In this document: one piece after another, positions 1 through 64,000 of the stretch
How positions within the stretch are numbered: position 1 is the first letter of the stretch
How the letters are laid out: the number at the start of each line of letters is the position of its first letter
DNA from: Guillardia theta CCMP2712
Taxonomy: Eukaryota; Protista; Cryptophyta
Length of the DNA stretch: 64,000 nt
Assembly (NCBI RefSeq): GCF_000315625.1
Contig: NW_005434654.1
Span: 66,273 to 130,272, forward strand
Direction: 5' to 3'
The notes under the pieces: generated by a model
Told to the model about the DNA's origin: nothing
The model's database searches: none
The model's input: the letters and a program-made list of their open reading frames with translations, nothing else
Program-made: the position numbers and the translations under genes

Positions 1-60
1 AAACCCAGCTAAGCAATAGATACAACACAGCTGTAAGCTCAGTTCTCTCTACTGTAGTCG

Positions 61-1209
61 TCAACTCCCCGATGTCCGAATCGGCTTTGCACTGAGAATT
101 GAGGGATCCCTTACGCTATGAGTGTCTTGGCAGCATTCATACACCAGCGCTGAAAAAAGCATCCTTATCTTGTGTTTCTGATCCTTCCTTCCATGGATCT
201 CATGGATGGCCGATTCGAGACTCTCACAAACATCTTTCTCCAGCTGCTGACTGGGCACGTCGTTGTCACCCATCATCACACCATACTGGTATACAAGAGC
301 CCCGTTCTCTTTCTTCTTCTGCTCTGCTGCCGCAGCATACAACAGAAGTTCTTCCCCCTCGTTGATACTCCTCTTGGACACGACGACAAGAGCGTCTCCA
401 TCATCCACCAGCTTCAGCTCTACATTCGCTGCTTCTTTTGATCCACAGAAATTGATCATGTCGATGATCGGCACCAGCGCAATCGTTTCTTCGCTGGTGC
501 CACCTTTCTCAGCAGGCAGAACAATCCTCATTCTCCTAGAAAGCTGAAGGATGAAAGCATGCAAGAATTCGGGCCAATCAAAATCTCCCTCCCAGTCGAA
601 CGAAGATGATGCAGAATCTCCATTCTTGTGCTTGAGCCATGCGTCTCGCAGAACCGTCCTCTTCTTCCTTATGGCACTCACGTACGGTATGTCACTGAAC
701 AACACCAAGTCCTCGTTCGAGGCATAGAAAGGATGCAGACCATCAAGTTCTTCTCTTCCGGGAAGTGCCTGCAAGTATCTCTCATACTGACCGTCACTGC
801 CTAGTTGGAACTGCTTCGCAATCTCTGCAGCAAGGGTTACCTCCTGCTGTTCAAGACCTGCCTTCTTGCCCGGCGCTAGGAACAAGCTTCTTGGAACCCG
901 CAGAAGCTCTTGTCCCCTGCGGATCGAGCTAGACGCCCCGACCCCTCTCACTTTCTCTCCTCCGTGATCGAACTGCCGGATTGCGATGGACTCGGCTTGT
1001 CCTCCGTTCCTCTGCAGCCATTCCAAGAGTTGATCGGATTCCAGTCGAATCTCTTCCTTCTTATCCATCCTTCTTCTGATGATCCTTTGCCGCACTTTGC
1101 CAGAAAACAGTACAAGAAGAGTAAGGAGGATGAGGAGGAGAAGAACGGCCGTTCTCCTCCTCCTGTGCCCCCTCAACGCGTCCTCTACCACCTCCTTTAC
1201 ACAGTTCAT
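61..1209 (-). CDS. SET-domain protein (Rubisco-LSMT/SETD3-like class) with N-terminal hydrophobic anchor
   Basis: Intronless ORF. Motifs: LLEWLQRNGG, RGVGASSSIRRGQELLRVPRSL, YLQALP, LVPIIDMINF, SINEGEELLL..YQYG. Hydrophobic stretch AVLLLLILLTLLVLF near the N-terminus. First in-frame ATG is at 1209. Confidence 0.75.
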   Translation of the reverse strand: MNCVKEVVEDALRGHRRRRTAVLLLLILLTLLVLFSGKVRQRIIRRRMDKKEEIRLESDQLLEWLQRNGGQAESIAIRQFDHGGEKVRGVGASSSIRRGQELLRVPRSLFLAPGKKAGLEQQEVTLAAEIAKQFQLGSDGQYERYLQALPGREELDGLHPFYASNEDLVLFSDIPYVSAIRKKRTVLRDAWLKHKNGDSASSSFDWEGDFDWPEFLHAFILQLSRRMRIVLPAEKGGTSEETIALVPIIDMINFCGSKEAANVELKLVDDGDALVVVSKRSINEGEELLLYAAAAEQKKKENGALVYQYGVMMGDNDVPSQQLEKDVCESLESAIHEIHGRKDQKHKIRMLFSALVYECCQDTHSVRDPSILSAKPIRTSGS

Positions 1210-1330
1210 CGCTCCATTCCGCCGCTGCAAATCTACCCCTACCCCTACCCCTACCCCTACCCTTTTCCTACCCCCTTCTTCTACTCGATGTTGTACCAGA
1301 AATACCCCACCTCTCTCCCCAACTGCACTG

Positions 1331-1855
1331 TCGGAAGTTTGTTAGGCCGGCCAAGTAAAACATGTCGGACGCGGCCCGGGCCGGCCGGGCCCGGCGGGCC
1401 GGCACACTGTCGCTATATCCGATGATCGCCGCCCGCGGCCGTACTACGGTACGGTCGGACTGAGGCCGCCGGGCCGGCCAGGCCGCCGCCCGGCCCGGCC
1501 CGACCCGGTGACCGGGCCTCTGGCCAGTCCCGGACGCCGGGTCCAGCCTCAGTGGCAGCCGCCGGTAGGCTACCGTAGTACTACGGTACCAGCTGAGCGT
1601 CACCGGAGTCCAGGCTCCTGATCAAGTTGTCCTGGAATTTTCAACTTGACTTAACTTTGAGAAGATCACTCCGTCACTGAGCTTAGTACGGTCGGACTCC
1701 GCCCCGCCGTTCCGACTCAGTCACGCCGCGGCGCCATCACTGTGCCACGCCGTGACGTTGGTGGCATAGCCCGGCCCGGCCGGGCCCGGAATGCCATTCG
1801 GCGATGATCAGCCTGCCACACTATAAGTAGGCTGGCCGGCCGGTACCGGCCTTAT
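1331..1855. promoter_or_regulatory. GC-rich palindrome-dense intergenic island 1 (between divergent SET and ALDH genes)
   Basis: Dense CCGG/GGCC/GTAC words. TCGGAAGTT at 1331 and CTTAACTTTGAG at 1650. No credible ORF. Function is inferred. Confidence 0.5.
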
Positions 1856-2737
1856 GTGTGTTAGAAGGATAAGCCTACCCCTGTTTTCTAGGTTCTTTTC
1901 AACGGCAGTTGGAAGGTAGGGTCATTACAAGTGATTTCGAAGCTTGAGATTCAAAATCTTGAATGTAAAACAAAGTTTTAAGATCATCCTGATAAAAAGG
2001 TTATACATTCTTTTAAACAGTACAAGAATTATATGCTCAACAAAAATAATCTTATATAAGTTTTAAGATTTTCTAACAATTATTTAAAAGGGGGCAGGCT
2101 CTGAGGGATGTGACCTCTGTGAAGAGTAGATGCAGGGGTGGTTGAGCCTGGGGGAACTAATTTTACCCGGTTGGGTGGTTATAAAGGGGGTGTAGATGTG
2201 GGTAGGGTGGGTCCTGAATATATGAAGTGAAAGGGCTACAGTAGCAGTCGTTCGATGAATTCATAGGGTGGGTCTAGATTTTGGGGGTAGTCAAAATGCT
2301 GGTGGGTAGGGGTAGTAATACACATGGGAGGGTAGTAAACACACAAGCAAGGGCATGCACGCATCGTTGCGGGGTGGGAAGGAGGGAGGACTTGAATTGG
2401 GATAGAGGATGATGGGGAGAAGGAGAGAGGAAGGAGGAGATCGATAGTTTGTAGCAGTAGGTAGGTGCAAAAAGGATCGAAGACATCGTTGTCATGTAAT
2501 CGAAACTGTTTTGGTGAAAGCATGAAAGGCGATTCGTGCACAACAAGTCCATTATTATTCACGCTGTATCTTTCTCGGAGAAATGCAGAAGAGAAAGCCT
2601 TGAATGTATCATTGGGAGATCCCGTAAGAATCTAGCGGTTGTTGATCGTACGATACATGTTTACGTTCTTGTGCCTCCGTTCGGAAACAAGATCCAGATC
2701 CTTGCAAGGCACTCTACTGATCTAGGATCTGCAGGAA

Positions 2738-5496
2738 ATGCCCGCAGGTGTCTCGAAGCAGCACTCTCTTGAAGGAAAGAAGATCCTCGTCAAGCAGGAT
2801 GATCCTGAGTACATCAACCGTCCCAACATCGATGGTGCTAAGTACATGATCAATGGAGAAATCCGCAAATGGGACGGAGCCATCCAAACTGTTTATTCCC
2901 CCATCTTCCTGGAAGGGACGGAGGAGAAGGTAGGAGGGTCGAACTCATGTGGTGTGGTTTGACCAGGATGTGCAGGTTCAGATTGGTTGCCAGGCGCGAC
3001 TGACGCCAAAGGAGTCGTTGGAGGCACTCGATGCTGCCGTTGCCGCATGGGGGAACGGAGCGGGAGAGTGGCCGCAGATGTCTTTGAGCAGCAGGATCGC
3101 GTGCATGGAGAAGTTCGTGGAGCTGTTGAAGCCGCAGCGCGAGATCATCGTGAAGGTTCTCATGTGGGAGATCTGCAAGGTCAGTAGAAGGCGGTTGTGT
3201 TTGTTTCAAGGATGAGATTGTTGCGACAGGTTCGGCCGGATGCCGAGAAGGAGTTTGATAGGACAATGGACTACATCAACGCCACCATCAAGGCTGCCAA
3301 GGAGCTTCACAATGCAGAAAATAACCTGACAGAAGAGTCGGGAATTCTTGCAATGGTTAGGATGAATACATCCCGCGAAGATGATGTTGATGGTTGTTAC
3401 GATGATGATGATGAAACACGCGATTGATGATTAGGACGTTGAGGTTGTTGAATGATGATGATGATGATGATGATAACATTGACGGGGGTAATGATCGATG
3501 GATGAACAGATCCGTCGCAAGCCTATCGGAGTGATGTTGAACTTGGGGCCATTCAACTATCCCTTCAACGAAACTTACACCACTCTGATCCCCGCTATCT
3601 TGATGGGAAACACTTGCGTCATGAAGGTAACAATCACAACCACGATCATTCTCTCTGATAAGATTCTCAGCTCCCGAATGTTGGCTGCCTAGCTCACATC
3701 CCGACCATGGAGGCGTTTGCCCAGTGCTTCCCTAAGGGAGTTGTCAACTTTATCTCAGGTATCTTGTTCTTGTCCCTTCTCTCTTCTTCTTTCCCTCGTC
3801 CTCCGATGTCTTCCCTGCCCCGGACCATGTCCATGAGTGTGACTCTCAATTTGAAGGAGCCGGACGCGAGACAATGCCGCCCATCATGGAGACTGGCAAG
3901 GTAGGAGGAGGAGGAGGAGGAAGAGGAAGAGGGAAACAGAAGTGAGGATCATGGTGGTTATATCATCTTAGGTTGACATCTTCGCCTTCATTGGAGGCTC
4001 CAAGGCAGCAGATGCTCTCATCAAGAACGTGCCCAACCCGCACAAGGTGAGGAGAAAATTTGAAGCCATGAGGATAGAGAAAGGAGGAGGAGGATGCTGT
4101 TGAGAAGGGGGAGGAGGGGGAGGGGGGAGGGGGAGGAGGAGGAGGAGAAGGGATATCAGAGACTGATACTTTGCAAAGCTCAAACTTTGCCTTTCGCTCG
4201 AAGCCAAGAACGTAGCAATCGTGATGGAGGATGCGGATCTTGACAATGCGGTTTCCGGTGATACTGACAACCCTTTCTGTTTCCTGCTGGATTCATCTCC
4301 TCTTTCCGCCTCATTCCTTGCTTCCTCCTACTACTCCTGCTCCCCCTTTTGCTCTGTCCTCACCTTTCCTCCTCCTCCTCTCTGTTCCTTCCCTCCCTCG
4401 CTGTCTACCTTCAGCGCCTCACTGCTTGATCAGAGTGTGTTCTTGGCTCTCTCTCCTACAACGGGCAACGATGCACTGCCCTGAAGCAGCTTATGATCCA
4501 CACAAGCGTCATGGACAAGTTCATGGAGAAATTCGTCGCTGCTGTAAGAGACTCCTCCTCCTCCTCCTCCTCCTCCTCCTCCTCCTCTTGCTCCTCCTCC
4601 TCCTCCTCCTCCTCCTCCTCCTCCTCCTCCTCCTCCTCTTCCTCCTCTTGCCTCTTTCTTTGACTTTATCGCAACAGGTTGGAAGCCTAAAGGCGGGTCT
4701 TCCCTGGGAGGAGGGAGGTAAAGGATACTGCTGTCACTTGTGCGTCATCGCTGATCAATCTCGCTAGTTCAAATCACTCCTCTTCCTGAGCCCTCCAAGC
4801 CTGAGTGAGTCAACAGCCCCAACTCCTCCTCCTCCTCCTCCTCCTCCTCCCCTCACTCCTCGTCTTCCTCCTCCTTGCGTACTACTCATCTTTCTTGCCT
4901 TGCATGCCTATAGTTCACTTCTCTTCCTCTTTTCTTCGTCCTGCTCGCTTCTACATCTCCTGCCTCCATCCCCTCATTCTCCTCCGTCAGGTACCTCGCC
5001 GAGCTTCGCGCTGACGCCATGGAGAAGGGAGCAAACGTTGTCTCTCCCGGCGCAGCTCAGGGCTGGGGACACACCATGGTCTTCCCGTCCATCGTCTACC
5101 CTACCAACATGGACATGCGAGTCATGCAAGAGGAGCAGTTCGGCCCTCTGGTCTCTGTCGGCACCTTCAGCTCCATGGAAGAGATCGCCGACTATGTCAA
5201 GCAGTCCAAGTATGGACAGCAGGCAGCCGTCTTCACCTCCTCCGATGTCTCCAACCTCGGTCCCCTTCTTGACGTGCTGGTAGGATGAGACGATGCTACC
5301 TTGCAGATCTGACGCTCTCCTCCTCCTTCTCCTCGTCCTCGTCCTCTCCTCCTCGTCCTCCTCGTCCTCCTCCTGCCTTCTTCTTTGTTTCCTTTTTGCC
5401 TACAGGTGAACTGCGTGTCGAGGGTTAATGTCAACTCGCAGTGTCAGCGAAGCCCCGACAGCTTTCCCTTCACAGGTAAGACGATCGATCATCGAT

Positions 5497-5528
<32 letters not shown>

Positions 5529-5945
5529 TTTTGTTGTTCCTCAACTCGTTTTGTTTCCTCCTCGATTCCTTTGTCTCCCATTCCCCTGCTTACAACAACA
5601 AATAATTCGTTGATTGTTGCAACTGATTATTGCTCTTCGTCCTGTTCTTTCTCCTCCTCCTCCTCCTCCTCCTCCTCCTCCTCCTCCTCCTCCTCCTCCT
5701 TTGCTCCTCGCTCACGTGGCTGAAGGTCGCAAGTCGTCAGCCCTCGGAACTCTTTCGGTCGTCGAGGCTCTCAAGGTCAGAGACATCAAATGAATCTCAT
5801 GATGGAGATAATGACGACGACAATGATGATGATGACAATGATAATAATGACGATGATGATGACGACGACGACGATGATGATGATAATGACAATGATAAAA
5901 ATGACGATGATGATGACGACGACGACGACGATGATGATGATGATA

Positions 5946-6019
<74 letters not shown>

Positions 6020-6554
6020 ATTGGAGACANNNNNNNNNNNNNNNNNNNNNNNNNNNNNNNNNNNNNNNNNNNNNNNNNNNNNNNNNNNNNNNNNNNNNNN
6101 NNNNNNNNNNNNNNNNNNNNNNNNNNNNNGACCAGCCCATGATTGTGGAGAGCCTGGTAGCGACAAAGGGGGAAGAAAGGATTTCCCTCTTTAACAAGGT
6201 AGGTCCACCCCCTGCCCCCACCCCCCGGCCTCCGGGCCTTTTTCCTCCATTGGCCCGGCCTTCCCTTTTCCTTCTTCCTTTTTCTCTCCCTCCTCTCCTC
6301 CTCGCCCCCCCCCCCTTCCTCTCCTCTCAATTGCCCCCTCCTCACCCTCTCATTCTTCCCTCCTTCTCTTCCTTCCCTCCCTCCCTGCTCTCCTCTCTCT
6401 TCCTCCCTCTCTCTCTTCCCCTCTCCTAACTTCTCTCCCTCTCCCTCTCTTCCCGTCTCTCCCTCTCTCCTCTCGCTCTCCTCTTCTCCTAACTGTCAAC
6501 CCGAAGGTCATCGACTCCAAGAGGTGCACCTTCCTTGACCTACAGAAGATCTAA
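2738..6554 (+). CDS. Aldehyde dehydrogenase superfamily, GapN-like (non-phosphorylating NADP-GAPDH type); many exons, spans an assembly gap
   Basis: Spliced motifs: [104 protein letters not shown] 2738; exon 1 ends 2929; TAA at 6552-6554. Confidence 0.85.
5798..6017 (+). repeat. (GAT/GAC)n microsatellite in an ALDH intron
   Basis: Directly visible, just before the gap. Confidence 0.95.
6030..6129. other. Assembly gap (N run)
   Basis: 100 N. Confidence 1.
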
Positions 6555-7012
6555 AAGTTCGCCGACCTGTCGGGACTTGTGTGCGAGTAGATGATAGTGT
6601 AAACATGAGACATCCAACCCCAACACTTGTAGAGTTTGTCCAACACAACAACACCAAGACGTGCATCCGTTGCTGACTGTTGTTGATGATATGGTTGTTT
6701 CTTGCTGATTGTTCTCAAACGATACTTTGCATCTCCCATCTACTCTACACTCCTGGTGGTTGGGTCTTGCGAAAAGGAATTTTAGACTTCCCGATGATTG
6801 CTGTGAGAAAAGAACTACATGTCAAAGAGTGAAGTGGGTGAAGAAGAGAAGGAGGGAGAGGAGGAGGAGGAAGAGAAGGGGGAGAACGATGAGGAGGAGG
6901 AGGAGGAGGAAGAGAAGGGGGGGAACGAGGAGGAGGAGGAGGAGGAGGAGCAAGAGAAGGGGAAAACGAGGAGGAGGAGGAGGAGGAGAGCGGCAGCACC
7001 TGCTTCCATCCA

Positions 7013-9020
7013 TGAGACCATCGATCCCTGCTCACGATAAAAAATCTACGAAATGGCAGTTATATGCGGCACAAGGAGGAGGGAGAGGGAGAAAGAAAAG
7101 GTGGGACGGTCGAAGGCGAGAGTGTGGAGAGGGGCAAGCGAGGACGACAAGGAGCAGGGAGAGGAGATAGCTAGACAGGAAGGAAACAAGATGGAGAGGG
7201 AAAAGGAGGGGAGATGGGGCGACATCACTTTAGGGTCCTTATTAATACGATCTTTCCAGTTGTCAGAGAAATTGGGCCTGTTTGTTCAACGTGAGGATAC
7301 AGATGAGGAGGAGGATGTAGTGGAGGAGGACGAGGACGAGGAAGTGGAGGAGGCAGAGGAAAAGGAGTAGGAGTGAAAGGAGGAGCAGGAGGACAAGGAG
7401 GAGGGGATAAGAGATGTTGCAATCACTAACCGAAAGGGATGTGTGATGTCGAGAAACTCCGTCACTCCCTTCCTCCTGTTAAAAGCCTTCTTGTCGTACA
7501 TGTTGGTCTCTGCAGAAGACATGTAGTTTCCTGCAGGCTTCGACGGATCGCCTGGCATCCCAAGTGTCATTCCCTGCCATCCTCTCCTCTTCTCCTCGTC
7601 ATTCCTGTTCCCCCTCCTTCAGTCCCTTACAATACCCAATGCCTCTCTCCCCCATTCTTTCAGTCTCTCTCTTCCTACCTCTCTCACTCTCTCACTCTCC
7701 CGTCCTACCTCTCGCTCTTCCTATCTCCCCCTCTTGCCATCTCCCCCCGTCTCTCCACCTCCTTCCCCACCTTTCTTTATGATCAGGTCGACATCCTGGT
7801 GGGCTCTAACAAGCGTGTCCTTCTTCACTTGCAGTATCTCCATGCGATCATGGGTGAGAGGGTTGTACAACGACGACAGTCTGTTGTGATTCATCGGCAC
7901 CCAGCGATCGGGCTCTTGCTCCGGCCGTGTCGTGGGGACTTTTGTTTCAGGAGGAGGGTGATATGCAGCAAGGGGGTCGTTCCGGACTCCGCTCATTGCT
8001 GTCTCGAAGATCTGCAGGCCTGTCAGACAAGACGGGAGCGCAGCAAGCTCGTCGTGCCTTGGCGTGCGTCTTGGTCCGGTCCGAGGGAGCTTCCTTAGGA
8101 TCGTATCGCTGTTGCACACTGTGAGGAGGAGGAGGATGATGAGGGGAAGGACGAGCAGGAGCAGAAGGAGGAGGAGGAGGGAGCAGAAGCAGGACGAGAA
8201 GGAGAGCAGGAGCAGGAGCAGGAGCAGAAGGAGGAGGAGGGGAAGGAGCAGGAGGAGCGATCTCCATCCTCTCGTCTCACCTCATAGGTCATGGTTCGTC
8301 GGAAAGGAGCGTTGGGCCCCCCTAGAGTCGTTGTTTGCAGAGGCTGCATTTCTATATCAGCTCCTCCTCCTATTCTCCTCTTCTCTCCCCTTTTACCTTG
8401 TCCGACGAGACATGGTAGGAATGATTCGGAGGTCTGCATCCTATATGTCCAACTTCAGCTCGCTGAGGACCGCACCAACGTCCCACCTGTCATGTTGACA
8501 GGCTTGATCGCATCCTTTCCTATCCACGACTTCCACGATCCTTGTGAACACAAATCATCGACTGGCATGCAGAAACTACCGCACAAGCCATACCAGCCCA
8601 GTCAACTCCAGGTCCTGTCATGCCGAATCCCGGTCGCCCTCCTGCTCGAAAGGTTCAGATCGCGCTAGGACGCGCTGCGAGGAGCAGACCGTAAGTCTGT
8701 CGAGCGGTCCTCTTTGCTCCCATCGCTGACTAGGTTGAATACAGCAGCTTAGAAGTTCTGTGCGAACCAAGGTAAGCTACAGCAGCGAGTTGCTTTACAT
8801 GTGCTGATGCAGAACAACAAAAAAAAGGAGATACAGAAGAAGGGAAAGTACAGAAGCAGGGAGGAAGAGAGCAGGTGCTTGCTGCTTGTTGGAACTTTTC
8901 AAGTTTTAGCTCGGTTAAGATTTTGCATTTCACCATGAAAAACAAAGGCGATCTCCCCTGTGCGTCTATCATCTAGCGGTGTAATGCTCTGACGAGACAA
9001 CCTTGAGGCGAATGCTTGCA
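7013..9020 (-). CDS. Multi-exon hypothetical protein, possibly flagellum-associated; boundaries approximate
   Basis: Exon-like segments separated by (CTC)/(GAG)-rich introns: GLQIFETAMSGVRNDPLAAYHPPPETKVP...LYNPLTHDRMEILQ; GMPGDPSKPAGNYMSS...FNRRKGVTEFLDITHPF; PNFSDNWKDRINKDPK. The function is a guess. Confidence 0.5.
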
Positions 9021-9169
9021 TCGAGGCATCACAGGAATACGAGGGTTCGACTCACTGTTCTCTCGCATATGAGTGCGAACCTCGGAATCTTCCTGGTTCT
9101 TTTGCGTGCCTCTCATCTACCCTCTCTCTTGATACCAATCTGATTCCACTCACTCTCTACACTATCCTT

Positions 9170-9310
9170 CCTCTCCTCCTCTCCTCCTCTCCTCCTCTCC
9201 TCCTCTCCTCCTCTCCTCCTCTCCTCCTCTCCTCCTCTCCTCCTCTCCTCCTCTCCTCCTCTCCTCCTCTCCTCCTCTCCTCCTCTCCTCCTCTCCTCCT
9301 CTCCTCCTCT
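9170..9310 (+). repeat. (CCTCTCCT)n 8-bp tandem repeat
   Basis: About 17 near-perfect units. Confidence 0.9.
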
Positions 9311-9349
9311 TCGCTGCTCTCCTTCACTATCGCATGCTGCTCAACCGCC

Positions 9350-10500
9350 ACAGGTTTTACTCAACTTTGGGCCAGGCAGAGACCGTAGCGAGGGCCGGGC
9401 CCTGTCAGAACGGCGGCGGCGCCCGGCCCGGTGCCGGGATCCGAGCCGGCACCGTCACGGTCGGACGGCCGGCGTCTGGCGAGCGCGCTGGGGCGGCGGC
9501 GCCGGGGCCCGGCGGCTCAGACGTTCGTTACGGTCCCGCATCCGGACTGCCCGTCACAGAGTCACAGGCGGCTACTATCATGCTTTCCCAGCACTGGAAG
9601 CCTGACTCAGTCAGTCTGACCGGGTGCCCGGGCCCGGACCAGTGTCACAGAGTCGGCACGGATCGGACGGTGGCACCGCCGTGCCCGCCCCGCGGGGCAC
9701 TGTGACCGCGGGGGCCGTCGGACGGTCCGATCATCAGTCACTGTGCAAATAAGTCACTTCACAGCCTGTCTGGCAAGTTACTTCACTCCGTGACTGAGCC
9801 GGCACCGTGACGGTACGGTAATATTACTAAGTTGCCGCCGCGGCAACTTAGTAATAGAGCAGCTTTGGTGCTACGTGCCGGCGTGTAGGGGAGACATGAG
9901 TCGGGCGTGTACGATGTTGAAAACATTTCAACCCTCTGAAATGAAATTTAAAATACATGTAAAGGCCTAGCAGAAATGATAACTAAACTGCACTGGTACT
10001 CTTTGGAGGTATCTCTTGCTGCCGTTGAAAACTTGTTTGAATTCACACGCCACCCCAAAAAAACTTTCTCGAAAAGAAGAGTGGAAATTAACGAAAGGGC
10101 TAAAAGTGAACGGCATGACTGTGGCAATCCGTGACGGTACCGCCGGAGGACAATCAGGAGAACGGTAGAGGAGGCTTGACCCTGACACTGTCGCACAGGC
10201 CAGACGGCGAAAAAAGAGAAAAGACAGCGAGAACTAACCGGGCCTCCGAGTTCCTGCCGACTGCCGCTGTGAGTCCCCAAACTTAACGGCAGTCGGACAT
10301 CACAGTGGCTGTACGATCACGGTAACTTCCGAACTTCACGAATGCCACGGTGGACGAGCTTCCGTCCAGCCGCTGAGGGCGGCACTGCTTTTTCAGTCGG
10401 AGCAGCCTCTCGGAATTCGAGTCCGATCGCAGGATGGCAGACTCAGGCTCCCGTGACTACTCACTGTTGGTACTGAACTCCTCAACACAGTGACACTCAG
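9350..10500. promoter_or_regulatory. GC-rich island 2 (core 9380-9890, second lobe about 10110-10500)
   Basis: Same vocabulary as the other islands: TTTTACTCAACTTT at 9355, GATCGGACGG at 9661, AACTTCCGA at 10324, and a 35-bp palindrome at 9822. Confidence 0.5.
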
Positions 10501-10509
10501 TCCTAGCAA

Positions 10510-11610
10510 TCACAACTGAGCGATCATGGGATGAACAACTGGCGAGATTCCATCGAAGGTTACAAGCGCACACGAGCATACAGGAAGGTAGCCTCCGCTG
10601 ACAGAGCTCGTCTCCGGGATGTGATCAATCACAGATGACGTTGACACCTTCGGCTGAATGCACTTGGAGCCTGAAAGGATGGAAGGGCGGTCGGAAGAAA
10701 GACCCGACGTTGCTCTGTTTTTTCGTTTTCCAGTCATGTCCGAAACAAGTCCAACTGCACAGATACAGTATGTTGTTCTGATGTTTATTACTTGACAGAT
10801 CCATACATTAGACACTAAGGGTCTGTTGACAGAAGAGACAATGTCTTGCGGTATTTCATCCTCTGCCAGTTTTGTGACCAAGTAGACAAAATCAAAATTC
10901 CTGCGTGATCTTTTTAATCGGTTGAAGTGAAAACTATCTGCGAATAAGTTTCATTTGCATGTCTCATAACAAGCGTACAGTGTTCACTCTTGTAGATCTG
11001 CATGAAGTGTGTGCTAATGGAGTGAGGTTCGATACCATGCTTGCAACATGCAGATATATGTAAACGAAGCATGCTCCTAACGATGAGCCCCTCAAGAAAT
11101 CTCCACCTCCTTTCACAAACCTCACAAAAGGATCCCGAGAAAGGCATCGCTTTTGGAAAGCAACGAAAACCAAGTTGACAGCTTGCTAGGTGGACGACGG
11201 GCAGCTAATAACTCTCAGATGGCACTTGGCAGCAGATCAATCTGATACTTATGGATTTGGTCCATCGCTTCAAGGGCAACGAGTTGGTTCAAGATCTCAC
11301 GAGATCCATCATGCCATAACCATTCTTCAGATTGCCACCGCTTTCCTCCCGACCCTGCCCCAACCTTGCCAACTCGTAGATCGATCGATTTCAGCTCTGC
11401 GAATGGTCGCCAAGGGCAACTATGTTGTTGAAAACCATTCACCTAAGTGGAAACTATCATTTTCGCCTACTTCTGTACCATTCGTATCTCCCCCTCCCCC
11501 CGCCCCCCCCTCACATCAGTGATGGACATCTCTCCTATTAGACCACAACTCCCTCCTCCTTCTTCTATTTCCTCCTCCCCTCATTTCCTCCGGCGCTCCG
11601 ACGTCCATCA
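10510..11610 (-). CDS. Possible multi-exon hypothetical protein
   Basis: Several short minus-strand ORF segments with plausible splice boundaries (e.g. RWQSEEWLWHDGSREILNQLVALEAMDQIHK). No recognisable domain. Confidence 0.3.
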
Positions 11611-12983
11611 ATTCCTCTGCTCCAGCATGTCGCTCCGCTCCCGGAGTCTCTCGACTGGCATTTCCGAGGGAACTCGTTTCTTTTTTTTTCAGGAGGTGCG
11701 TGACCCATGTGCCTGAGATCGCAACCCCGCGTGACTGAAAGGAGAAGAGGCCACCTAAAACTGTTTTATTTGTACCAGTCTTTACAAAGTCCAGGAAATA
11801 CCTACTGCGTTAAAACCCCGTGACCTTGAGATTCATAGGGCGGAAGGTTTTTCTTTCTTTCTTTTTTTTTGTCGAGGGCAGATTGTTTCTGAGGTTTCAA
11901 AAGGTGGAAGATGGGGTGGGGAGTGAAAGGGGTGGGGGTACATATGATTAGGGTTTTGAGGTAATGAAGAGGGTACAAGCATTATTAATAAAAGTTCCAG
12001 GGGGGGTGAAGTTGATCAGCAAGGGGGTGCTGGGGGGAGGGGACCATAAATAAACATGTTACAGGTATCGTGTGATCGCTGACAAAGATATGAACGAGGT
12101 CGACTCGTGACCGAATGAAATCGAGACCTTCAGCACTTTTTCAGTGCGTGTAAGTTCCAAAGGATGCGAATTGCATATATCCCAAGATAACAACATTTTT
12201 ATGTATGGCCCTTTAAATACTTTTTGAGAGCATGCTCGTGACCGCTTTTACTATTTGGTAAAGCGTACACTGCGGATTGAAGAGCCCAGGGTAGGGTGGA
12301 TGGAAGGGGTAGGGGAGAAAATGCTGGCCCTGTTTATAGGGAACAGCACTAGAAGGGAGGGGTGGTCTGGTACTGGCGAAAAGGGCAGATGCCTGCCTTT
12401 TAGTCCAATGAAAGGGTGGTTAGAGAGATGTTGAGGGAGGGGTGGGATACGCAGTGACTGCCTGGAATAATTGTGGTGGGTAGTAATGAAACTGCTAGTT
12501 TGACGGTGGCACGGTCAGTAAAGGGAGACCTTCTCGGAGAACAGGCTGAAACTGCTAGTATTGGATTTATAAAAGATTTTTGGGGAGACGGGTCGCAGCG
12601 AGGGGTCGCTTCATGTGAAAGTCACGAGGGATTTTTAAAATTTGGGTTTTTACCATTTAAAAGCACAGAAATAAAGATTTTAAAGGATGATTGAGATTTT
12701 AAAGGGTGCCGTATCTGTTTAAAACATTTGTTCAATTATATGAAAAGCTCCTTTTTCGACTTCCACCTCGATCCGGCCGCGGACCTCAAGTGGAAGGCGC
12801 ACGATGGTATAGATAATGAAGAAGACAATTGCGGCGACTGGAAGGGTGCGAGAATACAAAGAATGCTTCGTTGGAATGCAGCGATGCGGCAATGCTTAGT
12901 TGATGCGCATTGAACAGCAAGTTTCAAACAACTCGCCTTGACTTTGTGTCTCCAAGAGCAAGGAGTCCTCGAAAGATTTCGAG

Positions 12984-14984
12984 ATGTCGGGACACCAGGA
13001 TTCTAAAACCCCGCATCTCCCTCAAGAAATAGTCAAGAATATCAGCAGTGGGCTGTCGGCAAACGCGCTTCTAGCCCTTCAAAGGAGTCAAGAGGCGATA
13101 TCCACCCTGTCTGGTATGGAAAAGGCAGCAACAACTGCTCCGATGGCCACCGTACCACCCCAAGTCCCTTCGTTGACGGATATGGGGATCTCGGGTTTGC
13201 TGCAAGCAACACGGTTTCCAAATCTTGCACCACAGAACTTCTTCCTCAACCCGACTGCCCCTCCTCTCCATCCTGTGCAGATCGTTCCCTACCTTGCAAG
13301 CCCTCAGGTGAGCGCGCTGCAGTCCAACCAGCTCTCGGAGCTCCGGCAGCAACAGGAAGATCAAGGGAGGAGACAGATGCTTAACCTCAACTTCGCGCCG
13401 AGCAGCCCGAATGTAATTGAGCAGAGGCTCAGGGACTTCTTTCAACTGCAGATCTCTACTGGAAAGATCAGGGCAGACAATGGAATAATTCTGCTCCAAG
13501 AAAGCTTTCCGGACGGGACAAGGACCTTCTGGAGAGCAATCAAAGAGACAGTTTTTCAGCCGGTCTATGGCGAGAATGTCGGCTATGGTCAGATTCTGCA
13601 GTCGTTGAGACAGAGTCTTAACATCACGTATGAAGGTGAAGGCACAGTGCCGTTCAGTGAGAAAGTCACCGTCCTCAGACCGATCCCGATGGTCAAGCAG
13701 GAGGAAAGGAGCGTCGAAAACCAACATCGTGTTCAATCTATGTCCCATAGTTCATCCCCTGCCCCTACGCGAAGGAAGAGGGGGAGGCCTTCTTTGGAAT
13801 CTCAGAACAAACCCCCTGGATCCTGTTCTCGGCTTCCTCCCAGTCTTGTCTGTCCTCCATGTAAAGTTTTGCACTGGAGATGTGGTGTTCGATGTGTGTT
13901 TTCTGAAGAGAATGGTGAGATGTATGTACCAAGAGACGAGCGCCATGCCCTGGCCAAGTATCTGAAGCGGAAGAAAGATGGAGGACAAGTCATTGGGAAA
14001 AGGGCGATAGCGACTTGGATCGCGAGCATGAGGAGCTCGGCAGCTCGCATGGAGGACTCTGAGGGCAGTCAGGGTAAGGAGAGTGATACGCTTCTGTCTA
14101 GCATTGATGTTGTCGCCCCGAACTCCCTCAAGAAGCAGGCGCTGTACAAGGAAAAGTTTGGGAACATGTTTCGAATCGGTTGTGTCTGTGGGAATGCGGC
14201 GATGAGAAGCATGCTGGAAGAAGTCTCGTCAGGCCTCAAGGAGTCAGAAGCCGTCAGCACTGAGTGCGAGTCAGGGCCCACTGACGGCCATGTTGCTGCA
14301 AGTACCAGCTGGACAGTTCCTTGGCCAGCCGACAAGAAGGTGGATCTACCCGAGGAGAAGTCGACAAGGAAAGAGCTCGAATTTCAGGGAGGGAGAACGG
14401 GTCTACCAGTCTTGAAGTCAGTCCAAGACCTGATAGAGTCTGTCGTCAAGACGATGGGGTTTGCTGGGAAGGAAGCTAGCTGTGCGACAGTTGAGTTCCT
14501 CTCCTTGCAGCGAAGCTCGGGCGACCAAATCATGCTTCACAAGGCAGCCCAGGTGGCTGAGATGACCACGGCCTCGCTGGTCATGCAGGATGCCTGGGTG
14601 ATCGTCGCACCGGCTGAAGCTGCTGCTGAGGAGGAGGAAGGCCGATGGGTCTTGACGAAGCCTGAGCTTGCTATCCGCTTTCGAGTCCGATCGGGGGAAG
14701 TATGGGGGATTTCTTCAGGCATGCAGGAGCAGATGCAGGCAACGAGCTCTTCGACTACCTATTCTCGAGGACATCTTTTCTTTGCTGTAATGCCGCCTTC
14801 AGAGGGAAGAGGGCTAGACTCCGACGATACAGCAAGGTTTGACAAGGATGACGATGACGAAGAAAGCGAAGAGCAGGCAGAGTGGAGCGATCAACAGAAG
14901 TCGTCGAACAACCCGACATCTTGGACAGAGGATCTGCAACGTGCGTGTTACTCTTGCCTTCGGCTTCGTCTGTATGACATGTGA
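12984..14984 (+). CDS. 666-aa putative nuclear protein with an AT-hook and a Cys cluster
   Basis: Long uninterrupted ORF. RRKRGRPS AT-hook/NLS, CPPCKVLHWRCGVRC, Gln/Pro-rich N-terminus. Confidence 0.75.
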   Translation: MSGHQDSKTPHLPQEIVKNISSGLSANALLALQRSQEAISTLSGMEKAATTAPMATVPPQVPSLTDMGISGLLQATRFPNLAPQNFFLNPTAPPLHPVQIVPYLASPQVSALQSNQLSELRQQQEDQGRRQMLNLNFAPSSPNVIEQRLRDFFQLQISTGKIRADNGIILLQESFPDGTRTFWRAIKETVFQPVYGENVGYGQILQSLRQSLNITYEGEGTVPFSEKVTVLRPIPMVKQEERSVENQHRVQSMSHSSSPAPTRRKRGRPSLESQNKPPGSCSRLPPSLVCPPCKVLHWRCGVRCVFSEENGEMYVPRDERHALAKYLKRKKDGGQVIGKRAIATWIASMRSSAARMEDSEGSQGKESDTLLSSIDVVAPNSLKKQALYKEKFGNMFRIGCVCGNAAMRSMLEEVSSGLKESEAVSTECESGPTDGHVAASTSWTVPWPADKKVDLPEEKSTRKELEFQGGRTGLPVLKSVQDLIESVVKTMGFAGKEASCATVEFLSLQRSSGDQIMLHKAAQVAEMTTASLVMQDAWVIVAPAEAAAEEEEGRWVLTKPELAIRFRVRSGEVWGISSGMQEQMQATSSSTTYSRGHLFFAVMPPSEGRGLDSDDTARFDKDDDDEESEEQAEWSDQQKSSNNPTSWTEDLQRACYSCLRLRLYDM

Positions 14985-15209
14985 AAGGGAATTGTTGTAG
15001 TTTAGGATACATCTTGCCCGGTGACTTGTGTAGGCTCAATCGTTCAGCGTTTCTTCAACCAATCTGACGGTCATCTCCTCACCATCTCACAAAGTTCTCT
15101 CAACTCCCAGGCTTAGTCGGAACCAGAAGAAATTCAGTCGTGGTCCGAATCTTCTTATCTCACTGTGTCACTGTGCTTTCACTCTGATGAATTCTTAAAT
15201 ATTCGGCAA

Positions 15210-15740
15210 TAAACTCAGCCTGCCACTGACCGGCTTCACGGCCCCCGACTGACTCGGAGGACGAGTCTCGGAGCCTTTCCGAAGGCTAAGCCTGAGCCCC
15301 GCAGGCTCAGCTTTCAAGTTTTACTCAAAGTTAAGCTTAGCTAACGGTTGCCGCACCGTGCACTGTGACGGTGCCGCAGTGCGGTCCGCCCTTACTGTGC
15401 CCTGGCACGGTGACCGTGCAGCGGCGGCTGACGTCCGATCGGAGTCCGATCGGACGGTCGCGGCCCTCAGGCCCGGTTTGGCAAGTTGATCGGACGGCCC
15501 GGGGGCACCGGGGGGGGCCGCCGGCCGCCGGCCGGCTGCGGGCGGTCCGATCCGATCATCGGATGTTCGGAGCCGCGTGAGCGGCGGCGCGGCGCCAACC
15601 GGGTGATCGGCACGGCCCGGCCCACTGCGGCCCGGGCCGCGGCCGGGTCACCGTCACCGGGACTGGCGGCCGGGTCGGGCCGCGTGCCGCTGTGCCGTCA
15701 ACTGAGTTCCGGCGCCCGACCTAAAGCCGCCCGTGCCCTA
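15210..15740. promoter_or_regulatory. GC-rich island 3 (upstream of EYA gene)
   Basis: TTACTCAAAGTTAAG at 15321; GATCGGACGG twice (about 15448 and 15488); CCGG/GGCC core. Confidence 0.5.
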
Positions 15741-16009
15741 GAAAGGACGGGTGAAATCGTTGACATCAGAGCTAGGGTGGGGTGGGCTGGCTTGGGTGGT
15801 ACAGGAGATTGAGGGGGTGGTGATGAGTCTGATTCGTTCGAGAGAGAGGGGGTACTCACAATTGAGAAGGCAATTGTCTCGGGTACTGAGGGAGGTTGGG
15901 GTAGGGATGAGGGGTAGGGAACTACTTGGCGAGGATGGAGATTCCGCGTGAATGGTTGGAACGAATGGAAGGGTGGAAAGAGCGGAGTAATGCAGGGAGA
16001 AAAGATGCA

Positions 16010-16292
16010 GAAAGAACAGCGAACAGCGAACAGCGAACAGCGAACAGAGAACAGAGAACAGAGAACAGAGAACAGAGAACAGAGAACAGACAGAAGGCAA
16101 CAGGGTACAGGGAACAGGGAACAGGGCACAGGGTGCAGGGTGCAGGGTGCAGGGAACAGGGAACAGAGAACAGGGTGCAGGGTGCAGGGAATCGAGAATA
16201 AAATTGGGAATGGAGAATGGAGAATGGAGAATGGAGAATGGAGAATGGAGAATGGAGAATGGAGAATGGAGAATGGAGAATGGAGAATGGAA
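16010..16292 (+). repeat. Compound 7-bp-period minisatellite (GAACAGC, GAACAGA, GGGTGCA/GGAACAG, GAATGGA)
   Basis: Directly visible. Confidence 0.9.
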
Positions 16293-16879
16293 GATATTTA
16301 ACCCAGCAGATGAGGAAGTGAAGAGAGATGTTTAGATCCCAAGGCGGCGGGAGATCGCAACAAAGAGCAGTTGAAGCCGCAGGCAGGGTTAGAGATTGGC
16401 AGGAAAGGGTGAAAAGCAGCAATGGGGATACACATATAGGGCGATAAAAGAGGGATCCACGAGACTTTTGGAGAAGGGGGCGAGAATAGATAATTCAGGA
16501 ACACCACATCCAAGATAAGGCTAGGGGAAGTAGCACCCAGCACGTTCTCATGGAGACATTACTGTCACTTGGACCACATGGGCACTTGATCCTGATCAAA
16601 CGCAGGGTTGCTCATACGAACTTGCAGGATCGAATCTACTTCTTCACCTTTCATCGAGAGTGAAGGATGTCTGAGGTGAGGATCAAACTGGCATGCTGCG
16701 TTCAATGTACACTCTAACATAGCGGTCACCAACAGAGTAGCGGAAAGAATGACATGTGGAGCAACTATGGTATGGGTCTCACCCCCCAACAAGCTGCCGC
16801 GCTGCATGCACAAGCTGAAGCAGGTCTCCTTGGTTGAGTTTTAGGCGTCCATAATGAGATGCTTTGTGAAAACAGAAAG

Positions 16880-19607
16880 GCTGTATCAAGAACAACAAGC
16901 GAAAGCAGGTTCAATGATATTCTTGACTGGAATGTTTTTCTGAGTTTCTCGACAGCCCATGATCCTACTGTACAAGATGCTACGTGGGCGGCAGCAGCCT
17001 GGGCAGCTACTGCACCCTTGCACCAGGCAAGATGCACCCATGCGATGGCTGTAGCTCAGTTTTGACTATGGAGAAGGTTATTGAGAAGTTAGCTCCACAC
17101 CTTAAGGGATACATCCCCGTATCCTCCGAGCCTTCCATTTACGATGCTCCTGCAATGCAAGGCGCTCAAATGGTATTCCTGCGTTCCCTCTTCGAAATCA
17201 GAGATTTCGATTGCTGTTTCTTTTTGTTTTATCTTTCTGCTGAAATCATCATGAGGGCAACGCCTTTGCGTGAGTCTTGTGCAAAGATGGATGAGTTAAT
17301 TTTGCTTTGATCAATGCTATGTGACCTGCAGGCCTACAAACCTGGAGACCCAGTTTCGGTCCCGGGGCATCCGGATGGAACTTATAGCTTTGGTATGCCA
17401 TTTGCCGGTGTGCTCTCACTCCATTTTTGATTTCGTGTTACATAGGGGGTTGGTACGGCCAACATCAATACTACATCGAGAACTCGACTGGCCTTACTGT
17501 GTGGGCATCTCAGTTCAACCAGGTATTCTCCCCGTTCAGCAACACGCAGATCTCTGTGCTGATCGTGACGTGTAGGGGGTTGCAAGGTCCACGCCCAGGG
17601 CTCCGGCAGCGAACCCCAAGATGATTGGAGCAGCCATCGCAGCAGCTGCCACCCAGGTTTGTTAGTTCCCATACCCCTACGTGTTGATGTCTTGTGCCAT
17701 GACGTGTTCAAAATGTGCGCGGTTCTCGGATGCTCTCCGGGGATTCCGCTACAGGTTATTGTTGTCTTGTTTTCAAAACATGGTCCAATGCTGCAGAAGG
17801 ACGTTTGTAAGAGAGTGTCGATGAAGGGTACTGAGTTGAGGTTTCCTGACATCTTCCCCTAACAGAGAATTATGAAGTCTGGGCCTGCTCCCACTCCAAC
17901 TTGGACTCAGCCGGAGTATCAAGAGCCACCGAGCTATCAGACCATAAGCGCTGTTCCACCAGCTGCTGTTCCACCCGCTGCTGGTCTCTGTGGATGTGAC
18001 ACGATCGAAGCGTTTGCTCACTGCTAGATTCTAGTTTATACTCCCGTACCTTCTGCTCCGGCCGATTTCTCCAACTTTAAAGTTGGAGATCCCGTTTCTA
18101 TTCCTGGTTATCCCGATGGCACCTTCACTTTCGGTGTGTGTTTCGTCCTCTTTGTTGTCATCTGTGACATGGCGAAAGGTGGATTTAGTGGAGAATACGC
18201 GTATTACATCAATACCACAAGTCAACAGTCAGTATGGGCGTCGCAGCTTCCTCCACCGCTCAAGGTTGCCATGCTGCCACTTTTACCCTGACAACGGGCT
18301 GTGAGATTCTTTTCTTTCGTCTCTAGGATGAGGAAACAGAGGAGCCGCCGATTCAAGAAACTCCAGCGAAAAGGCAGAAAATCGAATCAGTGAGTTGAGT
18401 CCTGAAAGCGCCTGAGAATGAATATCTAACTCCTGTTCGTTTCCAGACTGCTACGGATTCGAACGAAGACGGCCAGTCGAATATCCGTGTTTCTACAGTG
18501 CTTATCTGGGATTTGGACGAAACGTTGATCATTTTCAACTCGCTTCTCACTGGTTCTTTCATGCACAACAAAGAGGGCCTGTCAGCCGAAACCAGCAAAG
18601 CATTGTCAGGCCTTGCTGGCAAGCTTGAATCCCTGGTCTATCAAGTTGCTGAAGATAAACTGTTCTTCAAGTCGCTGGAAGGGAGAAATCGTTGGAACTT
18701 TGAAGCAGCTCTTTCTCACGATGATGGCCGAGACCTGACTAATTATGACTTCGACAACGATGGGCTACAAGGATTGCCTGGTGACAGCTCGAGCCAAAGG
18801 AAAGAGACTGCTGGCGACATGGTGAAGGCCTCGCTGAGGTACAGGCTTGTGCTTCAGAAGTATAAGCAAGCAAAGACTGGGGTGGATGGCTTGAAGAACG
18901 TGCTGGGAGACTCCGAGCTCTCGGGGGCAGAGGCTGCGATTGACGCCGTGAATTCGCTGACCGACAACTGGATGGCGACGGCAGAGGAACTGCTAGCCAA
19001 GATCTGGCAGTACGACACGTTGATCGAGCAGCTGTGCAAACGTGTTCCTCCGAATGCCGTGCCCGAGACAGAACCTGGAATGAAGTTCGTCAGGAAGAGC
19101 GGGGAAACCAACGCGTCCGAGGCTGAAACCATGAAGACGAACATCAATGTGACTGTTCGGTTGCAAACTCATCTGGAAACTGAGATGCGATCTTTCAGGT
19201 CTTGGTTACGAATGGAGAGCTGGTCCCGACCGTCGTGAAGCTCATGTTGTTTGGGTTGCACAGGTTTGAATTACTATGAGCCTCTTCGGTGTGATTGCCT
19301 TCCAGGCATTTTCATCCTTCCTGCATCTACTCCTCGCGAGAGGTCGGCAAACAGACGTGCTTCGCAGAGGTATGTGCTCATGGATGTCACTCAATGCCTC
19401 ACTTGTTGTCCCCAGATTCTCAGGAGATTTTCGAACGCTCGTGAAATTGTGGCAATTGGAGATTCACAGGTCCATTGAGTGGTGGGATCTGATCGAAAAC
19501 TGATGTGGGTGCAGGAGGAGGAGATTGCGGCAAAGAGCCTGGATTTCAGTTTTCTCAAGGTGTCAGACCCCAGCGACTTTAGAACAGTACAGGCTTTCTT
19601 GCAGTGA
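16880..19607 (+). CDS. EYA: Eyes absent (EYA)-family HAD tyrosine phosphatase, multi-exon; 5' end uncertain
   Basis: EYA domain motif I VLIWDLDETLIIFNSLLTGSF, DDGRDLTNYDFDNDG, VLVTNGELVPTVVKLMLFGL, IYSSREVGK, IVAIGDSQEEEIAAK. TGA at 19605-19607. Confidence 0.85.
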
Positions 19608-19894
19608 TGAGTAAATGCGTCATATTTCATGTAGAACAAATGGACCATCAGTTCGTTCATGTTGCGTTGAATGTTTGACACAATGCCTCTTCACATCCAT
19701 CAAATAAGACTGTTCTTATCTCGTATGTACAGAGAAATCTGTCCAAGTGTGTCATATTTTCAGTGGGCTCTGATCAGAGCATCGTCGTGTTGTGTGTTGT
19801 ACCCAATGACCGTCACTGACCGACACCGAAGCACATCAGAAATAATGTTTTATTGATTTCGTGAGCTTAATTGTACAATTTCCATGCGTCTGAT

Positions 19895-20299
19895 TTAGCA
19901 CTCGGACTCGCTCTTGGAGACGGCAACAACCTGGACGGGAGAACCACCCCAGCGGGTGCCGACGGGGACCTTGAGCTGTTCGCACATCCAGGAGGTGAGC
20001 TCCATTCCGTCACGGCTCTGCTCAGCAGGGACGGGTTGCTGTGATAGAACAAGACGTCAACAAGAGCGTCAAGATGCAGAAAGCATGAGAAAACTTACGC
20101 TGAGGCGACCAATGGGCTGGTCAAGGGGGAGGTGCTGCCAGGGGTACACGGGCTGGGTAGCCTGGGTGGTTCCAACGGGAAGACCCTGGCCGTAGTAGGA
20201 GCCGGTGGCAGACGGGTTCATCATGCTGATAGTTCCGAACTGCTGGGCGCCGGGGAGGCCGGTGGTGGAGGGCATGGACTGAACGGCAGGAGAGGGCAT
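19895..20299 (-). CDS. Small two-exon hypothetical protein (about 114 aa)
   Basis: MPSPAVQSM...DQPIGRLS, then a GTAAG..CAG intron, then QPVPAEQSRDGMELTSWMCEQLKVPVGTRWGG...SESEC*. The splice is in frame and codon usage is GC3-rich. Confidence 0.65.
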
Positions 20300-21049
20300 G
20301 GCGACTTCCCGTCGTCTTCCGCGTGGGGCGTTATATATCCCGTCCACCCCCTGACCCTACCCCCTGGATCTAAAGACGTTGACTACCCTCTTTTTACCTC
20401 AGAATCACCCCCTCTTCTTACCTACCGAGTTCCTCAGGGTGGTAGCAGCACCCCTCAAAACTACACGAGCAGCCTGTACCCTCCGCCGTGGGGTTCTTCC
20501 AGGATCCTTCACCCCTCTATCCCCACAGATTTGGGAGGAAATTTCGGGGTGGGGTACTCATCTTGCATCAGTGATCCCTTGCAGCGTCAACCGAGGGTCA
20601 CCACCCCACCTCCTTATTACCCATTTAAAGGTGTAAGGAGGGTACCGGATACTCACGAGAAGTACCCACCCCTCCAAATCACCGGACAGTTACATAACTC
20701 ACCTATCGACCCACCCACCCCCCTCAGCCTCACCAATGGAGGTCGGTCATCATCGGCGGCGATCGGATCAGGTTCGATCACCCACCCCCACCCCTCCCAC
20801 CTCCCAAGGCTGCCGATCGTTCGATAGAAGCTGTTCACCGCCGTGGGTGGGTACCTACTCGAGTCAGTGACTACCGGTACCCGACAGAGCACTGTGCCCT
20901 GCCGCGTACCCCCTCCCTAGAGCCTCCGCAGCTGCCCCAACGTATTTTTTCTAGATCCGTACCAGCACCCCCCCTCGTCCGAATTGATTCGGATCAAACC
21001 TGAGGTTCCGGCGATGATTGCCGTAGGTAGGACGGGGTCCTGTTACCCT

Positions 21050-21900
21050 CGGACTAGATTCAAATCGATTTGAACTTCCCAGTCGTGGTGAAATGACCGT
21101 TACGACTCGAGTTGGCCAGACCCCCGAGGAGTCTGGAGGGGTACTACTTTGGCAAAGCCTTGTGGCTAGTGCACCGTCACCCCTGAGTGTCAGCCTGAGG
21201 CCACTGAGGGCCCGGCCCCGGCGCGCGGCCCGGGGCCCGCCGCCCGCCGGGCCCGGGTCAGTGGGCCACCGGGGGCCGACGGCCGCCCCCGGCCGCCCGG
21301 CCGGTGGCAGTGGCCCGGCCGCGACTCGACCCGGCTGAGGCTCCGCCTGACGGAATACAAGTTTGTTAGACTTCAGGCTTGTACTAGTCCAAAGTCACGC
21401 AGATATCACATCGACGGCCTTAGTTGTAACAAGTGACGTTTTGCTCAAGACCGAATTGAATCACGCGGCACACAAAACCAGAATTGAGGAGCATATGAGA
21501 GATAGACTGAATGCTAGGATGTGGCTTGGTTTACAGGAGAGTTCAGTTTTTCAAGTTAACTCGGGGCTATCTGACTGGCACGGCTGGCATACGATTCATC
21601 GGCGAGGCTCAGCCGCTGCCATCGAGACTCGGGCCATCAATCATGATCAGAGGCTACCGGGTGACTCCGTCCGACGGTCTCTGGCCCGCCCGGCCCTGCG
21701 CGGCCCGAAGTGACTTCAACGTGACTCGAACCGTTGAACTGGCAGGCTGTGAGATCGGACGGACCGCCGGGCCCGGCCCCCTGCCGGCGGGCGCCGTACC
21801 AATCACTGCAGTACTGTACTCCGACAAACTTGTTTGTGGCAGCCTGTACTAAGCTTTACTCAAAGTTAAGTTAAAAACGTACTAGTCTGCCCGGTTCCCG
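21050..21900. promoter_or_regulatory. GC-rich island 4 (between divergent small gene and LCIB-ANK gene)
   Basis: TTTACTCAAAGTTAAG at 21855; GATCGGACGG at 21753; CCGG/GGCC cores. Confidence 0.5.
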
Positions 21901-22232
21901 GCGTTCACACTGTCCCCCACCGTCACAGGCAGATGGGGAATGGCCCACCCTAGTCTATGGCTGGAGGGGTAGATATATGGTCTTTGAGGGGTAGGGGTGG
22001 GCGACTTCTCTCCCCCGATAGGGCTTCTCTCCCCCGACAGTACATCTCCTCGTTCCCTCCACTCCCTCCTCCCCCACTCCCTCCCTTCATAAAGCAACCA
22101 GCGCTCTCCTGCTCCGACCTACCTCTGCGTATCCTTGTCCACAAGCTCGTTGTTGAACCCTTTCTATACCTATCCCTGTGCCCCACCTCACCAGCTTCTG
22201 CTCGCATACAAGGCTCTTGCTCTATCCTTACC

Positions 22233-23898
22233 ATGTCGACTGAGCAAGCTGCGATAGCCAGCAGCTTCAACAAATATCTTGAAATCCTCGAAGAGAACTT
22301 CCCCAGGTAACCTCCATGCTCTCTTTTCAGCCTACATGCTTGCGAACGATTTCCGATGTCTCTGACACACTTTCTCCGTCTGCAGAGCTGTGCCAGAGAA
22401 TGTCTTCATTGATCATGCCAACAAGGTGCTCAACAAACATGGCTTCACCTCCAAGACCTCCATCAACCTCGTCAGTCACTGCCGAGATGAGCTCTGTAGA
22501 CCCTTCACTGAGGCCATCGATTCCAGCTGGGAGAAGCCGAGCTTCAACATCGCCTCTCTGGCAGGCATGGTGTACTGCGGACGGACTGGCTTCAAGTCTG
22601 CCATGGCACACGCCCCGATCATAGACGGGAAGGAACGCTACGTCATCTGGGTAGCGTCCCATGTAGCTTTGGGGGAGGGGGAGCCTGGCATGGTCTACCG
22701 TCCTGGGCGGGAACACGCATCTGCAGCATGCGGAGCGCTGCTTGCCGCCCTGAGAGAGATTCAGTCAGGAAAGCTCAACGTACAGCTCGATCCTACCGAC
22801 CTTGAGATGTCTCTGCTGAAGCAGGAGCTCGTGGGCTACTTGCGGTATGGGCAGGTGCCGACGCTGGTGGAGCTGACGTATGCGGCACATGAGTGCATCC
22901 TGGCCGATGTGCAACGAACGGCCCAGCAGTCGGTGGACCGAGAGGCATGCGAGTACATCATCATCTCGGGGATACAGGTACATGGCGCTCATGAGAGCAA
23001 CTTCTTCTGGCCAGGAACCTTCGTCAAGTACACGCCATCGGGGACGGAGGACCTTTACGAGGAGTACGCGGCGTCGGTTACGGACTGGACCATCAGCGAC
23101 TGGGTGGATATGGAGTCTCTTGCTCTGCTGCAGAAGAAGGAGAGGGAGGCGAGGCTTGCTGTGAAGAGAGGCAATCTGAAGAGGTTGAGGAAAATGTCGC
23201 TTTCCCTCTCCAAGATCCGCGACAACATGCGACGGTCGTTGCTGCATGTCGCCGCCATGCACGGGAAGACGGAGATTGCCGAGTATCTCATCAAGTCGGT
23301 TGAGGACGGAGCGAGTCTGATCAGCCTGCAAGACAACCAGCACCTGACTCCGATGGACTATGCCGTGCAGTACGAGCATGACGAGATCGCAGAGCTGTTG
23401 ATAGAGCAAGGAGGAGGGCTGGAGGGGGAGTGGCTAGAGGAGGAGCTTGTCAAGGCTGTCTCCAAGTGTGACCTCACTCACCTCAGCAGGCTCATGTGGT
23501 ACGCTAAGGATATCCCGACGGCGATCAAGTCGAAGAACAAGGACGGCGAGTCGCTCGTGCACATCTGTGCAAACTCACGCGACACCAAGAGAGCGGACAT
23601 GCTACAGCTGCTCCTGTCCTTCGGAGCAGACGCAAACATCGTCGACTTCTACGGCAACAACGCCGTGCTGGCCATCCAGGAGAGGCAGGACACGGAGCTC
23701 CTGGATGTTCTTGATAGCCCTCAAGTAACTCTGGACTTGTCCTTGGCGAGTGCGGAGCTGCAGGTAGGAGCTCTTGCGCAGTCGACGATGCCGGAGACTC
23801 GTGCTAAGCTGCTCGGCATTTCTGTGCCCTCCTCTCCTGAATTAATGCCTTCATGCAACCGGCCAGGCTGTGGGCCCGCGGAAAGCATCGTCGAGTAG
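22233..23898 (+). CDS. LCIB/LCIC-family (theta-type carbonic anhydrase) domain fused to ankyrin repeats
   Basis: Exon 1 22233-22306, intron 22307-22385, exon 2 from 22386. LCIB motifs: SINLVSHCRDE, FNIASLAG..CGRTGFKSAMAHAP, VASHVAL..GMVYRPGRE..SAACGAL, GIQVHG. Ankyrin motifs: RSLLHVAAMHGKTEIAEYLI, TPMDYAVQYEHDEIAELLIEQGG, GESLVHICA, LLLSFGADANIVDFYGNNA. Confidence 0.85.
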
Positions 23899-24500
23899 TG
23901 GGAATTTCACTTGATAGAACAACCTGGACTGACAGTCATGGTGCTTGTCTCTGCTCTCCTCAGCCACGATGGAACACAGCTCGCATATCTGAAACTTCCT
24001 TCAAGGCTGTGAAGACTCTAACGCTAGTAGACTAGTAGATCGAACCTGTAACTAAGAATAAACTCAGTGACTTCATTTGAGTAGCCATAACAATCCGCCG
24101 GGACACCCCCGATCTGAGCTCACTGTCAATGCTCGCATAGCAGAGCCTGACCCATGTCGGTCGGACTATTAGAACTTGAGACCCCGACCGTGGTAGTGCT
24201 CAGCATGAGAGCGAAGATCGCACGAGAATCGACCCACGGATTCCTCCATGCGAACAAGTTCCGTGGGAGGCGGGATTTTTGATGTGCATGTATAGAAGAA
24301 TTAGGATATCATGGAATTTGTTTCAAGGTGTACCATGTTGCTCCTCTAATGACAGCTCATCTCTCAGCGCTTCTCTGATGTTTGCGGTACATGGCATGTT
24401 ACTTTGACAAGGTTGACTATGATCGGGTGACAACTGAGAGCAATATTTGTAGATTCACTTGACTCCCTTTCGTGACTTTTATTGCAAAATCCCAAACCGT

Positions 24501-25576
24501 TTACCGAAGACGACGTGCCTCACGCTCGGACTCAAGCAATACAAGGATGTCTCCTTCACGCACTGGCCCCTGCGATGCTGTGAGGGAGGGTCAAGGGCAA
24601 GAGAGCGGCACGGACCTTAACGTTGCGAATAATTGAACGATTTACATCGTCCAAGAACTCAACGCGGACCTGGGTTACTGTACCTCGCGAACCAGTGCGC
24701 CCCAACACGTTCTTAACCCTAGCCAGTTTCGGACGGGAATCAAGTTTATCCTGTCAACATCATCAGCGCCAAGATATGAGGCAGCACTGGCCGACGCTAC
24801 GAGAGCCATCGAACATTCAATGACATCATGCCAATCGTCATGCACAAACTTTCAACTGCAGCACTTATGTTTGAGATATCAATTTGATAGAGCCAACAAC
24901 AGTCTTGCGATCAATCAAATGGCTATGAGGTTCCTCGCAAGATCAATGACGTTGTTCGTGTTCAAACGTGAATTGAAACATAAAGATGACGCTGACATCA
25001 TATTGCAGAATGTAACACGTATCACAACCAGAGTGCCTCTCAAATTCAGCACAACATCTCGATCAACACTCAGCCCATGGGGCGATTTCACAAAGCACGA
25101 AGGAATGTCAGAGGCAGTAAACGCACAACCAAGGGGTTTCTTCTAACGAAAGGCTTTCAAACACATAAAGCTTGAAAACGATGCCTATCGATTCGCATTC
25201 CTTCAACATCACACGAGAGACATCTCAGAATTATCTTATTGCCCACCAAGCCACACATAGCTGATCATCATCTCTATATCACTTCTTCATTCGATGGTAC
25301 ATAACATGAACTAGAGCATTGTTCAAGAGTTTTCATAATGATCAGAAACGATAAGGAATGCATTCATGCAAACACTGTGCGAAGCTCAAGGCAACCGTCA
25401 ATAGTAGCTGCCATGCACACTACTGCATCACACTTGAAGAAGGACAGAGAAAGAACGAACAAGACCGTAATGAAAGCATGGTACAAACAATCATTGATCA
25501 GAATCACATCATGATGCATAGAAACTTCGGCCTCTCCTCCGCCTCCCCCATGCCCTCTTATGCTGCTGCTCACCAT
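24501..25576 (-). CDS. RPS28: 40S ribosomal protein S28 (eS28); exons 25574-25576, 24616-24750, 24501-24569
   Basis: Spliced product [72 protein letters not shown] introns. Not in the supplied ORF track. Confidence 0.93.
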
Positions 25577-26192
25577 TTCCACGAGCGCTCTCCGGGGGGG
25601 CGCGTGCGGCTTCTCTTTTTTTACCAGTCCGTTACGTCGCCGTTGTCGTGTTAGTAAAATTCGTTACAACAACCGTTGGAAATCGTTGAAGATCCGTTAA
25701 TTCTATGCCTTGCCTCCTGTTCCAGTCTGGAGACTACTACGAGGAGGGGTAGAATAGACGGAAAATATGGGGGTACTTGCACGGGATCTGAGGAGGGTGG
25801 TTGAAGTGAAAATGCGGTAGCCATGGCGGGAGTCTGCTGAGAGCGATTTGCGGGTATGTAAGAGCATCGTTGGATGTTTGAGAGGTTGACATGAACTCAT
25901 ATCCATGCAAGTAGCGTCTAAGAATGTTAATGACTTTCTCATTGCACGAGAAAGCAGAGATGTTTCATGGAGAGTCTTGTGTTAAGATGCATCTTCGTGG
26001 GTGTGCTGTGGCATGTAGTGGATGTTATGAAACCAGAGATGTGATATTTATGTCGACATGATAATGATGGAACACGATGCCTTGCTATCTTTGTTTTGGT
26101 TCATGCGATCCGTAGGATTTGATCGAATTTGACATCAGGAACATGATCATCTCAAGCCGCCCGTGTTTCATGCTGAGCTGAAGGATCGGAAG

Positions 26193-28604
26193 ATGGATCC
26201 AACGATCGATGACTTTGTCGATGAAAGCTTTGAGGTCGACAGGTTCGTGGTCCAGTATCTGGGAGCTCAAGATGACAACGACGACAACCTGGTCGGTTCC
26301 TTGATAGGCGACGCCTCGCTGCTGGATGCCGAGGACTTGCTCATCAAGGTCGGCAAATGCTGCCAGCATGTGGATAGTCTGAGACAAGATGCTCGGCTGC
26401 GGCTGCAAGAAGCGTCCAAGAATGCTGACTCGCTGTATTGGACTCACACGAACAGGGTAAGGTCGTTGAAGGTCGAGTCGCAACTGGTTCTGGAGAGGGT
26501 GCAGAATCTTGAGTCGGAGATCTCCACGGTTGGCAGCAAGGCAGTGAATGTTGGGAGGAGACTGGACCAGGTGAACAGACAAAGACGAAGAGCCCAAGAA
26601 GCATCCAAGGCGATCAAGATATACGACAAACTCTGCGGGGAGGAGGAGGACGATGAAGTGCTGCAGATGCTGGTTCCCAGGCAGGGAAAGCAGGACCTGA
26701 TGCACTCTGCTTTGATGATACGCAAGGTGGAAGCAGCTGTGAAGAGCAGCACGAGTGAAGGGCACGAGAGGGCTAAAGTAAAGCTTGAGGAGGCGAAGAA
26801 AAGATTCGAGCACTTCACGTTGCAGTGCTTTGATGACGCGAACGAGGTCTTCGAAGGGTCCAGAAATCCTTCAGCCCTGCACGAGATGAAACACAGTGCA
26901 GAAGCTCTGACATGGTTCAATGGTGGACAGACAATCGTGCAACATTACATAGCGACGCGAAAGTTCTTCATCGACCCAACCTACATCCTCCAAGACAGGG
27001 CAGAGATAGACCAGTTGGATTCTTTGAAGTCAGCTTCATCGATCTTGGATCGAATCGTGGATGAGTTGGTCGACTTTGCTGACCATGAGGTCACAGTGAT
27101 CCCGCAGATCTTCCCCAACACTGAGAGGGTGATGATTGCTCTGGTACAACGAATGTGCCTTGAACGGTTACAACCGGCCATAGAGGGATTGCTGGACAAC
27201 ACGATGGAGCAGTTTGGGCTGCATGATTGGCTAGAGTTGTTAGAGAACGTCGTCTGCTCATGCCAGCGTCTTCATCACAGCCTAGGAACAGACAAGCACG
27301 AGACTGGGGAAGTCATGAGCCAGCAAGCCTTGGACGAGGTCAGAAACCTCATAGAAGACTCACTACTTCAGTATCGCGATGCTTTCCTTGCGCGGCAGCT
27401 GGAGGCGCTCCAGGTTGACCTGCAGCGTTACTTTCCTCAGTGGACGGACGAGCATGTCGGGATATTCCTCAACGACGAATCTTCCATGCAGCAAGGAAAG
27501 AGGGAAACTCCCCCTTCCACACAAGAGCCAGAAGCCATGGCGCTGTCGGACGTGGCGCTCAGGTCGGACATGCCCGATGGCATCGAACAGAAACGATCCA
27601 TGCTCGTGCATACTGCCATGATCGACGATGCGCTATCAAGAGTGGGTCAAGCTGTCAAGCGATGTCTGAGGGTTCTGGAGGACGAGCGCAGACCGCAGGC
27701 TCTCCAGGCGCTGATAACCGCTCTGGTGGACAAGATGAATGAGTTTCTCTTCTCGGCTGTGCGGTACGCGTCATCCATGATCAAGCAGGAGCTGGCGGCC
27801 AACAAGGAGCCGTCGGTTGCGATCGTGTGCTACTTTGTCGTCTACTCCTCGAAGAAGCTCCAAGACTTCTCGGCAGCTGAGGTAGTCCCCTACTCCTCGT
27901 CCGACGTCCGAGCCCATGCAGCCATCACAGACGTACTCTCCAAGGCGATGACGTGGACTGAGAGCGCGACGTCTCATCTCGCGACTACATACGCCAAGAG
28001 CCTTCTCAGCTTCTTCGAGTCAACGTTGCAGAAACAACCGAAGACCGACTTCCTGCACGTCAAGAGCTCGGGGGAAGAGCTTGGGCATCTCCCTACCGAT
28101 ACATGCGTGACGTGCGTCAAAACCCTACGGGTAGCGAGAGACGCGTGGCTGTACAACGGGCCAACCCCTCTGCACGGCAAGAAGACGTCCTTCGACAAAT
28201 ACAAGAAGTTTGTCAGCTCAGCTGAGAGGTCCCTCGATGTCAACACGCTGAAACTCTTCTCCTCCATCGCAGATCGCCTCCATCAAACCTTCTCGCGCCA
28301 CATCTGCCGCTTCACCTATTCGCAGGAGGGAGGTCTCCGCCTCCTCCAAGACCTCAAGCAGTATCAGCAGATCGTGGGAGATCTCTTCGCTCACGGGCAC
28401 GCAAAGGAGATCGAGGAGCTCCGTGAGGCTGCCAACGTGCTCGTACTGTCCTTGCACAACGTGGAGCTGATGGTGAAGGAGAACGCATGGAGGGAGGAAG
28501 ACAGAGATCGTATCATTGACATGATCATCATGAGATCTGACTGGTCTTCTCTTCGTCCGAAGGTGATCCAGAAGCTACGAGCCTTTCGGCCGGATCTCAA
28601 ATGA
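26193..28604 (+). CDS. SEC10: Exocyst complex component Sec10 (EXOC5)
   Basis: About 800-aa intronless helical ORF. Typical features: VGRRLDQVNRQRRRAQEASKAIKIY, FNGGQTIVQHYIATRKFF, IPQIFPNTERVMIALVQR, HICRFTYSQEGGLRLLQDLKQY, LREAANVLVL. Confidence 0.85.
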   Translation: MDPTIDDFVDESFEVDRFVVQYLGAQDDNDDNLVGSLIGDASLLDAEDLLIKVGKCCQHVDSLRQDARLRLQEASKNADSLYWTHTNRVRSLKVESQLVLERVQNLESEISTVGSKAVNVGRRLDQVNRQRRRAQEASKAIKIYDKLCGEEEDDEVLQMLVPRQGKQDLMHSALMIRKVEAAVKSSTSEGHERAKVKLEEAKKRFEHFTLQCFDDANEVFEGSRNPSALHEMKHSAEALTWFNGGQTIVQHYIATRKFFIDPTYILQDRAEIDQLDSLKSASSILDRIVDELVDFADHEVTVIPQIFPNTERVMIALVQRMCLERLQPAIEGLLDNTMEQFGLHDWLELLENVVCSCQRLHHSLGTDKHETGEVMSQQALDEVRNLIEDSLLQYRDAFLARQLEALQVDLQRYFPQWTDEHVGIFLNDESSMQQGKRETPPSTQEPEAMALSDVALRSDMPDGIEQKRSMLVHTAMIDDALSRVGQAVKRCLRVLEDERRPQALQALITALVDKMNEFLFSAVRYASSMIKQELAANKEPSVAIVCYFVVYSSKKLQDFSAAEVVPYSSSDVRAHAAITDVLSKAMTWTESATSHLATTYAKSLLSFFESTLQKQPKTDFLHVKSSGEELGHLPTDTCVTCVKTLRVARDAWLYNGPTPLHGKKTSFDKYKKFVSSAERSLDVNTLKLFSSIADRLHQTFSRHICRFTYSQEGGLRLLQDLKQYQQIVGDLFAHGHAKEIEELREAANVLVLSLHNVELMVKENAWREEDRDRIIDMIIMRSDWSSLRPKVIQKLRAFRPDLK

Positions 28605-28692
28605 GACATGTACATTGATAGCATTGCACTCCTCGCATCGTAAAACAGTACAAGTTCAACCCCCGGATACATCACACATATTAGAATTGTAG

Positions 28693-30129
28693 TCTAGACT
28701 CGAGCAAAGGGAGAAGACGGTACTGTGAAGTCATAACCGTCATCATAACTGTCATCAACGTCGCTGAGCTCTTGCAGATTGCCCTGTCAGAGCCTGTCAC
28801 AACGAGACAAACCAACATCCTCGTCACAAACCGCATCGGCTGCTTGCTCTCGGACACCTCCTCTCCAACTTTTCCCCTCTTCTCTCCTGTAGCTTGCAGG
28901 TCAATGCTGCTATCACACTGAGATGAAAACACACCTGGCTCTCTTCACCTCCGTCCCACTCTCAGCCCATCCCCTTGGAGCTTCACCCTTTCCATATTCT
29001 GCCCGCGCGTTGTCATCGGACGGGAAGTCACGCGGTCTGAATTTCTCCAGCTCGGGATTTGCGCGTAGCAAGGACTTCATGAAGGACTGCCAGGAGTATG
29101 AGCAACTTCAACCTTGTCTTCGTGCTCACCGTCAGAGATTGAATCTTGCGATCTCGCTTGCTCGCCAACGCATGTCCCTGCCGCTCGAGGTACTCGCGCA
29201 TCTGCTCTTCTCTTGCCTTCCTCTCCAGCTCAGCTTGCTTTCTTTGCGCCTTCTCCGCAAGTCTCGCTTTTGCCAGGGCCTGCCACCAAACTCAGCATCC
29301 TCAAGTCCTGAAATCTCCCTCAGACCTGTCGGAACGCCTTCTGGCGAGCAGCATCCTGCTTGAATGCATCGGCAAGGCGAGTCGTTTGCTTCTTATCCTC
29401 CGACAGAGCGATCTCCTCCAGCTTTGTGTGTTTCTGCTTCCCCAATTAGTTCGCTCAACACGAGAAGAGCAACCGCACCTGGAGAAGGGTTCTCACTTCC
29501 TGGTCAGCCCTAGAAAGCTCCTTTGCTGTCTTTTGAGCAGCTTCCTCAGACGAGAATCTCGCCTCTTCCGCAGATTTCTTGGCGCTTGAAGTAGTTTTCA
29601 CTAGCTCTAATGAGGTCTTATACTTTTCTCCCACTGTCATTTTAGTCTTTTTCGCCTCGTTGAATTCCCCTGTGGCCTTGGCAGCCAAAGCTTCCATTGC
29701 TTTTGCGATCTTTTCCGCCTTGTCTGCTACAGCTTTCTTTTCTGAGACAATCTGAGAGTCTATTTCAAACTTCTCCTTGAGATGTCTCTTTAAATTGGCT
29801 GCTTCTGCTGCCTTCTGGGCGGCTTTGGCATACTCCTTGTATGTTTCTTCTTCAACTTTCTTAGCTTTCTCATTCTTTTCTGCTATCTCATTTCGCTTGG
29901 CCTGAACCTGTTCATCAAACAGCTTAGAGACTTTAGAAAGGGGTTGTAAAGAACAAACCTGACGGAGTTTGTAATCGACCAACTCTTGAGTCTCCCTTGC
30001 CCCAACAATGTTCGCCATGTTATCAGAGTCATCCACAAGTCTCGCCGTCAAGTCTGCATTAATAGAACCAACACAACAATACATGATCGCAATTATGATA
30101 AGAGCTCCGTGCATGGCCTTTAAGGCCAT
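28693..30129 (-). CDS. Signal-peptide-bearing Lys/Glu/Ala-rich coiled-coil protein, multi-exon
   Basis: MALKAMHGALIIIAIMYCCVGSINA signal-like N-terminus, followed by a long coiled-coil exon and further in-frame exons. 3' end approximate. Confidence 0.6.
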
Positions 30130-30467
30130 GGTTGAAGCAATTCAGGTGTACAGCTCAAGTGGCTTCCGATACCGAACAAGACCTCGCAGAGGCTCTTCTG
30201 CTGAAGTGAAGATAGGCTTGGGAAGTTTACAATCGAATTAAGCTCCTCTTCTCTCGTTATTCTCTTTCCTTGCTCGCTTCTGCTCCCTGTCCCTCCTTTC
30301 ACCGTTGCGCCGACGTATGCATTGGCGCTGGAAATAGAGCGGTTGACTAATTCAATTAATCAGTTGGGGGATGAGGGGCAACGATGGAGATGAGGGGGAT
30401 GAAGACTTGCACGAGCGGGGATGAGGGTATTGTGAACTCCCGCTCACGTCGTCCGCTGACCATGGTA

Positions 30468-30604
<137 letters not shown>

Positions 30605-30909
30605 TCTCCTCTCTTCCTCCTTATCATCGTCTTCCTCATTCATATTTTTCAAATCTTCCTTTTTGCTCTGCTCTCCTCTTCTTCTCCTGTCCTCGCTCGC
30701 CATTGATCTTCAATTTCTCTTGTGCTGGCGAATAATTTATTCCTCCTCTCTAGATCTCATCGCATTGTTCCTGAAGCGCATCCTCTTACTCTCTTCCTTC
30801 ACCGCCAAACTTAGCGCAACGTGTGTGGTCAAGAACTTTTCGACAGCTGCGCTCCAAGCCCTGGTCTGATCTGAACAGGAGGTTTTGAAACATAGCAGGT
30901 GGCCTCACC

Positions 30910-31527
30910 ATGTCAGTCCAAGAGCAGATTGTTGGCATAGGAGTTGTCCTCGAGCCGTCTGCTACTGGTAATCTTCAGGTCACCAAGCTTGTTCCTGGGG
31001 GGCCTGCCCAGATGCAGGGAGGAATGGCAGTCGGGGATGTGCTCATTGCAGTCGACGGGTCGGACGTGCGAGGAATGTCGCTGGACAAGGTTGCCCCGTT
31101 GATCAGAGGGAGCGTGGGGACTCAAGTCTCGCTCACCATCCTCAGGCCCGGGAGCTCTGAGAGCGTCTCCGTCACTCTCACCCGGCAGCCCACAGCCAAG
31201 CTGGTGGGCTTGTCTTCTGGGCGTGAGAGGATGCCGAAGGATGACGGGGCAGCGCATGGGGGATCGTTTGAAGAGACGATCCCTAAGCAGACCCTCGACA
31301 AGCTGAGGCAACTTCGCCTGACCATGGAGCAGGAGAGGATTGCTGTGGCCAAGGAGCGAGAGCAGTCGGCAAGGATGCAAGCGACGCTCGAAGACCAAGT
31401 GGAGAAGTTGGAGAGTCGATGCAAGCAGCTGCTGCAAGCCCTTGAAGACCTGAGTGAGGGAAAGACAACTCACATTGACTGCGGTCATCGATACCTCGTT
31501 CCATGGTGCTCCAAGTGTAATGCTTGA
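30910..31527 (+). CDS. PDZ domain + coiled-coil protein
   Basis: VGIGVVLE..LQVTKLVPGGPAQMQGGMAVGDVLIAVDGSDVRGMSLDKVAPLIRGSVGTQVSLTILR, followed by a heptad-rich segment. Confidence 0.85.
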   Translation: MSVQEQIVGIGVVLEPSATGNLQVTKLVPGGPAQMQGGMAVGDVLIAVDGSDVRGMSLDKVAPLIRGSVGTQVSLTILRPGSSESVSVTLTRQPTAKLVGLSSGRERMPKDDGAAHGGSFEETIPKQTLDKLRQLRLTMEQERIAVAKEREQSARMQATLEDQVEKLESRCKQLLQALEDLSEGKTTHIDCGHRYLVPWCSKCNA

Positions 31528-31978
31528 GCCCTCGATAGGCCTTCCTCGACAACTACAGTTCGCTCTGACTTACCAAGGTTGTAAGATTTTGATGTTATCA
31601 GTCACAGACATGTCTCTCAAACAAGTTCATAGATTGTTATGTATCTTGTATGATCCTCTCAGGCCAATATGATTACAAAGTAGGATCTGAACACTTTTGA
31701 TGTAATCCAAAATATGTGATGTAATCGACAAGACACAGTCCGTTTCTCATTCCTTCTTCTCGCCTCTTCACTCGCAGCACTCATGCATTCATACTGCAAA
31801 TCTCAAAACAAAGAACTGGGCTCAGCGGCAAGGACAACTCTTGATAAAGCCGCTTCGCATTCAAGCGAAATTGGAAATCAAGTAGGGAAAAACTTTATGC
31901 CGGCAGCGAGATACAAGAATGAAACAAACGACATGCGGCAAGAGATACAAGTACAGAGATCAAAGTTTGCTAGCGCTG

Positions 31979-32567
31979 TCATGACTCAATGTAGGTGATG
32001 CTATCAGCATCGGTGATGTAGGATACCGAAGCCATGATGTGCTCGTAGGCAGCCTCTTTCGTCCTGAACGTTACCGTCAGCAATGACTTGAGAATGCACA
32101 GAAGCTTTTCACTCACTCAAACTCAGCAGCCCCACTGTCTTTCGGATATCCTTTCTTCGCATCTGTTCCCAGCTGCTCATACGCGACTTTCCTTCCTTTG
32201 TAGACGGTTGCTGTAGTGGGGACGGCGACGTAGATGGGGTCGAAGCAATCCTCGTAAGTCTTGCCCTTGTGCTTCCCCTCCACGTGGTTCATCAGATCCT
32301 GCTCATTCTGAGTGCACATGAACGCCTGCTTGCAGATCTTGCATTTGATCGACATGGCCTTAGCATTGTTCCCGAGCTGCGAGCTGGACAAACAGTAAGC
32401 AACATGGCATGGAGGCACTCCCAGACAGGTCAAGGAGATGGGGAAGAAGAGGGAAGGTGCAGCAGGAGCATGCAAGCTCAAACTTACGCTCCTCCTTGCG
32501 CTGCTCGTAGCTTCGCTTGGTTACGCTCACGCGAGATCGCCGTCTTCTGCGCATTGCCGCCACCCAT
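31979..32567 (-). CDS. At2g23090/ZNF706-like small zinc-finger protein, three exons
   Basis: Spliced product MGGGNAQKTAISRERNQAKLRAAQGG..SQLGNNAKAMSIKCKICKQAFMCTQNEQDLMNHVEGKH..CF..., TGA at 31979-31981. Confidence 0.85.
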
Positions 32568-33146
32568 TGTTCGCTGTTCTTCGCACGAGGGGAACGGACA
32601 GGGCCACCCGTCAACTTAGCCCATTTTGTGTGGTAAGAGGGTAGGTGGGGGTATATGTATGGCCCCCCCAGAGTACCAGCAATAAAATTGAGTAAACGTA
32701 TGTTGTCTAGTCGTTCTACATGGATACACTGACGTCATCTGTTCCTCTAAACCATCGTAGTGACTTGAACTTGGCCGTCTGCGCCTCCAAGCTCAAGCTT
32801 CTCCCACCTCCTCCGCTCGCCCTCACTCCTGCCCCTGCCCCTGCCCCTGCCCTCTCCTCTGCGGTTTCAGTCTGTCCCTCCCCGTCTACGTCTTAACTCG
32901 AACAGCCTCTCACCCTCGACTAATCACACTCGTCGAAGCTCGTGAGTCGATCAAGCTCGTCCCTTCGCGTTCTAGAGCTCAGTTGGAGTTCACGCTGGTT
33001 GTAGCCCCGGAGCAGCCAAGTAAGTCGAGTCTTCTGACTGCCATCGGCTGCATGCGGACGAGGACAAGGGAGAGCTGATGGAAGTGTCACAGGATGCTTT
33101 CCTAATCATACTAGACAACAACCAGCGTTAGCTTGCTCGAGTATTC

Positions 33147-33490
33147 TCACTGCCCTGGAGGAGGGAAGATGTTGAGCACGTCAGTCTGAACCGGGAACGG
33201 TCTTGAGGGAGGAGGAGAGATTCCGACGGCAGAGCTGGTAGGTTGAGCGAAGGCTGAGTTGACTAGGTACTGCTGGACTGAGAGAGAAGGGAGTCTGAGC
33301 GACGGAGACGGTTGCATCAGATTTGATGTCCCCAGGAGAGGCTGAACGTGAGATCCTTCCGGTAGACCAGCGAGCTGTTGCTGGATGTTGACTACCTGCT
33401 GATGGTGCTGCTGCTGCTGCTGCTGCTGCTGATGGTGCTGCTGCTGCTGCTGCTGCTGCTGAAGTTGTAACAACATCTGCTGTCGTTGAA

Positions 33491-33529
<39 letters not shown>

Positions 33530-33592
33530 GTTGCTGCTGCTGGAGTTGCTGCTGATGCTGCTGCTGCTGCTGCTGAAGTTGCTGCTGCTGAA

Positions 33593-33628
<36 letters not shown>

Positions 33629-33687
33629 GTTGCTGCTGCTGATGGTGCTGCTGCTGCTGCTGATGGTGCTGCTGCTGCTGCTGATGG

Positions 33688-33724
<37 letters not shown>

Positions 33725-36109
33725 CAAGGTGCGCTGGTAACTGCTGAATTGACTGTTGCTGCTGAGGTGGCTGTTGCTGCTGCTTCATCAAGTACCTATA
33801 TTGAGCTGACGGGGTTGAGTCGTTTTGGAGGGCGGTCTGAGTTTGTTGTGAAGCTCGATGCGCAAGCAACACATTCTGATCCTGCATGGCGGCGGTTGGA
33901 AGTGCATGAGAGGATATTGATGACGAGTTGGTGTGCATAAGAGCAGTTGGTTCTTGATCAATTAACTTGCCTTGAATCAGCTGTGAAGTGGTGGCCATTG
34001 CCGTTGTCTGTGAGATGGGCAGGCTATCCACTCTCTGCCGCTTTCCCTCCATGCTCGCCTCCTCGAAAGGTCGTTGGTGTGAAATTATCGTCGATGCCAG
34101 AGCGGAACTTGTTCGAACTTGAAATGCTTGTGAAGCTGCTGAAGCTGCGTGGTTGTTCATTTCTGCTTCAGCTTTGGAGATTTTCTCCAAATATGCTTCC
34201 AGTCCGTTAATCAGTTTGTCATCCCACATCTCACAGAGCCTCTCGTCCGGCAGCAGCTCAGCAGCTTGTATGCCTGCTTCAGGGAGCTGCAAGATTTGAC
34301 AGTTTCGCAGGTCAACGATATCCTGCTTGTGGCCCTTGATCACCATCTGCAAGAACTCGACGGGGGACTGAGACAAGGCCTACACTAGTTGTCATTCTTG
34401 ACGGAAATACAACACCAACCTCCCCAAACCTGCATGAAATCCCTTTTCCGCTTGGCTTGGGCCATCTGAAACCCTCATCAGACACAAGAATCTCAAAGTA
34501 CGAAAGACCTTGGTGAAGATTTCCTGTATAGAAGCATCCAGTGCGTTGATCTCGTCGTTGAAATTGAGCAGCTTTGATGACAACCCTCCGACACGCACCG
34601 ACACATCCATGGCAGTGGAATGCAACTGCTTGCCCGACAGTCTAACGCGATGGGACATCTTGACAGGAGGATGTCCAACAGGAACCAGCCAGCGTTCGAT
34701 CAACGAAGAGATTTCAGTGAACTTGATGGATTCTTGTCGAAAGATCGTCCTCAGCTCTTCCTCGAATCTGATCTTGGTGATGTCGTCTGGATCATGCAGT
34801 TTCCTTGATTTAACATAACTAATGAAATGTCAGTACAACAGAGGAGTGAAGAAAGCGAAAGATCTTACTTCCAAAATGCCCGTACAAACTCCTGCTTGCT
34901 GCCGGTCTGGATTCCAAAAAAATCTGTCAAGGAATCGTCTGAAAATCTGAACAGACTGGTTGTCCGTCTACAAAAAGCAATTAGGTTCAGAAGATCAGAC
35001 TTGTTACAACCTCAGAAAGATTCGGACTTGAACTTCAATTTCTCTATCACAGGCAAAACCGGACCGGGTTAGCTCGACAACGTTCCCTGACTGGGTGTCG
35101 TCGTTTGCATTCCAAACATATTTAGAATCTTTGCCGAAAACATTGTCTGGAAGTTCTATCTCAATCTGAGGAATCGAAATAGAGATCAAAGATTCAGCAA
35201 AGATCGAAACATCAAAGGAATCAAACCTTTTCCAAGTAGTCACGCAGCGAAAACTGACCAGATTTTCTCCGAGGATTTTGCCCACCACATACAGGCTCCA
35301 TGCCGGAGGACCGAGCGACCCCGACGAGCCTGATGGGTCGTCGGCAGATCCAGGCTGCCCTGACTGATTCGTATACGTATTGCAAATGCATATCCGGGCA
35401 ATGCGGCGCAAAGAAGTCTTACTTGTGTTGGACCATTCTCGTAACTTTTGGATCCTAGATTGCTCCAAGGTAGTTTCCATGGATACCAGTTTGTTGTATA
35501 TCTTGCACTCTGGCACGATGGACAACCATGATAGGGGAAGTCTCCTTGCCGATTTTCTGTCAACTCCAGCAATGCTGGGCCTCACAGTCCTCTCATCTTT
35601 TTCGACCGAGTTCTGTCGATGCATGCTCGTACTCCCTTGCACCCCCTGCAGGTACCTGTTGTTGTGAGGTGTGTTCGACGAGCTCTGAGCACCTGGCGTA
35701 TTGTTGACTGGGTGCTGTTTCTGCAAGCCAACAGATGGAGAGTATCTCGGAGCATTGGCTGGTGGTCGTGAAATCTGTGTCGGAGTTCGCATCTGTGACG
35801 ATACGACGGGCGAAGGAACAGCAGCGGGGTACGATATCCGTACTGATGGGGAAGACATCGGAACTATCGCGGCAATATAGTGAGTCACAGAACAATGCAT
35901 TCGGCATTGCAAGCACCTTGTGGAGTCATGGTTGAGGGAGATTGCATGTTCGCCAGACTGTCTCGGCTAATCGTTCCAATCACGTTACTGTTGCTTGGAG
36001 CACCGTTCCATTGGCGGGCATACGGACTGTTCGATCCAATATGCTGCATAAATGGTTGAGCAAGCTGCCTGCCAATCATGTGGTTAGTAAGATCATACCA
36101 TTCAAACAC
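33147..36109 (-). CDS. SWI/SNF BAF60/SMARCD (Swp73)-like subunit with SWIB domain and C-terminal polyQ; 5' end approximate
   Basis: VPECKIYNKLVSMETTLEQ, RRIARICICNTY, WSLYVVGKIL, SWIB-like ITKIRFEEELRTIFRQESIKF, EINALDASIQE..KRDFMQ..SQSPVEFL, in the BAF60 order. Confidence 0.75.
33400..33785 (-). repeat. Coding (CAG)n tract giving polyQ of more than 100 Gln
   Basis: In frame within ORF 33147..34376. Confidence 0.9.
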
Positions 36110-36709
36110 ATCCCTTGGATGATCTAGTGTACTGTGCTCTCTCTCAATTTCGAGGCATGCAATGAATGTTTTAGCTAGAATCTTTTCTCACGTATTCCAG
36201 TTTTTCAAGATGAAAATGAACTTTAGTCATTGATGAGCATTGATCAGATCATGTTATTCAGGCAGAAAGGGCTGGTTCGAATAAAATCTGAGATGCTCTT
36301 GACTGAAATTTCGAACTGCACTGCGATTTTACACATATCCGGACATATCCGAGCTCCAGTTTTCTCTGCCATGGCTTTTCATTCGCACCATCTATCTGTG
36401 CACGAGTTCAAGGAGCCTGGTTCTCTGAAAGCTCGTGCACGTTTCAACGAACACGTACAAAGATTTTCAAACTAGAGATGTCTTGGCAAGGTATGTACTC
36501 CCCTCTCCCCTCAATCTCTGCTCCCTACACTTCCCCTGCACTGCTGCTACATGTCTCTCGCTTCCTTGCTGCCTGACATCTCCTCCACTCTGCTTCTTCT
36601 GCCTCCATCGCCGCCTTTCACCAGCATTGTGCAGGCAGTGTGAGCGGCAGGAGGCGGCGGGAAATGCTTTAAAAAAAAAGCGTAAAATGAAAAATAAAAA
36701 TCATAACCT

Positions 36710-37560
36710 AGGAGACTCGGGAAGCCGAGGCGCCGCCGTACGCCCGGCGCCGGTCGGATCGGACGGTCCCGAGTACGGTCCCCGGCGGCGAACTTCCGAA
36801 CTGAGTCCACATGCGGCAGTGACGCTCACGCGGCACTGAGTGACACGGCGGCGCGGCAGTGAGGCTTACTACTTACAAGTTCACCTGGGCCCGGTCAGTT
36901 ATACACTGAGTCACTTAGGCGATACCGCATCCCCCTTCATCTTGAAGGACTCTCAGAACTCCAGGCTACCATCGCGTACATGCTCGAACACGACATCATC
37001 GAACCATCCAATCATTAGTGAGTTTGCCTTTCCTGTGCTTTTCAGTCGACGTCCCAACGATCCACGCTCCCCAACTGATCCCAACTTTCAAGCTACCGCT
37101 TTTGCTCAGTGCGACCTTCGCCGCTTGAACCAAGTCGTCGGTCACTGTGTCACCGGGGGCTCACTGGCAGGCTGCCGCAGTGCGGCTCATAGTCCGACGG
37201 ACCGAGGGTGACCGCCCCCGACTCAGACGGTACGGTCCGACCGTCGTGACGGTGGTCATGGTCACGGTGACTCGGTCAGCATCGGACGTGGCGGGAGTCC
37301 GCACCGTGGCACCCCGTTCCAGTGACCGGCCCGGCCCGGGTGCCCGGCGCCCCGGGCCCGGGCCGCCACTGGCAGTGGCCAGGGATCGGACACGGGCCGG
37401 CGCGTCCGACGGTCACTACTGCCTTCTTTACCGTGCTAAGTTACTCAAAGTCACAGGCTCAGGCCGCAAAAGTTAACGGCCTCTATATACATCAGAGTTA
37501 TAAATTCAAACTCTGCTCAGTTACTTTTTTATAGCCTGTCACGGTCGCCGCCGCCGGGCA
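36710..37560. promoter_or_regulatory. GC-rich island 5 (two lobes, between divergent genes)
   Basis: GATCGGACGG at 36757, AACTTCCGA at 36791, TTACTCAAAG at 37441. Confidence 0.5.
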
Positions 37561-37636
37561 ATTGGCAAAAAAGGATTCACCACTAGCAATGATGATACCG
37601 TTCACGGTTCACTGTCAGACTCTTGTTTTTTTTTTT

Positions 37637-37671
<35 letters not shown>

Positions 37672-38000
37672 ATTTCGAAAAGGATCTTTCCTGCCATGCT
37701 GCCTTACGGGGGGTCACCGCACAACATGGTGAAGAGGAGGAGGAGGAGGAGGAGGAGGAGGAGGAGGAGGAGGAGGAAGCTGGGGTCTGGGGGAGGACCG
37801 AGGGCTGGTAATGGGACGAGGGTTGGGGGAGGGGGAGGGGGTGGCAGGGGTAATATGTGCGTGAAGGATGTTGATCCGATATCACGTGGGGACTGGGGTC
37901 AGACAAGGAGGAGAAAGATGCATCGAACAAGGGACGATAGGTGAAAGGAGCAGGAGCAGGAGCAGAATCAAGTGTGCAGGATCGCTACAATCGAGCAGGA

Positions 38001-38442
38001 GATGGATAGGGTTGGGAGGAGGAGGAGGGAGAAGGTGCGAATCGAGACGAGGAGATACTCGGTGAGAGCGTGCGATGTTAGTGGAGTGGACGGAGGACGA
38101 GTCAGAGGGGATTCAAGGAGAGGGAGATCTTTCAAGATAGATGTCTCTCTCTTGTACATTCCAATATTTCCTTGTTCTGAGCACGTTCACGATTCGCAGC
38201 AGCCCTCCTACAATGGAATGCCGTTTGTAAGCAGTGCCCCGTCTACACCTCCATATTACGTCCAGACGGGTTCTTTTAGATCCCAGGTACATCAGTGTTG
38301 CCGTCCCCTGCTCTGGCTTCTTGAACAAACTTCCTCTTGCTCTCACTTACTCCTGCTGATCTCGTCTGTCTTGTGCGATCGGTACAGACATGTGCTGACG
38401 TGAAATCGACCAGATGGGTTCAACCAGCTACGCTGAGATGTT

Positions 38443-38482
<40 letters not shown>

Positions 38483-38950
38483 TCTATCCACACCAACTAC
38501 CCGCGCATGGCGAGCGTGCCGGTGTTCTCTCATGCACAGGTTGAAAGTTCATAGATGAAGGTTTCGTTCTGGACTGAGGCCCCTCCAGTATATCACCCAC
38601 GTGTCTGAACCACCCAACGGTTACTCGTTTCTCAGCTTCCAATCAGCGGAGGAATGTGAGAGTGGAGAGAGGAGGGCAGTCTGAAGTGATGTCATCCGTT
38701 CTGACCCTGACCGATCAGCGTCTGTTGTCGACAACTTCAGTCCAAGGTATCAATTTCCATTGAGAGAGGTATCAAGTTATGAAGGTGACTTGAAACGGAA
38801 CTTGTCTGAGGGCTGAAAACTCTGACAGACTCTTTCCTTGTGCTGGCTGAGGTAATGAGTGCGTTAACGGAGCCAAGCGGCAAACCTGTAGATATTCTCG
38901 ACGAGGTGCTCTGTCAACTGCGAGACTTGGCGTTCTAATCCGATCTCCTT

Positions 38951-38984
<34 letters not shown>

Positions 38985-39265
38985 ATCATTCTCTAACCCC
39001 CCTCTGCTGTTCCTGCCTCTCCTTCTCGATCCTGTCTTCCCATCCCTCCTCCCCCTGCTTCTGTTTCTCTTCTTCCTTCTCCTCCTCCTCCTCCTCCTTC
39101 TCCTCCTCCTCCTCCTCCTCCTCCTCCTCCTCCTCCTCCTCCTGTTCCCTCCAGGCCAGGCACTTCGAGGGCGAGCTCTTGCCAGCGTCTCGCTCTGCCT
39201 CCTTGGACGTGTCTGCCTCTCCCAATCTGTCCCTCTCTTCCAGGTTTGCTTCTAGCACCATGTGA
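38001..39265 (+). CDS. Possible multi-exon hypothetical protein, or 5' exons of the downstream PDZ gene
   Basis: Short exon-like segments flanked by GT/AG and microsatellite-containing introns. No recognisable domain. Confidence 0.3.
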
Positions 39266-39278
39266 TCAAAGACTGAGG

Positions 39279-42200
39279 ATGCGGGGGGCTAGCGGGGCAA
39301 GCGCGAAGGCTCTGGGATCTACATTAGGGATCTGTTTAGAAGTTGGTGGGTCTTGCCCCCGTCGGATTCAGTCCCTGGTCCCTGGCGGTCCCGCACAGAC
39401 AAGTGGGCTGGTGAGTTTGATGCCGGCGGTTGTTGTGTTTGTTGCTACTGCTGCTGCTGTTGATGTTGTCATTGTTGTTGTTGTTGATGATGATGATTTG
39501 AAGGAGGGTAAGGAGGAGGAGAAGGATCATGTGGAGGAGGGCGGGGAAGAAGAGGACACTGGCCTATCATGTTATGGATTCGGATTGAGACTGCTTGAGG
39601 GGTTGATTTTGATTCTGATTGAGATTGCACAACTTGGACGAGAGTCGTCGCAGTGACTGTGTTGGTGTTGTCATGCAGTTGCAAGCTGGGGATGAAATAG
39701 TCTCAGTCGACGGAATCGAGGTTTCAGATACCAGCGGTGGGATCGAACTTGTTCTTGAGACCACGTGTGAACTTGTGGCAGTGATGGAAGTGTTGAGAAA
39801 ACCATCTCCCATCGCCTCCAAGTGTCGGATATGCGGTACTCTCTGTCGCTCCCCGGCGGCCTCGACTGAGCATGCGCAAGTTAACCGGAGAGGCAAGAAG
39901 CTCGACGTCACTCTCCACAGAGCGCACTTTGGGGTAAAAGGGCGAGGGAAGAGGGAGGAGGGAAAGAGGAAGGAGGGGAGGGGAGGGAGGAAGGAGGAGG
40001 GAGGGGAGTGAAATCTGGATGCAGATGGTGAGGGGAGTCAGGAAGCTCTTGGAGATGGTCGACATGCTCGAGACGAACTTGAGACTGCACGTGAGAGGAG
40101 ATGAGCGAGAATACCTCTTGACTGCCTGGCAGGGAGCGCACAAGATCGTCGGATCCTCGCTGGCTGCGATCAGAAGTCAGGTTGTCACGTCCTCTTCCTC
40201 GCGGCATCGGCGGATTTCTGATGGGAGGAGCGACATGGCAGATACTGGAGATGGAGAAACAGCGGTCCTCTCGTGACGTGTCGATCATGCAGACATTCAA
40301 AGCGAAACGAGTGAGGGAGGTGGGAGAGACAGCAGCAGCGTGCTTGACTTGCGCCAGATGTTCATTGCGGAAGGGATTCAGATGCTGCAGCAGTGGATGC
40401 TGTCGGAGAAACTTACAAGAGAAGAGAGGTTGAGTTTGACCCAAGTGATGGACATGTGCGACTGAAAGATGTCACGCAGTATGTCTAAGAGTGCATCTCA
40501 ACATCTCGAGGATTCAGAGGTGTTGGCCCTTGAAGGTGTTCAGATTGAGACTTGTTGGCAGAGCTTGTTGATGGTGGAGGAGGAGAACTCCTGTTTGAAG
40601 TCGGACCTGATTGTGAGATGATTGAAACTTTAATTGTTCTTCTCCTTCTCACGAGATTGAGCAGAAGGCAAGATTGTACATCGAAGAGTTGGAGGTAAAG
40701 AGCTGTTCAGGCATCTTCATGACCGTCTCACCTGTTAATTTTCCTCTGATCGTCGTCTTCTTGTCATTACCTTCTCCCCTCCTTTGTTTCCCCTCCGGCC
40801 GTTAGTCGGAAAGATCGCAGGCGAACGATCGCATGAAGGTAATGTTTGAGCATGTGGCGAGAGAGAGAGANNNNNNNNNNNNNNNNNNNNNNNNNNNNNN
40901 NNNNNNNNNNNNNNNNNNNNNNNNNNNNNNNNNNNNNNNNNNNNNNNNNNNNNNNNNNNNNNNNNNNNNNNNNNNNNNNNNNNNNNNNNNNNNNNNNNNN
41001 NNNNNNNNNNNNNNNNNNNNNNNNNNNNNNNNNNNNNNNNNNNNNNNNNNNNNNNNNNNNNNNNNNNNNNNNNNNNNNNNNNNNNNNNNNNNNNNNNNNN
41101 NNNNNNNNNNNNNNNNNNNNNNNNNNNNNNNNNNNNNNNNNNNNNNNNNNNNNNNNNNNNNNNNNNNNNNNNNNNNNNNNNNNNNNNNNNNNNNNNNNNN
41201 NNNNNNNNNNNNNNNNNNNNNNNNNNNNNNNNNNNNNNNNNNNNNNNNNNNNNNNNNNNNNNNNNNNNNNNNNNNNNNNNNNNNNNNNNNNNNNNNNNNN
41301 NNNNNNNNNNNNNNNNNNNNNNNNNNNNNNNNNNNNNNNNNNNNNNNNNNNNNNNNNNNNNNNNNNNNNNNNNNNNNATCTTCTCCTGTCCTTATTCGTC
41401 CTGCCATCCTGCCTTCTTCCGGGGTCCTACTCACGGTTATAGGGGATCCTCATGCGCGGATTTTATTTTATACCATAAGGGGCCGGGGGAGCGGCGAAAA
41501 ACAGGGAGTCGAACCCGAAAACCTCAGGCACCGGTTAAAACCCATTGCCGATCCAGGGCCACCAATCTCTTTACAACCCTTAGCGCACCTCAATATCGTG
41601 AAGAGTTGTGAACAACCAGCCCCATTTCCGTTTATGGCACCCTCGTGTACTTTCTGTCGCTCCCCGGAGGCCTTAGAATGAGCATGCGCAAGTTAACCGG
41701 AGAGGCAAGAAGCTTGCGGGATGGTAAGGAGAGGATGGACGGGGCGGGACGGAAGGTAGGGGAGGGGGGAGGATGGAGATGAGAGGAAAGGAAGGGGAGG
41801 AGAGGGAGGAGAGAAAAAAAGCCGACGAGCTTCACAGGATCTCGAACGCTCGCTGGAGGAGACGAAGAAAGAGATAGAGGCGACACTGATGGAGATGGCG
41901 AGGAAGGAGGAACTGAAAAAGCTTGAGGTGAGCAGACGGCGACCAGGAATGAAAAGGGAGAAGCATGACGAGGAGGACGAGGGGGAGGACATGGAGGTGG
42001 TAAACGAACAGGAGGGAGGGGGGAGGAGCAAGAGGAAAACCATTGGGACTGCCTGAGAACTCAACAGATAAATATTGCGAAGGAGGCTGATGAGGAGAAG
42101 ACCAAGCTAACGCGAGAAGAGGTCAGACAGCACAAGCAGGAGGAGGAGGAGGGGAGCGAGGGTCCAACTACCTTGTCAGATGCGGCGGATGGAAGAGAAG

Positions 42201-42884
42201 CTAGGAGCTGCGGAGAGGTCGGAAGCAGACATGAGGGAGAAGGTAAGACGAGGAGGAGGGGGAGGAGGAGGAGGAGGAGGCGGAGGAGGAGGAGGAGCCG
42301 GATGGTACTGAGGGCTGGCCAGGCGAAGGCAGCGGAGGAGAAGGCAGGGAGGAGTCAAGCAGAAGCAGAGGTAGAGGAGGGAGAGCGAGAAGGAGGAGAG
42401 GGGCTGAGAGAGGCGGGCGGGCAGGAGGCGAGGAAGGACGCGGAGAGGGTACGGGAAGAGCTGCGGAGAGCAGAGGAGGATAAGGAGAAGCTGAGGAGGG
42501 AGGTAAGAGGAGGGCGAGGAGGAGGGCGAGGAAGGGGTTGCTCTATTCTTGACTGGATGGAATAGGTATTGGCGCAAAATTCGACGATCTGTTCGCTCGA
42601 GGAGGAGAAGAGAAATGGGAAAGTAAGTCTCAAATATCAGATGGGTGGGGATCGGGGCGTTCTAGGATGGAGATGAGGAAATGCTATTATTGGAGAGGAG
42701 GAGGAGGAGGAGGAGGAGGAGGAGGAGGAGAGAAGCTAAGAAGCGTTGTAACAGGTGGCGGAGGAGAATCTTGTAACTCGTTGTGAAGGTGATATGTCTT
42801 GTTGTTGATGTGGCTCTGATTCCTTGCAGTGCTTGCGTCGAGTAACGAGGAGAAGAGTCATCATCTGAACAACGTAATAGAATA

Positions 42885-42924
<40 letters not shown>

Positions 42925-43261
42925 GCTTGGGTGGGGGGATGGGCGCTGTTCAGATCGGTGATAACCATCTTCCCCTCCTTCTCCCCCTCGCCTCCTGCTG
43001 CTCAGCTTCCTCCTCCCGCGCATCATGTAGCTGTCTAGCTGTCTCGGTGATCGATCACATTACAAGTTGACTGTCTGTTTACAGATTCAAAGTAGCTGCA
43101 AGCTCATCTTGCAAGATTTCACCAGCGCCATGGGAGAAGTACAAGGCAAGACGATTACAAGAGCCTGCCTTGCTATCTCGTTGACTAGAATTGTGTTTCA
43201 GATCTGCAAGAAGAGATTGATGGTCTTCTCAAGATGAGATCTTCTTTCGAGCAAGAGTTTG
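39279..43261 (+). CDS. PDZ domain + long coiled-coil protein, multi-exon, interrupted by a gap
   Basis: TLGICLEVGGSCPRRIQSLVPGGPAQTSGL|LQAGDEIVSVDG, followed by many E/R/K-rich exons. Confidence 0.6.
40871..41377. other. Assembly gap (N run)
   Basis: About 507 N. Confidence 1.
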
Positions 43262-43492
43262 CAGCGGCGAGAAAATCTTGATGTTTGTTGCATCTTTGCA
43301 AGAAAGTTGCAACGTGGGGAGTTATCTTGCAACGATGTTGAATGTCGTCAGAGAGCATGAGGAGGAACTATCCTCGATGTGTTGATGACAACATTGGGAT
43401 GAAAGAGTATTTCATCATGGGAGACGATTATATGAAATATTATTTCATCGTGGAGAAGAATGAACATATTTTACATCTGCATTTTGCCTCCT

Positions 43493-46541
<3,049 letters not shown>

Positions 46542-47589
46542 CCTACAGCACATGAACCAAGACGCGATGCAAACCTGCGACAATCGTCATTCTTGACTTG
46601 ACCACGAAGACAATCAAATCGAGAAGAATCGAACATCTGTTCACACGTTCCTCATATCGATCTCTACATTCTATGCATCACTCCAGCACCTGCAGTAGTC
46701 TACCTCGCACGAAACAAACCGCTCGGTATCTGGTATATACACGATCCATGGAGCAATATCACTGCGGAGTTCGCAAATCAAGTGGTTCGCGACTCTCAAC
46801 CATGTTAGCATGCATCGATCAAGGATCTAACACTTGTTCAGACTTCTTGCCTGCTATTATTATCTAGTCATGTACTCGCCCTCATCTACTGCAACAGTCT
46901 GTCTGTACATGTAGACCGGTTGTGCATGATACCTCCCACGGCTCCTTTGGACTGCAAACCTTGGAGCAGCTATCTGCTACTTCATAAGGGGGCTCTTGCT
47001 TCTTGTAGCACTTGTATCTCATCGTATACAACTAGAGACACGTTCTATCTCTTGCTGTTCTCCTCTCCCCACCTCTATCCCCCTCGTCTCGACCGTCCCT
47101 TTCCTCCCCTTAGGATGCGCCAACACTTGCGTCCTAAACCTTCTAAAGGGGCCGGCACCACCGGTACTTGTATGGTAATCTACTGCTCAAAGCACCGGTA
47201 CTCACTTATATGTTCCAAGGGAGACTACCGGTCATTTTCCCTGTGCGAGATACTTCGCGGAGCTTCCATTTGGGGAGCAACCAGGGGTGGCGGTACCGTG
47301 TACTACCCCCACCCAACCGTGTCACAAACTGAAGCTCTTTTGAAGTACCGGTATCTTGAACATGATGTTTTGGTCAAAGATAGGGGTACGGTGACTCTGA
47401 ATGGATCAGGGGGTAGTGAATCGTAGAAACTTGCAAGAGCCTAAAATATATTATCGACAGGGGTCTTCATAAAACATCTGAGGACTACCCCTACCCCAAG
47501 ACTCGAAATGAATATTAGGACGATTAGGTGGGACATAGCATGTAGCTGATGAATAGCAATACCCTTGGCTGCCGAAAACAGTTTTTCGA

Positions 47590-48470
47590 AAGGCAGGAGT
47601 CCGACGTCAGTGCGGACTCCCCGGCGGATTCCCGGACCGCCAGGCGGGAGTCCGTGACTGGCAGGCACGGTCACACGGTCACGGCTTGGCCGGGGCCCGG
47701 GCCTGGCCGGCCGCCGCCCTCACTGTCAGGGCCTGGTGACCGTCACGCGGCGCGGCGTCGGAAGTTCGGGCCTGCCGCGCGGCTGACGACTCAGGGCCGA
47801 CTGCCGCAGTGCACTGAGGAGTCCGGTACGCCGTCCGCGGCCCCCCCCCCCGGCGGCGCCGCCCGGCCGGCGCCGGTGTCCGGCCCCCGGGACTGCCAGG
47901 CTTGCCAGCCCTCACGGGTGACCGGACTCCACGGTCAATACCGTGATGATACCGTACTGCCAGGCTGAGTGCAGTCGGCCTGAGTGCCGAGCGTACCGTA
48001 CGGTAGTACGGTCGGTGAGCTCCGAGGCTCCGGAGTACGGTCCGACCGGGTCACCAGTCCCGGAGTCAACTTCCGAAGTTCCGGCGCCGGGGCTGCTGGG
48101 CCGCAAACCGTGAACCGTTTCCGACACTGGCCAGGCTGGGCGGCCTGACTCAGTGAGGCAGACGGTACGGTCACCACGCGGGCCGCCGGTGCGTGGCAGT
48201 CCCGGCCGATGATCACGGATGACTCCCCGGGCCTGAGAGTCCGAGCCCGGAACCGTTCCGGTCACTGTGTCCGCGTGGCGGCAACCGTTGACTCGAACTG
48301 TACGGTCACCGCTGCCACAGTGATACGTGACTTCACCGTGGCACGGTGGCACGGTGTCGGACCGCGGCCCGGCCCGCCGGGCCGGGCCCGCCGCGGCCGC
48401 CGTGACGGTTTATTACTCAAATAATACCGGGCCGGGCCGCGCTGAGCCTCGGAGTCTCGGAACGGACTCG
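47590..48470. promoter_or_regulatory. GC-rich island 6 (longest continuous one; between divergent carrier and GSIII genes)
   Basis: TCGGAAGTT at 47758, AACTTCCGAAGTT at 48068, TTACTCAAA at 48413. Confidence 0.5.
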
Positions 48471-48907
48471 CAGGATTAGAAGCTTTTAAAAGTCACAGCG
48501 CCTTCTGAATTGCTACAAAGGCCTCGAACTAGAGGCTCTTGAAAAAACCAAAATGTGAAAAGAAATGTTTTCGATTACGAACCGAAACATTTAGATGTGA
48601 CTACCCCACCTTGATACCGAAAATGGTCACCACCGGTGATGCACATAGCCTCGTGGGAAAACTTCACCAGTTGTGCGAAGCTCGAACCCCGAAAAGCTTT
48701 AGCTTGCATGGCCAATGGCGAGCGGGATGGTCGGGTACGGAGGTCCGGAAGCCGAGGAGGAGGCTCCTACTGAAAGACTCGAGCTACGTCCTCTCTTTCT
48801 TAGTTGCCTGCTTCCTCTCTGAAGACTGTATCTCCCCCCTCGATCGCCTCTGCCGCCACGACGGTCTTTTGTCATTGCTGACTACCGTGATCGTTGGAGC
48901 AAGAGCC

Positions 48908-51886
48908 ATGGGGTGCGGGTCATCTAAACACGTGCGAGAAGACAGAGAGGAGAAGTCAAAGACGTTTGACGACAGTTCTCTACTCTCCGTTCCGAATGGG
49001 AACGTCAACGATGTGGAAATCAAGCCAGCGATCATTATTCAAGATTACAATGACAAGTCAAATACTTCACATGTCAAGTCTGCCCTCTCAACAGTCCCAA
49101 CGCCTTCATTGCAGAAGAGCGTGGAAAAGAACAAAGGGGTTGAAACAAAACGAGATGTGACCAACGGCAGATCTGAGGAGAGTGTAGAAAGGAAGGCACC
49201 TGCCCCGAAAGCGCATTCGGCGATGCCATCGGCTGACAGTACACCCAAACCGAGTCAGAGCAGCTTGCCGAAACAAGATGTTGTAGTGTCTCAACAAGGT
49301 TGGAGGGCTGATGAAGGGCATCCCTTTGCAAGCTATGGGTCTAAATGTTTCATCGGAGCTGTAGCAGATGAGGTGGGTGGGTTGGGATGGCATAGAGTTC
49401 ATGGGATGATTATGGTTGGTCGGCAGTTTCTGTCCAAGTTCGGAGGGACATATGAGATGATGAAAGATAACACGTGGCCTGAGTCACCGGAGAAGTCAGA
49501 GATTGGTTTGTGAATGTTATTGTGTTCAACATATGATCGTGCTGATTCCTGTGCTGAAGTGGCCGCTGCGATCATGGAATGGGGGAAAGCAAACGAGGCG
49601 ACTGTGTTTGCCCACTGGTTCCAGCCGCTCGCCTCGTTAGTCATGCTTGCCGTGCTAATCCGATCTCTGACATTTGATGACCTTGTATAGGTCTGGACTC
49701 CGACATGGCCAGACAGGGCAAGTGAGTAACCGAACGAGTAAGAAGAGGAGGGGAGAGCTGAGATCAGTCTCAGGTCCATAATCACTTCTTCACCTTCGAT
49801 GCAGCCGGGCGGAGAAAGTTCAGTTTCAAGTCGGCTGATCTTCTCCGGGGAGAGACTGACGGGTCGTCTTATCCCAACGGTGGTCTTCGGGGTAGCAACA
49901 CCTGATTTGTCAAGGTAACAAGAGTTGACGAGTTTGCGAGCAGGAACACATCATGCGGGGGCGTACACTGTGATAGACTCTACTTCACCGATGTTCATGA
50001 TGGAAGACACCATCTACATCCCCTCGTGATGGCGACATCTGACTATGACGCGTGCCTGACGCTCCGTTACAGCATCATGCTTTCATATGAAGGGAAGGCT
50101 CTGGATGAGAAGGTCCCCCTCCTACGCTCAGAGCAGGTAGAGTTCAACAGCATGCGGCCTCTCGCCGAGCCTGCTCCTGCCCTCATGCTCGTCCTCCGCA
50201 TGCCTCCTGCTCTCCTGCTCTCCTGCTCTCCTTCTCCACATGCTCACCCGTCCCGTCCCCCTCCCTGGGTGTTTCTCTCATGCTACTGCAGGCCATGTCA
50301 GCTCAGTGCGCAAGGCTGCTCAAGCTCATGGGGCATACGACTGCTGGGGTTCAGTCCAACATCGGGCTGGAGCAAGAGTTCTTCCTCATCCCTCGCGATT
50401 CGTACGACCGCAGGCCAGACTTGCAGCAGTGCGGGCGAACGATCCTGGGCAAGATGCCGGTGAGCTGCTGCCTGCCGCATTGATGCTCCTCTGATCGCAT
50501 GTGCTGCAGCCTCGAGGGCAGGAGATGTGCGACCACTACATGGCGCCGCTGAACCAGCATGCGCTCAACTGCCTGCGCGAGATCCAGCACGAGGCGTTCA
50601 AGCTCGGCATCCCCCTCAAGACCAGGCACAGGGAAGTGGCTCCGAACCAGTACGAGATGGCTCCCTACTTCGGCCACGTGACCTCTCAGATCGACCAGAA
50701 CCTGCTCGTGATGCAGCTCTGCGAGGAGATCGCGGCCAAGTACGAGCTGGCGGCGCTCTTCCAGGAGAAGCCCTTCAGCGGAGTCAATGGGAGCGGGAAG
50801 CACAACAACTGGTCGCTGGGAACCAAGGAAGGGCTGAACCTCATGAATGCGGGGCAAGTGGCGGAGGTGACGGGGAACTTGGATATCTTCCCTGTGCTCA
50901 TAGCTGCTGTGGTGACTGCGGTGGACAAGCACAGCGACCTGATGAGAGCAGCCATCGCTGACCCCGGCAACGACTTTCGCCTGGGAGCCATGGAGGCTCC
51001 TCCTTCCATCATCTCGACGTACCTCGGGGATAGCCTGACGGAGTACCTGGAGGGCTTCAAGGGGGGGAAGAGAGGCGAGTACAAGCCCAAGCCTCGCACT
51101 GTCGACACGGGATGCGACCTCTTCGGAACCCTCGAGGTCCCCACGGAGGACCGCAACCGCACCTCTCCCTTCCCCTACGGAGGCCATCGCTTCGAGTTCC
51201 GCGCGGTCGGCTCGGCTCAGAACGTTTCCATGGTCAACACAGTGCTCAACACCATCTGCGCGGACGCGTTCAAGGAGTTTGCGGACAAGATCGAGGGAGG
51301 CATGAAGGCTGATGACGTGGCGGCCGAGGCCCTCAAGGAGCACTGGAAGATCATCTTCAACGGCAACGGCTACTCCGAAGAGTGGAAGGCGGAGGCAGGC
51401 AAGCGCGGCCTGTGCCGCATCGACAGCGGGGTGGAGGCGATGGAGCAGCTGGGAGCCGAGAAGAATCTGGAGATGTTCGCCAAGCTCGGGGTGATGTCCA
51501 AGGAGGAGCTCTTGGCTCGCCGAGACATCGCCCTCCAGCACTACACCGGGCTGGTGGAGATCGAGGCAGGATGCATGATCGACATGATCACGCAGAACAT
51601 CGTGCCTTCGGTGAAGGAGACAGGCATCAGCACCGCTCAGATGGAGGCAGAGTGCGCCAAGGTGAAGGCCAAGTACGAGGAGCTTGAGCACGAGGAGGAC
51701 CCCCTGAAGAAGGCGAAGATTGCTCGGGAGCTCCGCCTGGACGTCATGGCCAAAGCAAGGAAAGTGGTGGATGACGTCGAGTCCATCTGCCCCGCTAAGA
51801 GCTGGCCGTTTGCTACCTACCGCGACCTCCTCTTCCTCGATCAGAACCAGGGGCACAAGAGCAGGAAGTTCCTGCCTGGGCGATGA
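48908..51886 (+). CDS. glnN: Glutamine synthetase type III with an N-terminal MGCGSS extension, multi-exon
   Basis: FAHWFQPL, GETDGSSYPNGGLR, IGLEQEFFLI, GQEMCDHY, KTRHREVAPNQYEMAP, EKPFSGVNGSGKHNNWS, NDFRLGAMEAPP, DRNRTSPFPYGGHRFEFRAVGS, WPFATYRDLLF. Confidence 0.93.
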
Positions 51887-52279
51887 CGTTGACAGCTATT
51901 GATTTGATTCTTTTCTGTGTGTTTTTTGCATCCTCTCCTCTTCCTTCTCCTCACTTTCTCCCTCTGCTCCTCCCCTCCATGTTCCTCTATTAATACCGCG
52001 GATCTCGATAGTTTCCGAACTCGTCGATCTCCACCCGTGAAGTGAAATACGCGTCTGCCTCCTCCAGCTTGTTTTCTCCCTCGAGCATGAAACTCCCGTG
52101 CTCCTGTCTGCCATGTCAGCCTTCCACTCTCGTCTCTCCTGCTCCTTCTCCCGTTCCTTCCCCTTCCTCTGCTCCCTCTCCTTGCCTCCCTGCCTCCCTG
52201 CCTCGTTTTCCTACAGCTTCCTCCTCGTTCTTGATCTTCCATCCTTTCGTTCTCGCATTCTTGCACTCCTGCTCCCTCC

Positions 52280-54655
52280 TGCGCCTCACCATCTTCCGCA
52301 ACCAAAGCGGGAGGCCATCTCCGACTTGATGTACAACGCTCTTTCTCACACGCACGAAAGCTGCTCGCTTGTCCCTGTTGGACTCCATGTCAGCGAAGGA
52401 GGGGAGAGTGAGGGGAGGTGGAGGGAGGAAGAAGAGCAGCAGCAGCAGCAGCGGGGGCAAGAGAAGCCGTTCGTCACCTCTCGAGCGCAGCATGGAGCTC
52501 ACGCCATTTGGGCATTCGATTCAGCTTCTCCTTGACCTCCTCGGAGTACTCCCTGCGGTAGCGCAGCAGTGCGAAGGACGCGACCCTCGCAGTGTGGACG
52601 CGGCAATGATCGACGAGCATCTTGAGCAACAAGTTCACACTCTCAGCAGACCCCCAGCTGGTCTCACCGTCCCTCCTGGGGAGACGCGGAAGTTGACATC
52701 ATGGTACTGGAAGGTGGAGCAGAGCAAGAGGCAACGGCCCCCATGGAGAACCTTTACGCCGCTACCACAGCAGGAGTAGCCCGTGTACACGACGCTGCTG
52801 TTTGTAAGGTTGCAGGAACTCTGATATCTGGCCGCTGTGTCAGTTTGAAAGCTCCAGACTATAAACAAGATCTCTCACTTCACAACGACACCGTTGCAAG
52901 CTCTCTCATCGTTGGGTCCCAGCCCACCCACATCGCAGTTGTCAATCGCCACTTGACTTGCAAACACGCTGTGCAGTACCTGCCAAGTCAGCGATCAGGT
53001 TCAAGGCTGAGCATCCCCCACAGCAACCCACGTCTCCCTGCTTGCAGTAGAGGTTGCAATTCTGAAAGGTCCATGTTCCGCCCTCGATCCTCAGCGTGAC
53101 TGAGCCGTGGTATGCTTGCCTGTAGAAATCCTGCCATGAAGTAATCAGACAGTTCTTGAACTCGTGGCATGCGATGTTACATTCATGACGTGGATAAAAC
53201 TGACATGGCTGGTTCCTCCATTACAACCCTGACGGAACCGCCACTGTCCCAAAACCAGACAGTCCCCCTTGTCAGAGCCATGCACATAGATGAACCGAGA
53301 GCTGTTGCTCCTGCGGAACTCCTTGCTCGATGGCCCGATCTTGATCTTTGGAGGGATTGCGACACCCCTTGTAGAATTGAAACTCTCCTCTGTCCACACG
53401 GAGTGGAACCCTCGCTCGATGAGCAGCTGACTCCTCTCCTGCATCGAGGATGAGACCAAGGGTCAACGAAACAGTCGCGCCCACCTCCTTCCAGCCCTCC
53501 CTAGCAGCCGCCTGAAGGCTCGACCTCTTCGGGAAAGTCATCCTACCACTGAACAGGCTCAAACTGGAAGTTCGTGTGTTTCCCTTCGACGACAGCATGT
53601 ACAACTCGTTCTCCCACTTCTCCTTTATCCTCCCATCATACATCGACAGATTCCTCCCTCGAAGACGGATATTGAAATCCTCCTTCTCCAGCTTGCCCAG
53701 TCTGTCCATGACGGAGACGAACTCATCTCCTCCGATGTCACCCTCTGCCATCATCAGCAACTCTCCCTCGGACGAGCTCTCTCGCTCCTCTGCAAGCGGG
53801 ACAACTTGCGGCTCGTGAGGTTCAACGTCCATGGACTCGTTCAGCTGCCTGCTGTCATATCAGGATGCGGAGCAGGTCTTATGTAGGCGACCTTAGGTAC
53901 TCTTGGACGAACACGCTATCCTGAAAGGAAAAGTGTCATGTCTCGTCATCATTTCAGCATCTGCAAGAGCTCATATCACATCTGAATCAAGATCATCTAA
54001 CGAGCTGTTCGGCCGCGCTCTGTTCATGCTCTCCCGTACACTGACACAGTCATCAAAGAGAGGGAGGGGCAAGAGCTTTCTACCTCTTGCTTTTCATCAG
54101 AGTGTGTCTGATAAAGTCGATCACTGAAACTGACTCGTTGTGGTTCGCTTCCAAGGAAACGTCCCACAAAAGATTGTGCTTGATGATGTCAATCATCCTC
54201 TGCGACACGGGTGCTCTGAGTCGGAAGTCCTCCTGCACCGAACATTCATGTGTCGGCGTTTCTTATTTCCGACATCAAACACAAACCTCTGTCAGCATCG
54301 AGATAGATTCAGGATTCCTCCATCCCATCTTCCTCGCCCATGCGATCCTTTGTTGAAGCTGGAAACGAGCAAGCTAAATCGTACCGTCTCGCATCTCATT
54401 GCATACCTGCTGCTCTTTGTACAGTTTCGTAGCCAGCGTTGTCGAGTTTTTGTTTACTTTTCTCCCTCCTCCGCGTACTCGAAGCATTCTCATTTCTGTG
54501 CTGCATGCGATGCAGCATCCTCTCAGGGTGATTGAAGGCCCCAGACTGCCCTCAGCACCAATCTCTGATACATGCGCATGCGGCAACCAGACCAACACGA
54601 TGGCTATGATTGCAACTTGCCTCATCATCGTACCATGAACATCACTCTCCGACAT
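52280..54655 (-). CDS. Multi-exon hypothetical protein with a signal-peptide-like N-terminus; boundaries approximate
   Basis: MMRQVAIIAIVLVWLPHAHVS, plus a series of minus-strand exon-like ORFs (53272-53832, 53145-53459, 52988-53170). Confidence 0.45.
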
Positions 54656-54809
54656 GAAGATCCCGAGAGGTGAAGATGGACATCAGCAACCATCTTGTGT
54701 CAACGTGCAGGCAACGTGCAGCAAGCATGTCGCTACAACTAAACATTCCCGCTCGATGCGCACTACACATTACAGACGTCGAGCCTCATCTCCCAAAACC
54801 GGCCCAACT

Positions 54810-55030
54810 CTCTGAATCCTACATCGGCCCGGTCCCGGAGGCCCGGTCCGGGGCCCGGAGGCCCGGGGCCCGGAGGCAGCGGTCGGTACTGAAACTTCCG
54901 TGAAAAAGTCAGACGTCCCAGCGTCCTCACGGTAAACTCCGACTGTAACCTAAAAAAGAATGTACGTACCGTTTGGGTGTGTGACGTGACCACTCTGCCG
55001 TGACTTTTGCCGTGCGAGCGGGATACGTGC
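54810..55030. promoter_or_regulatory. GC-rich island 7 (short; between divergent genes)
   Basis: GGCCCGG repeats; AACTTCCGT at 54893; GTGAC words. Confidence 0.4.
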
Positions 55031-55922
55031 CGTGATGACGAGACTGTTATTGTACTGGATGCGAAAATACTCCTTTTCAAATATTCCAGCCTCGATCTCG
55101 TAGCTATAGAAGCGATGGGCTTTTACTGTGACCATTGTTGAACCAAAATTTGAAACTCCCTTGGGAGATTTTGAAGAGTCGAACTGTAAAACGTGAAGGG
55201 GACCTCACCCCCTTTTGATATAAACAAGGGGGGTGTTGAACCAATACGTATGATACGTGACAGACGAATACCCACCCTCTGGGAGAGATAGAAAGATAGG
55301 GGTACCAAAAAGGAGGGATTATCATGACCTCTTGATCTTAAAATGAGTTGTTTCTGAATCATTGTGTTTTCAGCCACAAGTTAGGAGCCCTACCCTACCC
55401 TTTCCATACCTCTGTAGGACCCCACCCAGAACTGTTTTAGAACGGGACCCCCTCCAAGCTCTCCATCCACCCCCCCGTTCCTCTTTCATAGACCCCTTTT
55501 ATCCATGGTCCAGTACGTAGTGGTTCAAAATCCAGGATCAAACCACCTACCCCTGCACCGTTTCAATTTATTACTCATCCCAAGTCCGTACGTACCCCAA
55601 GTACCCCCCAATTATACTCCCAAACTACCCCTGCGACTGGGGACGTACCACTTGTCCCGTAAGGCTTATCACAAGTGGCAGTTCCTTGCAGCTCATCTCT
55701 TCCTTCCGCTCCTTCTCCTCCACGCACCTCGCTTCCTTCCGATCCTCTCCTTGATCGCCTTACCTACAATCCTCTCCCGCTACTCCCTTCACTTTATTCC
55801 CTTCTGCTCTTTCACAATCCCTCTAACCCCTCTCTGCCATCCTTCCCGACAAAGGAAATTGTTGGGGGCGTACCTGCCATTCCCTCAAGCCTCCGTGTAT
55901 TATTCACTTCTAGCCGTAGAAA

Positions 55923-58188
55923 ATGGGTGCCTGTACATCTAGAATAGATGAAAAAGTTGCAACTATCCTCAGGGAGCTGGATACTATTAAGTTCCATTGT
56001 CCTGAGCATGCCAACGATTTGGACTGGGAAAATGAGGAGTCGGTTCTGATCCACAGCTGTATCAACACACTCAAGAACTGCGCTATGCATAATGAGTTGA
56101 AGAAAAAGAAGAAATCATGGATCAAGAAGACCAAATCTCTCAGCCCTATTAAGAGAAATGCCAGCCCCGAGCACAAGACGACAGTCGCTTTCCACGAGGG
56201 GTACACCGTGATCAACCGAGACGACCATGAATGCGCCGGACGAGACGATATGGAAGACCTGATCATTGACGAGTTGCTGGAGAACGTCAAAGTGGGATCG
56301 GGCAAATCCAAGCTTCTACGTCTCAGCGATGCTCTCCCAGTCTTGCAAGACGATTCGATTCGTGCCGTTGTTCTCCACGGCAGTGCGCTAGATATTCTTT
56401 TAAGAACGCAGACTTGCGACTGATGCTATTTAGATCTGATAGCTCCATCCCCACTCACTGTAAATGAAGCACCTTTTCTATTCCAAGTTTTGTGTGTATT
56501 CCTTGGTAGCAAACTTCCCTGAACCTCGGACTGAACTTTTCAATCCTTAAAAGGTTTTCGAATGATCGTACTCCTGGGGTGACAGATATCCTTCTTCGAT
56601 GGAAAGGCTGACATCACATGATATCTTGCTTGGACAGTCAATCCATAACAACCATGTCACGGAGTAGTTCGTAAAACTCGATATCCTCTCACAGTAGTCA
56701 GTAGTTTCTCTTGGCGCTTATGAGTCGGAAGCTTGTCTGAGGCGGGTCGGTGCAGGATGGAGGACGATTTCCAGTTTGCCTTTTCTTTTTCAGTCAATGA
56801 AAGATCAATTTTGGGCAGGTATGGAAGAGCCGTCTAGTTAGAGCGGGAGGGGAAGCGAGTACAAGAAAGGCGAGTCAAGACAAGTCAAGACATAGAGGAG
56901 AGAACAGCAAACTTGAGCAGTTGATCACTTGGCCTTGGCATTTAACTATTCACTGAGTATGTGGGGACTACCCGGGGTTTTGCTGGATGGTGTGAAACTT
57001 AGCTCTTTCTTGGAATGGCGAATAGCCGAAGAGGAGGAGAATGCATGGGAACAATATCCCATATGCTGTGTACTGAGCACGAGCAATGTACGACCCCTCA
57101 AGAGAGTTTTTGATCGGAGAGCGTTGAGCTCCAATGCGAAGGAGCAGCCGACCATTTTACGTCTTGTCAAACCTGACGATGAAGATCAAGAGGTGTGGTG
57201 GGTCAGACAGAATGGTGAGGGAAGGAATACCTCGTACCAGCGCTTCTTGCTCCCAAATCTTGTCTACCATGAGGTACGAGGAGGCTGCAGAGGATGTTTG
57301 TTGCCCCGTTTCATGCTAACCTGTTGCTTTGCCAGGAAGACTGTGCGTGCATGTGTGCCAATGACCCCTCAGTGGTCCAAGTAGAGGAAGAGCCAAGGAT
57401 AGTTCACACCGTCAACAACAAGACCTCTATGAAAGTTCCCAAAGAACAGACAGTTTACGATAAATTTGTTGTTGACGACCTGGTGTATGATCCGGCAACG
57501 CAAAATTGGACAACAGCTACGGACAAGGCAAGCGAAATGCTGGAGCAATTGATTGAGACTGAGGATGTAGAGTACATGAACGTACAATGCAATGATGATC
57601 GAAAAGATCGGCAGATAGAGGCGAGAAGTAATTATACGCGGATATCAAGGAAAGAATTGTTTGGGCGAACCTCGCGCAAACGGGAGGATCCGAAGGCGAT
57701 GCTCGCCGACTACAAGACAAGCTTCGAATACTTCCACGTGTATGCCCCGCAAAAGGCGCAAGGAGACTTCAAGAGGTGTCTGTCTGACATCGACAAGAAG
57801 ATGGTGATGACGTGTAGCTCGATCGTTCCGGTCTGATGATTTGCTGGTACAGGCGGAAGATGCAGTTGTCAATAACGTGCGAATGCGAATGAGGACGCTG
57901 CAGGTGAGGAACAACGAGAAGTCAACCAGAGACCTCGGGTATGAAGTGGGATACCCTGATAGGCATGTCAAGACCAAGGAGGTAGATGCTGTTTGTGATG
58001 AGGGGCAATCTTTGAATCTCATTCTTTGCAGCCGCGGTCGTCTCCGATCAAACTCAGCCATGTCCATGCGATTGACTGTGTTTGCCCCGTCTGTCAAGGG
58101 GAACTGGAGTCTGCTTATGAGAACTTCAAGGGGAAGAGACAGTATGACTTGTCGCGAGTGTAGATGGACGTGTAACAGATGTAATTGA
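55923..58188 (+). CDS. Multi-exon hypothetical protein with N-terminal MGACTS acylation motif
   Basis: ORF segments 55923-56423, 56929-57272, 57336-57803 and 57853 onward, with GT/AG boundaries. No domain recognised. Confidence 0.55.
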
Positions 58189-58254
58189 CAAACTTGTACA
58201 ATTCGACATGAAGCAAAGGGGCTGGTTGAATGTTTTCACCCAATCTTCTCATTG

Positions 58255-61200
58255 TTATTCTAGCAAACTCCTCAAGTACTCCTGTGTTGAGATCGGGTCA
58301 ATGTCATCATGTCTCTGTGCAGCTGGATGAGAAGTTACCTCTTTGATCTCCTTGATCCGCTCGTCATGCTCTCCTTCCAACTTTCTATGATATCTGTGGC
58401 AAACGTTGAGCACAAACCACAACCAAGAAACATCGCAAGAGCAGTTCAGCACAAACCATGACCAAGAAACATCACAAGAGCAGTTCAGCACAAACCACAA
58501 CCAAGAAACATCGCAAGAGCAAAGGAAGATCGTATCACCGGTACTTTGGCATTATATACGGCTCGTTTTCGTAAGACAATCCACTGCGTGATTCCTCAAT
58601 GTTCATGTCTTCGCTCTCCCCGGTTTCATTTGTTTCTGTTCCCGCAGTCGCATCCGCAACCTTGGGTTCATCCTGATCACCCTGCTTGTCCTGCCCATCC
58701 TTATCATCCTGCCCATCCTGCCCATCTTGCTGATCTTGCTCCTCGTCCTGCTCGTCTCGCGCCTGTTCCACGTTCTCGACGGGGATTTGAAGGAGCGAAG
58801 CCGTCAGGTTGAAGTCATCCTTCATCTTCACATCTACATCATGCAAGGGTTGCTCGCTCAGGCTGTTCTCTCCAGCAAAGGCTGCAGTGTCGCTACGATC
58901 GGCCTCGCCCTCGTCCCCCTTCTTCTGCGTCCCCTCGACCGGGTCGGCGACTCGTGTCTTCTTACCGCTGATCATCTTCTCGATGTGAGAACGGAAATGC
59001 ACCTTTAAGTTTTTCCTCCAACTGGGCGGATGAGAGATCGAGAGCGGGTTCCACACTCTCCCTCCTCCCACATCCCTCCAGCGGGTTGACTTGACAGACA
59101 TGGAGTCGTCGGAGATCAGCGTGTTGGTCTCCTCCTCCTCCTCCCCGCCATCTCCCACCAGAGAGAAGTTCGACATGCTCACCTTCGTCCCTACATCCCT
59201 CGCCTCCTCTTCTCTCTCTCTACCCGTCCAAGAAGGGATTCGAGCGAGTTGCTCCTGCACCAGGAAACTGCCGTCGAGAGGAGCCGCCCGGTCGTTGCCG
59301 AGGAGGCGAAGTCGGGGGATGATGTGACGGAACTCAGTGAACTTGCGAGCGTTGGTGTTCTTCTCACTCCAGGGTTTCCTTGCGTACCCGAAGCCTCCTC
59401 CTGTAGCCAGACGGAAACCATGAGACCCGTCCGCGTTCACGTAAGGAAGGTGCTTGACTCGCGTTCCGTTGTTGTCCAGCCTGTTGAGCACCAGGCGACT
59501 GCTCCATCGCACCAGCTCAGTCCTCTCGCGCGCTGCCTCCAGCATGGCTGCATCCCTCCGCATCAGCGCCGGCACTTGATTCTCCGGGACAGGGAACTTT
59601 GCTTGGAGGGCTGCGACTTTGAGGAAGATGGAGTCGAGGGTTATGGCAGGAGGAAAGAGGAGGTGGAGAAGAAGCTCCTCGGAACCGCTGAAGAACGCTC
59701 TTGTCCGCACCTCAGGGATGGAAACAAACGCAACGCAGACGTCGGTGATGAAGGAGCTGCGGTCCTCGCTGGCCAGCAGCGCCTCCCAGAGAGGGAGGAG
59801 GTTCCAGAGGGGGAGGACGCGGGAGAAGAAGGTGGTCAACCATGGGCTCACAAACTGCTCAGGCTTGATCTTCAGCTCCTCGAACATCCTCTGCCCCAGC
59901 TCAGGGTCTGTCTGGAGAATCCTGTCCTTCACCCTAATAGCAACGGCGCCGACCACGTCGAGGCTCGTCCCCGGAACGTTCTCCCAATGGCGGAAGAACT
60001 GACCGGCAAGGCTGACGAAGAGGGAGAGCGTGTCGGCCTCTACCTGATCCAGCCTGCGATGCTTGACGCTCCTCTCTCGATCCTCCAGCCCGTCCCTCAC
60101 GCCATGTTCAGGATCGCGCATGCAGATCCAGAGGACGGGAGCGAGAAGGTGATGCATGTCGGGGCTGTACTCCACCTGTTGGTCGATCATCGTCAGACGG
60201 CGAGGAGAAGCCAAGAGGGTCAAAAAGTGGAAGAAGAAGCAGGTGGGAAAAGAACAGATGGAAGGGCTCGAAGCTTTCAGAGGAGGGGAGAAGCGGAGAG
60301 AGAAGAAGATAGGAGGAGATAGGAGAGGAAAGGGACCTTAGGATGGAGACGGATGTAGGTGTAGATGATACGAGTCGTGACATGCATCAGCTCGTCCGGG
60401 AGCATCACACCAGGGTAGACGCCAAAACAACAGTCGTAGTGCATCTCTTGAAGCCAGTAGAGCTCCTCAGCCTTTTCAAAACGTACATAAATACTCTTGC
60501 CTCCCTCCACCACCAATCCTCGTCCGCGTCCACTCCTCTTCCCCATCCTCATCCTCTATCCTTTCCTCCCTTCCCTTCCTCATGTTAAATCCTACATCTC
60601 CTAGTCATCGTCAATCACCGTACTCGCAAACCCCCCCCCCCTCTTCCCCCGCACCTCGTCCCGCAACACACTCTACTGCTCCTCCACTCATATCTCGCAT
60701 GTTGCCTCTCATCATCCTCACCTCGGCATTGGAGATTATCCCCAGGCTCTCCCGCAACTGCAGCTCCCGCATCCTCTCAGGATTCCCCGGCTTCTCGTCG
60801 GGCATGAGGTGATAAAGCTGAGGGTAAGTCCCGTTGTACGTGTCGTACTGAATCGCATGCCAAAGATCTTGAGCTGCAAAGAAATCTCTCCACCGCTGCT
60901 CCAGAGAACGACCTGCTCCTTGCTGAAGGATGCAGTCACACAGTCACACAGTCACACAGTCACACAGTCACACAGTCACACAGTCACACAGTCACACAGT
61001 CACACAGTCACACAGTCACACAGTCACACAGTCACACAGTCACACAGTCACACAGTCACACAGTCACACAGTCACACAGTCACACAGTCACACAGTCACA
61101 CAGTCACACAGTCACACAGTCACACAGTCACACAGTCACACAGTCACACAGTCACACAGTCACACAGTCACACAGTCACACAGTCACACAGTCACACAGT

Positions 61201-64000
61201 CACACAGTCACACAGTCACACAGTCACACAGTCACACAGTCACACAGTCACACAGTCACACAGTCACACAGTCACACAGTCACACAGTCACACAGTCACA
61301 CAGTCACACAGTCACACAGTCACACAGTCACACAGTCACACAGTCACACAGTCACACAGTCACACAGTCACACAGTCACACAGTCACACAGTCACACAGT
61401 CACACAGTCACACAGTCACACAGTCACACAGTCACACAGTCACACAGTCACACAGTCGCCAAGACGAAGTGGCTGTTCTGTCCCTTTCTATCGCCTCTCC
61501 CTCCTCTCCCTCCCTCCCTCCCTGTCATCCTTCTTTCTCTATCTCTCTCGAACCTCTGGTCCAGTCTCACCTGCTTGGCAACCACAACGTTGCCATCGCT
61601 GTCCATGGTGAGGCCTGGGTTTGCATAATGCCGTTTCCATCTCTGATCTGTGCCAATTTCCAAATCTGTTTCAGCAAGTTTCTGCGGAATGAGTCAGGAA
61701 AGGACCGCAAAAAGTTAACAGGGAGGAACGATCAAGTACAAGAGTTGTCAAATGCAGAAACAAGTCTGACCTCCTTGACCAGGTCGTCGATATCGTAGAA
61801 ACTAGACATGTTGCCATGTTCAAACATAACCATCCCGCCTTCGTCCCACTCATGCTGCCTGAAAAGCTGCTGTGGTGCAAAATCGACTTCTTGGCAAGTG
61901 CTCAAGACAACCTTCTCGTGCGTCAGCCTCCAGGTTTTGAGACTTTTCTCCCACAGGGCCTTGCTGGTGGGAAGAGTCGCAGTCAGGAGCCTCCATAGCT
62001 GAGACCGGAGCCTGAAGATTGCTTGCTGAAAGAAGAGGATTCAGACAAGGAGGAAAAGGGTTGGGACGGAGAGAGAAAATGGGACGAGGAAGGAGAAGCA
62101 AAAGAACAAGCAGAAGAAGTCATCGCGAACCTTGGTGTTGTTGACGTTCAGGGAGCAGATATCTGGCATTCCGAAGTGGCAGAGACCGAACAATTCGCGG
62201 AGGTTGAGATGTGTTGCGTTCATAGACGTGATGAAGGTCTGTGAAAGAAAGTGGCTCGACGAAGAGACAAGAGTCGTGTTGAGCTGTCCTCTTTGTCGTC
62301 GGATACCCTTCAACACAGATCCAGCAACAAGATCTGCATCCTCCTGCTCTTTCTTCTGCTGCTGCTCCTCATCGAAATACTGTCGGAATGTGGTGTAATA
62401 CTTATCGAGCTCGGGGGTGAGGCCAGGGGCGGATTTCTTGTACTCCAAATAGTGAGGGCCGTAGGTAGCTGCAATAGAGGAGCAGACAGGAAAATTGTTC
62501 TTGAGGTCTACCGACGCGTAGGAGGAGTGGACGTTTCCAACCTGTGTTGTCCTCTGAAAGCTGTACTCCGTCTTCTCCAGTCGAGTGAGGTTGGCGTATT
62601 TCTTGGCTTCGTCGAGCTCTAAAAATTCCTGGCCATCCTTGTAGATATAACTTCGATACTTCAAGTCCCTCGATGCGCGACAGATCCAACCCATTGGGAG
62701 CCCTTCCTCTTCGCAAAGGAAGAACACGCACTTGTCTTTGTCTTCCATCTTCTTGAAGTTCTTGAGCACCCTCTGCATGTACAACCCCAGTTTCCTCTTC
62801 TTCCTCCTCTTCGCTTTGAGCTCAGCATCCTCGTCAGGGATCTCTTCGACGGGAATGATGCATCCAGAGCCGGCAGGATCGACACAGAACAACTTATCCT
62901 TGAACTTGCTCGGGAAAAGGAAAATTTGGCCGGGCTTCAGCTCCCTCCCGTTGTTCAACTTCAATGCAACCTCATACAGCTTTCCTCCTGGGACCATCTC
63001 CTCTTTCTGATAACCTTTCTTGATCCTCAACCTTGTCCTCCCTTGCGGTCTCCCGAGCTCCAGCAGGAGATCGCGTCCTTCAAACTTAGTAGTAGCCTTC
63101 ATGGAGCACCCATGTATCGGAAACTTGTCAGGAACGTAATGCTTCTCCTTAGCCTCGACGTCAGCCAGATCGTCAGAGGTGCTTGAAAACTCCATCTTGT
63201 TGATGTCGAACTCATCGTTCTCTGCACTGTTGTCGCTGGCCACAAACTCAAAGGTCGCATCAACCTCCGACTCGATAAAATCCGGCACGTCCACTCTATG
63301 CACAGTCTTGTATGGTTTTGAATCGTTTCTTTGCGCCGACGTGGCCTCCTCTAATTTTGGTACCTCCATCAATCGAAGGTCATCTTCATCCAGCAGCTCT
63401 TGCAAGCGTTTTGCTCTCTTCTCAGACAGGTACTTTTCATAGCTCTTCATCGGTTCATTGCTGATGGTTTTCTTCGTCTCTTCATGTGTCGATGTTATGC
63501 AGCAGCTTTGAATTTGAAGAGATCACTTACCTTCTAGGTCATCCTTGAAATTCGAGAGTTTGTCTTGAAGCAACGGATCGTCATCCAACGATTTGATGAC
63601 GTCATCAAATCTATCACACAAACTCACGTTATCAGTACGGTCAAGACAAAAGTCTCTCTCACAGTTTGCGTCTGTCTTTGATACCCAAGTTGAAATTCTT
63701 CTCTGCAATTTCTTCTTCCAAGGCCTCGAATTTTTCAGCCTATCAAAACTTTAGCGACAAACACATCGAACCTCTCATCTCATCAACCTGGTCATGGGTG
63801 AGCCCCATGAAATTCTCTGCACCAGGAACTGCCCAGCCCACAGTAGACTCAACTTGCTCCTTGAGCAGCTGCTGGTTCGCCTCCCATGTCTGCGATCTCA
63901 TCTCAGTCCGTCAAGCGTTAGCAAGATCAAGTAGATGTCTCTCTCACGTGCCAAGGATACACGGGAGCAGATGTAGAGCCATTTCTCCACCGCTCGGCAT
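58255..64000 (-). CDS. Large TBC-domain Rab-GAP protein, multi-exon; 5' end probably beyond the window
   Basis: LRELFGLCHFGMPD..LRSQLWRLLTATLP; RIIYTYIRLHPK|VEYSPDMHHLLAPVLW; EADTLSLF; DPELGQRMFEELKIKPEQFVSPWLTTFFSRVLPLWNLLPLWEALL. Confidence 0.75.
58409..58521 (+). repeat. 39-bp tandem repeat, about 2.9 copies, in a TBC-gene intron
   Basis: AGCACAAACCA(CA/TG)ACCAAGAAACATC(G/A)CAAGAGCAGTTC repeated. Confidence 0.9.
60933..61457 (+). repeat. (CAGTCACA)n perfect octamer array, about 65 copies, intronic
   Basis: Directly visible. Confidence 0.98.

Follow-up and report, generated by a model that had tools for sequence, protein, structure and literature searches.

A predicted cytosolic LCIB/theta-carbonic anhydrase fused to ankyrin repeats in the cryptophyte Guillardia theta

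The LCIB-ankyrin gene discussed here is found on the forward strand at positions 22233-23898 of the window, i.e., of the entire 64,000-nucleotide stretch of Guillardia theta CCMP2712 DNA that was analyzed. This is exactly where an earlier interpretation, made from the sequence without database searches (the sequence-only reading), had placed it. The gene is composed of two exons (Table 1) and encodes a protein of about 528 residues; searches and the structure model were run per exon, and residue numbers refer to the exon-2 product. The exon-1 product contains four acidic residues, is devoid of a hydrophobic signal and yielded no Pfam match in the profile search. Splicing joins the two exons in ..ENFP-R-AVPENVFIDH, which agrees with the uninterrupted ..LFPRAVPE.VF.. 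of homologues known from transcriptomes.

Table 1. Features of the LCIB-ankyrin gene (window positions; residue numbers are those of the exon-2 product)
Feature	Position	Strand	Remarks
Exon 1	22233..22306	+	opens at ATG 22233 (MSTEQAAIASSFNKYLEILEENFP); 24 codons and 2 nt of a split Arg codon
Intron	22307..22385	+	phase 2, GT-AG, 79 nt; ends GTAACCTC...GTCTGCAG
Exon 2	22386..23898	+	503 codons and TAG (23896-23898); ORF 22390-23898; LCIB domain, ankyrin domain and tail in one frame
LCIB/theta-CA (beta-CA-like) domain	22387..23082	+	residues 1-232; Pfam match 22402-23022
Zn-ligand Cys32 (HCRDELCRP)	22480..22482	+	aligns with Cys of LCSDEVTRP (PtLCIB4) and LCRDEV (CrLCIB)
Active-site Asp34	22486-22488	+	within CRDELCRP, by alignment
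Active-site Arg38	22498-22500	+	within CRDELCRP, by alignment
His75 (AMAHAP)	22609..22611	+	PtLCIB4 His88 / CrLCIB His162; nearly invariant in family alignment
Zn-ligand His92 (ASHVAL)	22660..22662	+	aligns with GSHVGV (PtLCIB4) and FPHIAI (CrLCIB); nearly invariant
Arg105 (YRPGRE)	22699..22701	+	CrLCIB Arg194; invariant column
Zn-ligand Cys115 (AACGAL)	22729..22731	+	aligns with ACCGSA (PtLCIB4) and CACGAL (CrLCIB); invariant column
Long linker/cap helix and ankyrin solenoid	23104..23721	+	residues ~240-445; five to six helix-pair repeats
C-terminal tail	23722..23895	+	fast-evolving, predicted disordered; pLDDT 34-57; 50% identity to paralogue

Only two LCIB-family loci were detected in a search of the genome, each of them fused to ankyrin repeats; in the six-frame search the LCIB locus scored 154.6 bits with PF18599. 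The paralogue carries a phase-2 intron of 73 nt at the same codon, and its exon 1, MSSAQAEIASSFHQYLERLEENFP, is the counterpart of exon 1 of the window gene. Both exons are conserved between the two copies, while the intron sequence is not. A 5' splice site near the end of the gene (CAG/GTAGGA, 23763/23764), use of which would add a membrane-anchor exon, was considered and rejected because the paralogue protein stays in frame beyond this position (..VGALAQS.MP..RAK..). Neighboring open reading frames (15-26 kb of the window) gave no family matches, and the neighborhood is therefore functionally uninformative. The genome also holds 23 matches to cryptophyte phycoerythrin alpha.

The N-terminal part of the exon-2 product matches the Pfam family PF18599 (LCIB_C_CA) with an E-value of 2.6e-44 and 151.6 bits (cut-off 25), over model positions 6-219 of 223. 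Among solved structures, the sequence matches those of CrLCIB (5k5w, E 4e-30), LCIC (5b5x, E 1e-28) and PtLCIB4 (5b5y, E 5e-11). The AlphaFold2 model, computed for a single chain, displays a beta-CA-like alpha/beta fold with pLDDT values of about 85-96 for the LCIB residues, and a Foldseek search with this model gave target TM-scores of 0.77-0.84 to 5b5y, 5k5w and 5b5x; the eight best matches were all LCIB-family structures (target TM 0.74-0.84).

The Cys32/His92/Cys115 triad aligns with the zinc-ligand residues in PtLCIB4, CrLCIB and LCIC, and Arg108 is, together with His75 and Arg105, invariant or nearly so in the family alignment. The residue that follows Cys32 is an Arg, as in CrLCIB. The zinc ligands are reportedly numbered Cys46/His102/Cys126 (Jin et al. 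2016), and this numbering agrees with two mutant chains, S47R and H88A, that appear in the alignment output. His162 and Arg194 of CrLCIB have been named as important residues (PMC5876011). As judged from these alignments, the LCIB domain is complete and has retained its zinc ligands along with every other active-site residue that was aligned, which bears out the earlier assignment of a complete domain with Cys, His and Cys ligands in the CRDE, SHV and ACGAL motifs. Relative to the paralogue, the domain displays a dN/dS ratio of 0.076 (dS near 1), indicating purifying selection.

The LCIB domain is followed, in the same uninterrupted exon-2 frame, by an ankyrin domain, as had been proposed, here with five to six repeats. 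Both models named for a check of the original assignment, LCIB_C_CA and Ank, were matched, and all ankyrin profiles scored above their cut-offs (Ank_2 58.1 bits, 1.4e-15; Ank 49.6, 3.2e-13; Ank_3 42.6; Ank_4 40.3; Ank_5 34.6). In the model, the helix pairs span residues 240-269, 285-304, 322-340, 347-371, 390-411 and 426-443, and pLDDT exceeds 90 in most of this part. Structural matches of the domain are to DARPin, gankyrin and ankyrin (ankyrin-1, 7tw3_G, is among the generic ones), and the ESM Atlas returned generic ankyrin clusters alone, at a chance-level score of 0.90. Every protein that is strongly similar to the ankyrin module also carries PF18599, and the module is under purifying selection (dN/dS 0.111 relative to the paralogue, dS near 1). 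The C-terminal tail harbors no hydrophobic or transmembrane segment.

A trivial explanation of this architecture would be that adjacent LCIB and ankyrin genes have been read as one. One uninterrupted frame of 502 codons covers both domains, the frame is continuous also in the paralogue, and transcriptome-derived open reading frames marked as complete hold both domains. In addition, the model chain is continuous at high confidence, except between the two domains, where the pLDDT of the linker falls to 63-71. Because the reading frame is continuous, we reject the two-gene artefact, which has practically no remaining probability.

The LCIB-ankyrin fusion is conserved in many marine algae; it is found in at least 26 protein clusters of public data, including one or more from Proteomonas sulcata, and one of these clusters bears an automatic UniRef name. 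The sequence-only reading knew of no characterized protein with this architecture. This view is upheld to the extent that the LCIB-ankyrin architecture was not found described in the literature searched, but given the number of clusters the fusion is not a one-off. Nor did the literature searched yield a description of genes for inorganic-carbon handling in cryptophytes. Within the same clade of the tree are nested relatives without ankyrin repeats, whose LCIB domains are 49-62% identical. These differ in that each has an accessory part of its own, i.e., a signal peptide followed by a Phe motif (P0028, P0030 and P0032), a C-terminal anchor (P0019) or an N-terminal flavoprotein, a pyridine-nucleotide disulfide oxidoreductase (P0024-P0026). 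C-terminal hydrophobic anchors are seen in P0004 and P0012 as well as in P0019.

Characterized LCIB members usually reside in plastids, a location that the window protein is predicted not to share on the evidence of its N-terminus, where no signal peptide, transit peptide or hydrophobic stretch is found. The same is seen in the window's clade: among seven ankyrin-fused relatives that start with Met and reach upstream of the FP(R/G) motif, none has an N-terminal hydrophobic stretch, while the same test picks out the classic signal-peptide and Phe motifs of P0028, P0030 and P0032. The start of the protein is marked by the similarity between the two copies, which begins at 22225, i.e., 8 nt before the ATG of the window gene; nothing common to both copies was found in the 8 kb upstream, and in the paralogue the reading frame is interrupted by a stop codon 21 nt 5' of its ATG. 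Six peptide patterns run on metagenome contigs revealed no transcript of the window gene itself and a word search of protein data revealed no 100%-identical protein, although records from the organism's own genome may be absent from these data. A contig from the JGI transcript sample 3300017164 is 100% identical to another part of the window, positions 12799-15218. Because no transcript of the exact gene was found, the 5' end is placed by comparison alone.

The protein could nevertheless be directed to the plastid, the periplastidal compartment or the mitochondrion by an upstream exon, by initiation at an earlier ATG or by a non-canonical signal. The missing transcript leaves room for this explanation, as does the frame of the window gene, which is open from 21957 to 22233; initiation at an ATG of this frame, at 21957, could lengthen the protein by 92 residues, an option confined to the window copy. 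The N-terminus of P0034, a distant relative with the ankyrin fusion, is rich in Ser and Arg and resembles a transit peptide. The putative 92-residue extension, however, has no N-terminal hydrophobic core, the upstream stop in the paralogue and the unconserved upstream region speak against this explanation, and those closer transcriptome relatives that extend upstream of the conserved N-terminal motif are without signal peptides. We therefore consider organelle targeting to be very improbable. The earlier claim that the protein has no targeting peptide is supported, but lack of plastid targeting has already been reported to be common for theta-CAs outside diatoms (PMC6723447).

We consider it moderately probable that the protein is a soluble LCIB/theta-CA on the cytosolic side, docked through its ankyrin repeats to a partner at a membrane where inorganic carbon crosses. 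In such a mechanism, the protein would be made in, and stay on the cytosolic side of, the cryptophyte cell, where the LCIB domain would interconvert CO2 and bicarbonate. The ankyrin solenoid would dock the enzyme onto a protein partner at the membrane surface, such that the reaction would adjoin the site where inorganic carbon passes the membrane. The candidate partner may reside in the outermost plastid membrane or in the plasma membrane, e.g., an SLC4-type bicarbonate carrier (the genome holds two SLC4-family loci), and the outcome would be either that CO2 leaking out of the plastid is trapped or that the transporter is fed. Relatives with a C-terminal anchor, instead of or besides ankyrin repeats, may reach the same end directly. 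The original proposal, that ankyrin repeats tether a cytosolic CA to a partner such as a bicarbonate transporter or that the protein is a CO2/HCO3- sensor-adaptor, is plausible, and the anchored relatives count indirectly in its favor. Ankyrin repeats bind many kinds of partners, and nothing in the present data singles out a transporter.

A more far-reaching model would view these proteins as single-chain "transport metabolons", in which the ankyrin repeats clamp an active theta-CA to a carrier or channel for bicarbonate, on the cytosolic side of either the plasma membrane or the outermost of the plastid membranes. The resulting vectorial carbon flux would then constitute the core cytosolic step of an undescribed, cryptophyte-type CO2-concentrating mechanism, to which the tail-anchored relatives would be an alternative solution. 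As a whole, this model is doubtful.

The alternative that the LCIB part is non-enzymatic, i.e., a CO2- or bicarbonate-binding or structural module from which the ankyrin repeats relay a signal, draws on the Arg that follows the zinc Cys. This residue is of the CrLCIB type, where active PtLCIB4 has Ser, and recombinant CrLCIB and LCIC, which share the CRDE motif and have intact sites, displayed no CA activity in vitro according to the summary of Jin et al. 2016 given in PMC5876011. Ankyrin domains are, in addition, typical adaptor modules. On the other hand, CA function in vivo is reported for CrLCIB-type proteins (Kasili et al. 2023, as cited in PMC13655443), the catalytic positions are all strictly kept across the family, the dN/dS ratio of the domain is 0.076, and the Pfam search of the exon-2 product revealed no signalling output domain. 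A role as a sensor-adaptor is in our view distinctly unlikely.

The protein may also be a housekeeping cytosolic CA, for pH buffering or for supply of bicarbonate to carboxylases, with ankyrin repeats that serve oligomerization, stability or regulation. The intact active site and the predicted cytosolic location fit this role, and outside diatoms it is common for theta-CAs to be non-plastid (PMC6723447). Because many alpha- and beta-CA loci are found in the genome, a CA of the cytosol may well have no part in carbon concentration, and these other enzymes could serve the plastid. Against a housekeeping role, the characterized LCIB/theta-CAs in the literature examined are without exception part of CO2-concentrating mechanisms, working either in the plastid interior or in a compartment enclosed by the outer membranes of the plastid, and the membrane-anchored relatives suggest action near membranes. 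Furthermore, the ankyrin module is conserved, specific to the fusion and under purifying selection, which implies a specific partner. On balance, a housekeeping function appears unlikely, and docking at a membrane is the reading that we prefer.

Because the fusion is real and conserved in many marine algae, it offers a lead into CO2 handling outside the plastid. Both LCIB-family genes detected in the genome are of the putative cytosolic, ankyrin-bearing type, which is conserved across many transcriptomes of marine algae, and a plastid-targeted LCIB gene appears to be missing. Should the ankyrin repeats dock to a carrier or a membrane, the protein would be a bait for pull-down of the missing cytosolic carbon-uptake step in algae with four-membrane plastids. 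It would also provide, for the engineering of CO2-concentrating mechanisms, a compact part that unites CA and tether. If the protein is instead a housekeeping cytosolic CA, the gain is a modest one, in annotation.

Among known systems, PPAP12, from an alga whose plastid is complex, is an LCIB-family CA with a location other than the stroma, as is predicted for the window protein, but it is targeted into the periplastidal compartment, and ankyrin repeats are not mentioned in the paper concerned (PMC10927497). The diatom theta-CAs (PtLCIB3/4, Pt43233 and Tp-thetaCA2) share the Pfam family, the zinc triad and the fold (5b5y, target TM 0.80). They differ in having bipartite plastid signals, in acting in the thylakoid lumen or the plastid and in being devoid of ankyrin repeats; PtLCIB4 has a Ser where the window protein has the Arg. 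PtLCIB3 and PtLCIB4 have been described as apparently constitutively active (PMC9614477). LCIB/LCIC of Chlamydomonas (5k5w and 5b5x) are the best sequence matches among solved structures; they have in common with the window protein the fold (target TM 0.79-0.84), the CRDE motif, in which the zinc Cys is followed by Arg, and equivalent Zn, His and Arg positions. These proteins, however, form an LCIB-LCIC hexamer in the stroma, around the pyrenoid, and have no ankyrin repeats, whereas the window protein lacks a transit peptide, and its ankyrin repeats extend over about 210 residues.

In erythrocytes, the repeats of ankyrin-1 hold the bicarbonate carrier band 3 (SLC4A1), and CA II is reported to work beside it. 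That CA is of the unrelated alpha class and resides on a separate chain, and the similarity to ankyrin-1 is that of generic repeats only; the likeness is thus a functional analogy, in which the two roles, of the CA and of ankyrin, would here be combined in one polypeptide.

The LCIB-ankyrin gene is composed of two exons, and the intron splits an Arg codon such that splicing yields the junction ENFP-R-AVPENVFIDH. This model is supported by three independent comparisons. Transcriptome homologues run uninterrupted across the junction motif, e.g., DLFPRAVPEQVF in P0005 and RRFPRAVPEPVF in P0019. A paralogue on another contig of the host assembly shares the start, has an equivalent exon 1 (MSSAQAEIASSFHQYLERLEENFP), and is interrupted in identical codon phase by an intron of 73 nt. 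Finally, DNA alignment of the two copies reveals conservation in the exons and none in the intron or the upstream DNA.

Features of the window and of the host assembly (G000; C14, C36 and C92 are its contigs, L002 is the paralogue locus)
Feature	Position	Strand	Description
Exon 1	22233-22306	+	ATG at 22233, 24 codons (MSTEQAAIASSFNKYLEILEENFP), to donor 22306/22307; CAG/GTAACC, consensus
Intron	22307-22385	+	79 nt, final CTGCAG at 22385, read from sequence
Exon 2	22386-23898	+	single frame, 503 codons, stop TAG 23896-23898, read from sequence
Upstream stretch	21957-22232	+	exon-1 frame open 92 codons back to ATG 21957; pyrimidine-rich, CTCCCTCC repeats
Second LCIB-ankyrin gene	G000:C14:392778-394407 (L002 1350-2979)		start, intron position and architecture as in the window gene
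SLC4-type bicarbonate-carrier locus	C36:370930-372388
SLC4-type bicarbonate-carrier locus	C92:194235-195862
Exocyst subunit Sec10	26163-28604	+	just 3' of the LCIB-ankyrin gene; one long exon; Sec10_HB E 6e-48, Sec10_N
Orphan ORF	12984-14984	+	666 residues, single exon, no Pfam match
RabGAP-TBC-domain ORF	58535-60223	-	E 7e-13
Weak SET-domain ORF	61-1230	-	E 4e-4, under cut-off

A 2420-nt JGI contig (L003, sample 3300017164) is colinear with and 100% identical to window 12799-15218; hence, the strain of the window was present in that sample and the orphan gene is probably expressed.

All searches with the window gene used exon 2, whole or in part, as query. The Pfam model LCIB_C_CA (PF18599) matches residues 5-211 of the exon-2 ORF with E 2.6e-44 over 214 of 223 model positions. 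The sequence-only reading had described a complete LCIB domain with a zinc-ligand pattern, and the ligands, i.e., the Cys of CRDE, the His of SHV and the Cys of ACGAL, indeed align. The nearest solved structures by sequence are Chlamydomonas LCIB (CrLCIB, 5k5w, E 4e-30) and LCIC (5b5x, E 1e-28), followed by 6kfs, an LCIB_C_CA-domain protein, and Phaeodactylum PtLCIB4 (5b5y, E 5e-11). Each active-site position that can be checked in alignments to solved LCIB structures is kept: the Cys of HCRDE, the Asp two residues after it, the Arg of ..CRP, the His of AMAHAP (PtLCIB4 His88, CrLCIB His162), the His of ASHVAL, the first Arg of YRPGRE (CrLCIB Arg194) and the Cys of AACGAL. Counting along 5b5y from the zinc ligands, which we take to be Cys46/His102/Cys126 in the numbering of Jin et al. 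2016, residue 47 is a Ser (chain 5b60, the S47R mutant, has Arg there), and a His occupies position 88, as the name H88A demands. The window protein and CrLCIB both have an Arg next to the first zinc Cys, while PtLCIB4 has a Ser at that position. An AlphaFold2 model from a 32-sequence alignment (mean pLDDT 86.5, pTM 0.73) predicts an alpha/beta domain with a beta-CA fold at residues 1-232, for which LCIB-family crystal structures make up all of the best eight Foldseek matches (target-normalised TM 0.74-0.84). By every criterion of sequence and predicted fold, the window protein belongs to the LCIB/theta-CA family.

CrLCIB His162 and Arg194 are stated to be important residues (PMC5876011). The same source describes recombinant CrLCIB as lacking activity in vitro, which would suit a non-catalytic sensor or adaptor; however, a title cited in PMC13655443 reports CrLCIB as a CA in vivo, and we consider a non-catalytic role quite unlikely.

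C-terminal to the LCIB domain, and in the same exon as had been noted earlier, five ankyrin models from Pfam exceed their curated cut-offs. In the structural model, a long helix leads into a stack of five to six helix pairs (residues about 240-445, pLDDT mostly >90), and this helix-pair region matches DARPins, gankyrin and other ankyrin solenoids in Foldseek; the final ~50 residues have low model confidence. A protein search with the ankyrin region only returned nine proteins at E <=1e-8, all of which also carry PF18599 and four of which are further clusters, so that, at the sensitivity of this search and for the protein lengths it covers, the ankyrin module is confined to LCIB fusions.

A protein word search identified 37 relatives, 23 of them combining PF18599 with ankyrin families; one named relative is from the cryptophyte Proteomonas sulcata, and others are from MMETSP transcriptomes and marine metagenomes. 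An LCIB-domain tree was built by maximum likelihood from 32 rows and 233 columns and rooted arbitrarily on the two most distant rows; in it, ankyrin-fused proteins are found throughout the ingroup with ankyrin-less ones nested among them. With the caveat that the root is arbitrary, the simplest reading would be a single ancient fusion, after which the ankyrin part was lost or replaced several times. Among the variants, P0019 has a C-terminal hydrophobic, tail-anchor-like segment in place of the ankyrin repeats, and P0004 and P0012 add to LCIB and ankyrin repeats two C-terminal segments of this type and one (560-594), respectively. Ankyrin-less P0021 and P0022 have an LCIB domain nearly identical to that of P0002, followed after ..TMTKYTAQ by low-complexity text rich in Cys, His, Arg and Thr; these are probably gene calls reading into an intron on genomic contigs rather than genuine ankyrin-less forms. 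In P0024, P0025 and P0026, from JGI metagenomes and transcriptomes, a dihydrolipoamide-dehydrogenase-like pyridine-nucleotide disulphide oxidoreductase domain (PF07992, PF00070) precedes the LCIB domain at the N-terminus. The architecture is also undescribed, and in the tree these proteins are sister to plastid-targeted LCIB-only ones.

The claimed absence of a signal or transit peptide is borne out. Exon 1 encodes four acidic residues against a single basic one and lacks a hydrophobic run, a composition unlike that of a signal peptide or a mitochondrial presequence, and a crude hydrophobicity test together with the sequence revealed no signal, transit or membrane segment in the window protein. 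The positive controls were detected, i.e., the ankyrin-less relatives P0028, P0030 and P0032, in which the LCIB domain is preceded by a hydrophobic signal and then an Ala-Phe junction, the signature of proteins imported into red-type complex plastids. An N-terminal signal is absent from the seven ankyrin-fused relatives, from the clade to which the window protein belongs, that have an initial Met and reach N-terminally beyond the conserved FP(R/G) motif (P0002, P0003, P0005, P0006, P0007, P0008 and P0012).

The stretch upstream of exon 1 displays no N-terminal hydrophobic core and is not common to both copies, the paralogue having an in-frame TAG 21 nt 5' of its ATG; it is probably 5' UTR or promoter. 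Comparison by BLASTN and TBLASTX of 8 kb 5' of the window copy with about 8.8 kb 5' of the paralogue showed that similarity starts at 22225, 8 bases before the ATG, with no shared sequence farther 5'. For this reason, a conserved upstream targeting exon, a point raised in the sequence-only reading, is unlikely. Hidden organelle targeting appears very unlikely for the window protein. The Ser/Arg-rich N-terminus of P0034, a distant ankyrin-fused relative (35% identity), could be a transit peptide, and so a cytosolic location may not apply family-wide. The absence of a signal is not new in itself, because most theta-CAs in non-diatom stramenopiles, haptophytes and cryptomonads have been reported to lack plastid targeting (Nonoyama et al. 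2019, PMC6723447).

The host assembly (669 contigs, 87,145,349 bases) harbors only two LCIB-family loci, the window gene and its paralogue, both ankyrin-fused. Their proteins are 80-81% identical, synonymous divergence is near 1, and dN/dS is 0.076 in the LCIB half and 0.111 in the ankyrin half, the tail being free to vary. These values suggest that selection has maintained both halves ever since the duplication, which is old. In addition, the genome holds about ten or more alpha-CA loci (17 exon-level matches) and four or five beta-CA loci (6 exon-level matches). A housekeeping cytosolic CA without a link to carbon concentration is, in our estimate, an unlikely description of the window protein. 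The cryptophyte phycoerythrin alpha family (PF02972) gave 23 six-frame exon-level matches in this assembly and none in 14 control genomes, which identifies the window as cryptophyte nuclear DNA; several of the matches occur in close pairs (contigs C47, C57, C117 and C223).

Public protein sets contain the LCIB-ankyrin fusion under automatically assigned names, and as far as searched the literature yielded no description or test of it, in agreement with the earlier view that the architecture had not been characterised. Searches for LCIB with ankyrin returned only unrelated Chlamydomonas work, LCIB with Guillardia a transport review drawing no link between them, and the family's Pfam/InterPro identifiers one diatom paper. 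The word "ankyrin" is absent from a chlorarachniophyte pyrenoid proteome paper (PMC10927497) and from a 2026 pyrenoid-CCM review (PMC13655443), as is "cryptophyte" from the latter. What is new here is the accessory ankyrin domain on an LCIB/theta-CA member, a protein whose predicted location is unusual. The sequence-only observation is confirmed in every particular, and its interpretation as a tethered CA is a reasonable hypothesis.

From what is known of the two families, the LCIB domain would hydrate CO2 or dehydrate bicarbonate and the ankyrin solenoid would bind a protein partner via its concave face. In several clade members, C-terminal anchors would keep the LCIB domain facing the cytosol, and from these anchored relatives the family seems to act at a membrane surface; in the window protein, the ankyrin domain would supply the attachment. 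A CA positioned next to a bicarbonate carrier, or at the outermost membrane of the plastid, could recapture CO2 leaking from the plastid, a role that has been proposed for stromal LCIB/LCIC (PMC5876011, PMC10927497). Alternatively, a CA so placed could feed substrate to the carrier. We somewhat favor such an ankyrin-docked CA at the membrane surface, in either position and with either role. In the red cell, ankyrin, band 3 and CA II form an arrangement of this kind. That of the window protein would be similar, except that here the tether and the enzyme are one chain.
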